A DNA stretch of 63,837 nucleotides, the filler included, from Octopus bimaculoides (Eukaryota), in the NCBI RefSeq assembly GCF_001194135.2. It is 5 parts of 5 records of this genome, joined end to end, with 100 filler letters (N's around TTAATTAATTAA, not from the genome) between each part and the next. Parts side by side here need not be neighbours in the genome. Positions count along the whole stretch, not along the records: positions 56,283 to 62,180 come from NW_026326131.1; 4 more parts are not named here. One strand, written 5' to 3'. The first letter of the stretch is position 1; every line of letters begins with the position of its first letter. This document shows, piece by piece, positions 1-63,837 of this stretch. The notes below the pieces were generated by a model. It ran no database searches. It saw only the letters and a list, made by a program, of their open reading frames with translations, and was not told the origin of the DNA. A program made the translations under genes and the position numbers.

Positions 1-62
1 AACGCCCGGTCTGAGAATCGAAACCGCGAGTCCACTGCCCTAACCACTGGACCATTGCGCCT
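1..62 (-). mobile_element. tRNA-derived head of SINE family D (partial)
   Basis: Matches the head of the full copy at 9118-9508 (aacgcccgg...cctaaccactggaccattgcgcct). Confidence 0.75.
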
Positions 63-71
63 GCACACACA

Positions 72-123
<52 letters not shown>

Positions 124-455
124 GACAAACATGTACGTATGTATGTATGTATGTATGTATGTATGTATGTATGTACGTACGTACGTACGTATGTGTGCGT
201 ATGTTTGATTGGTTTGTTTGTGTTTGCGTGTCTGTTCCCGTATTCGTACCAATTATCTTCCACATTTCCAGTTTTTATATCTTTTATAAACATCTAATCA
301 ACCAATTATATGAACTAACTTCCTAATATTTAAGCCCTAGGCATGTTTCAATCATGCTATTTGCAAACACGTTTAGCAATATCTCGATTACATTTTGTGA
401 ACATTAAAAGTAAAATAGCAATTTACTGGAACCCTGCCTGCCTGCCTGCCTGCCA

Positions 456-527
<72 letters not shown>

Positions 528-582
528 CTGCAATTTTCTCTATATACACACACATATACATATGCATATATGCGTGTGTGTA
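63..582. repeat. Microsatellite cluster (CA)n, (TATG)n, (CTGT)n, (CTAT)n; representative of dozens of such tracts across the window
   Basis: Seen directly; source of the spurious HT/VC/YI ORFs. Confidence 0.97.
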
Positions 583-1086
583 TGCTTTTAAACAAGGCTC
601 GAAAATCTCCGTTTTTCGGAGCCCACAAGATGGCGACACAGCCGGAAGTCGACAGCCGATAGCAAAGAGAGATAATCCCTAATGGGTTACCATAAGAGGT
701 CATGGGCCAACAAGTTTTGGGGATCTGACGATACGCCATAAAGCTAAACACTTTATGGACGAGAAACCTGGAGTAATCCCCAAAACCGACCTTCTCATTT
801 TTAATATATACTGCTCTACATCTTAGAAAGTGTTTCCTCTTCCGGACTTATACTGTTTTTTTACAAATAAGGACACAAACGCATGCGCACATAAGGATAC
901 ACATCTTTAGGCAAAGAATGCATTTGAACGCCCTGTATAAACCTGTAATTATCTCAGGCAATCAATTGAAATGAAATATTACTTAGATATGACTGAACGT
1001 GAATTGAGGTGACGGTTTTGTTACCACGACGTGACTTCAGTTACACTAGTAAGAGGTCTATGGCTGTAAATATTTATATCTGCAGT

Positions 1087-1301
1087 AGGACAGCGAACTG
1101 GCAAAATCGTTAGCACGCCGCACAAAATGCTTAGCGGCATTTCGTCCGTCTTTACGTTCTGATTACAAATTGCACCGAGGTCTATTTTGCCTTTCATCCT
1201 TTCGGGGTCGATTAAATAAATACTAGTCGAGCACTGGGGTCAATGTAAACGACTTATCCCGCCCCCAAAATTGCTGGCCTTGTGCCAAAATTTGAAACCA
1301 A
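1087..1301 (+). mobile_element. SINE family A (tRNA-like head, MetaSINE-like central domain)
   Basis: gcgaactggcaaaatcgttagcacgccg head; gcctttcatcctttcggggtcgat core; ggccttgtgcc tail; many copies in the window. Confidence 0.85.
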
Positions 1302-1368
1302 ACTCGTAGCTACATTAACTTAAGTATGTATGGTAACACAAGTATTAATGTCTGTCCGTCCGTCTGCT

Positions 1369-1404
<36 letters not shown>

Positions 1405-1529
1405 AGTCAGTCTGTCTGACTGTCGGTATATATAGATTTAAATGTATAAAATTAAGTACAGAAAATATTTTATTGCAATAAATTTTCCCCTTATTTTCAA
1501 ATTATTTGAATGATTTATTATGCCATTAG

Positions 1530-1584
<55 letters not shown>

Positions 1585-2472
1585 TGTTAATGTGTATGTG
1601 TGTGTGTGTATGTATGATTTCTAAATTGGATCTAGGGGTGTTCTGTTAAATATCTTTAAAAACAATTATCGTTGTTTTTTTTTGTTTTTAAATTTAGGAA
1701 GTAACATAATTTAATTACAGCTATAATTACAATCCTGATTAAACTACGCAAAATAACGAAAAAAAAAAATAGTGTATAAATTAACAGAAGTTTTAAAAAA
1801 TCTTTTTATGAAAAATCACGCGTCCTGTGTGAAGTACGCCTCTAAAACATGTTACAGCAAACCAAACTTCGTAGTTGGCTATTCTTTAAAAACTACAGTT
1901 AAATCATGATTTAAACTAATATTCTTTTCTCCTTTCTGATGCTCCATTTTCTCACTCCGCCTCTTGGGTTTTCTTATAATTCCTTTTAATTATATCTTCT
2001 CGTAAGCCCCTGGTGGCATAATTTTTTGCTGTCGTTGATTTAATCTTTTTTTTTCCACTTTCTTACACCTACAGAATTTTGGTGTTGAATATAAAACGAC
2101 ACAATTCTTTTCTAATATCTCTGAAAAGTTTGTCAAGAAGTAAACAAGTGTGCAAACACATTCATATATGTATATGTATATACATGTGTTCATACACACA
2201 CACACAAACGCACACACACACACATACACACATAAACCCACATGTGCTAAAAAAAATACGCACATGCGCACATACACATATACACGCAATGTTCGTGTGC
2301 TTAATTAAGGTGTAGTGTATATTCGGAAAGTATATACGTAAATGTAAAAAGCGATAGAAATCTCGGATATATGTGCTATTATATGATTCAAAGTACATAT
2401 ATACGTGTGTGCGTGTGTGTATCAGCGTGTGTATATATTCCTATATATGCAGATACATGCATCAGGGTATAA

Positions 2473-2504
<32 letters not shown>

Positions 2505-2693
2505 GACACATACACAATATATATATATCAATCTACTATTCAGACATGTCTCCGATTTTATTTACTCAATTACTGGAAAAGTGGAACTTTAAGCTTTACT
2601 TTGTCATTGCTCGGAATTTCGTACTAAATGATGAACCTCATAGGAAACCGAGATTAGAGTGGATAAACTGAAATCTCAAGTCTCACTATACTG

Positions 2694-2740
<47 letters not shown>

Positions 2741-2943
2741 TGTATATATGTATATCTAGATTATATATATATGTATTATATATAATGTATATTTAATATG
2801 CATATAATATATATATTCTATCAGTTTTTTTTTGTATACGATCCCTTTTGGCAGAAAATTTATTTTCTCCTCATTTTTTTCTATTTTCGAAAGGAAAAGC
2901 TCTACATTGTATTTTGTCCCCTCTGTGTAAGCTACCTACCTAC

Positions 2944-2986
<43 letters not shown>

Positions 2987-3637
2987 CCTATCTATCTATC
3001 TCTCTATCTATCTATCTATCTATATGAATGAATAAAAATCGATATCTAGTAAAAGATAACGCAATGCTAATTTGCAAACCGATTTATACGTTTTATTGCT
3101 ATCTGAGTATTCATTTTTCGCCTTTCAGTTCACAAATAAGTTTTCTATAATAAGTCTCTTGAGGTAATGTCGGATGAAATTTATTTCATTTTCATATATT
3201 AATTCTTACTAAGGGATAAAAGTATACCGTTTTTTGTAGGTATTTTGGTTTATAATTTGTTTGTTTGCAGTGTTTTCGTGTCTATGTGTGTTACTAAAAA
3301 GTTTGACATTATGCGTATGCATGTACGTAGTTATTATCTATCAGTCTATCTCTCTATTGTATGTTTGTCTGTTTGGCCGCAATCATATATTTTGTTGATG
3401 CTTATATAATTTATAAGATGCTCTCCATTGCTTGTTGTAGCTCTGAATTTGTCTATCTGCCCGATGAAATATATGTCTGTGTGTCAGCTAAAATAGCTTC
3501 GATGACAGTGAATTTGTTGCCATTTCTTTAAAATAAACAATTGAAGATGGAATAATAGACCTTATCCGCACTTATTTGAAGAGCCAAATTATGGCAAAAC
3601 TAATAATAATGAAGACTAAATCCTTAGCCATATTGAT

Positions 3638-3682
<45 letters not shown>

Positions 3683-4540
3683 NNNNNNNNNNNNNNNNNN
3701 NNNNNNNNNNNNNNNNNNNNNNNNNNNNNNNNNNNNNNNNNNNNNNNNNNNNNNNNNNNNNNNNNNNNNNNNNNNNNNNNNNNNNNNNNNNNNNNNNNNN
3801 NNNNNNNNNNNNNNNNNNNNNNNNNNNNNNNNNNNNNNNNNNNNNNNNNNNNNNNNNNNNNNNNNNNNNNNNNNNNNNNNNNNNNNNNNNNNNNNNNNNN
3901 NNNNNNNNNNNNNNNNNNNNNNNNNNNNNNNNNNNNNNNNNNNNNNNNNNNNNNNNNNNNNNNNNNNNNNNNNNNNNNNNNNNNNNNNNNNNNNNNNNNN
4001 NNNNNNNNNNNNNNNNNNNNNNNNNNNNNNNNNNNNNNNNNNNNNNNNNNNNNNNNNNNNNNNNNNNNNNNNNNNNNNNNNNNNNNNNNNNNNNNNNNNN
4101 NNNNNNNNNNNNNNNNNNNNNNNNNNNNNNNNNNNNNNNNNNNNNNNNNNNNNNNNNNNNNNNNNNNNNNNNNNNNNNNNNNNNNNNNNNNNNNNNNNNN
4201 NNNNNNNNNNNNNNNNNNNNNNNNNNNNNNNNNNNNNNNNNNNNNNNNNNNNNNNNNNNNNNNNNNNNNNNNNNNNNNNNNNNNNNNNNNNNNNNNNNNN
4301 NNNNNNNNNNNNNNNNNNNNNNNNNNNNNNNNNNNNNNNNNNNNNNNNNNNNNNNNNNNNNNNNNNNNNNNNNNNNNNNNNNNNNNNNNNNNNNNNNNNN
4401 NNNNNNNNNNNNNNNNNNNNNNNNNNNNNNNNNNNNNNNNNNNNNNNNNNNNNNNNNNNNNNNNNNNNNNNNNNNNNNNNNNNNNNNNNNNNNNNNNNNN
4501 NNNNNNNNNNNNNNNNNNNNNNNNNNNNNNNNNNNNNNNN

Positions 4541-4579
<39 letters not shown>

Positions 4580-4741
4580 TACACATACATACACACTATA
4601 TATATATACATACATAGAGTAACTTCTATGCTGAAGTTGAGACAATATGTTCTTTGTCTATCTCCCTAACTTCTTGGAGATTTTAGGTATAATTATACTA
4701 ATGAGTCACTCTCTTGTAATTTAATTAAATTCTATGTCTTT

Positions 4742-4832
4742 GTGCAGCTGAGGACTGCGCTCTGCATTTTAAATTGATGTAATGATTGCATTGTTCAATT
4801 AAATGGAGCTGCATGAAACGATCGTACTGCAT
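4742..4832 (+). ncRNA. Type-I hammerhead ribozyme motif with long stem II
   Basis: Stem I tgcag/ctgca; CTGAGGA core at 4748-4754; ~60-nt imperfect hairpin stem II; GAAAC-GATC-GTA (palindromic stem III ACGATCGT). C-U mismatch at 10.1/11.1. Confidence 0.6.
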
Positions 4833-4870
4833 TACCCCTGGATATCCTTGTTGCTTATTTTGATATACAT

Positions 4871-4977
<107 letters not shown>

Positions 4978-5136
4978 AATATATAAAAAGATAAAGGGAG
5001 CAATGGTAAAGTTGGAAATATATTTTATGGATACCTGTTCATACAACGACTGGGGCAAAACTAGTCGGTACACAGCACTTACTCGGTATTACCTGTATCT
5101 TTTTGGGTTTGGTTAAATCCAATACCCTCCTCAACC

Positions 5137-5198
5137 TTATATATATATATATATACATATATACATATATATATATACATACATATATATATACATAC

Positions 5199-5257
<59 letters not shown>

Positions 5258-5414
5258 CATACATACATATATATACATATATATACATATATATATATAT
5301 ACATATATACATATATATATACATACATATATACATATATATATACATATGTACATATATATATACATATATACATATATATACATATGTACATATATAT
5401 ATATACATATATAT

Positions 5415-5445
<31 letters not shown>

Positions 5446-5447
5446 GA
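5137..5447. repeat. Degenerate (TA)/(TACA) low-complexity tract
   Basis: Seen directly. Confidence 0.95.
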
Positions 5448-6173
5448 CTTACACATATAGAAATATTATAAAAGTGATATAGTAAACTAATAAATTTTAA
5501 TATTTGAATACTTTTAATATAACACAGTTATGAGAATGATCAAGTGCCTATTGAAGAATCGTTGTCATAACAGCTACAAATTAGACGTAATTGATATTGA
5601 TTCACTGGAAATATAAATAATATTAATCAAATATGGAATGCAATGCAGACTGCATCTGATCGTATGCGGTATTTTTTAAACTCTAGACATATTTCGGACT
5701 TGAATTATTACAGTGATAGCTAAAAATAACCAGGGGTGTCTGCTGCATGAAAATGCAATAGTCAAGGTCACTATCATACCGGATTTACTAAATTATACTT
5801 TATGAAAATTGCGCTTACAGTGGTATGAGCAAATCATTTCTGAATATATAATACTGTAAAAATTAGGGGGAGATAATTCAGATATCTTAGTTACCATTAA
5901 TAAAATATGGAATATAGGGAAGAGTGTTAGTCTAACGTTTAGTGGTACGGTGATAACCGAGTATCTTTCGGGATTATTTGATTTCTTCGATCAGGTATAC
6001 TTAAGGTCTTACTGCTGCATATCTTAGATTGTTATAGAAGAGAAGTATATGGAATTTTTGTGAATGGAATTGTAATGAATGACTTGAAATAAAAAATACC
6101 CAGTACTGCATGAAAAAGGTATTGTAAATTGGGATATGACATAATTCATGTGATAAGCCGAGAAATTATGAAC

Positions 6174-6226
<53 letters not shown>

Positions 6227-6231
<5 letters not shown>

Positions 6232-7655
6232 GTTGGAAAGAAATTCCTGTCGCATTTCATGTTGGAAGAGAAATAAATTTCTAGTCTTGATATATTTAAG
6301 CAAAACAATCCAATCGATTTGGCATAGAATTGATTCCTCGATCTAAAGTTCTTCAGGTTTAGAAGCAAAAGAACAAAACAAAAAAACCACAAAGACAAAA
6401 CCAAAGTACAACAAAAGCTAAAATAATAAGAAAAACTCTACTCAATATTATTTTCAGTCTTTTCATAACTGATAAACCATCTTCCTTCTAAATAATGTTG
6501 CAATGATCTGAAAAGATGACAGGTAGATTGAACATGGTCTGCAGAGTAAGGGTGATGAGGCAAAACTTCCATATTTAGTGCCATAATCTATTCCTTAGTT
6601 ACTTGGGCACTATATGGTATTGATTTATTGTGTAAAAGCAACACCCGTATACGAATGATGGACGCTTCTTTTGCAAATTTTGTGCAATGCTTCTAGTTGA
6701 CGACAATACTCCTGTGCATTAACTGCTTCCTTTTGGTTTAACACTCCATGACAGACGACACCCTTCGAAGGCGGCGAACTGGCAAAAATGTTAGAACGCC
6801 GGGCGAAATGCTTACTAGTATTTCGTCTGTCTTTACGTTCTGAGTTCAAATTCCGCCGAGGTCAACTTTGCCTTTCATTCTTTCGAGGTCGATAAATTAA
6901 GTACCAGTTGCGTACTGGGGTCGATCTAATTGACTTAACCCCCTCCCCCAAATTTCGGGCCTTGTGCCTAGAGTAGAAAAGGATAAATGACACCCTTCGC
7001 ATCCCAACAGACACCCGACTTGGTTTGCAGTGGATTATCCTTTTGTATCGGGTGTTAGCCGCTGTCGTTTTAGTTGGATATAGTTGTACAGATTCTACAT
7101 TTCTTTGTTTGTGATGATTCTACTCAGAAAAGGGTTCTATAGCAAATCTACTCTTCAATGTCGGATAGAGTGCAACGCTTTGATTAGGCTGAGAAGCAGT
7201 CAGATGAGGAGGAACCCACGAACAAAGTTATGAATTCATAAAGATGTTTTATGATCGAAGTTTGACTTGAATTGTTTTGTCAATTCTCGTGTAGCTTCCG
7301 TTGGATTTTCCTCAGTTATGACTTTCAGAAGCTCAATATTGGCAGAACATGGTTGTTCAAATCGAGGGGAGTCTCTGAGAGAAAAAATTCCCGAGCTAAA
7401 GTAGCTCAGTCATCGTTGGTATGTCCGGATGTTTAAGGCTTCATTTCCATTGACAGAACGAATATTTCCTGCCGCTTCCATTTCTGAAGATCCACTTTTG
7501 AATTGATACAACATGCAGTGCCTAATATGGAGCTGATCTAAATTCATTTTAAAGTGTCAAATTCTGTTTTCTTTTATCTCAAGCATTGAATAAATACCCT
7601 GAAATTAGTCATGTGAAAAATGTGTAGGACATTTTTCCTACATAATGTATATGTA
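6227..7655 (-). mobile_element. Degenerate mariner (Tc1/mariner) transposon interrupted by a SINE
   Basis: Minus-strand remnants HIRHCMLYQF...NIRSV, PFLSRIIT, HPYSADH..CHLFRSLQHYL with many stops; TA-ttaggttggaaagaaattcc end near 6227 and a degenerate inverted end at ~7620-7655. Confidence 0.8.
6768..6988 (+). mobile_element. SINE family A, full length, with 11-bp TSD
   Basis: TSD gacacccttcg at 6757-6767 and 6989-6999. Confidence 0.92.
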
Positions 7656-8337
7656 TATATACATATATGTTTTTTTAAGAAATTGATTATGATCTTATAC
7701 ATTTACTCTACGTAACGTATTGAGTACCGTTTTAATTTTATGCTGTTCATACAACTTTTGGCAGTTGTATTATTATACCATAATCTTTTCCACATTAAAT
7801 ATCACTTTACTATCTTTAGTTATCAATATAAAATCGTCGGGCCTTATATAATCATATAAAGAATATTTTCTACATTTTAGTATTACTCATGAGAAAGTAA
7901 AAGACGGATCGCACATTAGTAGTCACAAAATATGTTCTCACAGGTATGCAGAACAGGAAGATAACAATCCCCCTTAGCATCCAATTAGAGCACAGCATCA
8001 TATTCAAACTTTTAAATTTTCTTTCTAACACCTTTGCAAACAAAATGTTTTCTTTTGTCCATACTTTTTTTTTCGGTTTTTAGCTTTTTGGGTGCTTTTT
8101 CTAGAGATGTTTTCATAAAAGTTTATCGTCAGAAACTATATATGCTGGTCGTACACTAATCTTCACAACCAATCTAAGATCGGAGACATGAATCTTGGAA
8201 TAATGGTTAGTGAAGTTTTCAGCTTCTACTACATATGATGAAAATCTACCACTCGTCTTGACTACAACATTTATTCCTTGTTCACAGAATTCTTTGTGTC
8301 ATAGCCTCCCCCACATATACAGACACACACAAATGTA

Positions 8338-8438
<101 letters not shown>

Positions 8439-9117
8439 GTTAAGCTTTTAGCATCAGTTGAAGACATTTCAACGACAACTGAGATCATTTCCACGAAGGA
8501 AATTATTTTCTAACTTCTTGAATTCATAATTTTAAATCCTTCTATATTATACAGTCAGCCTTTACACACAATCCATTAATTAGAACTCTGGTATGAATTG
8601 AAATGCAAGGCAATATATAAGATGATTGAAAATCTCTGTTTCCTAGGTATGCATTAAGGGAATTCCCAGACCAACAGAATTCAATGCAACAAACTAAAGA
8701 ACCACTTGTCAATTTTATAGTGCTGCCGCTGTCTGCTGTAATTTTTTTTAATAAATTTCATGGGACATACACATAAGATCGAATACAACCGAGTTATTAT
8801 CCACTAGGAAACCATATCCAAGAAGCACATCACCGTCACACAAAGAACTAAAGGTATTCTATCAACTTGGGACAGAGAGTGATCCGAGTAAAAATCACAA
8901 ATATACCACTTGAACTAGACGTCTGCAATAATCACATCAAAGCTTTCTACTTCGACACAAACAAAATATGACAGCTAAAATAAGACCCCCCACCACCACC
9001 AACACTACAATATCAGAGCCACTACCAAAAAACACCAACCACAACACATAGAGCAGCAACATATACGACATAACATGCAACCATACCAACAATAATTGCA
9101 GCATCAGCTACAAGACT

Positions 9118-9508
9118 TTGTTGTTGTTGTTGACACTCTGTCGCTTACGACGTCGAGGGTTCCAGTTGATCCGATCAGCGGAACAGCCTGCTCGTGAAAT
9201 TAACGTGCAAGTGGCTGAGCACTCCACAGACACGTGTACCCTTAACGTAGTTCTTGGGGAGATTCAGCGTGACACAGTGTGACAAGGCTGACCCTTTGAA
9301 TTACAGGCACAAGAGAAACAAGAAGTAAGAGTGAAAGAAAGTTGTGGTGAAAGAGTACAGCAGGGTTCGCTACCATCCCCTGCTGGAGCCTCGTGGAGCT
9401 TTAGGTGTTTTCGCTCCGTAAACACTCAGAACGCCCGGTTTGGGAATCGAAACTGCGATCTTAAGACCGCGAGTCCGCTGTCCTAACCACTAGGCCATTG
9501 CGCCTCCA
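9118..9508 (-). mobile_element. SINE family D (tRNA-derived, (CAA)n tail) with 13-bp TSD
   Basis: Minus-strand head ggcgcaatggcctagtggttagg (A box) and gtttcgattccc (B box); TSD cagctacaagact at 9105-9117 and 9509-9521. Confidence 0.9.
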
Positions 9509-10006
9509 CAGCTACAAGACTAGAAGCAGCATATACAGCACAACAGCTGTATAAGCTCTCTTACTATCACGAGGCCAGGTGATAGTAAAAGTTACTTTTA
9601 TCATGTCTAGCAGGCTAGAAATGATGGTGAAGGCAGTATCTATTTCGCCATTCTTAATATTTTTCATGGACCTTTAAACAAGAGTGTATTTCCATTTTTT
9701 AACGAATAAAAGTACCCCTATATTCTTTCCTTCCCCTTTCTATGCATTTTATCCTGCTAAGCACTCTTCTTCATACATTTTCGAAGCCGTTTTCGAAATT
9801 TTATGATATTTTAAAATAAGTTATTAACAATTTTCAAGCTGTTACTTCTCTTAAAGGGCCAGGAAGAACAGAATAACCCCTTGCAGAGACTTCCGAAAGA
9901 ACCTGCGCAGTTAAAAAGATAAAACAAGCAACCTCGTAACGGCTAAACTAACCGGAATTGCTTTTCAGCGTAGCGAGTGGAAAAAATACGCGAGGTACAG
10001 TTTAGC

Positions 10007-10047
<41 letters not shown>

Positions 10048-10062
10048 TAATAACAACAACAA

Positions 10063-10094
<32 letters not shown>

Positions 10095-10526
10095 TCTTTA
10101 ATCTTAATAATGACATGTTTTACAATAGTTTATCATTTCTACGAGAGATTATTAAATAAAGAATGATATTGAGTCATTACATACGGCTAGATAATGTACT
10201 ATTTTAACACTGCATCATTTCATTGTCAGCTAGGGCGAAAGTGGAACAATCCCACCACTTCCTCGTTCGCACACATTTATAATTGCTTCAATGACAGTAA
10301 CTACATGAATAGATGAAGTTTAGAAGCTATTGACATTGTGCGTGTGCATAATGTGTGTATATGTGGTTGTATGTGTTTACACACTCACATATACATACAT
10401 ACAAGCATTTATTCATACATAGATACATAGATACATGTATACATACAAACATACATATATACATACATATATACATACACAAAAAACCCATAAAAACTTA
10501 CACACACAATTATCTATTAATATACA

Positions 10527-10598
<72 letters not shown>

Positions 10599-10747
10599 AG
10601 TATATGGTTGTATATATGTATGTGTGTGTCTCTGTATGTGCGCGTATATACTTTTCTATATATCCGAAAATAAACACGCTCACATACATACACATTTATT
10701 TATTTATGTGTTTCAGCCAAGTGGCTGCGGTCATGCTGGTGCACATG

Positions 10748-10792
<45 letters not shown>

Positions 10793-11414
10793 ATGTTCTC
10801 TTTCTCTCTACTCCCCGCTCTACTCACCCTCTGAGAGTTCCTCAAAGAGAGAACAATTCTCAAAATAACCACACTGATATTTTAATTCGTCTTCCAGCTA
10901 ATTAAATCATCAATATCGAACAACATCCTTTTGTTCCATAGAAAATTTAGAAAACGGCAGAGCAAACTAACACACAAATTCACACATGCACGCACACACA
11001 TACTCATAGACTCGCATACGTACACACGGCCTTATGTACTGACGCACTTTCACACTCGTATATCAGCACACACACAAGCTCACAACGTTGAAACCTGGTG
11101 GGACAATTAGAAAGAAACAATTAAAATTTATTATGAAATATTATTTTGTATTGTTATGAATGTGAATACGCATCAAATAGTGAATAGAGTACTGGGCCTT
11201 GGATCATCGGGTCGTGGGTTTGATTCGCAGACAAAGTGACAATTTTTATGTCCTTGTGGAAAGCATTTAATTTCACCTTCCTTCCTTCTCTTCTATCAGC
11301 AACCGTTAGGTTAGCCGAACGACGGACAGGCATTCCCATTAGAGGAAACTTTTTTTTAACTCTCAACGACTTGGCTGCCAGGGAAACCAGGATAACGTCC
11401 TTTACTTATTTGTA

Positions 11415-11845
11415 TACTCTTTTACTCTTTTACTTGTTTCAGTCATTTCACTGCGGCCATGCTGGAACACCACCTTTAGTCGAACAAATCGCCCCCGGAA
11501 CTTATTCTTTGTAAGCCTAGTACTTATTCTATCGGTCTCTTTTGCCGAACCGCTAGGTTACGGGGGACGTAATCACATCAGCATCGGTTGTCAAGCGATG
11601 TTGAGGGACAAACACAGACACACAAACACACACACACATATATACATATACATATATATATATATACATATACATATACATATATATACGACGGTCTTCT
11701 TTCAGTTTCGGTCTACCAAATCCAACCACAAGGCTTTGGTCGGCCCGAGGCTATAGTAGAAGACACTTGCCCAAAATGCCACGCAGTGGGACTGAACCCG
11801 GAACCATGTGGCTGGTAAGCAAGCTACTTACCACACAGCCACTCC
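11415..11845 (-). mobile_element. SINE family B (tRNA head ggagtggctgtgtggtaagtagcttgc, internal microsatellite)
   Basis: Near-identical copies at 33950, 34715, 49045, 50825 and 55338. Confidence 0.9.
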
Positions 11846-11924
11846 TATACATGTATAAAAATTAAAATTCAACATATAGTTCTGCAGGTCACACCGCAAG
11901 TTACCGGTAAAAATTGGTATTACA

Positions 11925-12144
11925 AAGTTGGCGAGGTGAGAGAATCGTTAGCACGCCGGACAAGATGCCTAATGGCATTCCGTCCGTCTCTACATTCTAA
12001 GTTCAATTTCTGCAGAGGTCGACTACGCCTTTCATCCCTTTCGGGGTCAATGGAAGGGGTAGCAGTTGAGCACTGTGGTCGATGTAACCGACTAACCCTG
12101 CTCTCCTGAAATTGCTGGCGTTGTATCAAATTTGAAATCATCAA

Positions 12145-12189
<45 letters not shown>

Positions 12190-12425
12190 CATTCTTTTTG
12201 TGCTGTAATTCGTCCTTTGATGTTGTCCTCCATGTCTTGGGCCCTTGTGGTCAATAAATATCATTATCATTATCATTATTATTATTATATTCTGCCGAGA
12301 TCGACTTTGCCTTTTATCTATTCGGGGTCGATAAATTAAGTACCAGTGAAACACTGGGGTCGATGTAATCAACTATTCCTCCCACACCAAATTCAGGCCT
12401 TGTGCCTTGAGTAGAAAGGATTATT
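11925..12425 (+). mobile_element. Two SINE family A copies with (ATT)n tails
   Basis: Head and Meta-like core motifs as at 6768. Confidence 0.8.
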
Positions 12426-12479
12426 ATTATTATTATTAAAATTATAATTATTATTATTATTATTATTATTCGCACAATA

Positions 12480-13030
12480 GTAGCATGAGTAGTTCTGGCT
12501 GATTCACTCGCAGAACATATCTTCAGATATTCAGCGCATATCTTAAAATTCTACGTATACTGAGGAGACAGCTTTCTGTAGCGCCACAAAGTTAATTGTT
12601 ATACTGGTCATAGAAAACCATTCAACGATAATTTCAGGCATTGTACCTAAGCGTTCTATTTTGACAGGAATTACCTTTACATTCCAACAGTTTCAAACCT
12701 TCTTTAATTCCCACTTTAGGTCCTAGAATTCATGTAACTTCCCATTCTCTTTATACATTACTCTAGTGTCTAATGGGAAGGCTACATCTACTATAATACA
12801 ATTTCTAGTTTCTTTTACTAGTATAACGATTCCTTGTATTGTGTGGATTTTCGTGTTGCATAAAATTCTTCTCTGATTTCCTACAACATTATTTGGTCCG
12901 TGTTCATTACCAATTTTCCGGATATTCTCTACTGTGTGATTTACACAATAGCCAAAATATAATGATGCAATTTTGCCATGTATCCAGCATTTGCATTCTT
13001 TTTGCGCCATAATCTTCCTCTCTGATACTA
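12480..13030 (-). pseudogene. Degenerate Dong/R4-type LINE fragment (RLE endonuclease region)
   Basis: MAQKECK..HGKIASL...IVILVKETRNCIIVDVAFPLDTRV..KE resembles the RLE region of the copy at 63351-63701. Confidence 0.7.
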
Positions 13031-13044
13031 AGTAGATTACGAGT

Positions 13045-13324
13045 TATGTAGAATCGTTAGCTCACTGGACAACATGCTTCTTTCATCTCTTCACGTTCTG
13101 AGTTCGAATTCCGCCGAGGTCGACGTTGCCTTTGATCCTTTCAGGGTCGATAAAATAGATACCACTTAAGTACTGGGGTTGATGTAATCGACTTAACCCA
13201 TCCCCCCCAAATTACACGCTAGTGTATGCTAATCTACTTAGCAGATACTTTATCTTGATGTTTGGTGACAACAAGTCTCCTCAAATACCAAGAATCCTCT
13301 CCTTCGGATTCTTGCAGATGATGA

Positions 13325-13355
<31 letters not shown>

Positions 13356-13705
13356 AAGAAGAAGAAGAAGAAGAAGAAGAAGAAGAAGAAGAAGAAGAAG
13401 AAGAAGAAGAAGAAGGCGAGCTGGCAGAATCGTTAGCACGCCAGGCAAAATGTTTAGCGATATTTCATCTGCCGCTACGTTCTGAGTTCAAATTCTGCCG
13501 AAGTAGACTTTGCCTTTCGTCCTTTCGGGGTCTATAAATTAAGTACCAGTTACGCACTGGGGTCAATGTCATCGACTTAATTCTTTCCCCCAAATTTGAA
13601 GCTTTGTGCTTCCACTAGTAAGAATTAATTAAGTGCTAGTTACGCACTAGGGTAATCGATTTAATCCCTTCCTCTAAATTTCAGGCCTTGTGCATTTAGT
13701 AGAAA
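13045..13705 (+). mobile_element. SINE family A copies separated by (GAA)n
   Basis: Two heads (13045, 13415), Meta-like cores, duplicated tail. Confidence 0.85.
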
Positions 13706-13734
13706 GCATAATAATAATAATAATAATAATAATG

Positions 13735-13772
<38 letters not shown>

Positions 13773-13784
13773 TATTATTATTAT

Positions 13785-14750
13785 TGAGTAAGAGAACAGT
13801 GCATGCCATCAATTTGACACTGGTGTAAAGTATACGAAGCCCAGTACACCCATCATGACTACCCGTCTGATAAGGGTACACCAGGCACATGCATCACAAC
13901 CATATGTGCGCGACATGGTGATCTCATATCAAGGTAAATAGCACATGACCTCGCAGGTGGGGCCCAGTTAGAATTTTCGTCAGGTCGAGTTGTCCATCCC
14001 ACTCAAAAGGTCTCCTGAGTAAGAGTTGTTTAAGGATGTTGGACAAAAGTCCATGTTTACAGAGGTGAATTATTCAAACTTCAAAGAATTCCTCTCAACA
14101 TATGGCTATGGTGCTCCCCCACTACTTCTACTCATGATCAGAGATGCACATATCGTCATCCACTAAGAGACATGCTCAATTGGATATGGTCAAACAACTG
14201 ACAAAGAAATCTGTGGTATTGAGCAGATTATTTGCTGTAGCCCATCTTTTATACCAAGATTAAACAATGCACATGATAACACTTCAATCAGTGATGATCA
14301 GAAGCCATGAGAGCCACTGCCTGGTACTGCATCAGGGCATTTCTTCTTCTTCTTCTTCTTCTTACTACTACTACTACTACAGCGCATGGCTTTGCAGCTG
14401 AAGCCCAGTTAGAATTATCTTCAGGTCGAGTATCCCATCCCGCTCAACAGGTCCCTGGATGAGTGTTGTTTAAGGATGTTGAACAAAACACCTATATTTC
14501 CAGGGGTGAATTATTCAAACCCAAAGAATTTCTCTGAACACATATATTTCCAGAGGTGAATTATTCAAATCCAAAGAATTCCTCTCAACACATGGCTATG
14601 ATGCTTCCCCACTACTTCAGCTCGTGATCAGAGATGCACATAACATCAGCCACTAGGGGACATGTTCAACTGGTTAAGGCCAAGTAACTGACACGCAAAT
14701 CTGTCGTATTGAGCAGAATATTTGCTGTAGCCCATCTTTTATACCAAACA
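13785..14750 (-). mobile_element. Two tandem partial copies of a dispersed repeat, probably a degenerate RT-derived LINE
   Basis: ~13965-14265 is repeated at ~14400-14750; the minus strand reads L-V-(A/D)-D-(D/V)-M-C-I, resembling the RT YADD motif. Confidence 0.6.
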
Positions 14751-14754
14751 AAAC

Positions 14755-16240
14755 ATTTCCGGATCTTAATACTTGAATATTTTCTCTCTTTTGTAGTTAC
14801 ATGATCATCTAGTGAGATTTATATATCGGTTAGGGGACACATCTTTTCTTGGTGGTCTTTGACCAAAATATCTGGACGATTATACTAGATCCAACAATCT
14901 GTGTGTATTGGCGTGTCGTAGAATATAGTTTCTTTGCTACACTCGGCGACCTTTTCTGGTGTATACTCATAACACCTTTTTCTGTTGTTATTCCATTGTG
15001 CTGACATAAATTCCAGTGGATGTAAGTCCGAACTTTATCATACCAGTGGATTTATACTTTCGTGGTTAAGAATTAGCAGCTGGAAATAATGTAGTCCATT
15101 GCTTCTTTCTTATTTCCACATATTCTACAGTTACTACATTCTGCTTCATAATATACTTTCGGTGATTTCTGATGGAAATAGTTTGGATCTGTGCCGCAGT
15201 CATTAAACCTTTATTCTCTCCTGAGAATTAGGCGCTACTCAGTCAGTGATGCAATATATCTTCATCTATTCCATTCTGTTCAGCTTTTTCCGGTACTGTC
15301 TATGTTGGGGGTTTATTTGTTATCATCTTATCATGATGATAATCATTAATTCAGATTTTCAGCTGTTTCCCGTTATCTGTTATTGTTCCTCCATTTTCTT
15401 GATAACTTCCTGTTATTGCAGACTGTTTTGTGCTTGTTGATTTATTTAAGAAATAGTAAACGTTTTTCTTTTGTTTTCTTTGTTTCGTAGCTGTTTGTAT
15501 TAATTTTCTAGAATTCTGTGCTTATGGACATTTTGTAATTGTTTTCTAGTTGTCTAAAGTCCATGTAGCCTTGTAATTGTGATGAATATAGTGTTCCAAT
15601 GTCAGATATTGATTGGTGTATCATTATTTTCCTTCTTTTTCCGTCTAGACTTACTAGTTCGTTTAGCGTCCATTTGAGAATGTTATAACTTTAACTTATT
15701 ACTGAGACAAAGTATAGATACCTATTACCTAATCTTAACAATTCAATTCTATTTTATTTATTAATTTAAAGAGTCTATGTAATATTGTTTCATAACATTT
15801 TCTTTCATTTATTTATGAATATCTATGTAGTTCATCGATTCGTAACTATTTGTATGTCTGTGTTCGATCTTACTTTGATATTTCAGTTGGTTTATCTAGG
15901 TTAATGTTAACACATTCAATTAATTTTCCCCCTTATCAAGGTCGATTTGGCGTATTTTCTAAAGTCGAATCCCATGTGTTCTTTGATCCGTATTTCTAAT
16001 TATTTATCGTTAATATCCTATTATGGTTAATTGTCATACCAGGACATTTGTATCAACATTCTGTTGTTTTGCATGTCAGTCAAATGCGTCAACTACAAAC
16101 AGAAAAGAAGTGAAGCCAGGGAGTCTCTTGGAATATCTTCTTTTAATGGAGATGTTTACTTTTTACAATTCCCTGTTTTGTCTGTAACTACAAAACAACC
16201 ATCTAATCCCGACATGTTTCAGGCATTCCTTTAATTACTG
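14755..16240 (-). pseudogene. Degenerate Dong/R4-type LINE (RT to RLE)
   Basis: Remnants IFQ(G)DSL..LLFCL (~16100), GLMTAAQ, CGNKKEAMDYIISSC (Zn knuckle), VRTYIHWNLCQ and YNRPDILVKD, with stops and frameshifts. Confidence 0.75.
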
Positions 16241-16247
16241 GTGTTAC

Positions 16248-16352
16248 CTTTCGGGGTCGATAAATTAAGTACCAGTGAAACACTGGGTCGATGTAATCGA
16301 CTAGTTCCCTCCCCAAAATGTCAGGCCTTGCGCCTGTAATAGAAAGGATTAT
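16248..16352 (+). mobile_element. 5'-truncated SINE family A
   Basis: cctttcggggtcgataaattaagtaccag...ggccttgcgcctgtaatagaaaggattatt. Confidence 0.8.
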
Positions 16353-16540
16353 TATATGTATGGCACGGTGTATTGTTCTAGAGAATGTCTGGCAAAACTT
16401 AAGAAAATTAGAAGTTTGTTTTAAACGTGATTGGATTATAAGATGAGAGTATGATCTTAAGATGACAGTAAAAGGTGTTTGCTATTATGTACATTTGAAA
16501 GTACTTTTGAAAACGTTTACAGATTAAAATGTTTTGGGGA

Positions 16541-17028
16541 TTACATAGACAATATCTTTCGTAGGATATGAGCAGTTCCTATGAGCACTATTTTTTGAAT
16601 TTCTTCCATATTTAGATTTTCTTGTATCTGGGATAGGCAGCAATCAGTCCCTTTTGCTATCATTCCTTTGGCGCCTATGACAACAGGTGTTATTTCAGTC
16701 TTGAGATTCCACGTTTTGCTAATTTCTATTTCAAGATCTTTATATTTGTTCAGTTTTTGGTAGGTCTTGACAGATACATTCATGTCGATTGAGATAATCA
16801 TATTGATTAAGGGGCATGATTTTTGTCTGAAATCCTTCAATATAATGTCTGGCCTATTTGCACCCATCTTTCTGCCTGTTTGAACAGTAAAGTTCCAAAG
16901 GAGTGAAATGTGATCATTTTCAAACACTGGAGGTGGTTTGTGTTCCCATCAGTTTTTATCATGGGGCAGGTCCAGGTCTTTGCAAATTACCCTGTGAATA
17001 TACTGTGTTGCTCTATTATGCCTGTTGA
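16541..17028 (-). pseudogene. Dong/R4-type LINE 3' fragment with restriction-like endonuclease
   Basis: LLWNFTVQT...NRPDIILKD...K..KYKDLEIEISKTW...PVVIGAKG..IQKIVLIGTAHILRKIL (PD..D/K-type RLE). Confidence 0.85.
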
Positions 17029-17029
17029 G

Positions 17030-17426
17030 GTATTCTGTATTACATCGACCCCGGTACGTAACTGACACTTATTTAATCGACCTCGAAAGGATGAAAGGCA
17101 AAGTCGACCTCGGCGGAATTTGAACTCAGAACGTAAAGACAGACGAAATACCGTTAAGCATTTCGCCCGGCATGCTAACGTTTTTGCCAGCTCACCGCCT
17201 TAGTGCCAGCTATCCTTTATATTATAAGCACAAGGCCTGAAATTTGGGGGAGGGGGAGGGGGATAGACACTTGAATCAACCCCTGTACTCAACTGCTACT
17301 TAATTTATCGACCTCAAAAAGATGAAAGGTAAAGTCGACCTCGGCGGAATTTAACGTAGCTACAGGCAAAATACCGCTAAGCATTTTGTTCAGCATGCTA
17401 ACGATTCTGCCAGCTTGCCACGTTAA
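17030..17426 (-). mobile_element. Two SINE family A copies (reverse)
   Basis: Reverse complement of head and core (atcgacctcgaaaggatgaaaggcaaagtcgacc). Confidence 0.85.
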
Positions 17427-17526
17427 NNNNNNNNNNNNNNNNNNNNNNNNNNNNNNNNNNNNNNNNNNNNTTAATTAATTAANNNNNNNNNNNNNNNNNN
17501 NNNNNNNNNNNNNNNNNNNNNNNNNN
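17427..17526. other. Artificial scaffold-joining linker 44N-TTAATTAATTAA-44N
   Basis: Identical 100-nt construct recurs at 40924, 56183 and 62181; the 12-mer gives stops in all six frames. Confidence 0.95.
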
Positions 17527-18762
17527 GATTTATTAATCCATTAATTAATATGTTGACCACTCAGTAGCTGGCATTTGATTGAGAAACTTGTCCTGCTCAC
17601 AAAATATTTTGGAAGTTGAAATATTTCAGCTATGAATATCCTCATAAATGATTCTATAAATTTTGGTTATCTTTTAAAATTATTAATAATATAACAATAA
17701 TGTGCCTAAATTTATGATTGACATATCTTTATAAATTCACATAACTAAATATTCTTACATCTAAAAAAAAAAAAAACCCAAAAAAGCCCCACTATGATTA
17801 AAGGTTTCCATTCATTTTAAAGACAAATACTTCTAAATGAGAGATTTATATCCCAGAACTAGCAACAGTTTCCTCTGGGTTGCTATCAAAAAGGTCAAAT
17901 CACATGTAAGACACTTCAATGGAAAACTCATTACCATTCTCTATTTTCTTTTGATAAAGAGATTTTAACCCCAAAATATCAAAATATCAAAATATAAGGT
18001 TGAATGTAAAACTTATTCTATTTTCCTTCTGTTTCCACTCTTTTTTTTTCTCCTCAATTTGCATTGTACAAGCTTTGAAAACAAATTTTAACAACTTTAT
18101 CACACAATACTTCATTCAAACTATGCTACTGTAATAATTGAAGGGCATTTATAAGAAAAATTATGTAAGTTATGTAAAATAGTTTGACTGACTGAATCAA
18201 AAAGCTCTACTTCAGCTGAGATAAATAGTTTTATGTGCCTTATCTAACAATACAACACAATTCTTAGAGTAAAATTTGATTTCACAACCATATCGTCAGA
18301 AGTTTTCTATCTCTTATCACTTTCATTACTATATCTCTACTGAAATATATTGCTTTAATTTCAATGAATTTTGAAAATAACAAAAATAATGAAGAATTCG
18401 ATAAAATAATTTTGTCATTATTGTAAGTTAGTATTTGGAACATAGATTAACATGAAATTTTGATGGACAGTTTTTCTTTTTGAAATAAGTTCCTTTGTAA
18501 ATGGGAATTTAATATCATAGAAACCAGGGGCAGTCTTAGTTGGGTTTATATCAAAAGGGTTCATTTCAGAACTTCTTTTCCCATAACTTGAAAAATTTAG
18601 CTCATTTAATGCTAATTTGCCTAAAACTGTCTCTAATAAAGTGTCAAAATTTAATCTCAAATCTTGGACTGAGATTTCATTTCTATCAATTTATTACATG
18701 AACGGTAACATGAGATTTCAATATGTAAATGTCTTATCTTTTATTAGGGTAGTTATTTCATT

Positions 18763-18970
18763 AAGGCAGTGAATTGGTAAAATTATTAGAGCATTGGAAG
18801 GAAGACTTTGCAGTATTTCTTCCAACTCTTTACATTCTGAGTTCAAATCCCACTAAGAGTGACTTTGTCTTTCATCCCTTGGGGGTTAATGAAATAAGTA
18901 CCAGTCAAGTTCTAGGGGTCAATGTAATTGACTTAATCCCCTCTTCTTGAAATTGCTGGCCTTGTGCCTA
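18763..18970 (+). mobile_element. Diverged SINE family A
   Basis: ggcagtgaattgg head; ttctgagttcaaatcc; ctttcatccctt core. Confidence 0.75.
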
Positions 18971-19084
18971 CAGTATTGGCTTACCCCTTTCCCTCACAAA
19001 TGCTGGTTTTGTGCCTAAATTAGGAATTAAAGAAATTTATTTTGCTAAACCTCTAATGATTCCTGATTATTTTGGAAATCTCAT

Positions 19085-19330
19085 CTCATCTCATTTCATC
19101 ATTCTTTGCCCACTTATTCCTAGGTGGGGTGGGTCATGGGGGCAGAGTCCTCATCTAGTCCTGCCAAAAGCAGCAATCTCCAATGGATTCAGCTGCATTC
19201 CTAAGTGAGACTGGCTGAGTTCATCATAGATATTATCCAACCATCTTGCTCATAATCTTCCTCTGGGTCTCCTGCTGGTTGGTCTTACCCATAAAACCTG
19301 TCCAGCAATTCTTACCACGTATCCATAGTA
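19085..19330 (-). pseudogene. RTE-clade LINE 3' fragment
   Basis: Minus strand RIAGQVLWVRPTSRRPRGR..RWLDNI; second copy at 22365-22610. Confidence 0.65.
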
Positions 19331-19914
19331 TCGAAGCTGTGATATCTCTATCTGGAAGTTGAAGCAAAAAGCCACAAAATGTATTCTTGCTTGGAATATG
19401 GTCCCAGAAGGATCAATATTACACAACCTATTCCTTATTTCTAAAGCATTTAAAAAGATAAAAGCCCGAAAACAAATTAGTCAATGAGGAAGGCTCTGCA
19501 TGGTCACCTGACATAACAGATATAACAATTAAGCCTACATCAAATGTTCAGCATTTTCTGACTCGTAGAGGGTCAGCTATTGAAGATAGTGTAGGCCTGT
19601 ATAGTCCTTAAGAGACAGGATGGTCATGGTTTGAAAGCCATTGAGCTTAATCAAGGTTAAACTGTGAATAATGAACAGCAATAACAAAAGACTCGAATGG
19701 TCATGGCTGGAATGCTCTTGAACATATATCTGCCCTGGGGCTAAACAATATTTCTAAAAAAAAAAAACTCTACCCTATGAAGTCAGATGATTTCCTACAT
19801 CATTCCCTCTCCCATAAATGGCTGTCACTCTATTTTTTTATATCAGAAATAAAGTTTTGTTTAAAAAAAATTGTTTTTGTTATTTTTCCTATTGCATGTG
19901 GCAAAACCATAAAC

Positions 19915-20260
19915 AAGTATGGCTGTGTGGTTAAGCAGTTTGCTTTACAACTACATGGTCTTGGGTTCCTTTTGACTGCAAGGCACTTTGGACAGGAATC
20001 TTCTATAATAACCTTGGGCTAAATGGTGCCTTATGAATGGAATTATTAGATGGAAACTGTAAGGAAGCTTGTAGGCATGGCTGTATGGTGTAGAAGCTCA
20101 CTTTGCAACCACATGATTTTGGGTTCAGTCTCATGGCAAAGCACCTTGTACAAGTGTCTTCTACATAAGCCTCATGCTGATCAGTGTCTTGTGTGTGAAT
20201 TTGGTAGATGGGTTAATGGAAATTGTGTGGAAACCCATTGTGTATTATGTATGATTGTAT
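19915..20260 (+). mobile_element. Diverged SINE family B-like copies
   Basis: ggctgtgtggttaag heads; gcaccttg..caagtgtcttct; gaatttggtagatgg. Confidence 0.65.
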
Positions 20261-20379
20261 TTGTCCCTACCAAAGGGACAAAGCTTGATAACTGGTACTG
20301 GTTACACACACATAGATTCCTTCATTGGACACTAAACTCTGCTTGCGAAGATTTTTTGAGGCAAGTGAAATTGAAATCG

Positions 20380-20671
20380 AACTAAATTCGACGACTGGCA
20401 CCCATGCCAATGTCGTCTCCTTCATTGGACACAAAACTCAGCTTGCGAAGACTTATTGGGGCAAGCGAAATCGGGATGGCACCTGTGCCCAGCGTCGCCT
20501 TTTCGAGTGAGATCGTTGCCAGTGCCCCTGGACTGTCTCTTGTGCGGGTGGCACATAAAATACACCATTTTGAGCATGGCCGTTGCCAGTACCGCCTGAC
20601 TGGCCTTCGTGTGGGTGACACGTAAAAGCAACCACTACACTCTCTGAGTGGTTGGCGTTAGGAAGGGCATC
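20380..20671 (+). mobile_element. Dispersed repeat family C (RTE-type 3' tail)
   Basis: gagatcgttgccagtg...gtggttggcgttaggaagggcatc; second copy at 22725-23035 ends in (GAT)n. Confidence 0.75.
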
Positions 20672-21176
20672 NNNNNNNNNNNNNNNNNNNNNNNNNNNNN
20701 NNNNNNNNNNNNNNNNNNNNNNNNNNNNNNNNNNNNNNNNNNNNNNNNNNNNNNNNNNNNNNNNNNNNNNNNNNNNNNNNNNNNNNNNNNNNNNNNNNNN
20801 NNNNNNNNNNNNNNNNNNNNNNNNNNNNNNNNNNNNNNNNNNNNNNNNNNNNNNNNNNNNNNNNNNNNNNNNNNNNNNNNNNNNNNNNNNNNNNNNNNNN
20901 NTATACATGTATACAAAATTAATATAAACAGCAGGTTGCAATGTTTCACCAACAAAGAGAATTATAATTGTCACTAAATTTGACTTGGGTGTCAAAAAAC
21001 ACCTACATGGCAAGAAATAGAGCTAAAATGCTCTAATGCCGTAGTTAACAGACATGTGCATTAGCTACAGCATTAGAGGATTTTAGCTCCTATTTCTAGC
21101 AATGTAAGTGTTTTTTTTAAACCCTAGTCACATTTAGTGACAATTATATGTGTGTGTGTGTGTGTATAGATATATC

Positions 21177-21207
<31 letters not shown>

Positions 21208-21209
21208 AT

Positions 21210-21245
<36 letters not shown>

Positions 21246-21249
<4 letters not shown>

Positions 21250-21840
21250 AGAAAATGGATGTAATAACAAGAGGAGACTCGTCGTTTTCGCTGGTATGCC
21301 TTTAATTTAATTAGAAAACAAAGAAGAAGGAAGCAAAGATGAAGGTAGCATTTACGATCGTTTCAATTTACTAGTTTTAGTAAATCTCTTCAGAATGTGA
21401 AAATGGATAGGTACATCGGTTAGGATGTGAAAATAATTGATAATTATGTAATGGTAATAGAAGGAAAGATAGTAAGTCTTACATTGCGCTTAGTCAAACT
21501 CAGAAACCCACACCAAAATAATATTCACCCTGTTCTAATTGCCCAACGAAACCAACAAGTTTATTGCGATGAAACTTCTCCCCAGCAAAGTTACCAGCAC
21601 AAGAACAAAATTTAATGCAAGACTTACTATCTTTCCTTCTATTACCATCACATATGTATCAATTATTTTCGCATCCTAACTGATGTACCTATCTATTTTC
21701 GCATTCTAAAACTAGTAAACTGAAACGATCGTAAATGCTACCTTCATCTTTGCTTCCTTCTTCTTTGTTTTCTAATTAAATTAAAGGCATACCAGCGAAA
21801 ACGCCGAGTCTCCTCTTGTTATTACATCCATTTTCTTTTC
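21246..21840. repeat. Long inverted repeat (~235-bp arms, ~140-bp spacer), Penelope pLTR-like, flanked by (TA)n
   Basis: 21246-21478 is the reverse complement of ~21620-21840 (gaaaatggatgtaataacaagaggagactcg / cgagtctcctcttgttattacatccattttc). Confidence 0.92.
21349..21397 (-). ncRNA. Minimal type-I hammerhead ribozyme motif
   Basis: Minus strand: catt CTGAAGA gatttacta-aaac-tagtaaatt GAAAC gatc GTA aatg. Stems I, II and palindromic stem III all pair. Confidence 0.75.
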
Positions 21841-21972
21841 CTATATAACCTAAACTACGATTTACCAACCGAACCACCTGCTACCGTACAGCCTTACAAA
21901 AGACTGTACCTACCCAGGTACTTTGGATTTAATTATTCCTTAGAGGTATTATACTCCTCTAACTGATACCTA

Positions 21973-22022
<50 letters not shown>

Positions 22023-22364
22023 TATATATATAAAAGCAAATTAGCTGGTTAGAAAATTTCTGTCAGAGATGAAAGCAGTAACTATACTGAGAAGTAATGT
22101 TTATCGCTACTTCAACATAGTTGTTCCATAGGAACCATTATTACTGTCATTTTAAGTCCAGGAGGATACCTCCAGCTGGTTATTCAATGCAATCTGCACC
22201 TGATATATATTGCAAGTAGAGGAGCAAACTCATACCATCTTCCAGCGGCCTGAACCATGTTTGGGAAGCGAGCTTCTTACCACACAGCCATGCCTATGCC
22301 TAAATTAGGAATTAAATTTATTTTACTAAGCCTCTCATAATTCCTAATTATTTTGGAAATCTCA

Positions 22365-22610
22365 TCTCATTTCATTTCATCATTCTTCACTCACTTATTC
22401 CTGGGTGGAGTGGGCCATGGGGACAGAATCCTTAAGCATACTTTCCATCAAGTCCTGTTCAAACCAGCCATCTCCAATGGATCCAGCTGTATTTCCAAAG
22501 AAGACCAACCAAGCTTATGAACGTTATCCAACCTGCTTGCTCATAGTCTGCCTCTGGGCCTCCAGCCAGTTGGTTTTGTCCATAAAACCTGACCAGCAAT
22601 TATTTCCCCA
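22365..22610 (-). pseudogene. RTE-clade LINE 3' fragment (paralog of 19085-19330)
   Basis: Similar sequence including the upstream flank. Confidence 0.6.
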
Positions 22611-22724
22611 TTTTTATTATCTTAACAAGAAGGACTATCAACAGCAATGCATTATCCAAACAAATGAACAAGACATCAACATGTCAAAAAATTATCAGAG
22701 TGCTGACAACCATTAAAGTTATGG

Positions 22725-23035
22725 AATCTTGTGCCCAGCGTCGCCTTCCTGGCACGTGTAAAGACATTCGAGCGAGATCGTTGCCAGTGCCGCTGGACTG
22801 GCTCCTGTGCAGGTGGCACGTAAAATACACCATTTTGACCGCGGCCGTTGCCAGTACCGCTTGATTGGCCTTCGTGCCGGTGGCACGTAAAAGCACCCAC
22901 TACACTCTCGGAGTGGTTGGCGTTAGGAAGGGCATCCAGCTGTAGAAACTCTGCCATGTGGTTCACCAGTCCTCAGTCAAATTGTCCAACCCATGCTAGC
23001 ATAGAAAGCGGACGTTAAACGATGATGATGATGTT
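22725..23035 (+). mobile_element. Dispersed repeat family C with (GAT)n tail
   Basis: Homologous to 20380-20671. Confidence 0.75.
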
Positions 23036-23184
23036 TCAGTTATTAGACTGTGGCTATGCTGGGGCACCGCTTTGACCATAAGACTTATTCTATGGGTCTC
23101 TTTTGCTGAACTGCTAAGTTATAGTGGGGATGTAAACACACCAGCCCTGGTTGTCAAGTGATGGTGGAGGACAAACGCAGACAT

Positions 23185-23224
<40 letters not shown>

Positions 23225-23422
23225 GTACCAGTCTAAAACTGGTTCTCTGTGCGACTAATATCCCCGTGCGTATTTTATGTCACAAACGGTATAAACGAGA
23301 GTGCATTTTGCACCAAAAGACCAATATAAGAGTTTCTGTCATGGTGTCTACCATAGTATAAATTGTTATAACGTTTAAACAGGGATAAATATTAATACTG
23401 CCACTATGCTTATTAAAAAAAT

Positions 23423-23515
23423 ATACAGTACTGTTTCTACTTCGCGGATTTTCACATATCACGGGGGTGGGGGCGGTGGAATGTAACACCCGCGATAGTC
23501 GAGGGAATTCTGTTA
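23423..23515. mobile_element. Small Tigger/pogo-like MITE remnant
   Basis: TA-cagtac...ttcgcggattttcac...ccgcgatagtcgaggga resembles Tigger/pogo MITE ends (from recall, not aligned). Confidence 0.45.
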
Positions 23516-23719
23516 CATAAAATATATTCATTAAATTTTAGACTTTCGTTTTCCTTTTTTTCTCTATCACATCCTTGTCATGGACATTTTACTTTCACAA
23601 TTTTGCAGCCTAAAATAGGACACAGCAGTACACACACAGAGACAAACACTATGCGCGCGCGCGCGTGTCAGAGAGGGAGAGAGAGAAGAGGCGAGTGGCT
23701 AATAGTTTTTTCCAGTCAT

Positions 23720-23890
23720 AAGCACGTGGCTATGTCTTTGGCTTGGCGCCAATTCTTGGTTCAAAGCGAACACGTGCTCTCACGAAATCTCAAGATTTTG
23801 TCTTTATCTCCTCCAATTACTTTTGAACCGATTCCATCTGTCTTTGCTGTTGCCGTCAAACACAGTTGCAATAGATCAGAGCCAATGAGA
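23720..23890. promoter_or_regulatory. Candidate cis-regulatory cluster (two E-boxes, NFI site, CCAAT)
   Basis: CACGTG at 23723 and 23771; TTGGC-N5-GCCAA at 23738-23752; CCAAT at 23882; apparently non-repetitive, CpG-retaining sequence. Confidence 0.3.
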
Positions 23891-24877
23891 TGGCCTCGAC
23901 ATTGTCACTCAGCCTATTAGAAATAGGAACCAAATCGTCCTTAAATCATATTCATATCCTTCTTATAGAGAACAGAATTTCAAAACCAGAATCCAAAGAA
24001 ACCAGTTGTTGTTGTGATGGTGGTGGTGTGTCGGCAAAAGTTCTGGATAAATTAGAATTCTCTTCTCTCTCTATACCCACAGCGTACAGGTCTTATGTAA
24101 ATTTACGACCCCTCCCCCCATTTAAAGCTGATACACACACATAAACACAAAAGGAAGGGCACATTGCATAATGCAGTCGCTGATACACTATGCCTAAAAA
24201 AGAGAAGGAGAGAGAAAAAAACAAGTAAAACTGGGATGATCAAAGCTGGAAAGTCTTTGATCGTAAAGTCCGCTCGACAGGATTGACATGATGGCGGGAG
24301 GCAGGGGTCTATACAAGAACATATACCCTCTAAATTTATGAGTACCCAACCTTTTTCAGAATCTCATCGCCCTCAGAAGTCTTTTCTTTTTTAAATACCG
24401 TGTCGCAGCTGTTTGATAGAATAAAGGAGGGAGGGGAGATGTCAAAGGAAATGTTAAAAACATACATTATGTAGCATCAGACGACAGAGGGATCCTCCAT
24501 ATAGTTGGATGAAATGCTAAAAAGAACAGCTAAATCTCTTCCCCCCCCCCCACTCGACTATTTTAAACATAACTGCATTGAATAATGAATTAAATATAGC
24601 CGAGGGTATAAGGCGTGCTTAAAGCAGAATTCTGCCAATATTTCTTGATTAGAAAAAACAAAATAAAAAATATACACGGAATGGTCACGGTTAGGAATTT
24701 TATCTCTTACTTGTTTCACTGCGACAATGCTGGGACACAGCCTCGACAGTTTATTTGAATCACTTGGGCCCTGTACTAATTTTTAAGTCTGCTACATGTT
24801 GTATCGGTCTCTTAGGCCGTACCGCTAATTCACAGGGACGTAAACAAACCAGCACCTGGTTTTGGAGGACAAATCGC

Positions 24878-24927
<50 letters not shown>

Positions 24928-25348
24928 GCGCGTACACACGCACACACATACACACGCACACACATACACTTACACACACACACACGCACACGCGCGCGTA
25001 CACACGCACACACATACACTTACACACACACACACAATGAAAACCACAATCTTACGAACATGAATCCAACACATTAACTCACGCACCTCATGCCACACAC
25101 ATAAAATGACTATTTAACCTTTTCATATGTATTATACTAAACTCGTAAAGCGGGCTCTCGTAAAGTGAGGTATTACTCTCTCTCTCTCTGTGTATACACA
25201 CACACGTTAAGACTTTGCTTAGGCTTTACAATACTATTAATTGGTGTTAGAATTCAATAGAAATATGCTTCAGCATAAAGTCTTAGTTGAGTACAGAGCA
25301 TAATATGAAATTAAATAAATGACAAGGGAATAGGAAGTAGTCATCCAC

Positions 25349-25487
25349 TTCATTAGCTTACAGATGTTTCTGCTATCCGATGAAGTGCACTCTTTTCAAA
25401 AGCTCCGAGGAAGCTATAAGGTGAAGCACAAGCACTCAGCTCTGAGCGCACTGCATCTTATAGCAGAAACAACAGTAAGCTAATGAA
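25349..25487. repeat. Foldback hairpin upstream of a Penelope remnant
   Basis: ttcattagcttac..tgtttctgctat / atagcagaaaca..gtaagctaatgaa, with further inner pairing. Confidence 0.85.
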
Positions 25488-25816
25488 GATGATTCTGTAA
25501 TTCCTGCTCACTTGTTATTTATTTAGTTTCATATCAAGTTTCCTCTGTCTCTCTCTCTCCACACACACACACATACACATACGCGTGTATATATATATAT
25601 ATACAATCACGCTCCATACTACAATCAAGCACTAGCGGCTAGTGGTTTCTCCCAACAAATAAAATACATCCATAACACCAGACTTAAACAATTTATATCA
25701 CAAATCGCACCCCCAAAGACATAACATCAATCAAAACCACAACCAACCACCCACATATTCAAACCACCCACATATTCAAACAGACCCCACAATCACACCT
25801 ATAACACTAGGGCTAA

Positions 25817-26120
25817 ATGTTTAAATCAGCTATCCCTACCAAAAGTATGGACAACTGCCCTCCACCTAAACACCTTAATTACAACATGCACAGAACCCCC
25901 CAAAAAAGCGAGGGCCGCTCCATCCTGTGGTACACACCCCCATTCTCTCTTAACACTAGGAATCTAGCCAAATCTTTCTTTAAAATACTAGATTCTAACT
26001 TCCCACGACAACACAAATACCACTCTATATTCAACAGATCCACTTTAAAATTGTCGTATTCTACCACTCCTAACTTTGAATCTATTATAGCAGCTTCAAA
26101 CAAACATAAACTCTCGCTCT
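25817..26120 (+). pseudogene. Penelope-like element ORF fragment, truncated by a SINE
   Basis: ILWYTPPFSLNTRNLAKSFFKILDSNFPRQHKYHSIFNRSTLKLSYSTTPNFESII matches the PLE RT-to-GIY-YIG linker motif (WFNPPYS...HFP...IFN...SYS..N). Confidence 0.8.
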
Positions 26121-26510
26121 CTTACCAAAACGTACTGAGTTCAAATTCTGCCGTAATAGACTTTGCCTTTCATCCTTTTGGTGTCGATAAAATAAGTACC
26201 AGTTGAGTACTGGACCGACCTAATCGACTTAGTCGAAATTTCTAGTTTTGTCCCAAAATTTGAAACCAATATTATTGAAGAACGTAAAAGGGAATTCGGT
26301 AGGCAGGATTGTTAGCGTCTGGGATACGACAATGCTTTATAGTATTTGCTCCGGATCTTTACATTCTAAGTTCGAGTTCCACCGAAGTCAACTTTACCTT
26401 CCATCTGTTCATGGCGGTTTTTAAAATATGAGGGCGAAGTACTGAAGTCGATTTCATCAGCTAATCGCTCGCTGCAATTTCTGCATTTGTTCCTATGTTT
26501 AGAAGCAATT
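26121..26510 (+). mobile_element. Two SINE family A copies (partial or diverged)
   Basis: Core gactttgcctttcatccttttggtgtcgataaaataagtaccag. Confidence 0.7.
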
Positions 26511-26699
26511 ATTAAAGAGCATTAAGATGGTGGGTTGACAAAACTAGTTGAGCACTCCCATTCAAATCGAGAAAATGGGGATTCAGAATGAAATTAAATA
26601 TCTTGGTGGTTGAATTCTGTTCTGAGTTCAAATTTTTGTTTGATTGACTTTCTAAAAACCTTTTAATCATTGTTCTTTAGTCTGGTGTCTCCCAATTTA

Positions 26700-26950
26700 C
26701 ACTTTAACTGGCATTCCGTCGGTTTCGACGACATCGTGAAATTGATGTGCAAATGACTGAGCACTCCACAGACATGTGTACCCTTAATGTAGTTCCTTGG
26801 GAGATTCAGCGTGGCATAGAATGTGACAAGGCTGGCTCTTAAAATACAGGTACAATTAATTTTTGCCGGCTGAGTGAACTGGAGCAACGGGAAATAAAGT
26901 GTCTTGCTCAAGAGACACAACGCGCCACCTTGAATCGAATTCACGATGGT
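26700..26950 (-). mobile_element. SINE family D, partial
   Basis: tgagcactccacagacatgtgtacccttaa..gagattcagcgtg shared with the 9118 copy. Confidence 0.75.
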
Positions 26951-27124
26951 TNNNNNNNNNNNNNNNNNNNNNNNNNNNNNNNNNNNNNNNNNNNNNNNNN
27001 NNNNNNNNNNNNNNNNNNNNNNNNNNNNNNNNNNNNNNNNNNNNNNNNNNNNNNNNNNNNNNNNNNNNNNNNNNNNNNNNNNNNNNNNNNNNNNNNNNNN
27101 NNNNNNNNNNNNNNNNNNNNNNNN

Positions 27125-27161
<37 letters not shown>

Positions 27162-27164
27162 CTG

Positions 27165-27290
27165 GGTTTGTACGTTAGCAACATAGAATGCCAAATATGT
27201 TGGTGCAACCCTCCCTACGCTAATACCGTTAAAGCTTCTAATCTAAAAACCTTTTCTTATATATTGCTAAATAAAGGGACTCAGGGATCG
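27165..27290 (+). pseudogene. Second Penelope-like fragment
   Basis: ICWCNPPYANTVKASNLKTFSYILLNK resembles the WFNPPY motif. Confidence 0.55.
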
Positions 27291-27849
27291 TTGAGTTTTG
27301 CAACCGCTTAGTAGTTGGAGATCACAAATGTAGACGCAAATTAGTCAACAAGCAAATGACGAAAAGAATGTCATAAACAAACAGAGTAAAATATTTCTAA
27401 AGTTAAGTTATTCGGATCGATATAGGATACATTAAAAAAGACAAAAAAGCTACGAGAAATAATTATGTGACTCGGGAAGAAAGGGGGGGAAATGGCAATA
27501 GTAATCAATGACTAACTTAATTATTGAGTTAATTATACTTAGAGGTTGCTAAGCGAGCTAAGAGTACAAGACGCTTAACTCAGTCCAATCTGGAATCTAT
27601 GTCAGACTCTTCATCAGAAAAATAAGCGTTATTCGCTTTATAACAGGAAATGTTCGGAGTATATTTTGCTAATGTACAGGTAGTGTTACATTTCATACTA
27701 TAATTATAATTTTCCTGTTAAAATTATTCCCGGTGTTTCCAAAGAAATGATTCGTAATTTTCAAAGTAACTATATTGCCATATTCTATGGCGTATAAGAA
27801 AACTCTCAAAAATCACCCCAAATATTAGATGCACTTTTTATCTTTTACT

Positions 27850-28060
27850 CATATCTTTTATCTTCTACATGTTTCAGTCATTAGACGGCGATCATGTTGA
27901 AGCACCGCCTTGAAGAATGTTGGTCGAATGAATCGGCTTCAGTACTTTTTTTTTTCTTGAGCTTGCTACTTATTCTATCTTTTTTTTTGTCGAACCGCTA
28001 AGTTACGGGGACGTAAACTCATCAACACCAGTTGTCAAGCGGTGGTGGGTCACCCCCTAC
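27850..28060 (-). mobile_element. SINE family B 3' part
   Basis: tgtttcagtcattagac...gaaccgctaagttacggggacgtaaac. Confidence 0.8.
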
Positions 28061-30334
28061 CATACACACATATATACATATGTAGCAGAAGTGATTTACA
28101 CTGTTATGATTTGAGATGTTTTTGTTTTTCTCATCTAAGCTTAAATACCCGTAAAACGGCTCCACAAGCTCTTTTCGTTCTAGTGGTCACATGACCACGT
28201 GATTAAACGAACCTGTTGTTTGTATTGGTTGGTTCCCAGCCGTCCAATTGCGTTGGCACAACAGTTTATTTTTCCTTATGCGGGAAATTAATCACTAGCT
28301 TCTGGGAGCCTCCTATTCTGTATAAGAAGGACAGTTTTCGACTGTCCTAGGTCTTTGGCACTCGCCACTGACCACACACGCATCTCGTCTCCAGCAATAA
28401 TGTCCTGACACCAACTAGTCTCCGCTCTCATCTTCACCAGACGCCTGCTTACATCGTTGTTGTATGAAGACCACAGACCAAACACCTGCTTCTGCACACC
28501 AACAGTACGTCAACTACATCGACATAACTACGAAGTTCTCTCACATCTTTGTAATAACCTGTTGTGTTACGTTAATTCATGTATAGCAGACATTGTATTT
28601 TATAATGGAGAATAAAACGTCGCTTTACAGTTTCAATCTCAAGTTGTATATATCTCATTTCAACATTTCCTCATTCACTCACCACTTTGTTATAAGTGGT
28701 GACCTCGTGGTGACCCCCAAGCCAAAACATCTTCGTTATACATGCATGCATGCATACATACATACATGCATACACACATACATACATACATACATATTCA
28801 GTTTCCGCCCACCAAATCCACTCACAAGATTTCTGGCATCTCGAGGCTATAGTAGACACACACACACACACTAACAGATTCAGACGACCTCAAACCCTCA
28901 ATACCAGCCTTAACTGAAACGCAAGCCTTGCCAGTTGCTTAGCGCCCATCTTGAATTCTCCAAACGAAAATACCTAAATAAATCTTGTAAACATATGCAT
29001 ACATACATACATTGTTTCACAAACATGCACTCACACACACACACACACACATTGAGAACTACCATATGACTAGTTAGAAATAACACCCAAGTCTTTTTCA
29101 GATTATACCTTTACTTTGTTGAAAAATAATGAAAATAGTGAAAGGTAGTGAAGGCACATTAGACAAATTAGTCCACGTCAGACAAAAATGCAGTGTGGTT
29201 AAGGCTGAGAAGCCTTTGATCATACGTCTCCCGTTCAACAATGGCTGACGTTGGAGTAAACAACAAATCCCACATTGTTTGATTTTGTGTTTCTCACAAG
29301 ACTGAAAAAGGAGAAGACAAAAGGAAAGGGGCTAAAAATATTTTATTTATTTATTTATTCAATTTAAAAATGTGTGGAAAGCTGGTAAAACCACGACGGA
29401 CTAAAAAAAACGTTCATTTAAAAGCTCTGAAATAAATGAAACAAATAAAAAAAAAAAAGAAAAATGAGGAGAGAAAGAAATACAGACAGAAGAAGAGTTA
29501 AATGTTTCTATGGTTAAATCTTTTTGTAGCCTCCATGAATTAGAAGATCTTGTTTAGGGTTGATAAATCCTCAAGAATAAATTCAGCCCATAGTCTTGGT
29601 AGCGATTTTAAGAACATCTTTAAAATCTACGTCAACATTTTAAAACTTGTCCAATATTTTGGCGAAGAAAAAAACATGTGGGTGAAAAATTTATGTCATC
29701 TCATTAATAAAGAATAGGAGAGAAGCAGAGAAAATACGTAATTATCAGTTAAAAACTTAATAGTTTCGAATGGCAGCCATATTTTCTCTCTCTCAAAAAA
29801 TAGTTTTATTCAGCTATTTCACGATTTAAGTAGGATTTTGTAATATTTATTTTATGAAACTTTTGGTGAGTAATGTTTAATATTGGGTTTAGAATGTTTG
29901 TTTATTTTCGTTTGCCCAATCGATAATACAATTTCTGGTGTACGAATGCAGCCTTAACCGCCATCTTTTTTCTTGTTCTCGAAGAAATTCGTAATTTCTG
30001 ATTGATATGTTTTCGTTAATATTCCTCTTTAACCTCAGGTCAACCCCAATCAAGCAGATCTTTGATGACAGGTGTTCTAGTTTTGAATAGCCCAACTTTT
30101 TTATGTGGGCAAACCATGAGACTACATTGTTTAATGCAGACATTTTTTTTTTTTTAGGTAAGTCGAAAAATGCTAGGTTTTGTACAAAAGTCGAGTATTT
30201 TTAATGCTCTTCACCGATACATGTTATATTCAGTTGCAGCAATTTGCCATACATATGCACCATTTATGCTTCAAAACAATGTCAATACCGTCTATCGGCG
30301 CGCGCGCGCACACACACACACACTAAAATACTAA

Positions 30335-30460
30335 GCATCTCATTCTTGGTCTACCCCAAGGTCTCCTGCCGGTTGACTCGGCTTGAAGAATCCGTCCTGT
30401 GATTCTTTCCTGCGACATTCTGATCGCATGACCGTCGTACCGCAGCTAAATTCCATGCTG
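30335..30460 (-). pseudogene. RTE LINE C-terminal fragment
   Basis: LRYDGHAIRMSQERITGRILQAESTGRRPWGRPRMR, the typical RTE W-GH..RM...GRP.RW motif. Confidence 0.8.
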
Positions 30461-30472
30461 AAAATTCTATCA

Positions 30473-30523
30473 TTTGAGGTACTTAATCCAGACAAATACA
30501 AAACGCGCGCGCACACGCGCACG

Positions 30524-30554
<31 letters not shown>

Positions 30555-30770
30555 CATAAGCTCATTAGACAACGAGGGAGCGCTACGCGGCAGGGTACGT
30601 AGGTCGGAGACCAGGGAGTCTCTTACTAGGTAGAGTCGCTACTTCAATGCATTGAAGATCAGAGAGTCTCTTTGATCTTCGAGCTACGTACTCTGTCGTT
30701 GTCTAATGAGCTTGTCTGGATGTGTGTGTGGTTTTTCTTTTTTCTATTTGTCTGGATTAAGTATCTCAAA
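30473..30770. repeat. ~300-bp foldback element with internal hairpins
   Basis: tttgaggtacttaatccagacaaata / tatttgtctggattaagtatctcaaa; (CA)/(TG) arms; aagctcattagacaacga / tcgttgtctaatgagctt; three central hairpins. Confidence 0.88.
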
Positions 30771-31563
30771 GGAATAAAGTTTTCATTATAGAATCGTTGT
30801 AGGTATCCTAGGGTAGCGGTTTCCAGGTTGGGCTCCGTGAGTTTGACCAGACAAAGCTTTTATTGGGTCATCCCATAAATAATGCGGTTTTTTCAATTGC
30901 ATGAACTAAATTCAGAGGGGGACGGGATAAACTACCTGCAATAATTTGCTATAAAAGCAGGTAGTAATTTTACCTTGTATTTATTCTTAGTGCAAGCTTT
31001 GAATGGTGACGTCCTGTATCCATAAATGCATCCCCCTTTTTTTTCCTCTCTCTACCACTCTTTCTCCTTACCCCTCGCTGGTCACATGTGACCGGCTACT
31101 GCTTTCTTTCTTCTCTTGGCCACTGCCAAGCTAGCACGAACTTTCTTCTCTCTTCCCCCCAAGTTCGTCACACCACAGCGTTCAGTATACAGATATTTTT
31201 TTCACATCTGGCCTACAGCCCTTCTTGTTTATTTTCACTGTTTCGTCTTCCTGTTGTGTTTTCTGTTTGCCACTTAATTCCCCCGCATTACAAATTTAAT
31301 TTAATTTGTGTCCGCGGGAAGAGCTATTCTAACAATGCGTCCTGCCCTAACTCTTCGAAACGCTTAGTTTAGAATAGTGGCAGCTGATGAAGCAAATATT
31401 CTCTATGTGGCCTGTTTGTTTTCTGTGCTCTGTTTATGTTCTGTTTTTCATTTTGTCCACGTTTTTTTTGTGACGTCCTGTACCCAGATATGCATCTATA
31501 TATATATGTAGATGTAGGTATGTACATACATGTACGTATATATGCATATACTCACATATTATT

Positions 31564-31594
<31 letters not shown>

Positions 31595-32239
31595 NNNNNN
31601 NNNNNNNNNNNNNNNNNNNNNNNNNNNNNNNNNNNNNNNNNNNNNNNNNNNNNNNNNNNNNNNNNNNNNNNNNNNNNNNNNNNNNNNNNNNNNNNNNNNN
31701 NNNNNNNNNNNNNNNNNNNNNNNNNNNNNNNNNNNNNNNNNNNNNNNNNNNNNNNNNNNNNNNNNNNNNNNNNNNNNNNNNNNNNNNNNNNNNNNNNNNN
31801 NNNNNNNNNNNNNNNNNNNNNNNNNNNNNNNNNNNNNNNNNNNNNNNNNNNNNNNNNNNNNNNNNNNNNNNNNNNNNNNNNNNNNNNNNNNNNNNNNNNN
31901 NNNNNNNNNNNNNNNNNNNNNNNNNNNNNNNNNNNNNNNNNNNNNNNNNNNNNNNNNNNNNNNNNNNNNNNNNNNNNNNNNNNNNNNNNNNNNNNNNNNN
32001 NNNNNNNNNNNNNNNNNNNNNNNNNNNNNNNNNNNNNNNNNNNNNNNNNNNNNNNNNNNNNNNNNNNNNNNNNNNNNNNNNNNNNNNNNNNNNNNNNNNN
32101 NNNNNNNNNNNNNNNNNNNNNNNNNNNNNNNNNNNNNNNNNNNNNNNNNNNNNNNNNNNNNNNNNNNNNNNNTTTTGGTTCTTATATTTCCTTTGTTGTT
32201 TCAACCAGCGATAAACAATTTTATTTCCCAATTCATATA

Positions 32240-32682
32240 TCATTTAGTTATAGTGGTGGTGGTGGTAGTTGAGGTCGTGGTGGTTCTTGTGGTAGTGGTG
32301 GTGGTTATGAAGGCTGTGGTGCTTATGATGGTAGCAGTGGTAGTAGTGGTGGTAGCTGTAGTGGTTGTGATGGTGGTAGTGTTTTTAGTGTTGGTGGTGT
32401 CAGTTGTAGCAGTGGTGGTAATTGTGATGGTGGTGATGGTAACAATGGAGGTGCCGTTGTTGGTGGTGGTGAGGTAGTGATGGTTGTTGTAGTAGTGGTT
32501 GTGGTGGCTATAGTGTTGGTGGTGATGGTAGTAGCTGTAGTAGTAGTTGTGGTGGTAGCAGTTGCGATGTTAGTGGTATATTAGTGTGGTGTGGTAGTGG
32601 TGGTGGTAGCGGCAATAGTGTTGAAGTGATAGTTGTAATAGATATGGAGATAGTGCTGGTGGTTGTAGAAGTGTCGGTCCTG

Positions 32683-32739
<57 letters not shown>

Positions 32740-33310
32740 AATGTGGTTGTGGTGGTTGTTGTGGTGGCGGCAGATGTAATGGCAGGTGGTCGTAATAGCA
32801 TTTGAGAAGGTAGCAATGGTAGTACTAGTAGTTGAGATTGTAGCAGTTGCAATGGTAGTATGAGTGATAGTACCAGTCATAGTAATAGTTGTTTTAGTTG
32901 TGGTGATTACTGTAGTTGTGGTAGTAGTAGTAGGATTTACTGTGGTTATGGTAGTAGTATTTTTAGAGGAGATGGTAGAGTGGTGGTGCTAATAGTAATT
33001 GTTGTGTTAGTGGTAGTTGTAGTAGTAGTGATAATGGTAGTGGTGGTAGTGTTGGTTGAAGCAGTAGTGGTGGTGGTGTTGGTTGTAGCAGTAGTGGTGG
33101 TGGTTGTAGTAATAATGTTGTAGTAATAGTAGCAGCAGTAGTGATGGTGGTGGTAATTGTAGTAGCAATAAATATATTAGTCGTGATGGTGATGGTGGTT
33201 GTAGTAGCAGTAGTAGTGGTGGTGGTAGTTGTTGCTGTAGTGGTGTAGTAATGGTTGTGTTGATAGTAATTTTGCTAGTGTTGGTTGTAGTTACTGCTGT
33301 AGTCGTAGTG
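32240..33310. repeat. Cryptic (GTA/GTG/GTT)n trinucleotide low-complexity region
   Basis: Seen directly; gives poly-V and poly-T pseudo-ORFs. Confidence 0.95.
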
Positions 33311-33949
33311 GTTGGGGCTAGGTCTCTTCAAACCGGAAACAGCCTGGCTCTAGCGCTTGCCCTAGAGTCTGTCCTGTCAAAGACACTCAAAGACTGGGAT
33401 GGGTAAAGTGGCATTAAACCAGAAGAATTTACAACAACCTTGTCCATCCCCTCCTCCTCCTTAAAACCCCGGCAAAACTACAGCAGTATGACCCCCCACC
33501 CCACCCACTTTATTTCCTCATAACCTTCTCAAAAATGAATAAGCAGAAGGAGAGGAGACACGTGGGATAGGAGTCGCTGAAGAGGTGACAGGATGTGAGA
33601 CGAAAGAACTTTGACAAAGTAACTAAAATGATAATAATAATGAAGCTGAAGTGAAGATCAAATATACAGTGCGTGTGTTTAATTGGCAAAATATGACCAT
33701 CCCCAAGTATAACAATATTTTAACCCTTTAACATTTAGACCACCCATATCTGGCGAAAATATTCTCCCTGTTGTATGTTCAAACCGGCCAGATCCGGCCT
33801 CTCACACCTACCCAACAATGTCATTATGAAAATAAACAATCATATCACCAAAATCTCAAAGCTAGGAGATTATGAATGATCAGTTCGTAACAGTGTGAAT
33901 AAATAAGCATTATATTTGACAGAGTAGTCTCAATGCTAAACAGTTGTCT

Positions 33950-34345
33950 TTTATCTTTTACTTATTTCAGTCATTAGACTGCAGTCATGCTGGGGCACTG
34001 CCTTGAAGAATTTTTTGTTGAATGAATCGACTCCGGTACTTATTTTTTTTTAAAGCCTGGTACTTATTCTATCGTTCAGTTTTGCCGAACCGCTAAGTTA
34101 CGGAGACGTAAACAAACCAACACTGGGCGTCAGGCAGTAGTGGAGGACAAACACATACATAAATGTACACACATAAATATATACGACGGTCTTCTTTCAG
34201 TTTCCGCCTACCAAATCTATTTACAAGGCTTTGGGGGATCCAAGACTATAGTAATAGACACTTGCTCAAGGTGCCATGCAGTGGGACTGAACCCGGAATC
34301 ACGTATTTGGGAAACAGGCTTCTTACCATATAACCACGCCAGCGC
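33950..34345 (-). mobile_element. SINE family B
   Basis: Homologous to 11415-11845. Confidence 0.85.
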
Positions 34346-34714
34346 GCAAAAAAGAAGATAAACCATTGAGAGCCAACGCAGAGAGATCTGACGAGTGTTC
34401 CAGAAAGGATTAAGGCTCTTGTTCTTCAGCCTTTATCCAGCAGTTTATAATCTAAGATATTCCTACCATGATAACCAGTAACATAACTCGAGTGTATATG
34501 GCCCGGGGCATCACTTCAGTTTGACGCCTTCCCCCATCCTCAGCCTCTACAAAATATACAACATATTGTACAGATCCAAAAGTGCCCCTCCCCTCCAGGA
34601 AAGTGTCACTCGGGACGGACCATCCCTCACTCCCCTTCCTAAACTACGGTACTGGTGACAACCCTATCTTCAAATCTGATACAATGTATCCAATTCCGCT
34701 TTGTAGTTCACCTT

Positions 34715-35130
34715 TTCCAGTTATTGGGCTGCAGCCATGCTGAGGCACAGCTTTGAAGAGTTCAGTCGAACAAATCGACTCCAAGACTTATTTTTGAAAG
34801 TCTGCTACTTATTCTGTTGGTCTCTTGTGCCGGACCGCTAAGTTACGGGAAGGTAAACAAACCAAACGAGTTGTCAAGCAGTGTGGGGAGGCACACACAC
34901 AAACACGCGCACGCACACACACACACGCATGCACACACGCGCGCGCATGCACATACACTCATGCGTGCGCACATACACACCATGGACTTCTACACAGTTT
35001 CAGTCTGCCAAAGTCACTCACGAGGCATTGGTCGTCCCAGGATTATAGAAGACACTTGTCCAAGGTGCTGCCCAAATGGATTGAACCTGAATCTACGCGG
35101 TTACAGAGCAAAGCTTCTTAACCACACATC
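34715..35130 (-). mobile_element. SINE family B (diverged)
   Basis: Homologous to 11415-11845. Confidence 0.8.
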
Positions 35131-35209
35131 CAGAAGCAGAAGTATGTGGATTGATGGAGATTTATTTATTTATAAAATTTTTAACAGGTCCCACGATTTC
35201 ATGCACATA

Positions 35210-35256
<47 letters not shown>

Positions 35257-35939
35257 CTTCGATGACCTGTGCGCGCGTTTGTAATCAATAATCAATACTC
35301 TTTTACTCTTCTATTTAATCCATCCCATGGTCTCTTAGCTCTTAGATCCTCCAGCGCAGTCAATACAACAGGCAACGGGCCTACTCCAAACATCCCAATA
35401 GCTCACTCTCCTCTTGACTCCACTCGGGCCAACTCTCAACGCTATCATGTCCTCATGGAACGTACAGTACCACCTCTTCTTTAGTCTTCCTCTCGGTCTG
35501 TTTCCTCCTCCCAGCGTCTACATTCTTTCAACCACTTGAATTATTTAAAATTCTTAAAAAGATAAGCCTCTTATTGTCATTTCACTGGGCCGACACTGAA
35601 GAAGGTTGTTGACATTACCAAAAAGGAAAATTCCACCTAACGTTTGAAATCTTGATACATTCTTCGATACAGTTTTGTCATCTTCCGAAATGAAGGATGA
35701 TGGAATTTCTTTACAATTTCCGTTTGCCATTTCAATCGCCGTCCAGTACAGAACAGCAATGTGGCTTTGCCATTTATGAAAAAAAAAAAAGAAAAAAAAA
35801 TGCAAATATATATTTCTTAGATTTAAAAATATTTCCTCACATACACACACACACTCTCTCTCCCCTTCCGCACATACATTCATAAAAGTTAGAAATAGAG
35901 AGTGAAAACAGGACATATATGTATATATACGTACCTATA

Positions 35940-36900
35940 TCAGGTCATCCCATAAGTTCTGTCCGAATGTTGAATAAAGAAAACAAGTGATCAAATGTTA
36001 TATTTAATTGAAATTTAATCATCAATGTACTTTCCCTGATTATCTGATTTCCTTCCATCTATTTACAAGCTTTTTAATCCCATCAATGTAAAACTCTTTT
36101 GGTTTCAAGCGAAGAACTCTGGTTTGCGAAAGTTATGTCTCCCAAATGATTCTGTAAACTACGAAACAAATGGTAGTCTGAAGGAACAAGGTCGGGAGAA
36201 TAAGGGAGATGAAGAATTTTTTCCCAACCAAGCTCTTCGATCTTCTGTGATGTGATCTTTGCAGTGTGGGGTCGCGCATTGTTCTGATGAAACATTACAC
36301 CTTTTTGATTCACTAAAGCGGGTCTTTTTTTCTTCAAAGCTTGGTTCAAACGCTTTAATTGCCGACAGTAGACTTGAGCATTGATTGTTGCATTAGGTGG
36401 TAATAATTCAAAGTGAATTACTCCTTTGCAATCCCACCAGATAGAGAGAAGAACCTTTTCCCCATGAAGTTCCCTTCTCGGCTGTGGTTGAGCTTTTTGT
36501 CTTTTACCAAGCCACTGTTTACGACGTTTAACATTTCGAAAGAAGATCCATTTTACGTCACCAGTCACAAGTCTATCCAAAAAGGGGAAATGGTTTGAAC
36601 TAAGCTTTATTGCCAATTCTCCAACTGATAATGCATGATTTTCTTCAAGTAATGCCTCAAGGAGCTTATCACCAATCCCAACTGGACGTCCTGTTCGATC
36701 TTCATCTTCAAGGCTGAAATCTCCACTTCTGAATTTTGCAAACCATCTTCGGCAAGTTCTTTCAATTAAGCATTCTTTCCCATAAACTGAGTGTATGTTT
36801 CGAGTCGCTTTGGCTGCAAAGTTTCCTTTTTTGTACTCATAAAGCATTATGTGCCTCAAATGCTCTTTGGATACTTCCATGTTAGAAAGGGTTTTGTATC
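35940..36900 (-). mobile_element. Mariner transposon with inactive transposase (ORF 36083-36880)
   Basis: HTH region (KEHLRHIMLYEY...RRWFAKFRSGDFSLEDEDRTGRP), TGD, HQNNARPH (second catalytic D mutated to N), YSPDLVPSDYHLF. Internal deletion lacks the WVPHEL linker; frameshift before GKYIDD*; TA-TCAGG terminal end at ~35938. Confidence 0.93.
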
Positions 36901-36914
36901 AGGTTTAAAAAAGT

Positions 36915-37070
36915 AAAAACTGGGGTCGATTCACTCGACTAAAATTCTTCAAGGCGGTGCTCCAGCATGGCTGAAGTCTAATGACTGAAACTATATATAT
37001 CTTTTCATCTTTTACTTGTTTCGGTTATTAGACTACGGCCATGCTGGGGCACCGCCTTGAATTTTTTTGA
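36915..37070. mobile_element. Two oppositely oriented SINE family B tail fragments
   Basis: ggggtcgatt...ggcggtgctccagcatggc..aatgactgaaac and its reverse complement. Confidence 0.75.
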
Positions 37071-37421
37071 GATCTTGCTCCTGCTTTTTTTCTTTTTCTT
37101 TATGCCTGCTTAAACATGGATGTTCTGTTGGGACAAACTATACTGCAGTAGTTACCATGGTAACTACCGTAGTATAGTTTGTCCCAACCAGGAAACTACG
37201 TTTAAGTCGCAAATAAATATTTTTCAACAATCTTACTTGTTTTTGTTTGTTTCTAGACTACTTGGCTTTGTATATATCTTAGCGTTGTTGTGCAAGTTGT
37301 TACAGACTTTAAATTTCAGCACAGTCATTGTTGACAGCCGTTGTCTTTAACTGACAGGATAAGATAATTTGCCATCTCCGACTTGACAGTTACCATGTAT
37401 GTATGTGTGTGTGTACAGAGA

Positions 37422-37457
<36 letters not shown>

Positions 37458-37769
37458 GAGGAGGAGGAGGAGCGAGTAAATTTAAGCAGTGTTAAATAAA
37501 TATCTTATTAATAAGTTAAATGTGTTAACTTTTTTCTGTTAATTGTTCCCTTCCTATCTTACTAACTTGACTGGTTTTTATGTCAAGCAAAAATGTATCG
37601 AGCTGATAAAGCCTCTTGTTAGACGCCACTTCTTGTCTGATTATTTGGGGCCACGATAATTAATTTTTTGGCATTCCCAGGAGCTGCAACGTCTAATTGC
37701 CCATGCAAGAAACACAGGAGCGAGAGAGATTTAAAACGATTGCTTTAAAGGTGCCTTTACGAGGCTATT

Positions 37770-38460
37770 ACTAGATATCGGTATCTTATTGGTGGTCGTA
37801 GCAAAACATAATGTGAATGGAAATTGGAGGTGTGGAAACTTGAAGGGGAGCTGAATGTCTAACAGTGCAATTGGCATTCTTTGTGCGGGGACGGTATTAT
37901 TTTTGTAGGGTCTGCAGGAAATAATAGTTTCGATGACACTAACATCGAACCATGAAATGATACATAGTTCCTTTCGCTACTTCTGTTCGACTCGTTTTCT
38001 TACCTGTAGCATCTAAGCGTACGAACTTCTCTTGGGACCGTCGTTAGCTCATGTGATCCCAAACTAATCGCAGGATGAGCAGCTGTCTCTATTGGACGTA
38101 CAGTGGACAGATTCTGGCATACAGAACTTTGATGTCGGGCTCTTGGGACCACCCAAATTAAACATTAAGGAAAGTTATTCATCACGATGGATGGCTGGGA
38201 GGCTCAACTTTAGTTTCCAGGATGTGAGAGGATATTCCTGAAAGTTCAATTTAACTTAAGGTCTTCGCTGGGTAGGTTACAGCTTCTTTACCAGATAATA
38301 CTTTCCACAAACTTGTATGTAGGTTCTCTTTGCTTGAAAATTCTTCCAATGACCAATTACTATATCTAATGGACTCGAACTTTATGGCTCTTTTGAGAGC
38401 ATACCACCATTTGTTGTTTATAATGTCACCAGTCAATGACCTCATCACTAACAACCTAAC
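37770..38460 (-). pseudogene. Helitron Pif1-type helicase remnant
   Basis: Minus strand EAVTYPAKTLS*IELSGISSHILETKVEPP (cf. YP.EFLNSLEPSG.PPH.L.LKVG) and VIETII...RMPI..LDIQLPFKF..LQFPFTLCFATTTNK (cf. PFEFKRLQFPVRLAFAMTINK). Confidence 0.75.
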
Positions 38461-38869
38461 TGGCTCTCTCTCTCACATCACACGCCAGTAGCAGATAGGA
38501 GCTAACGCACAGGAGAAAACCATGGCTTCCACGCATCAAACTATTTTCATTTATCATCCAGCTTGTGTATGTACGTGTGGCCACATTAAAGGTATATAAA
38601 GTCACAGCCTTGTTTTATGTATTCTATATACCGAGTTTCCTGTCAAATGATATTTCAGCCTTCTGAATAGAGTCACATTAGATGGCCCCACAACATATCC
38701 ATCTATACATACCTGGATTTGCAGGTTACCTGCTGCCAGTGAGATACCCTCTCAACTCTGCATTGATCCCTGATTTGAAGGATTAATTTGCGTGGAATTT
38801 TCGGAATAAACTGTCTAGCCAAATCACTCGTTCTTCACTGTTGATTTGCCTTGGTCTAATTTAACTGAT

Positions 38870-38989
<120 letters not shown>

Positions 38990-40179
38990 CGAAAACCGCA
39001 ACTTTATAGCGTTTACTAATGCACGTACATTGAGTATGTGATATTGATAGTGTTTATATTATTAAGCAGCTTCAGACACAAAATTTGAAGTTTGTATATA
39101 ATTCTAATGAAGGAATAGAGAAATCAAATTTATGTTCTGTACGTTTCGATGCAAGCTCACCACTTATTTCATATTACATGCAAGAGTTATGCAATGTAAT
39201 CTAGAACCAGTTTACTTCGTCAGACATTATTTTGGCTTATAGTTGACTTATGAAAGAAAATATTTTCTCGGAGTTTATAACATATCTATTTGGTATACAT
39301 GCCTCAGATATCGGTGGGCTCATATAGTAATTAGCTGAAGAGTAGCCAATCATTATTTGATTGATTAAAAAAATGTAGTTTTCATACTACTATTTGAACA
39401 CTGCTAGCCAGGTTCTAGTATGAAATACTGCTGAGGTGATCGCCTGAATTCTATTTATTTATATGTACTGTTCACAATAAAGAATATTCCCATACCTTCT
39501 CACAAAATTTACCACAAATTTATAGTTTCACACCAGACTCGATTTTGGTAGTAACTTTTTTCCCGCGTTTTTCTTTGGGGTGCAATCGTCTTAGTTGACC
39601 TCGTAAGCTGTCGGAAATGCATTTTTTCTGCGAGGGGTGGGGGTGGGGCGGAATCTCGGAAATTCCCCTTTCCGAACCCGTCTCCTGTGTTTTTATTTAT
39701 CGTTACAATCGTCTTAATTGACCTCATAATGTCTGGGAAATGCATTTTGTCCGTGGAAAACGGAGGAAGTGGGGTAGGATGCACTCTCGAGCGATTTCTT
39801 TTGACCTTGTAATACACCGTAAATGAATTTTTGCCATAAATTAATCGATAAAACAAAACTTTGCAGCACATTTTGGGTATGGGGAAGTAATTTACAAAGA
39901 TTTTAATGAAACATATCAACCAATTGACCTTAAAATTTAAAATTTGAAAAGTATTTAACCTACTTTATGCAGTTAAAGGGCAGACCTGTTCCAAAGACTG
40001 ATTATTACATTAGAAGGATAACATAGAAAATATATTTTTACGAGAAAGATTCTGCCAACAATCCGACCGAGAATAACTATTAACCCCAATTCTTGTCTTT
40101 TATTACTAGAATGGTCTCTTCTTATCGTCTATCTCTCACCTACAAATAGAAGCGACCAATTCTATAAACGGTACAGTGT

Positions 40180-40400
40180 AACGGAGCCAACCACTGGCGA
40201 AACTTAGCATAAGCGAAAGCGGGGTGTTGTAAAAACGCTCGTCTTAGTCTGTTTGTATCTTTGCAAAATTACTGGAAAACGGCTGAACGGATTTTCACCA
40301 AATTTGGCAGAAATACTCATTGGGTGAGTGACTCAAAATGATAAAAATTCGGTTTGATTATCTTTAAAACTGGCGGATGAGTGAATCAAAATGTTTAACT
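40180..40400 (+). mobile_element. Helentron/DINE-like non-autonomous element remnant
   Basis: aacggctgaacggattttcaccaaatttggca (40278-40309) resembles the HINE/DINE-1 core motif (from recall). Confidence 0.45.
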
Positions 40401-40923
40401 GTGCAGATGTTTTGCGAAAGAATTCATGTGCACAAAGGGTATGCATCGTTTGGCATATTCTTAGCTCAAGAATCTATTACTAGCACATAAAAACATATAC
40501 TATGTCTATTAAATACTATTTATCTTTCACCAGGAGTACTTTTTTTGTTGATCTTACGATCACAGAACAGTACACAATATATATATATATGTATTCGCAA
40601 TGATAGATCGCTAACCTCTACACACATTTTTTTCCTCTTTTTGTTTCTTTCTGTGTTCCCTTCTGTGGAAGAGCGTAGGCTCGAAACGTTAAAAACTTTT
40701 TAATTCCCGAGCATTATACTAATACATCTGTTTGTTTTCTACACCACCTGTCTTCGTATGTTGTTTGTTTTTGTGAATTCTCCCTATATATATATATATC
40801 TAGCATTTGATTCGACCCTCGTCTGCATGTGTATAGATCATGGTGTAAATATGCTCGTAGACACGTGTGGGTACATACATACATAGATGTGTATGTGTGT
40901 GTGCGTGTGTGTGTGTGTGTGTG

Positions 40924-41023
40924 NNNNNNNNNNNNNNNNNNNNNNNNNNNNNNNNNNNNNNNNNNNNTTAATTAATTAANNNNNNNNNNNNNNNNNNNNN
41001 NNNNNNNNNNNNNNNNNNNNNNN
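40924..41023. other. Artificial scaffold-joining linker
   Basis: 44N-TTAATTAATTAA-44N. Confidence 0.95.
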
Positions 41024-42394
41024 ATATATATATATATATATAACCATTTCATCACTTCATAACAGGAATAACTACAATAGTTTATTCTATGCATATAAAT
41101 ATTACAAACTAGAGACCAAATATGATTAAACTAGTCTTTTCTAAATCTGTTTGGTTTTCTTTCTTTGTCGGCTTTTTTGGCGTGGAGGTTGTCTATTTTG
41201 TTTTTATATATATATATGTATATATGTATGTGTGTGTCTGTGTGTCTGTGTGTGTGTGTGTGTGTGTGTGTTACTTTACACCTGCTAACCTATTTCTCTT
41301 TAAGATATCATTTCTAAAGACCCTTGTGTAAATTCCAATTTGTATTGACAATATTGTTTCGAAACTGTATTCATTTTAAGCTATTTCTCATCTTCTCACC
41401 TGAAGACTGCTAAACGTACATTCATTCGTCGATACTTGTAAACAAGCTAGCACCAAACTGCCTTGACGAAGAGCTATAAAAACATACAAGGTCTGTGATA
41501 TATGTCAATTTGTACTCCATGGTGATCATTGAAATATTTAATTCTCTTCAGTCATTAATTCGTTGTTGGCTCCTTTCGGTCGGAACTAACTGGTTATTTT
41601 GGTGTCTTTTGGGGTATTTGATTAAATAATCATGCTAATTTTAATCATCCAGAGATGACAATTTTACATTCAATGAAACGAGAGTAGAAATCGTTTCACC
41701 ACGCATAAATTACTCAGATTGTCAGTTCTGGGATTTATTTTTATTCTTTTCATTTTTCCCCCTTTTTTTTTTCTGAATTTAACATGTGCATAAGCCCAGA
41801 GTAATAATGAGTTTTTTGGTTTACGAAATGACCCTATACGATATTTAATTGCAATTACTCTTTATGATATTAAACACAATTTAAATTGAAAACTCACTGT
41901 TCCATTTTATTCGGAAGATTGGGGAATATGTTGTGATTGTTTCTTAATTCATTTCAAGAATATAATTTATACAGTAATCATACACGCTGGATAGACGATG
42001 GCTTCAGCTTCTAAAACATCCAGCTCCTAAAGTTTGTTAATTTTTGTTTACGTTTTTTTTTTTCTTTCTGTTTTTAACATGTCAGCGACGAAGACATTTT
42101 AGTCTTGCAGCCTTTTCATTATTTAGTAAAGAAAGGGGGAAAATATTTTTGAATAATTGTATTGTTGTTCAGTACCAGTTTATCTTTAATCGATGATCGT
42201 GGGTTACTGAATGGTTAAGATATTCAGCTCATGATCGTGAAGTCGTAGTTTCAATTGATGAGCAGGTATGTGCGCTGCATAGTTGATAGAGTTTCTTAAT
42301 TTCGCATTGCTTCTGCCTAATTAGCTATGATGGGTGCCAATTGGGTACTGGTGTCGTCATCTACTCCATCAGCTGCCACATTTCTTATAATTCT

Positions 42395-42610
42395 ACTGGG
42401 TCACGAATGTAAGTCCCGAGATAGTACTTGCATGTACTTATGAGTATAGATGTTTCTAAGACGCATTACTTGTTGCCAAGTCATAGTCTCTCTTGAACGG
42501 CGGTTGGATATAATATTCGGTAATCGAGCAAATGAATAAGGAAGTACATTTCTTCTATAAGTATACCATATCTTTTTGTTAGACACTGTATCTAATGCTA
42601 CCAATGTTTC
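42395..42610 (-). pseudogene. Highly degraded LINE RT remnant (CR1/L2-like)
   Basis: ALDTVSNKKIW...ISNRRSR...Q-STISGLTF resembles AFDTV.H...LSNR.Q.V...QGSILGPLLF. Confidence 0.35.
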
Positions 42611-43812
42611 AAGCAGAATAGGGTGGAATTTGATAGATATTTAACTTTTAAATCAAGCAATTCGTTAGTGTATTTTTATAATGTGTAAACTTCCAACGAA
42701 GATATTCAAATCATTCAAAGATTTCCATTAATTACTTACAACTCTATTTGCTCAGATGTATTATAAAATCATAGGAATAGAAAACCTCGCGGTTTTACTA
42801 TTGCGGAAAGCCTGTGGGGTTACTTACATATAAAAGTTGTTTCAATTTCAAAGAACAATAGAAGAAATACAGGAAAAAAATAGAAAAAGTACCTCAGACG
42901 GAAATAACATATTCAAAGATTTTTTTTCATTATTTAATGTTAACAGAATGTCAGTTAATCACATTTAGCTATTTATGTCTTGTGAATTTCTAACAAACGG
43001 ACAATTCTTTACCAATTTTCAAAGACGCCAATTGACTTGAATTTACAGATTCTTTCCTGATAATAAAAAATAAAATAAAATAAAAGATACCGTTCGTTCA
43101 TTCATAATTATTTAACAACTAGTCTCAATATTGTTTTCAATGAAAATATAAAACCGGGACAGTAATCGTCTGGCTGTCGCCCATTATTGATGAATATTTA
43201 ATATAGATGTTTTCCTTTTATAGATTCGAAATGTCATATTATGCCAGGAGTCTCTTACCATTTTAATAGCTAAAATCTAGTTTCGATTAAAATATAAAAT
43301 ATGAAAATAAAAGAAATGCATTTTTAAATGAACATTCAGGACTTATTTCAATCATTCTTATAATATATTGAAACTAGATATGAATAGAAATAATAAGTTA
43401 ATAAATATTGGAAACGGAATTATGAATATATATTAGATTTGTTAAATGTAATTGAAAATGATTGTGCAAAATTAGATTATAACTTAAAATATATTTGATG
43501 CTGAATGTTATGATTAAACAAACATGATGTTATATTGCCTCTCTTTAAACTATACTGTAGCCAACTGTAATATAAAATTATATCAATTTCAGAATTGTTT
43601 TATTGAATATACGCTGGCTTTCTAAAACACCTATCACTTCCTAATGATGTACAAAAGATTAAAGGCAATATATCTTCATTCATATATACCAGACAGGAAT
43701 AAAGTTCCTATTTAGTGATCTGTGACTCCTTACATAAGCAGGCATTGGCAGACACAATATATAAACACGACATTTCTCATATATATGTATGTGTATCTGC
43801 GCCTCTGTCTGC

Positions 43813-43891
<79 letters not shown>

Positions 43892-45164
43892 AACGCGGTT
43901 GCTTTGCCGGAAAGGTGTCCAATATTTATAGAGGATGTTGACTGAAACTATTGATTTAATTCATGGTTTAGTACTGTGTGAAGATGCTGAAAGGAGCTAC
44001 TTTCTGCATCACTTAAGTAACGTTCGAACTTGTTTCCAAGAATGCGTATTTTATGCATATCGGTGAATCCGATATGGTGGAACACTTAATAAAAATGACT
44101 AAATATACTATGCCTTTACGGACAGTGCGTGGCAGTGTATATGGTTTTTACAGGCTCTCCCAGTCGTGTGAATTGAATGCAATTAATGCTTTGCGTAAAC
44201 CGTTACAAGCTTACAAGTACAGGAAAGACATGGACAGAGATTTTAGGGGACCGATTTCTGGGAGGCTGATGTATTGAACGTAAAATGTACGACGACGATA
44301 AGTGCGAAGACCAGTGATTTAGAAGTGCCTAAGGTGAAAATTCAAGGACAGCCAGCAGCGAGAAACAGATACCATTACAAAAAAAAAAAATACGGGGTGG
44401 GTGGGGGGTCACTATATCTGTGGCCGATGTGCTTGAGCATGTCTGATATTACCTGAATGCTAGCCAATCGCGAGGTCCTTCTCAGAATACAATCCAGGAT
44501 GGAGGAACAGCACCGTCTAAGATACAGTTGTAGCAATCTATGGTGAAGCCCTACTTGAACCTTCTAAAGTCTCCGCAGCTTCTGGCCACCGGAATATTTT
44601 CTTCTCGTGAGGAAAAGGCGGAGTTCTTAAGATACTGCCCTTGCTTTCGCCTGGGTTCAGGCTCCTATTCACAGGTATCACTTTTGTCCTGACTGTTTAA
44701 TAGCAACTCCACTCAGAATGCAATCTCTGTAGGGTAAACGGTTTTCTGGCCGACGAATTGGGCTTGCACTTAATTTTATCAAACTGCGTGTCAGCAATAA
44801 CGACCATGGTAATATGACTTAACTATAAAATGTTGATCTAACTGTAAAATCCACCGTCTTTACCTCTTCAGATTATCATTTTTCTCAATGCCGAAATGTA
44901 CATTATTCAGCATACTCATGAGCAAAATGGGAATGATAGAAGTTAGCAGTATATCTAAAAAAAAAAAAACAACATATATATATATATATANNNNNNNNNN
45001 NNNNNNNNNNNNNNNNNNNNNNNNATATAAACAGGGAATAAATTCCCTGACTATTTAACTGATAGTTTATTTATCATCCCATAATGGACGAAAAGCAAAT
45101 TTAAAATCGAAGGTATTCTAATACGAGAATAAAGGAACAATCATTGCATGGCATATATGTAATG

Positions 45165-45203
<39 letters not shown>

Positions 45204-45205
45204 TA

Positions 45206-45243
45206 TACATTGATAAGAGGCAATACCTCGAAACTAGTCTGTA
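45206..45243 (+). ncRNA. Minimal type-I hammerhead motif with U3:A8 core variant
   Basis: taca TTGATAA gagg-caata-cctc GAAAC ta GTC tgta. Stems I and II are perfect, stem III is the palindrome ACTAGT, cleavage triplet GUC. Confidence 0.7.
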
Positions 45244-45309
45244 GATGTCAGACCAGCAAGGGGAAGCGGCTGATCTCCCCTGTTCTAAGATTATAACGAA
45301 CTCAGGTTC

Positions 45310-45452
45310 GTGTGTCACATAGCTAGCTAGAGGCGATGGCCTCCTGGAGCTAATCTACGGCAGCATTCGTCCTATTGTTTTGGACTGCCATGTTGGCTTG
45401 GCTATAACTTAATATCCAGTACCGGTGCCGTAGTCTCCTTTAGAGAGACTTA
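45310..45452 (+). repeat. Dispersed repeat; diverged inverted copy at ~55900-56040
   Basis: gtgtcacatag...gtagtctcctttagagagac versus ctctctaaaagagactac...ctatgtgacacac. Confidence 0.8.
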
Positions 45453-45888
45453 GAAATATTAATATATATATATATAGAGATAGATATGTGCCTGTTTGTG
45501 TATGCGGTATATCAGTGTATCTACCTACCAATGCTCTATTTTTAAACATTTGAAATAGTCCTACAAGGAAGGAGATAACTTCTTACAAAAATAAAATCCC
45601 CGTAGCTTAAATGTAAACAATAGAAGCACATTTATATTCTAAATTTGAGAAACGCTTTTCATATTTCTACTATTCTGCAATTTGCGTTGTTGTTATTAGT
45701 GTCAGCCATGGGCATGCAAAATGTCCTCAACATCGGCACGTCTTATGTTAATAGTGCCTTCTGTACTAATGTACGCTTATATACGGAAATACACACACGC
45801 CTACATAAGTGTGAACATGAGAATATTAGTGCGAAGATCTTTCAGTTTCTATCCTTCTCTTGATATATATAAATGTGTGTGTGTCTCT

Positions 45889-45933
<45 letters not shown>

Positions 45934-46344
45934 TGTTGTAGATATGGAAGCATGTTTATTATAAAAGGGCTACAAATGCACTAAGTATTTTAATATAGTG
46001 TTGTCGTGTTCAATTACTCAACTCGAATATAGTTGTACATCAGACTACAAGTCAGCTACAAGCATTGACAGATATTGGCGAAGCACTACTGAATATCCAT
46101 CATCTCATGTATATAACTTTCAGATATACACTTATTTCTCATTTAGGAACGAGTGAAATTATGTCTGCTGCTTCTTCACCAACATCATTATCATCTCATC
46201 TGCAACATCCAAAATACATTTTTCGCCTGTTTTCTTTATTTTTTCATACCTTCTCGATGTCACCATCTGTTTTCTTTTTCCTATCCCCCCACACATATAT
46301 GCATAAATATATACATACATATACATACATGCACACAGACAAAC

Positions 46345-46393
<49 letters not shown>

Positions 46394-47619
46394 NNNNNNN
46401 NNNNNNNNNNNNNNNNNNNNNNNNNNNNNNNNNNNNNNNNNNNNNNNNNNNNNNNNNNNNNNNNNNNNNNNNNNNNNNNNNNNNNNNNNNNNNNNNNNNN
46501 NNNNNNNNNNNNNNNNNNNNNNNNNNNNNNNNNNNNNNNNNNNNNNNNNNNNNNNNNNNNNNNNNNNNNNNNNNNNNNNNNNNNNNNNNNNNNNNNNNNN
46601 NNNNNNNNNNNNNNNNNNNNNNNNNNNNNNNNNNNNNNNNNNNNNNNNNNNNNNNNNNNNNNNNNNNNNNNNNNNNNNNNNNNNNNNNATATATATATAT
46701 ATATATATATATATATCTTATTCTCTCGACTTCTCTCCATCCATGTCTCTTGATCCATTTCCACCTCCTTCTTCTAAGCTTTCTTTATTTTCTGCTTAGC
46801 TTAACTTATTTTCTATCACATCGTAAGAAAAGTTTCTCTTTTAGATTGAATTCCCGAAGACGTAGCTTATGCCACTTTTTTTTTTCTATTCGAGATGAAT
46901 TTACGATCTTCTTTTGTATTTTTCATTTTTTTATTTTTTTAAAAATCAAGTAAGCAAAATATATTTGTCTGCCATGAAGAAACTTAACCAGCGCAGAATT
47001 CTACATGGGATATCACCTTTGCGCAGAAATCCAGACAGCATGAAAGAATTGGATGTCTTTAGTTACACGGTGTGTTCTATTTATTTACAATCTGTTCAAA
47101 ATCAGTGAAAGATCGATAACGCTACTGTGTATTTATAGTCAGAAATACTAAACTTAACACGAGATTCTAATGTTCAACAGACGGAGCAACTCTCAGTTGA
47201 CATTTATATTATATCTTATACATACGGGACACTATGGTTAAGATAACCTCTGGGTGTATATTTTGAGAAAATATGCAACAAAGAGGCAACATAGTCTCTC
47301 TTAGTGTTGATGTTTCTCAAAGAAGTTTTGAAAATCAAGGGAGATAAAAAAAATAGTAATTTATATCTTAGCATCTGCAACATTTTTAAACTGTCGTCTG
47401 TTTCTTTTACAGATGCATTTCAACGTCTCCTGGCTACGATTCAACAAAACAAAATGGATCGCAAATAATTGCTGTCAACAGGGTGATCATCATTAAAAGT
47501 GCACTCATACCCAAGGCATTTCCTCTGCATAAGATCGATTACCAAAACATTTCAATCACTAATATCTTCTAATTTTGAGACAGATTTGATGAGAAAAGGT
47601 AGGTTCATTACCAATCAAT

Positions 47620-48260
47620 CACTGGTAGAATAAGTACTAGTACATTACTGGCTCCTATTTTATCGACCCCGAAAGAGTGAAAAACAAAGCCAACTTTAGT
47701 GGGAGTTAAATTCAGAAGATAAAGTGCCAGAAGAAAGGTTAATAGATATCTTTCCAAACTTGCTAATGGTTCAGCCAGATCACCGCCAGTAATATTGGTC
47801 TCCAATTTTGGTACAAATTCATTAAGTTTTGGGGAGGTAGTAAGTTGTTTACATCGACTCCAGTGTTCAAGTGGTATTTATTTTATCGTAGCTGAAAGGA
47901 TGAAAGACAACATCAGCCTTGACGGAATTTTAACTGAGAATGTATAAAGATATAAAGATGAACGAAACGCTAATAAACATTTTGCTTGGCGTGTTTAACG
48001 ATTGTGTTAGTTCAGCGTCTTACTCACAGACACTAATATTCCTTTCTGCTATACACAGACACTAGGCCTTAGATTTCGAGGGACGGGCTAAATGGATTTA
48101 ATCGATCCGGCTACTCAAGTGGTGCTTATTTTATCAATCCCGAAATGATGAGAGGCGAAGTCAACCTCGGTAGAATTTTAACTAAGGACATATAAAAATG
48201 GACGAAATAGCGCTAAGCATTTTGCCAGGCGTGCTAACAATTCTACCAACTCACCGCCTT
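47620..48260 (-). mobile_element. Three diverged SINE family A copies (reverse)
   Basis: Repeated ttttatcgaccccgaaag / gaaaggatgaaag reverse cores. Confidence 0.75.
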
Positions 48261-49044
48261 GCTCACCGCCACTAATATTGCAACATAATTTGCACCCACA
48301 TCAATTACACCCGTATGAACGCAGTACGTATTTAAAATTTTCAATTTCTCTACCTCCATACCAAAGAGTAGTAGGGCCTACTTCAGAATTACCGATTCAA
48401 ATGTTCAAGAAAAGTAATTATTGTTAGAGTAAATGACGATGAAGATAAAAATTCGTAGCATAACTAGTCTACAGTGTAATAACAACTAAGTCCTGAGAAA
48501 TCAGATCGATGATGACAGGTGTGATAATTATGACCATTCTGTCTTTTTCTGAGGTGCATTCTACACAGGAATACACTGTGCACTGTGTTCTGTATTATTA
48601 AATTTACTAGAGAATTTGAGGCCGATTTCGTTGCTATTTCCGCCAGATAGATTGGTCACCTATAAACTTTCCTTGAGAACACTCATTAAGGCTCTGATTA
48701 ATCTACGCTTTGTAATGGTCATCAAGGAATATATCTAATCCCAATGTTCTGAATCAAAAATATATATTTCATGTTTTGTCATTGCGATGTGGAGATATCG
48801 ATGTTTGCTTTTATGCTAAGTTCTAATAAAATCAATTTTACATTTCAGTTTATGGAAAGATTTCTCAATCCTTTTTGTAAGATAGAAATTTATTTTTCTT
48901 TAACAAGAATGATACTGACGCTCACTTCGAGTGCGGCATATACATTTACGCATTATTTAAACAGAAGTCATCTCCATCTGAGAAAATATTAATGGCTGCG
49001 GTGAAGCAAAGGCCGGATATTTTTCATTGCAAATATACTATTTA

Positions 49045-49455
49045 CTCTTTTACTTGTTTCAGTCATTTTGACTGTGACCATGCTGGAGCACCGCCTTTTA
49101 GTCGAGTGAATCGACCACGGGACATATTCTTTGTAAGCCTAGTACTTCTATCGGTTTCTTTTGCCGAACCGCTAAGTTACGGGGACGTAAACACACCAGC
49201 ATCGGTTGTCAAGCGATGTTGGGGGGGGGGGGGGGCAAACAGACACACACGCACACACACACACATTATATACATATTTATATATATATATATATACACG
49301 ACAGGCTTCTTTCACTTTCCGTCTACCAAATCCACTCACAAGCCTTTGGTCGGCTTGAGACTAGAGTTGAAGACATTTGCCCAAGGTGCTACGCAGTGGG
49401 ACTGAACGCAGAACTATGTGGTTAGTAAGCAAGCTACTTACCGCAGAGCCACTCC
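49045..49455 (-). mobile_element. SINE family B
   Basis: Homologous to 11415-11845. Confidence 0.9.
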
Positions 49456-50824
49456 TACACTTATGTAAAACATTGTGAATAAATATACCTGTAAACGTTC
49501 GTTAACCAAAGCTAAAAACTTTTTTCTTTATGGCAAATGAATAATGGGAAAAGATATATTTAACACCCTGTCTGTATCACCTTTTAGCTTCCACCCGTTT
49601 TTGTTTATAAAATTTCAAACACAAAAATTTGCTATAAGACATTTGCCCAAATGGAGGGATTGAATTCTGTTACAGGTGATTTGTAGATGAACCTTCTAAT
49701 CGTTGAGATATACCCATGAAGTTAATTCAAGAATAGAAATGCTAATTTCAATAGATTTTCTAACATTTAGGATGAAGAAAATAACATTACTCAAACCATG
49801 AAGGGAAACACTGGTATTATTTCTACGCGTATTGGCGTAGATGTAATTTGACAGAAATATATTATCAACAGGAAATGTGTAAATGCGCTTATAATGGAAC
49901 AAAATTGAAGCATTTTACCACAACTATTTCCATAATGTAAATTAAGAAATAATAAACTAATGTCATTTATAAAATGATGAACAAATAGCTCGATCTAAAT
50001 TATTTCTATGCAATTCAAATTTTCTTCGATATTTTTAACTATTTTGGATTTCTCTTAGATTCTTATTTTAACATTGCATTAAAGTTTTCGAGACATTCAG
50101 TGAAATTATCATGGCTGCCATCAAAACTTTATATAAATTTATTGAGTAGTTTCTCTTGCCCATTCTGTGTTTCGTTCTTTAAAATGAAAATAAAATGGGT
50201 TTTTTTTTTCTTTTAATGACAGTCGAACATTGTACTTGGAATGTTTCAAAAATTAGCTTCTGCTATAGATTTTGAAATGCTATTGTTTGTCTTTTGTAGG
50301 AGAAATTTTGCTTCGCCAACCGAAGCAATTAAGGTTTATTTCTAGAAATGCAAATAAAGCAATGGGAAAAAAATATTACACGTAATTAGATTGAAGTTGC
50401 GAACATTAAAATGTAAATGTTAAAAATAATCAACTTTGAACAAAGAATCAGTTGCTGTTTAACTAACATCTGGCATTCCATAGAAATTCTGTCTAGCACA
50501 GCAAAATTCATCCTTTTGCAATTATCCGTATGGAAGAATATATTGCAATAGAACAACGTATAGTAATAGAATATTGACGCAAATACAAACCATACTCAGG
50601 ATTAGCGCCAGCTTTGTCGTACAGACATACGTATGTATCTAAAAATGTATGCATTTTTTATGCATGAATATGAATATATTTATATATATATATAAATATA
50701 TATAAACACACACACACACACACACACACACAAAGAGTGAGGTGAAAGTAATATTTTTTGATGCAATAGACTTTACTAGAATTTTTTTCACATACCCAAG
50801 ATTTAAATTCTACCCGTACACTTT

Positions 50825-51210
50825 TACTTTTACTTGTTTCAGTCATTTCACTGGGGCCATGCTGGAGCATGCCTTTACTCGAGCAAATCGACTCCAGGAC
50901 TTATTCTTTGTACACCTAGTACTTATTCTATCGGTCTCTTTTCCCGAACCACTAAGTTAGGAGATGTAAACACACCACCATCGGTTGTCAAGCGATCTTG
51001 GAGGGGGGACAATCACAGACACACAAACCTATACACACACACACATATATACATATATATACATTTATATGACGAGCTTCTTTCAGTTTCCGTCTACCAA
51101 ATCCACTCACAAAGCTTTGGTCGGCCCGAGGCTATAGTAGAAAACACTTGCCCAAGTTGCCAGGCAGTGGGACTGAACCCGGAACCATGTGGTTGGTAAA
51201 CAAGCTACTT
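50825..51210 (-). mobile_element. SINE family B
   Basis: Homologous to 11415-11845; the last part of the head is displaced to ~51330-51352 by intervening sequence. Confidence 0.88.
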
Positions 51211-52301
51211 TATTTCATACGAATTGGCCATTAAGGCCTTACAAAGAGGAGACAATCAAGGACAGACAAACAAATTAGCTGCGGGTTGGACACAGACATA
51301 AAGAAGATGAGGGTAATGACAAAAAACAACCTACTTACCACACAGCCACTCCTCTCGCCTATGTATATGTTGCCTTATCTATACATACATAAACATATAC
51401 ACACATATACATATATATGTGCTTGTATGTATATATGTATGTATGTACGTACATATGAATATATGTATGCATTTACGTACATATGAAGATATGTACGTAT
51501 GTATATAGATAGATAAACATGTATGCGGGATGGTATCAAAAGATACCCGGACTAGTTATGTTTAATAAAATATAACTTATTTACCTAAGAACTATGTGCC
51601 AGAACTAGGTGCAATTTGACATACCAAGAGGCATTAAGTATATTTACATATGTGAACTCATTATATATATATGATCTAGTATTCTAATATGTTGCATACT
51701 CGGCCAAAGTGACCCAAACCTTTAACACTTATGAAAATAATTGATGTATAAATAATGCGGTTGATCACGTCAGATATATCCCCAATGGTTTGGTCTATAT
51801 ATTATTGCTAAGGAGAGCTATATTTATAATAGTGAATGTAGTGGGTGCTAATTAAATGAATAACGCACTTTCATGGTTAATTATTTGGAGTGGTTTCAAC
51901 TTACGTCACTTCACTTAGTATGTATAGAAACCATATTTTATATGAATTGGAAGTGTGTGGCTCAGATTCGATTGAAAGGACAGGTTGCATGACAAAGACA
52001 GGTAAACAGCAATTTACAATATTGGTAATCTACTGTAGAAAGTTAGACGCGACAATATTATTGATTTAGTCAACTAATTATCGCAACCGACAACTCTAAT
52101 GTTATTAAAAATATAGAAAATCTATACTATAGTTATGTCTGAAGACTTAAAAATTGACTCATAAAAGAATTTGTTAACAATCAAATCACTTCACTGCTTA
52201 ACTTGTGTGGCGATGTTTGCAATGAACGTATGTTAAGAACAAACCAAAATGTATTACTACATTTGCTGTAACAAAGCAGAAGAGAAATATTACATGGTTA
52301 T

Positions 52302-53072
52302 CATTCATAGACTCAGTAATTAAAACAGCAGATGCGCAATATCTTCATTATTTAATTCTATAGTATCTGGTGTATTTTGTTTTGGTTCTTTTTTCTTTCT
52401 TTTATATATGGAATATGATATAGTTTGTCGTATCAATGGTAATCTTCAAGTTTAGGGGGATAAAAAAAATTAAAATATTCAAGGGAAATAACTGAACGAG
52501 TTACCAGTATTATCCGTTTTCTTCTAGCTGTTTATAAATAAATCACACTCTAACCCTAATCCTAACGTCAATCAAATCACGTGTGTGATTTATTTATAAA
52601 CAGAGATGTACGGAGAATACTGGTAAGACGTTCAGTTACTTCCCTTGAATATTTTTATTTATTTTTTTTATCCCCTAAACTTGAAGATTACCCAAACATA
52701 AAAATGTACACGCTTAGATATATTCATGTATAAAGAGACAACACCGGGATACATTACATGCATCCTTTTCTGCTGGTGGCACACACCAAAGAGTTCTTAG
52801 CTGGCAAGCATTGTGCCAGCTCTTCTCGAAGAGGGCGAGGGTTTCACGTGACCTATATTAGGTTCGCACTACCACCGCCGTCCTCTTCTCAAGGTCCTCA
52901 ACCCCATTGCTTGGGTGAGACAATTTCGCACTCTACAACATTGTTCTTGCTTTTTTTTTGCCATGTTCTTATTAAGAAAAAAGTTCAAAAACACTACACG
53001 AACATTTTTAAAAAGGAATTAAATAATGAAGATATTGCGCATCTGCTGTTTTAATTACTGAGTCTATGAATG
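52302..53072. repeat. Perfect 57-bp inverted repeat (52302-52358 / 53016-53072)
   Basis: cattcatagactcagtaattaaaacagcagatgcgcaatatcttcattatttaattc and its exact reverse complement. Confidence 0.93.
52438..52692. mobile_element. Palindromic MITE-like foldback (~110-bp arms)
   Basis: ggtaatcttcaagtttagggga...tcccctaaacttgaagattacc; loop contains taaccctaatcctaac. Confidence 0.85.
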
Positions 53073-53583
53073 GAAGTAAAAAAATCAAAAGAGAGTCTCA
53101 ACAAAAGGAAGAAAAAATAAAAACAACATTAGTTCAATAGAGAATATCACAAACGATAGCAGAAGAAAAATGAAAACAACAGTTCACAGCAAAAATTTTT
53201 CTGGGCACTCGTTAATCCAGACCTAATTGGTACTCCAACACGAACAAGGTATGCCACAACTTGGAACACAGCTTACCCACAAATTAGTAAAATAAAGTAG
53301 TGTCTTCCAATTTTTCACATTTTTTGTAACAAAATTTTTCACAAAAGGTGAACAAAATTGGGACGTAAAATATGCCTCAATAATTCTTAGAATTAAGTTG
53401 AAAAAAAAATCTATTCTCGTAACGTGAACAAACTTTTCAAAGCGAAATACGCCCACAACTTTTCACAATTAATTGAAAACATAAATTTTAACTCAGAAAA
53501 AACCAGAGCTGGGCACCATTTACTGAAAAAAATATTTCACATGCAATTAATACTGCCCATCTCCAAACAACAAAGTCACCTAC

Positions 53584-53700
53584 CTCGATGGACGTCCTTG
53601 GGTCTTAATTTTTGTTCTTTTTAGACCGGAGCTCACAGCTTACGTCCTCACTGTTCACACGACAAGCGGCGCATGCGCTGAAAGCTAGCCTCTTATCCCA
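53584..53700 (-). promoter_or_regulatory. Candidate promoter and non-coding first exon of a minus-strand gene
   Basis: Palindromic NRF1-type GCGCATGCGC at 53669-53678 in a locally CpG-rich patch; consensus-like donor GAG|GTAGGT on the minus strand at 53584/53583. Confidence 0.4.
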
Positions 53701-55104
53701 CAGCCACGCCTGCGAATATGCAATTCGCATATTCACATTCCGGGATAATAGGACGAATTAAGAATATACACGCTCGCCATCGTTCTGATTTACGTTTTTC
53801 ACCGTGCATATTGTGATTTATTTCCGTTTCATCGATATCAGTAAGCATCAGAAAATTGCTTGCTCAGTTGATAAACACGACCCACAAACACTTATTGGAT
53901 ACTTTAGGCGGCATATGTATGCGCGAATACATAACGATATCGAAGCTCTGAGTGAGCCAAACTACTTTTACGGTAAGGAATGAAATGTGTTATGAAGGTG
54001 AGTTTACCTTCCAATAACGGAATACAACAGCGATTAATGAATTCCAGTTCAAAGCTTCTGGAAGGTGTTAATAATGAAAGAGGGGGATTTATGGAAAATC
54101 TACGGTGTAAGTGAGAATAGTTGAAATTTGTGTTTATCTATTAAACACAAGCAAGGTAAATACTTCATGGCAGAGTTAAAAAGAAAATTAATAATTTCTC
54201 GTGATGAACCATGATGACACTATTGAGTGACCTAAATATTGCGGTTAAATCTACCACCTTTTATTGGAATACAGCAGCTAATAAGTCCCTCCAGAATACA
54301 ATCGCTCATATCACTGATGCAGACATTTAGAAGAGAAACAAAGAAAAAAAGCACTGAAATTTCAATAGGTGATCAGAAATTTCCTCCGGTCTATCGGATA
54401 TTCAGTTCAATCAATGACATATGGCTCAATGAGAAATCAACAACAACAACAAAAACCACAACAATGCGATCTCTATTAAGATCGACAAGGATGACGGAGC
54501 TACTACGCAATGTACTCAGGGTAAATAGAAATACGTAACAAAATTATCTCTCGTTGACGTCGTAAGAATTTATGAACTTTCGGGAGAGCGTGAAATAATT
54601 GCTTTTTGGAACACTGTATCTCGAAGCACACATAAATCTATGAACAATAGCATATAAATACTGAGTTGATAAAATCCATTTGGGATAAAATAGTCGAAGG
54701 CTACCCTCAGAGTACAAATCCACATCACCTGCAGATATGACAGACGTTCGGCCATTGGACCTAAGCATACTTTCGAATTTCACTGCCCATCTTAGGAACT
54801 TAATTCTTAAGAGTCAAAACTTTATGCTGCTGATGTCATAAAAAATTATAAATTCGCAAGATAGCGTAAAATACTTTTTGTGAATAAGGAATCTCGGAGA
54901 TTCCCACATACCCCACCTCTACCCGACCCTCAGCCTAACCCACACTCCACCCTTGCTTTGCCCACTCTCGCTTCCCCCACATCCCAACACCACCACACCA
55001 CACAACCATACCATACACCACCATACCACACAACACTATATCACATCACACCACCACGCACACACTGGCACTGACCACATGTTTGGTGTAATGTTCATCT
55101 TGAC

Positions 55105-55135
<31 letters not shown>

Positions 55136-55337
55136 TTGTATATATATATATATATATGTATTACCTTGACAATTGTTATCTGATTGCTTGCTTGAACACT
55201 CAAGAGAATACCTATGTCGTGTGACTTTCAGCCGAAGGAAATATCTGCTTAGAATCGTGTCCATGCGTTTGTGCATATGAGTATGTATATCTATTCCCCC
55301 TTCTTCATCTCATTCTTTTTTATATTTTATATATACA

Positions 55338-55775
55338 AGGCGCAGGAGTGGCTGTGTGGTAAGTAACTTACTTACAAACCACAAGGTTCCGGGTTCATTC
55401 CCACTGCGTTGCACCTTGGGCAAATGCCTTCTACTATAGCCTCGGGCCTACCAAAGACTTGTGAGTGGATTTCGTCGACGGAAACTGAAAGAAACCCATC
55501 GTATATATGTATATATATGTATATGTGTGTGTATGTGTGTGTTTGTGTGTGTGTGTGTTTATGTTTGTGCGTCTGTGTTTGTCCTCCCAACATCGCTTGA
55601 AAACCGATGGTGGTGTGTTTACGTCCCTTAACCCAGCGGTTCGACAAAAGAGAACGATAGAATAAGTACTAGGCTTACAAAGAATAAGTCTTGCGGTCGA
55701 TTTGCTGGACTAAAGGCGGTGCTACAACATGGCCGCAATCAAATGACTGAAAAAAGTAAAAGAATAAAAGAGTAA
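55338..55775 (+). mobile_element. SINE family B, full length
   Basis: ggcgcaggagtggctgtgtggtaag head through aaatgactgaaaaaagtaaaaga tail. Confidence 0.9.
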
Positions 55776-56182
55776 AAGAGATACATGCATACATACATAT
55801 ACATAGAAACATACATACATACATATATATATATTTATATACAAATACACTCGCACACACGCACACATATATATAGAGATATAAATTTTCTTATTTCTAA
55901 ATCTCTCTAAAAGAGACTACGGCAGCAGTACTGGGTATTAATAGTTATCGCCAAGCTAACACGGTAGTCCAGAAAAATGGGATGAATGCTGCCATTGATT
56001 AACTCCAGTATGCCATCACATCTGTCTATCTATGTGACACACAAAGCTGCATGAGGAAGCTAATGACCTCCGTTGTTCGAAGGTTGTAATGGACACATAC
56101 CTAGCTTGCAGCTGTCGAAGGATAATCTCAGCGGTTATGTCTTGCAGGCGATCTTGCCAAGATATATTCATTCGATGCTAGG

Positions 56183-56282
56183 NNNNNNNNNNNNNNNNNN
56201 NNNNNNNNNNNNNNNNNNNNNNNNNNTTAATTAATTAANNNNNNNNNNNNNNNNNNNNNNNNNNNNNNNNNNNNNNNNNNNN
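56183..56282. other. Artificial scaffold-joining linker
   Basis: 44N-TTAATTAATTAA-44N. Confidence 0.95.
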
Positions 56283-56720
56283 CATCATTTTTATCATCAT
56301 AATCATTATCATCATCATGATCGGCATTTTCATCATCATCATCATCATTATCATCATTTGGATCTTTATCATCGTCATCATGAGCATCACTCATGTTCAT
56401 CAACTTTATCAATGTTATTATCATTGTCATCACGAATGTAGGCTTTATCGTCATCATCATCAACATTATAATGAACACCATGATCTTCAACATCAGCCTC
56501 ATTATTTCCAGCATTACCATCATCATCCCAATCATCGTCCTCATCAACTGCATCATCATCATCATCTTCAGCATCTTCATCTTGAAGATAATGATGATTA
56601 TGATTATTATGTGGATGATCGTTATCATTAGCACTATCATCACCATTACCTGCATCATTTTCATCTAAGGACTCAGCGACCTCATATATTATTTCTAAAC
56701 ATGTCCCTTTTATAATGCAG

Positions 56721-56792
56721 ATATCTTAACTGGAATCAAATTAAAGACATCAAAGATGGATGGTTTGCAAATCTCTCCAATTTAAAAACATT
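56721..56792 (+). CDS. Leucine-rich-repeat exon A (72 nt, phase 2-2): (L)YLNWNQIKDIKDGWFANLSNLKT(L)
   Basis: ccttttataatgcag| acceptor, |gtaagt donor, open frame, typical 24-aa LRR. Confidence 0.9.
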
Positions 56793-58164
56793 GTAAGTTG
56801 CCTCTGTTTCATTCAGACTCTTTCACTCACGATATAATTCTCAATGTTTAATATTAAATCATTTGCCGATTTGTCTCATTCACNNNNNNNNNNNNNNNNN
56901 NNNNNNNNNNNNNNNNNNNNNNNNNNNNNNNNNNNNNNNNNNNNNNNNNNNNNNNNNNNNNNNNNNNNNNNNNNNNNNNNNNNNNNNNNNNNNNNNNNNN
57001 NNNNNNNNNNNNNNNNNNNNNNNNNNNNNNNNNNNNNNNNNNNNNNNNNNNNNNNNNNNNNNNNNNNNNNNNNNNNNNNNNNNNNNNNNNNNNNNNNNNN
57101 NNNNNNNNNNNNNNNNNNNNNNNNNNNNNNNNNNNNNNNNNNNNNNNNNNNNNNNNNNTGTCTTCTTCCTTTTATTCCCCCTGTTGTTCTTGTTCTTCCT
57201 CTTCTTCTTTTTCTCCCACCTATTCATCGCGTTTTCCTTCTTTTTCTTATTCTTTTATTGCTTCTGTTAATTTATAAGTATCATAATTATTATGATCATC
57301 ATCATCGTCATCATTATCTTCATCATCATGTTTGTTATTTATCATCATCAGCATCATTCTCATAAACATCATATTCATTATTGTCATCATAATTTTCATC
57401 GCCTGCGTCATCATTATCAACATTATTGTCTTTATCATCTTCTGTATCATCCTGATAATTTGAATTATCATAACCATTATTATCATCATCAACAGCATCT
57501 TTATCATCATCAGCGTCATAATCATCATCATCGGCATCATCACCTTTTTCTTCTTCCGTTGTTTCCTCTTATTCATCACGTTCTTCTACTTTTTCTACTT
57601 CATCTTATTTTATCTCTTCTATTAATTCATAATTATTATCATTATAATGATCATTATCATCTTCATCCTAATCACCTGATGATGATGCTAATGATCATGA
57701 TTATTATCTTTATCATCATCGTCATCATTATCAGCATCATCCTCATTAGAATCACCGTTTCCACCATTTTAATCATAAGCCACAGCCTCATTATAATGAA
57801 CATGATCATCATCATTTTCAACATCCTCATCATCATAATCATTGTCCTCATCAACTACATCTGCATCAACACCATCATTATCATCATCCTCATCATCATC
57901 ATCATCACTTTTATCATTGTCCCCATCATCACGATCATCATGATCATCATCGACGCCCTTGCCATCATCAAGATCACCGTTATAATCATCATCCTCACCA
58001 TCATAGTGATCAGAATCCCCATTATCATCACCATCTTCATATTCCTTTCTTCCTTATCCTCCTAATTATTCTCCATATTCCTCTCACTCTAATCACTCAA
58101 TATTGAACATTGTATCACGAAACTATTCTATATTATTTATAATCTTCTCCCCTTTATATTGCAG

Positions 58165-58236
58165 ATCTCTTCACCACAATCAAATTAAACACATCAAAGA
58201 TGTATGGTTTACAAATCTCTACAATTTAAAAGAATT
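58165..58236 (+). CDS. LRR exon B: (L)SLHHNQIKHIKDVWFTNLYNLKE(L)
   Basis: ttgcag| and |gtaagt; 72 nt; in frame. Confidence 0.9.
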
Positions 58237-59492
58237 GTAAGTTGCCTCTTCTGTTTTCTTCAGACTCTTTCACTCACGATATAATTCTCAGTGTTTGATA
58301 TTAAATCATTTGCCGATTTTTCTCATTCACATTAGTAAGATATATGTAAACTGCTTTCTTCTTCTTGCTTTCATTTTTCTTCTTATTATTATACTTATTC
58401 TTCTTCCTCTTTTTCTTCCTCCCTTCCCCTTCTGCTCCCTCTCCTCCTCCTCATTCTTCCCCTCCTCTCCTCCTCCTATTCATATTAATTCTTGTTCTAC
58501 AAATCTTTTTTTCTTCTTTTTCTTCTTCATCATCTTCCATCTCTCCTTCTCCTCCTCCTTTCTTCTCCTTCCTTCTTTTCTTCATCATCTTTACCTTGTT
58601 TTTCTTTTCCCTTCGCATCTCTTCCTTCTCGTTCTTCTTTCCTTTTTCTTGCTCACCGTCTTTTCGATTCTTCGTCATTTGATATTTATCAACATATTAT
58701 GATCATTAGCTTCATCTTCATTAACATCATCGCCATATTGTAATTCGCAGTGATAAAATTTTATCATCATCATCTTTGTCATTATCATGACCATTTCCTC
58801 ATCAATATAATCATTATCATTTTCATCATCATGATTTTCAACGAGATCAGCATTATAATCCTCATCATCGCCATCATCTTCATTATCATCAACATCATAA
58901 TAATCATTTCTTAAACATCAGCCTCAATATCATCTGCATTACCATCGTCATCACCATCATTATCAACATCACCATCATTATCATCATCACCATCATCATC
59001 ATCATCAGCGGCATCATCATCTTCAAAATCTTCGTCATGATGATAATGGTGATTATGATAATTATTATTATGATCATCATGAACATTATCATTATCCTTA
59101 CCTTTGCCAGCATCATTTTCCTCTGATGCACCAGCCAGGTAATAGTGAACATGATGGTAATATTCATCAACAACCTTATCATCATAATCATCGTTATCAT
59201 CAACTACATCTTCATCAACACGAGCATTATCATCCTCATCACCTTCACAATCGTCACCATCATCATGATCATTATCGTTAGACTTACTATCATCATGATC
59301 CCTATCATAATGATCATCATCACCATCATCGTCATAAGCATGCTCATAATCAACTTCATATTCCTTTCTTCCTTCTCCTCCTCCTAATTATTCTCCATAT
59401 TCCTCTCACTGTTATCACTCAGTATTGAATATTGTATCACGAAACTATTATTATATTATCTCATTTGAAAACTCCTCCCTTTCATAATGCAG

Positions 59493-59564
59493 AATTTTAT
59501 CATCGAACAGAATTACGGACATCGAAGATGGATCGTTTGCGAATCTCTACAATTTACGAAGATT
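59493..59564 (+). CDS. LRR exon C: (L)ILSSNRITDIEDGSFANLYNLRR(L)
   Basis: atgcag| and |gtaagt; 72 nt; in frame. Confidence 0.9.
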
Positions 59565-61146
59565 GTAAGTTGCCTCTGTTTTCTTCACACTCTTTCACTC
59601 ACGATATAATTCTCAATGTTTAATATTAAATCATTTGCCGATTTTTCTCATTCACATTCGTAAGACATATGTAATCTGCTTTCTTCTTGCTTTCATTCCT
59701 CTTCTTCTTCTTCTTCTTGCTCTACTACTCTTCTTTTTCTTCTCTTCCTCGTCCTTGTNNNNNNNNNNNNNNNNNNNNNNNNNNNNNNNNNNNNNNNNNN
59801 NNNNNNNNNNNNNNNNNNNNNNNNNNNNNNNNNNNNNNNNNNNNNNNNNNNNNNNNNNNNNNNNNNNNNNNNNNNNNNNNNNNNNNNNNNNNNNNNNNNN
59901 NNNNNNNNNNNNNNNNNNNNNNNNNNNNNNNNNNNNNNNNNNNNNNNNNNNNNNNNNNNNNNNNNNNNNNNNNNNNNNNNNNNNNNNNNNNNNNNNNNNN
60001 NNNNNNNNNNNNNNNNNNNNNNNNNNNNNNNNNNNNNNNNNNNNNNNNNNNNNNNNNNNNNNNNNNNNNNNNNNNNNNNNNNNNNNNNNNNNNNNNNNNN
60101 NNNNNNNNNNNNNNNNNNNNNNNNNNNNNNNNNNNNNNNNNNNNNNNNNNNNNNNNNNNNNNNNNNNNNNNNNNNNNNNNNNNNNNNNNNNNNNNNNNNN
60201 NNNNNNNNNNNNNNNNNNNNNNNNNNNNNNNNNNNNNNNNNNNNNNNNNNNNNNNNNNNNNNNNNNNNNNNNNNNNNNNNNNNNNNNNNNNNNNNNNNNN
60301 NNNNNNNNNNNNNNNNNNNNNNNNNNNNNNNNNNNNNNNNAACATCATTCTCATCATCATCATCGTCATCATCTTCATCATCACGATGTTCATCATCGTC
60401 CCCATCATTTTGTTATCTACAGCATAATTATCGTCATCATCATTATCATCGATACAAACTTCATCATAAATGTAACCCTATAACGTCATGATCAACATCA
60501 TCATTATGATCTTCATCACCATCCTAATCGTCATTATCATCAATTTCATTATCATCATCATCCTTATCATCATCATCATCAGCATCATCACAATCATTAC
60601 CATCATCATCATCACAATCATTACTATCATCATCATTTTCATCATCATATCATAATTACCATCCTCATCATAATTACCATCCTCATCATAATTACCATCC
60701 TCATCATCGTGAAGAGCTTCAACATTTTCAGCGTTTTCATGATGATGTTAAAGATTTTGATTATTATCTTTATCATCGCCATCATTATCATCTTCATCAC
60801 CATTTCCACCATCACTTTCCTCATAAGGAACAGCCTCATCATAACGAATATCATCATCATAATCATTTTCATCATCAACTCCATCTTCATCAACACCATC
60901 ATCATCACGTTCATCATTGACGTCATCATCATGCTCAGCATGATCATCATCGTCGTCCTTGCCATTATCAAGATCACCGTCATTATCATCATCTTCATCA
61001 GACTCCCCATCATCTTCACCATCTTCATATTCTTTTCTTCCTCATCCTCCTAATTATTCTCCACATTCCTCTAATCACTCAATATTGAACGTTGTATCAC
61101 GAATCTATTCTATATTATTTCTAATCTTCTCCCTTTTATAATGCAG

Positions 61147-61218
61147 AGAACTTTTCCGGAATCAAATCAAAGAAATCAGAGCTGGATCGTTTGCAAATCT
61201 CTACAATTTACGAAGATT
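61147..61218 (+). CDS. LRR exon D: (L)ELFRNQIKEIRAGSFANLYNLRR(L)
   Basis: atgcag| and |gtaagt; 72 nt; in frame. Confidence 0.9.
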
Positions 61219-61394
61219 GTAAGTTGCCTCTTCTGTTTTCTTCAGACTCTTTCACTCACGATATAATTCTCAATGTTAAACATTAAATCATTTACCGATT
61301 TTCCTCATTCACATTCGTAAGACTTATGTAACTTGCTTTCTTCTTTCTGCTTTCATTCTTCTTCTTGCTCAACTCCACTTTTTCTTCTTCCTTT

Positions 61395-61510
61395 TCTTTT
61401 TCTTCCATCGTACATCCTTCTTCTTTTTCTTCCATCGTACATCCTTCTTCTTTTTCTTCCATCGTACATCCTTCTTCTTTTTCTTCCATCGTGCATCCTT
61501 CTTCTTTTTC
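61395..61510. repeat. 27-bp minisatellite, about 4 copies, within an LRR intron
   Basis: tttttcttccatcgtacatccttcttc unit (MEEKEEGCT pseudo-ORF on the minus strand). Confidence 0.9.
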
Positions 61511-62101
61511 TTCTTTTTGTTCTGCTTCATCTTTATCCTCTTCTTTTTCTTCCTTCGCTCTTTCTTCTACTTCATTTTCTTATTTTTCTCTCACATATTC
61601 ATCGCGTTCATCACCTTCTTCTACATCTCCTACTTCTTAATGGTTATGATTATTGTCTTTATTATCATCGTCATCATTATTATCATCATCATAATCATCA
61701 TTAGCATCAACATTTCCACGCGCACTTCATTATAATCATCAGCCTCATCGTAATGAACAAGATCTTCATAATTATAAACATCCTCATCATCATAATCATT
61801 TTCATCATCAACTACACCCTCATCAACACCAGCGATATCATCATCATCACGTTCCTTATTGTCCCCATCATCATGATCGTCATCATCATAACCCTTTGCC
61901 ATCATCAAGGTCACCGTTATAATCAATATCGTCTCCATCAACTTCATCAGAATCCCCATCAGCAATACCATCTTCACATTCCTTTCTTCCTCCTCATCCT
62001 AATTAATCTCTACATTCCTCTCACTCTTATCACTCAATATTGAATATTGTATCACGAAACTATTCTATATTATTTCTAAACTTCTCCCTTTTATAATGCA
62101 G

Positions 62102-62173
62102 AAGTGTTTACGAAAATCTAATTACGGACATCAAAGATGGATCGTTTGCAAATCTCTACAATTTGACATATTT
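62102..62173 (+). CDS. LRR exon E: (L)SVYENLITDIKDGSFANLYNLTY(L)
   Basis: atgcag| and |gtaagt; 72 nt; in frame; the scaffold ends 7 nt later. Confidence 0.9.
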
Positions 62174-62180
62174 GTAAGTT

Positions 62181-62280
62181 NNNNNNNNNNNNNNNNNNNN
62201 NNNNNNNNNNNNNNNNNNNNNNNNTTAATTAATTAANNNNNNNNNNNNNNNNNNNNNNNNNNNNNNNNNNNNNNNNNNNN
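62181..62280. other. Artificial scaffold-joining linker
   Basis: 44N-TTAATTAATTAA-44N. Confidence 0.95.
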
Positions 62281-62321
<41 letters not shown>

Positions 62322-62323
<2 letters not shown>

Positions 62324-63790
62324 AGTGAATACTTTCAGTGCTGATATCAGAATGGAGTTCGGACTGAAAAAGTGTAGTGTGTTGATCTTGAAGGGAGGTA
62401 AAATCAAATATATGGACGGGCGATACCGTCGGGGTGGGATATGAAGCAGATAGAAGAGACGGGCTTGGGGATATTGGAAATGGATAAATTGATGGAGAAA
62501 GAAATGACAGAAAAATTTAAGGTAGAGTACTTGCGCAGACTGATACTAATCCTTAAGTCGAAATTAAACGGACGGAATAAGATTGAATCTATCAACACTA
62601 GGGCGGTTTCACTCCTCAGATATGGAGCAGAGGTAATCACATAGACAGCAGACGAACTAAACAGCTTAGATAGAAAGACAAGAAAGTTGATGACTAGATA
62701 TGGGATACTCCCCCGAAAAAGTGACACAGAGAGACTGTATGTACCAAGAAAAAGTGGGGGTAGCGGTTTGATCGGATGCGAACACAGCTTTAGAGCAGAA
62801 GACAAAAGCATAGCATGCTATGTAAGAAATGCCACAGAACCGCTATCATTGGAAGTAAGAAGGTCAGGCTTGTGTAGGATGGAAGATTATAAAGATAAAG
62901 CACTGTACAAGCACTTGAGAATGAATGAAACTGAAAATAGATGGATAAAGAAAAGAATGCATGGACAATTTCATAGGGATGTTGAAGATAAGACAGATAG
63001 AGAAAAAAGATGGCTATCTGTAACTAAAAGTGATTTAAAACCGGAAACGGAGGCTCTAATCTGTGCTCAGAAGAGCTAGCATTAAGAATTAATTACATGA
63101 AATACAGAATAGACAACATATCAGAAAGTGATTAGTGCAGAATTTGTGGACAAAATGGTGAAAACGTATGGCATATTACCAGTCAATGTACGCCATTAGC
63201 CCAGAAAGAATATAAGATACGTCATGACAATATAGCAAGAATTGTCCGATGGACACTTTGCAACAAGTATGGACTTGACAGAGCAAAAAGTGGTAGGAAC
63301 ATAAACCCGAAGGCATCATCGAAAATGATAATGCAGAGACAAGGGATTTTATGATTCAGTGCGACCATGAGATAAAGAATAGGAAACCAGACATAGTCTT
63401 CATTGAGAAAGAAAGCAAACGGTGCTGGAGCATAGATATACCATGCCCAGCTGACAACAAGGTATGCGATAAGGAAGAAAGAAAAGTTGATAGATATAAC
63501 AGGTTAGCTTGGGAGATTAAGCAGTTGTGGTCGCTGAAAAAGATGGTAATAGTACAAATAATTGTCGGAGCCCTGGGAATAATGAATAAAAATCTTGAGA
63601 AGTACGTGGAAAAAATAGACGCTGCAATAAGGGTGGAACACTTGGAGAAAACAGCACTGCTTGGAACCACTCGAATACTCCGGATGGTGCTCGAAAAATA
63701 AGGGGTGTTACCTTACTTCACTGGTAGTGAACAGCTGACACTGTATTACATCTGCAGCGTTAGAAGCTGTACAAAGACAATAAATAGCAA
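62322..63790 (+). mobile_element. 5'-truncated Dong/R4-type non-LTR retrotransposon in a (TAA)n tract; ORF disrupted
   Basis: RT tail (FSADIRMEFGLKKC, LKSKLNGRNKI..IN..AV, RLYVPRKSGG.GL, KRMHGQF, LKPETEALICAQ), CCHC-type knuckle (CRICGQNGENVWHITSQC), RLE (KPDIVF...IDIPCP..K..RY); (AAT)n on both sides. Confidence 0.92.
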
Positions 63791-63803
63791 TAACAACAAC
63801 AGC

Positions 63804-63837
<34 letters not shown>

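What the first reader, a model, noticed from the sequence alone, without database searches (positions are those of the whole stretch)
56721..62173. Hidden tandem cassette array of single-LRR 72-nt exons, each duplicated together with its introns
Seen: five 72-nt exons with canonical AG/GTAAGT sites, all split at the same Leu codon (TT|A). They splice into LYLNWNQIKDIKDGWFANLSNLKTL-SLHHNQIKHIKDVWFTNLYNLKEL-ILSSNRITDIEDGSFANLYNLRRL-ELFRNQIKEIRAGSFANLYNLRRL-SVYENLITDIKDGSFANLYNLTYL. Intron flanks (~100 bp upstream, ~130 bp downstream) and the cryptic-repeat intron bodies are clearly homologous between units, so the whole exon+intron unit was recently amplified. The scaffold starts inside such an intron and ends just after a donor, so the array probably continues on both sides. 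Known: 72-nt phase-2 exons are normal for LGR-type and other typical-LRR genes. Unit-wise LRR exon amplification or shuffling has been described for Ectocarpus ROCO genes, and lamprey VLRs assemble 24-aa LRR cassettes. Inference: a rapidly expanding, modular LRR receptor (immune or chemosensory; an LGR, Toll-like or secreted LRR protein) whose symmetric exons can be skipped, gained or swapped without frameshift.
Basis: partly seen in the sequence, partly recalled or inferred. Interest (0 to 1): 0.88.

Follow-up and report, generated by a model that had tools for sequence, protein, structure and literature searches.

The report
Tandem one-repeat LRR exon array
This 5.9-kb scaffold is a fragment of a eukaryotic gene in which each 24-residue leucine-rich repeat has its own 72-nt exon; the exon+intron modules were copied in tandem and differ mainly at the codons for the binding face, a gene design already known from brown algae, ciliates and vertebrate receptors.

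Summary
Five 72-nt exons lie at 56721-56792, 58165-58236, 59493-59564, 61147-61218 and 62102-62173. Each follows ...TGCAG, precedes GTAAGT, starts with A and ends with TT, so any junction makes a TTA Leu codon. Spliced, they give five typical-class LRRs (Pfam LRR_8, E 7e-54). Both assembly gaps lie inside introns, so reading frame does not depend on them, but module number and order across them are unproven.

"The whole unit was recently amplified" is too simple:
- Splice-proximal intron flanks are the best-conserved part (88-97% among modules 2-5; module 1 upstream 76-83%).
- Microsatellite-derived intron bodies differ by 13-27%.
- Exons are only 65-85% identical.
- Exon differences cluster in the first 18 and last 9 nt, which encode the x positions of xxLxLxx, the concave binding face.

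Introns are decayed (TTC)n and (ATC)n tracts with 6-7% G. The Asp-rich antisense frames are not coding.

One-LRR phase-2 exon arrays are already described for brown-algal ROCO genes (72 bp), Tetrahymena (90 bp) and gonadotropin receptors. This is a new member of a known kind. The organism, the other protein domains and expression could not be determined. Interest is moderate to low.

The parts
56283..56720 (+). 3' part of the upstream intron: decayed (ATC)n body, then an acceptor flank. The flank is more diverged than in the other modules.
56721..56792 (+). LRR exon 1 (72 nt, phase 2-2): (L)YLNWNQIKDIKDGWFANLSNLKT(L)
56793..58164 (+). Intron 1. Conserved donor flank 56793-56883, cut by the assembly gap 56884-57158. 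Then two successive TTC-tail + ATC-body blocks, 57159-57542 and 57543-58029. Then the acceptor flank, about 58030-58164.
57159..57542 (+). Exon-less 'ghost' module inside intron 1: a TTC tail plus ATC body that runs straight into the next TTC tail, with no flanks and no exon between.
   Evidence: copy A vs copy B 75% over 332 nt; copy B vs intron 4 82% over 464 nt
58165..58236 (+). LRR exon 2: SLHHNQIKHIKDVWFTNLYNLKE(L)
58237..59492 (+). Intron 2 (ungapped, 1256 nt). Donor flank to about 58384, (TTC)n-type block to about 58680, (ATC)n-type block to about 59357, acceptor flank about 59358-59492.
59493..59564 (+). LRR exon 3: ILSSNRITDIEDGSFANLYNLRR(L)
59565..61146 (+). Intron 3. Donor flank, then the start of the TTC block, then the assembly gap 59759-60340, then the ATC body 60341 to about 61011, then the acceptor flank about 61012-61146.
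61147..61218 (+). LRR exon 4: ELFRNQIKEIRAGSFANLYNLRR(L)
61219..62101 (+). Intron 4 (ungapped, 883 nt). Donor flank to about 61366. TTC block containing a 27-nt minisatellite (61389-61513, 4.7 copies, 97% matches). ATC body. Acceptor flank about 61967-62101.
62102..62173 (+). LRR exon 5: SVYENLITDIKDGSFANLYNLTY(L)
62174..62180 (+). Donor GTAAGTT of the next intron. The scaffold ends here, inside the repeated flank.

Best explanation
The piece is an internal fragment of a eukaryotic protein-coding gene on the + strand, probably from an animal. The gene encodes a typical-class LRR solenoid, and each 24-residue repeat has its own 72-nt exon.

How splicing works (inferred from the sequence):
- Every exon has a perfect GTAAGT donor, a CTAAY branch-point candidate about 23-30 nt before the acceptor, a pyrimidine tract and CAG.
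- The introns are 0.9-1.6 kb of decayed (TTC)n and (ATC)n microsatellite with only 6-7% G. Apart from the true donor, they contain no other GTRAGT.
- Exons join at a split Leu codon (TT|A, LRR position 4). Each exon adds one turn of the solenoid.

How the array evolved (inferred):
- It grew and shrank by unequal recombination between the homologous introns, at least once in steps of two modules.
- After that, framework residues (L, N, I, F) stayed under purifying selection. The exposed x positions of the xxLxLxx beta-strand, which form the concave ligand-binding face, diversified faster than the neutral intron bodies.
- The roughly 130-150 nt next to each splice site stayed nearly identical, through splicing constraint, gene conversion or both.

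Shown: exon structure, LRR identity, module homology, the divergence pattern, non-coding introns.
Inferred: transcription and serial splicing, the ligand-binding role, the recombination mechanism, selection as the cause of the pattern.
For: - Exon anatomy, symmetric phase and identical junction codon.
- LRR_8 at E 7e-54. The best solved-structure matches are LRRC15, IGF acid-labile subunit, LGR5/4, TLR13/3 and LRRTM.
- Exon HMM hits only the five sites.
- Divergence tiers. Downstream flank 92-97% identical. Upstream flank 88-94% among modules 2-5. Intron bodies 13-27% divergent. Exons 65-85% identical.
- Variable alignment columns: exon 31/72 against downstream flank 10/88 (P 8e-6), and exon 32/72 against upstream flank 19/94 (P 0.001).
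- Within the exon, first 18 + last 9 nt vary at 20/27 columns against 13/45 in the middle (P 3e-4).
- Residue variability peaks at x5, x7, x8 and x3, with 4-5 different residues among the five repeats.
- Pooled Nei-Gojobori proportions. Concave x codons: pN 0.64, pS 0.39. Remaining codons: pN 0.13, pS 0.25.
- Two-module periodicity: 13 of 26 informative upstream sites group modules 1,3 against 2,4, and self-BLAST aligns 57286-59047 with 60344-62003.
- An exon-less ghost module in intron 1 and a 27-nt minisatellite in intron 4 show ongoing intron-level recombination or slippage.
- Introns have 6-7% G and one GTRAGT each.
Against: - No transcript evidence, and no start, signal peptide, caps or other domain on the scaffold.
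- No protein closer than 49% identity among 5.8 billion, so neither the gene nor paralogues could be confirmed elsewhere.
- Only five short exons: the dN/dS numbers come from about 14 synonymous sites per pair and from non-independent pairs.
- Short-read assembly of 95%-identical flanks may have produced consensus-like flanks, which would inflate their identity. It may also have mis-ordered the three contigs across the gaps.
- Microsatellite-derived intron bodies may mutate faster than ordinary DNA, so they are an imperfect neutral standard.
Confidence: 0.72

Rival explanations
1. Repertoire generator. The symmetric exons are not all spliced in series but are used combinatorially, either by regulated exon skipping or choice (as in brown-algal ROCO isoforms or Dscam) or by somatic cassette use (as in VLR). 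The conserved 130-150-nt flanks would then be the control elements.
For: - Every exon can join any other, giving the same TTA codon.
- The flanks are more conserved than the intron bodies and the exons.
- Variation is concentrated on the binding face.
- Alternative splicing of 72-bp LRR exon arrays is reported in Ectocarpus (PMC11378527).
Against: - All five exons have equally strong, canonical splice signals.
- The flanks show no structure beyond shuffled controls: z from +0.7 to -2.2, with only one of five below -2.
- No complementarity between flanks and no inverted copies.
- No Rfam match near threshold.
- VLR-type cassettes have no splice sites. Here every unit has them, and all units lie on one strand.
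- No transcript data.
Confidence: 0.12
2. Non-functional or artefactual array: a decaying pseudogene fragment or satellite-like repeat that happens to carry LRR exons, or a scaffold built by mis-joining near-identical modules from several loci.
For: - The scaffold is only 5.9 kb, with two gaps that both begin in repeated sequence. Contig and scaffold ends fall inside the conserved flank.
- No homologous annotated protein above 49% identity.
- A ghost module lacks its exon.
Against: - All five exons keep exactly 72 nt, an open LRR frame, both splice sites and every framework residue, despite 15-35% nucleotide divergence.
- Framework codons show pN 0.13 against pS 0.25, i.e. purifying selection.
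- Exons 2-3 and 4-5 are linked by uninterrupted sequence.
Confidence: 0.12
3. The real gene is on the minus strand. The ATC and TTC intron bodies read as long Asp/Glu-rich open frames in antisense, which could encode an acidic low-complexity protein.
For: - The minus-strand GAT frame stays open for up to about 160 codons and is similar between modules.
- The triplet register is kept for 360-480 nt.
Against: - In-register triplets are 39% ATC plus all nine one-step neighbours at 3-10% each. No single change of GAT gives a stop, so open frames are expected without selection.
- Departures from ATC are even over the three positions: 26, 25 and 34%.
- Between paralogous copies pN/pS is 0.7-1.1, and differences are spread evenly over codon positions.
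- Frames are broken by stops and register shifts in every intron.
- No Pfam family matches.
Confidence: 0.02

Closest known systems
Brown-algal ROCO / type I LRR exon arrays (Ectocarpus, Saccharina; PMC3341825, PMC11378527)
   Same: - One LRR per 72-nt exon.
- Phase-2 introns.
- Tandem exon+intron repetition.
- Diversifying selection on concave-face residues.
- Modules usable in different numbers.
   Different: - The algal exon reads GxxPxxLxxxxxLxxLxLxxNxLx. Here the exon starts at x5 of a typical-class repeat (xLxxNxIxxIxxxxFxNLxNLxx), so both the LRR class and the intron position within the repeat differ.
- No intronic or antisense LRR copies here.
- This sequence is 34% G+C with microsatellite introns.
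- No ROC-COR domain is visible.
Tetrahymena 90-bp LRR exon arrays (PMC6564038)
   Same: - Tandem arrays of equal-length exons separated by phase-2 introns.
- Exon+intron units recognisable at the nucleotide level.
- Unequal crossing-over as the proposed driver.
   Different: - 90 bp rather than 72 bp.
- Introns there are about 50-260 bp and linked to a LINE-like element. Here they are 0.9-1.6 kb of decayed trinucleotide repeats.
- No retroelement is seen on this scaffold.
Animal typical-LRR genes with one repeat per exon: glycoprotein-hormone receptors/LGRs and Slit (PMC11378527 citing Koo 1991; PMC6642158 citing Little 2002)
   Same: - Typical-class 24-residue repeats.
- LGR5 and LGR4 are among the best solved-structure matches.
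- Exons of similar size with all introns in phase 2 (gonadotropin receptors). LRR-exon modularity is also reported for Slit; no phase data for Slit were retrieved.
   Different: To my knowledge, the repeats and introns in those genes are anciently diverged, with no intron homology between units. Here the flanks are 88-97% identical among modules 2-5. No 7TM, LDLa, LRRNT/CT or EGF parts are visible.
Lamprey/hagfish VLR cassettes
   Same: 24-residue LRRV-like modules whose variation sits on the concave face.
   Different: VLR donor cassettes are not exons and are copied somatically into an incomplete gene. Here every module has canonical splice signals, all are on one strand, and they form an ordinary exon series.
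PRDM9-type zinc-finger minisatellite arrays (analogy from general knowledge)
   Same: Near-identical tandem modules in which only the ligand-contacting codons are hypervariable, i.e. concerted evolution plus positive selection.
   Different: Those repeats lie within a single exon. Here each module carries its own intron, and the fold is LRR rather than zinc finger.

Membership tests
Typical-class LRR (Pfam LRR_8 / LxxLxLxxNxLxxLxxxxFxxLxx) | Significant match to the LRR profile, with a 24-residue period and conserved L1, L4, L6, N9, I/L11, I/L14, F19 and L22 | tested here: met
   LRR_8 at E 7e-54 with 4 stretches. All framework positions are invariant or conservative in the five repeats.
One-LRR-per-exon, phase-2 symmetric exon array | Consecutive exons of equal length, each encoding one repeat, all bounded by phase-2 introns | tested here: met
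   Five 72-nt exons, each AG|A...TT|GTAAGT. Splicing itself was not observed.
Brown-algal ROCO type I LRR exon | Exon motif GxxPxxLxxxxxLxxLxLxxNxLx, attached to a ROC-COR GTPase | tested here: not met
   The exon motif here is xLxxNxIxxIxxGxFxNLxNLxx, with no GxxP and a different intron position (against PMC3341825). ROC-COR cannot be tested because it is not on the scaffold.
LGR / glycoprotein-hormone receptor | LRR ectodomain followed by a hinge and a rhodopsin-type 7TM domain (some members also have LDLa) | not testable with these tools
   Only five LRR exons are on the scaffold. The LGR5/4 similarity (E 1.8e-40) is no better than that to LRRC15, ALS or TLRs.
Toll-like receptor | LRR ectodomain with LRRNT/LRRCT caps, a TM helix and a TIR domain | not testable with these tools
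   None of these parts lies on the scaffold. The TLR13/3/7/8 matches are generic LRR matches.
VLR-type somatic cassette system | Donor cassettes without splice sites, in both orientations, flanking an incomplete germline gene | tested here: not met
   Every module has a canonical acceptor, branch-point candidate and donor. All five are on the + strand, with no minus-strand copies.
Dscam-type mutually exclusive exon cluster | Docking-site and selector RNA pairing in the introns, and exons that cannot be joined to each other in series | tested here: not met
   There are no inverted repeats or complementary flanks, and the flanks do not fold better than shuffled controls overall. The exons are frame-compatible in series. 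A docking site outside the scaffold cannot be excluded.

The most novel reading that the evidence does not exclude
An invertebrate-type animal carries a germline array of near-identical LRR exon modules. Their strongly conserved intron flanks would act as splicing-control elements, and their symmetric exons would be used in variable combinations. This would be a Dscam-like or ROCO-like way of making many LRR receptors from one locus, with binding-face patches kept hypervariable by selection or by patch-wise gene conversion.
Probability: 0.1. Interest if true: 0.75.

Novelty: new member of a known kind. Interest (0 to 1): 0.35.

Why it matters
If the locus is expressed, it would be another independent case of LRR binding domains built and remodelled one exon at a time. 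The known cases are brown algae, ciliates and vertebrate hormone receptors.

This case has an unusually clear signature: nearly invariant splice-proximal introns around exons whose binding-face codons are close to saturated with change. That makes it a compact natural example of concerted evolution combined with diversifying selection, and a candidate fast-evolving recognition receptor.

With only 5.9 kb, no organism, no transcripts and no other domains, it adds no new principle for now.

Tried and rejected
- **Antisense acidic-protein gene in the ATC/TTC tracts.** Rejected on triplet spectrum, even per-position decay, pN/pS of 0.7-1.1 and no Pfam hit.
- **Structured RNA or snoRNA/miRNA in the conserved flanks.** No Rfam match near gathering score. 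Folding energies are not better than shuffles.
- **Extra or inverted LRR exon copies in the introns, as in Ectocarpus.** None found.
- **Finding the source organism or more modules.**
  - Exact-pattern scans of metagenome contigs with a 26-nt invariant flank and with a degenerate exon core gave 0 hits.
  - Look-ups of three window ORFs in the assembly collection gave nothing.
- **Protein relatives.** Only four hits, the best at 49% identity over 56% of the query. These lie on eukaryotic contigs carrying retroelements, and their LRRs are in multi-repeat ORFs without per-repeat introns. They show no DNA similarity to this piece, so they say nothing about this gene's ends.
- **The search of protein representatives and structure prediction.** A single exon frame is only 26 codons between stops.
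- **Literature search on tandem exon duplication in LRR genes.** Added nothing.


Full report
**1. What is there**

The piece (56283-62180) contains three contigs joined by two N runs: 56884-57158 (275 N) and 59759-60340 (582 N).

Five GTAAGT motifs occur. Each lies exactly 72 nt after a ...TGCAG acceptor, giving exons at 56721-56792, 58165-58236, 59493-59564, 61147-61218 and 62102-62173.

- Every exon begins with A and ends with TT. All introns are therefore phase 2, and any exon joined to any other recreates a TTA Leu codon.
- Only this frame is open in all five exons. The other two frames carry stops. At the exons' base composition, 115 stop-free codons have a chance of about 8e-5.
They match Pfam LRR_8 at E 7e-54.
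- An HMM built from the exons finds only these five sites, all on the + strand.

**2. The gaps**

Both gaps lie in introns, 91 nt and 194 nt downstream of a donor. No reading frame crosses them, because frame is carried by splicing of symmetric exons.

The order of sequence blocks on both sides of each gap is the same as in the ungapped introns 2 and 4: donor flank, TTC-type block, ATC-type block, acceptor flank.

- By collinearity with intron 4, gap 1 should be about 230 nt, close to the 275 N written.
- Gap 2 looks about 350 nt longer than collinearity with intron 2 predicts. A hidden module cannot be excluded.
- An alternating pattern of shared variants (modules 1,3 against 2,4) argues against a single hidden module in either gap. 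This argument is indirect.
- Only exon 2-3 and exon 4-5 adjacency rests on continuous sequence.
- Contig 1 ends 91 nt into the conserved donor flank, and the scaffold ends 7 nt into it. This is typical of assembly breaking in a repeat, and it suggests that more copies exist.

**3. Anatomy of a module**

- Downstream of each exon, about 148 nt are nearly identical between modules: 92-97% over the first 90 nt.
- Upstream, about 135 nt are conserved: 88-94% among modules 2-5 and 76-83% for module 1.
- A further 200-300 nt upstream are alignable at 71-87%.
- Between the flanks lies a (TTC)n-derived block and then an (ATC)n-derived block.
- The sense strand of the introns has only 6-7% G against 24-29% C. 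Each complete intron has a single GTRAGT, the real donor.
- A CTAAY branch-point candidate and a pyrimidine tract precede each acceptor.

**4. The introns are not antisense coding sequence**

The ATC register is kept for 360-480 nt. The minus-strand GAT frame gives Asp-rich open frames of up to about 160 codons that resemble each other between modules. Four results argue against coding:

- In-register triplets are 39% ATC plus all nine single-step neighbours at 3-10% each. No single change of GAT creates a stop codon. Departures from ATC are even across positions: 26, 25 and 34%.
- Between paralogous copies pN/pS is 0.7-1.1, and differences are spread evenly over codon positions.
- Every intron has stops and register shifts.
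- No Pfam family matches.

These are decayed, still slipping trinucleotide repeats. TRF periods of 6-21 nt, all multiples of 3, fit this.

**5. Divergence pattern**

| Region | Measure |
|---|---|
| Exons, whole | 65-85% identical |
| Exon, first 18 nt | 28-72% identical |
| Exon, middle 45 nt | 82-96% identical |
| Exon, last 9 nt | 33-100% identical |
| Intron bodies | 13-27% divergent |
| Splice-proximal flanks | 3-12% divergent (module 1 upstream flank up to 24%) |

Variable alignment columns:
- Exon 31/72 against downstream flank 10/88, P 8e-6.
- Exon 32/72 against upstream flank 19/94, P 0.001.
- Hypervariable ends 20/27 against exon middle 13/45, P 3e-4.

In LRR numbering the split Leu is L4. 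The positions with 4-5 different residues among the five repeats are x5, x7, x8 and x3. By established LRR structural knowledge, these are the exposed residues of the xxLxLxx beta-strand on the concave face. L, N, I and F framework positions are invariant.

Pooled Nei-Gojobori values are pN 0.64 / pS 0.39 for the concave x codons and pN 0.13 / pS 0.25 for the rest.

The unit is therefore not simply a recent copy:
- Framework codons are constrained.
- Binding-face codons change faster than the neutral-looking intron bodies.
- The flanks are either selected (exon definition of a small exon in a long low-complexity intron) or homogenised by conversion that selection keeps out of the exons.

The sample is small: about 14 synonymous sites per pair, and the pairs are not independent. 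Flank identity could also be inflated by assembly consensus.

**6. History**

- Half of the informative upstream sites (13 of 26) group modules 1,3 against 2,4. Self-BLAST aligns 57286-59047 with 60344-62003. Both point to duplication of a two-module block.
- Exon sites give mutually incompatible groupings. Exon 3 groups with exon 5 at nt 24-25 and with exon 4 at nt 65-69. The exons are mosaic, or convergent, relative to their introns.
- Intron 1 contains a TTC-tail + ATC-body block that runs straight into a second such block with no exon between. This is a ghost module left by exon loss or by intron-internal duplication.
- Intron 4 holds a young 27-nt minisatellite.

All of this fits unequal recombination and slippage in the introns.

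**7. What the protein is**

The repeats are generic typical-class LRRs. The best solved-structure matches are LRRC15, the IGF acid-labile subunit, LGR5/LGR4, TLR13/3/7/8 and LRRTM. None stands out.

Among 5.8 billion proteins only four pass E 1e-3, and the best is 49% identical over 56% of the query.

- That hit and a second one lie on eukaryotic contigs carrying retroelements, both from a single ENA assembly.
- They are short LRR proteins with a Cys-rich C-terminal cap.
- Their LRRs sit in multi-repeat ORFs, not one per exon.
- They share no DNA similarity with this piece.

The organism and the remaining domains could not be determined. "Animal-type extracellular LRR" is an inference from the repeat class and these weak relatives.

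**8. Comparison with what is known**

- Brown-algal ROCO and other type I LRR genes have 72-bp phase-2 exons, one LRR each. They show exon shuffling, positive selection on concave residues and alternative splicing (PMC3341825, PMC11378527).
- Tetrahymena has tens of thousands of 90-bp LRR exons with phase-2 introns in nucleotide-level repeat units, attributed to unequal crossing-over (PMC6564038).
- Gonadotropin-receptor LRR exons are of similar size with all introns in phase 2 (cited in PMC11378527). Exon modularity of LRRs in Slit and NLR genes is documented (PMC6642158).

The present array works like these, but it fails the ROCO exon-motif test: it has a different LRR class and a different intron position within the repeat. 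It also lacks the defining features of VLR cassettes and of Dscam-type clusters (see membership tests).

It is best filed as a new member of the known kind "one-LRR-per-exon tandem arrays". Its local peculiarities are microsatellite-filled, G-poor introns and flanks that are more conserved than the exons.

**9. Verdict**

The evolutionary reading needs refinement. The functional class (immune, chemosensory, LGR or TLR) is untested. Interest is moderate to low unless long-read and transcript data show a large, variable or combinatorially spliced array.

Noticed in passing
window 57159-57542, followed by 57543-58040: Intron 1 holds two successive TTC-tail + ATC-body blocks with no exon or splice flanks between them. 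This is a 'ghost' module, from either an exon deletion or an intron-internal duplication.
   Followed up: partly
window 61389-61513: A 27-nt minisatellite (TCCTTCTTCTTTTTCTTCCATCGTACA) with 4.7 copies and 97% matches, inside the TTC block of intron 4. It is much younger than the surrounding sequence.
   Followed up: no
all introns, 56283-62101: Extreme strand asymmetry. The sense strand has 6-7% G against 24-29% C, and each complete intron has only one GTRAGT, the true donor. Whether G-poverty is selected (few decoy splice sites) or is just a by-product of ATC/TTC repeats is open.
   Followed up: partly
window 57286-59047 vs 60344-62003; informative sites -279 to -22 upstream of the exons: Modules 1 and 3 share variants against modules 2 and 4, giving a two-module higher-order periodicity. 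The exon variants do not follow this pattern and are mutually incompatible: exon 3 resembles exon 5 in its middle and exon 4 at its 3' end.
   Followed up: partly
window 56883/56884 and 62180: Contig 1 and the scaffold both end inside the conserved donor flank, at +91 and +7. The assembler evidently could not get through this repeat. That hints at more copies in the genome, and it warns that flank identity and module order may be partly assembly products.
   Followed up: no
L001 2618-2797, 6585-6791, 9881-10294; L002 8079-8324: The nearest protein relatives (P0001, P0004; both from ENA assembly ERZ25069580) are short LRR proteins with a Cys-rich C-terminal cap. They lie on contigs carrying retrotransposon and piggyBac-type ORFs. 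Their LRRs are in multi-repeat ORFs, unlike the one-per-exon design here.
   Followed up: partly

What the first reader, a model, noticed from the sequence alone, without database searches (positions are those of the whole stretch)
56721..62173. Variation between LRR cassettes is concentrated on the predicted ligand-binding concave face
Seen: in LxxLxLxxNxI the x positions differ at every junction (KT-S-HH-Q, KE-I-SS-R, RR-E-FR-Q, RR-S-YE-L; exon A begins Y-NW-Q), while the FxNLxNL framework is almost invariant. Exons C and D differ at nearly all of the first 12 codons, mostly non-synonymously, but by a single synonymous base (GCG/GCA) over the last 35 nt. Known: these beta-strand x residues form the binding surface in VLR, TLR and plant LRR receptors. 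Inference: diversifying selection and/or patchy gene conversion on a recognition surface.
Basis: partly seen in the sequence, partly recalled or inferred. Interest (0 to 1): 0.72.

Follow-up and report, generated by a model that had tools for sequence, protein, structure and literature searches.

The report
Tandem one-repeat LRR exons, variable face
Five tandemly duplicated 72-base exons, each coding one leucine-rich repeat of an animal-type receptor-like protein, have changed far faster at the few codons lining the predicted binding face than at silent sites or in the neighbouring introns; this design is already known from other organisms, so it is a good but not new example.

Summary
The piece holds five 72-nt exons (A 56721-56792, B 58165-58236, C 59493-59564, D 61147-61218, E 62102-62173), each between ..TGCAG| and |GTAAGT and each in intron phase 2. 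Each encodes one 24-residue LRR (Pfam LRR_8, E=2e-53). They sit in homologous exon+intron units of about 1-1.6 kb. Both N gaps lie inside introns.

Exon bases 1-24 differ by 46% between copies. The intron flanks differ by about 6% downstream and 6-15% upstream (Fisher p=1e-5 to 2e-8). The six concave-face codons (x2, x3, x5, x7, x8, x10) differ by 59% per base, other x codons by 18%, framework codons by 11%. A codon model of my own gives omega of about 12-18 for the concave codons and about 0.7-0.8 for the rest (LRT 20-26). This holds with a rate multiplier for the 5' half and with the introns as clock.

Three caveats apply:
- There are only five exons and the organism is unknown.
- At protein level the pattern is generic: 13.5% of comparable five-repeat windows in related LRR proteins show as large a contrast.
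- The evidence for gene conversion is weak (C/D, p=0.009 uncorrected).

Close precedents are the Ectocarpus ROCO 72-nt LRR exons and the Tetrahymena 90-bp LRR exon arrays. Verdict: a real feature and a new member of a known kind.

The parts
56283..56720 (+). 3' part of the intron before exon A. It is (ATC)n-rich, and only its last ~40 nt are homologous to the 3' flanks of the other introns.
56721..56792 (+). LRR exon A, 72 nt, phase 2/2: (L)YLNWNQIKDIKDGWFANLSNLKT(L)
   Evidence: Pfam LRR_8
56793..58164 (+). Intron A->B. It has a conserved 5' flank at 56793-56883, the N gap at 56884-57158, then a (TTC)n block, an (ATC)n block and a conserved 3' flank at about 58020-58164.
58165..58236 (+). LRR exon B: SLHHNQIKHIKDVWFTNLYNLKE
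58237..59492 (+). Intron B->C, with no gap. It serves as the reference for the unit layout: 5' flank, (TTC)n block, (ATC)n block, 3' flank.
59493..59564 (+). LRR exon C: ILSSNRITDIEDGSFANLYNLRR
59565..61146 (+). Intron C->D. The N gap at 59759-60340 lies between the (TTC)n and (ATC)n blocks.
61147..61218 (+). LRR exon D: ELFRNQIKEIRAGSFANLYNLRR. Its 3' half is identical to that of exon C except for GCA/GCG.
61219..62101 (+). Intron D->E, the shortest at 883 nt. It contains a 27-nt tandem repeat at 61389-61513.
62102..62173 (+). LRR exon E: SVYENLITDIKDGSFANLYNLTY. It is followed by GTAAGTT at the edge of the piece.

Best explanation
The piece is an internal stretch of a eukaryotic gene, most like animal extracellular LRR proteins. 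In it a unit of one exon plus one intron (about 1-1.6 kb) has been duplicated in tandem at least five times.

Each exon is a self-contained cassette of 72 nt with a phase-2 intron on both sides. Copies can therefore be added or lost without breaking the frame, and each adds one 24-residue turn to an LRR solenoid.

After duplication three things stayed similar: the codons that build the solenoid core (L, N, I, F), the rest of the repeat, and the roughly 100-145 nt of intron next to the exons. The six solvent-exposed codons on and next to the concave beta-strand were replaced many times faster than silent sites.

The most likely cause is selection for a different residue set in each repeat of the binding face, acting on newly duplicated repeats. 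Occasional exchange between copies (exons C and D) may add to it.

Shown: exon structure, unit homology, the divergence profile, omega well above 1 in this sample, and the LRR fold. Inferred: that the five exons are spliced into one mRNA, that the concave face binds a ligand, and that the protein is a receptor.
For: - Structure: five 72-nt exons with canonical splice sites, all open in one frame.
- Domain: LRR_8 at E=2e-53.
- Fold: the AF2 model built with an alignment has pLDDT 96.6 and strands at x3-L4-x5. Its TM-score is 0.90-0.95 to LRRTM2, VLR/repebody and LGR4, 0.92 to Nogo receptor chains (0.82-0.92 across entries) and 0.78 to Slit2 D4.
- Unit homology: the units align over their whole length, including 300-480 nt of intron interior.
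- Divergence profile: exon nt 1-24 0.46; exon nt 25-72 0.19; upstream flank 0.09-0.16; downstream flank 0-0.11. Variable columns are 16/24 in the exon start against 19/98 upstream and 10/91 downstream (p=1.6e-5 and 1.1e-7).
- Per codon class: concave 0.59, other x 0.18, framework 0.11 differences per base. Same-residue codons differ at 14.6% of degenerate third positions.
- Codon ML: omega_concave 11.8-18.0 and omega_other 0.70-0.84. The LRT against omega_concave=1 gives 20.5-26.5 on four topologies. It gives 21.4 with a free rate for the 5' half, 24.4 with intron flanks fitted jointly, and 92 if the flanks are taken as the neutral clock.
Against: - The sample is five sequences and 23 codons. 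The model is my own implementation with one tree, although the segments give different trees, so recombination is not modelled.
- Pairwise NG86 dS is very noisy (0.01-0.66) and exceeds dN for all four pairs that include exon C and for A/E and D/E.
- M0 over the whole exon is not significantly above 1 (p about 0.3).
- The same amino-acid contrast is common in related LRR proteins.
- No transcript, no full gene and no organism are known. No close homologue was found: the best identity is 41-47%.
- The assembly is gapped in exactly this repeat array.
Confidence: 0.55

Rival explanations
1. Ordinary LRR variability. The x positions are simply unconstrained (omega about 1) and the exons are old. 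The framework, the silent sites and the intron flanks look young because concerted evolution (unequal crossing-over or conversion) or constraint on splicing signals keeps them alike.
For: Concave positions are the more variable ones in most related LRR proteins. The intron flanks evolve at 0.41 of the exon's estimated neutral rate, a possible sign of constraint or homogenisation, though not significant (p=0.09). The segments give different trees: B, D and E are close upstream, C=D in the exon 3' half, and A and B are closest in the 5' half.
Against: The model with omega_concave=1 needs a tree length of about 6 per codon and fits worse by 10-13 lnL units. Silent third positions differ in only 14.6% of same-residue pairs. 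Conserved and hypervariable codons alternate one by one (x5 L6 x7 x8 N9 x10 I11), and conversion tracts cannot produce that. If homogenisation spares only these codons, that is itself selection for diversity.
Confidence: 0.3
2. Patchy gene conversion or unequal recombination between units builds mosaic exons, which adds to selection rather than replacing it. For example, C and D share a 3' half but have unrelated 5' halves.
For: C/D differ at 19/36 against 1/36 positions (Fisher 2e-6). Their longest shared run over polymorphic sites gives p=0.009. They are the most different pair in the 5' half and the most similar in the 3' half.
Against: After correction for ten pairs p is about 0.09, and no other pair is significant. 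Variable sites are concentrated in the 5' half anyway, which inflates the Fisher test. The downstream introns of C and D are no closer than those of other pairs (6/109).
Confidence: 0.3
3. The exons are alternative cassettes. The conserved intron flanks would be splicing-control elements, and different subsets of LRR exons would be included in different mRNAs.
For: All exons are symmetrical (72 nt, phase 2/2), so any subset keeps the frame. About 100-145 nt of intron on each side is much better conserved than the intron interior. Alternative splicing of tandem LRR exons is reported in brown-algal ROCO genes (PMC11378527).
Against: The complementarity between flanks is not above shuffled controls (z -0.7 to -1.5). 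Flank conservation is not significantly below the silent rate (p=0.09). The interior is microsatellite-like, so its higher divergence is expected. There are no transcript data.
Confidence: 0.1
4. Assembly artefact, or a dead array. Collapsed or chimeric repeat units in a gapped short-read assembly, or unexpressed pseudo-exons.
For: Two N gaps lie inside this array. No matching protein or contig was found in any collection searched.
Against: All five exons keep the frame, both splice sites and every core LRR residue, apart from one conservative Leu-to-Val at L6 of exon E, despite 15-35% nucleotide divergence. Variation follows codon and structural periodicity, which mis-assembly would not create.
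Confidence: 0.07

Closest known systems
Ectocarpus/brown-algal LRR-ROCO genes with 'type I' LRR exons (Zambounis et al. 2012, PMC3341825; PMC11378527)
   Same: There is one LRR per exon, each exactly 72 nt, with same-phase introns and tandem repetitive exon-intron units. Positive selection is detected at concave-face positions, and alternative splicing is reported.
   Different: The exon register differs: theirs is GxxPxxLxxxxxLxxLxLxxNxLx, while here the exon starts at x5 of LxxLxLxxN. Here the LRR is of the animal 'typical' type with Phe. No ROC-COR domain is visible in the piece, and the 33% G+C does not look like a brown alga (the last point is from my own knowledge).
Tetrahymena 90-bp LRR exon arrays (Xiong et al. 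2019, PMC6564038)
   Same: These are tandem arrays of equal-length LRR exons separated by phase-2 introns. A junction codon is shared between neighbouring exons, and the arrays grew by successive unit duplication.
   Different: Their exons are 90 bp with a 30-residue repeat in a ciliate. Here the exons are 72 bp, the repeat has 24 residues, and the introns are about 0.9-1.6 kb.
Animal LRR genes with one 72-75-nt phase-2 exon per repeat (LGR4/5, gonadotropin receptors). The gene structure is cited in PMC11378527 (Koo 1991) and otherwise from my own knowledge; Slit is from my own knowledge only.
   Same: The repeat class is the same and the architecture is one exon per repeat. LGR5 and LGR4 are among the best PDB sequence matches (E=4e-40) and LGR4 is a structural match.
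   Different: Those repeats are old and their introns are unrelated to each other. Here whole intron+exon units are still alignable. Orthology is not shown, since the best identity to any protein is 47%.
Fungal NLR WD/ANK/TPR repeats with high internal conservation (PMC4986451; Paoletti 2007)
   Same: Near-identical tandem repeats in which a few codons on the binding surface are hypervariable and positively selected, combined with exchange between repeats.
   Different: Those repeats lie within one exon and have a different fold. Their internal identity is about 85% or more, against 53-79% amino-acid identity between the repeats here.
Lamprey/hagfish VLR germline LRR cassettes
   Same: 24-residue LRR modules with hypervariable concave residues. 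VLR/repebody structures match the model at TM 0.90-0.95.
   Different: VLR cassettes are not exons and are copied somatically into an incomplete gene. Here every module has canonical splice sites, so ordinary splicing suffices.

Membership tests
Typical-class 24-residue LRR (Pfam LRR_8) | LxxLxLxxNxL...F consensus with 24-residue period, and a significant profile match | tested here: met
   LRR_8 at E=2e-53 with 4 stretches. L, N, I and F are invariant in all five repeats, except Val for Leu at L6 of exon E.
Typical-class 24-residue LRR (Pfam LRR_8) | Curved solenoid with a parallel beta-sheet on the concave side | tested here: met
   AF2 with a 33-row alignment gives pLDDT 96.6 and strands at 23-25, 47-49, 71-73 and 95-97. 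TM-score is 0.9-0.95 to solved LRR proteins. The single-sequence model failed.
One-LRR-per-exon symmetrical cassette arrays | Equal exon length that is a multiple of 3, the same intron phase on both sides, and canonical splice sites | tested here: met
   All 5 exons are 72 nt, phase 2/2, with AG|...|GTAAGT.
One-LRR-per-exon symmetrical cassette arrays | Units (exon+intron) related by duplication | tested here: met
   The units are colinear: 85-91% identity across the stretch that runs from within the exon through the 5' intron flank, and 75-84% over 283-485 nt of the 3' part of the intron.
Ectocarpus ROCO type I LRR exons | Exon register GxxPxxLxxxxxLxxLxLxxNxLx, with a ROC-COR GTPase downstream | tested here: not met
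   The register here is xLxxNxIxxIxxGxFxNLxNLxx(L) (against PMC3341825). The presence of ROC-COR cannot be tested because the gene runs off the piece.
LGR / glycoprotein-hormone-receptor family | LRR ectodomain joined to a rhodopsin-type 7TM domain, with orthology to LGRs | not testable with these tools
   Only five LRR exons are in the piece. LGR4/5 are good but not the best PDB matches. The nearest proteins are Branchiostoma LRR-TM proteins and an Octopus protein at 41-47%.
VLR-type somatic cassette system | Cassettes without splice signals that flank an incomplete germline gene | tested here: not met
   Every cassette has a polypyrimidine tract with AG and a GTAAGT donor.
Dscam-like regulated exon clusters | Conserved complementary intronic docking/selector sequences, and mutually exclusive inclusion | tested here: inconclusive
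   A 14-bp AU-rich complementarity between flanks recurs in each unit, but its energy is within 1.5 SD of shuffles. Inclusion patterns need RNA data.
Repeats under concerted evolution plus diversifying selection (fungal NLR paradigm) | Positive selection confined to surface codons of otherwise conserved repeats | tested here: met
   omega_concave is 12-18 against 0.7-0.8 for the rest, with LRT 20-26. The sample is small and the model is my own.
Repeats under concerted evolution plus diversifying selection (fungal NLR paradigm) | Exchange between repeats, and repeat-number polymorphism | tested here: inconclusive
   Only C/D is suggestive (p=0.009 uncorrected). Polymorphism cannot be tested.

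The most novel reading that the evidence does not exclude
An animal-type LRR gene uses a tandem array of symmetrical one-repeat exons as a combinatorial cassette library. Each exon carries a different concave-face residue set and each is flanked by about 100-145 nt of conserved intron. Regulated inclusion of different exon subsets would then give many receptor variants from one gene. That would be a splicing-based counterpart of VLR assembly or of Dscam.
Probability: 0.08. Interest if true: 0.8.

Novelty: new member of a known kind. Interest (0 to 1): 0.35.

Why it matters
If the signal holds in the full gene and its paralogues, this locus would be a clean case of a binding surface diversified repeat by repeat soon after exon duplication. 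It would be in an animal-type LRR protein and could be read directly against its own introns as an internal clock. Such arrays are candidate fast-evolving recognition receptors of invertebrate immunity. The same design has arisen in brown algae and ciliates, so the result would add to a pattern of convergent evolution rather than open a new one.

Tried and rejected
- Word-indexed protein search with the spliced 120 aa: nothing at E<=1e-5.
- Exhaustive representative search: 67,742 LRR hits, but the best identity is 41-47%, with no orthologue and no domain other than LRR or Ig in the closest hits. Their names are uncharacterised Branchiostoma proteins and one Octopus protein. This does not identify the source organism.
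- Exact-pattern scans of metagenome contigs with the conserved intron motif and with the exon motif: 0 hits each.
- Look-ups of two window ORFs for the source contig: not on record.
- Single-sequence AF2: all-helical, pLDDT 52, discarded.
- Intron-flank RNA pairing, both across the exon and within the intron: not better than shuffles.
- Rfam: only sub-threshold miRNA- and snoRNA-like hits in ATC/GAT hairpins.
- Long ORFs in the introns, on both strands: low-complexity Ile/His/Ser or Met/Asp runs whose frame drifts, so not coding.
- Inverted-repeat search: dominated by microsatellite self-complementarity.
- Pairwise NG86 dN/dS: too noisy with 23 codons to decide anything.
Full report
**What is there.** The piece (56283-62180, 33% G+C) is eukaryotic in style.

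It holds five exons of exactly 72 nt:
- A: 56721-56792
- B: 58165-58236
- C: 59493-59564
- D: 61147-61218
- E: 62102-62173

Each follows a pyrimidine tract plus TGCAG and precedes GTAAGT. The first base of each exon completes a TT|A leucine codon begun in the previous exon. All introns are therefore phase 2, and every exon is a symmetrical cassette.

Spliced together, the exons give 120 residues of perfect 24-residue leucine-rich repeats, xLxxNxIxxIxxGxFxNLxNLxxL (Pfam LRR_8, E=2e-53).

**The gaps.** Both N runs lie in introns.
- 56884-57158 begins inside the conserved 5' intron flank of exon A and ends in the (TTC)n-rich block.
- 59759-60340 lies between the (TTC)n-rich and (ATC)n-rich blocks of intron C->D.

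The sequence on both sides follows the order and orientation seen in the ungapped introns B->C and D->E. No exon is cut. The frame across a gap is fixed by the splice phase, not by continuity of the letters. A gap could hide one or more whole units, and this cannot be tested here.

**The units.** Exon plus following intron form homologous units of 955-1654 nt. Each intron has four parts in the same order:
- a conserved 5' flank of about 110 nt;
- a (TTC)n-rich block;
- an (ATC)n-rich block;
- a conserved 3' flank of about 145 nt.

The intron interiors are truly homologous, not merely both low-complexity, because blocks such as CAGCCTCAT..TAATGAACA and CCTCATCATCATAATCATT..CATCAACTACATC recur colinearly. 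The array therefore arose by tandem duplication of exon+intron units.

C and D differ in 11 of their first 12 codons (8 replacements, 3 silent). In their last 36 nt they differ by one silent base.

Mean pairwise nucleotide difference by codon class:

| Codon class | Difference per base |
|---|---|
| Six concave-face codons (x2, x3, x5, x7, x8, x10) | 0.59 |
| Ten other x codons | 0.18 |
| Seven framework codons | 0.11 |

The Mann-Whitney test of concave against other x codons gives p=0.001. The canonical six-codon set has the highest possible count of distinct residues.

**Exon against intron.** Divergence along the unit:

| Region | Divergence |
|---|---|
| 145 nt upstream (copies B-E) | 0.09-0.16 |
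| Exon nt 1-24 | 0.46 |
| Exon nt 25-72 | 0.19 |
| ~100 nt downstream | 0-0.11 |

Variable columns are 16/24 in the exon start, against 19/98 upstream (p=1.6e-5) and 10/91 downstream (p=1.1e-7). The change is abrupt at the splice sites. The refutation condition is not met.

**Codon models.** Pairwise NG86 values are too noisy to use (dN 0.22-0.46, dS 0.01-0.66).

I wrote a small GY94-type likelihood model (F1x4 frequencies, five taxa, 23 codons). Its codon partition was fixed in advance from LRR structure.
- One omega for all codons gives 1.5-1.8, not different from 1.
- Two omegas fit far better (2dlnL 48-60). They give omega_concave 11.8-18.0 and omega_other 0.70-0.84.
- Fixing omega_concave at 1 is rejected with 2dlnL 20.5-26.5 on the four best topologies.
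- Allowing the 5' half of the exon its own rate (estimate 2.1x) still gives 21.4.
- Fitting the intron flanks jointly gives 24.4. The flanks then evolve at 0.41 of the exon's neutral rate, not significantly below 1 (p=0.09).
- Taking the flanks as the neutral clock gives omega_concave of 32.

The 'old exons, neutral x positions' model needs a tree about four times longer. That contradicts the silent sites, since only 14.6% of same-residue codon pairs differ at degenerate third positions.

These numbers come from five short sequences, one tree, no recombination model and my own code. They are indicative, not final.

**Control for ordinariness.** I took the 150 best proteins from the exhaustive search and extracted 1047 windows of five consecutive 24-residue LRRs.
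- In the controls the concave positions differ in 76% of repeat pairs and the other x positions in 49%.
- Here the values are 88% and 42%.
- 13.5% of control windows show at least this contrast.

What is particular to this locus is that the repeats are young enough for introns and silent sites to serve as a yardstick.

**Structure.**
- A single-sequence AlphaFold model failed.
- With a 33-row alignment the model is confident (pLDDT 96.6). Its strands fall at residues 23-25, 47-49, 71-73 and 95-97, that is x3-L4-x5 of each repeat.
- The model superposes on LRRTM2, VLR/repebody and LGR4 at TM 0.90-0.95, on Nogo receptor mostly at 0.9, and on Slit2 D4 at 0.78.
- By sequence the nearest solved proteins are LRRC15, IGFALS, LGR5/4, TLR13/3 and LRRTM.
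- That x3, x5, x7 and x8 face the ligand is established for these families. It is inferred, not shown, here.

**Gene conversion.** C and D are the most different pair in the 5' half (19/36) and the most similar in the 3' half (1/36). A permutation over polymorphic sites gives p=0.009, about 0.09 after correction, and no other pair stands out.

Different segments favour different nearest neighbours. Exchange between units is plausible but not demonstrated. It cannot by itself produce codon-by-codon alternation of conserved and hypervariable positions.

**Identity of the gene.** No close relative exists in the collections.

The most similar proteins (41-47%) are uncharacterised Branchiostoma LRR-transmembrane proteins and one Octopus protein. 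This places the repeat type among animal extracellular LRR proteins but names neither organism nor family. DNA scans and ORF look-ups did not find the source.

**Comparison with what is known.** Several precedents share parts of this design:
- Tandem arrays of equal-length, same-phase, one-repeat LRR exons with positive selection on the concave face are described for brown-algal ROCO genes. Those exons are 72 nt but in a different register (PMC3341825, PMC11378527).
- Phase-2 LRR exon arrays grown by unit duplication are described for Tetrahymena, with 90-bp exons (PMC6564038).
- Animal LGR and gonadotropin-receptor genes have old exons of one LRR each. This is cited in PMC11378527 and otherwise rests on my own knowledge.
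- Conserved repeats with hypervariable surface codons are the fungal NLR paradigm (PMC4986451).
- VLR cassettes differ in lacking splice sites.

This locus is therefore a new member of a known kind.

**Verdict.** Conversion is only suggestive, and the protein-level pattern is generic. Interest is moderate to low at 0.35. The most novel reading left open is combinatorial splicing of the cassettes, at about 8% probability.

Noticed in passing
window 61389-61513: A 27-nt tandem repeat (TCCTTCTTCTTTTTCTTCCATCGTACA, 4.7 copies, 97% matches) is present only in intron D->E. It looks like a recent local expansion within the (TTC)n-rich block.
   Followed up: no
window 56283-56720, 57280-58020, 58760-59340, 60341-61000, 61660-61960: The (ATC)n-rich half of every intron reads as Asp-rich (GAT) on the minus strand and gives ORFs of 60-145 codons. 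The repeat phase drifts within each ORF between Met/Ile-rich and Asp-rich, so they look like degenerate microsatellite and not an antisense gene.
   Followed up: partly
window 56640-56720 versus 58040-58164, 59370-59492, 61030-61146, 61985-62101: The intron before exon A lacks the ~95-nt conserved block (CCTTTCTTCC...CACGAAACTATT) found before exons B-E. Only the last ~40 nt are homologous. This may be a deletion or the edge of the younger part of the array.
   Followed up: partly
window 58105-58125 with 58277-58296, and the same positions in the other units: The upstream flank carries CAATATTGAACATTG and the downstream flank carries CAATGTTTAATATT. They can pair over about 14 AU-rich bp in every unit, and the two A-to-G changes in the downstream motif after exon B appeared, on reading by eye, to keep G-U pairs. 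Duplex energies are within 0.7-1.5 SD of shuffled controls, so this may be chance.
   Followed up: yes
window 56793-56883, 58237-58350, 59565-59680, 61219-61335: The 5' intron flanks are only 4-8% divergent over about 110 nt, less than the exon's silent-site estimate (rate ratio 0.41, p=0.09). This is possible constraint on splicing signals or homogenisation, but it is not established.
   Followed up: partly
window 62102-62173: Exon E departs from the framework at L6 (Val, GTT) and has Leu at x10. It is the only copy with a change at a core position.
   Followed up: no
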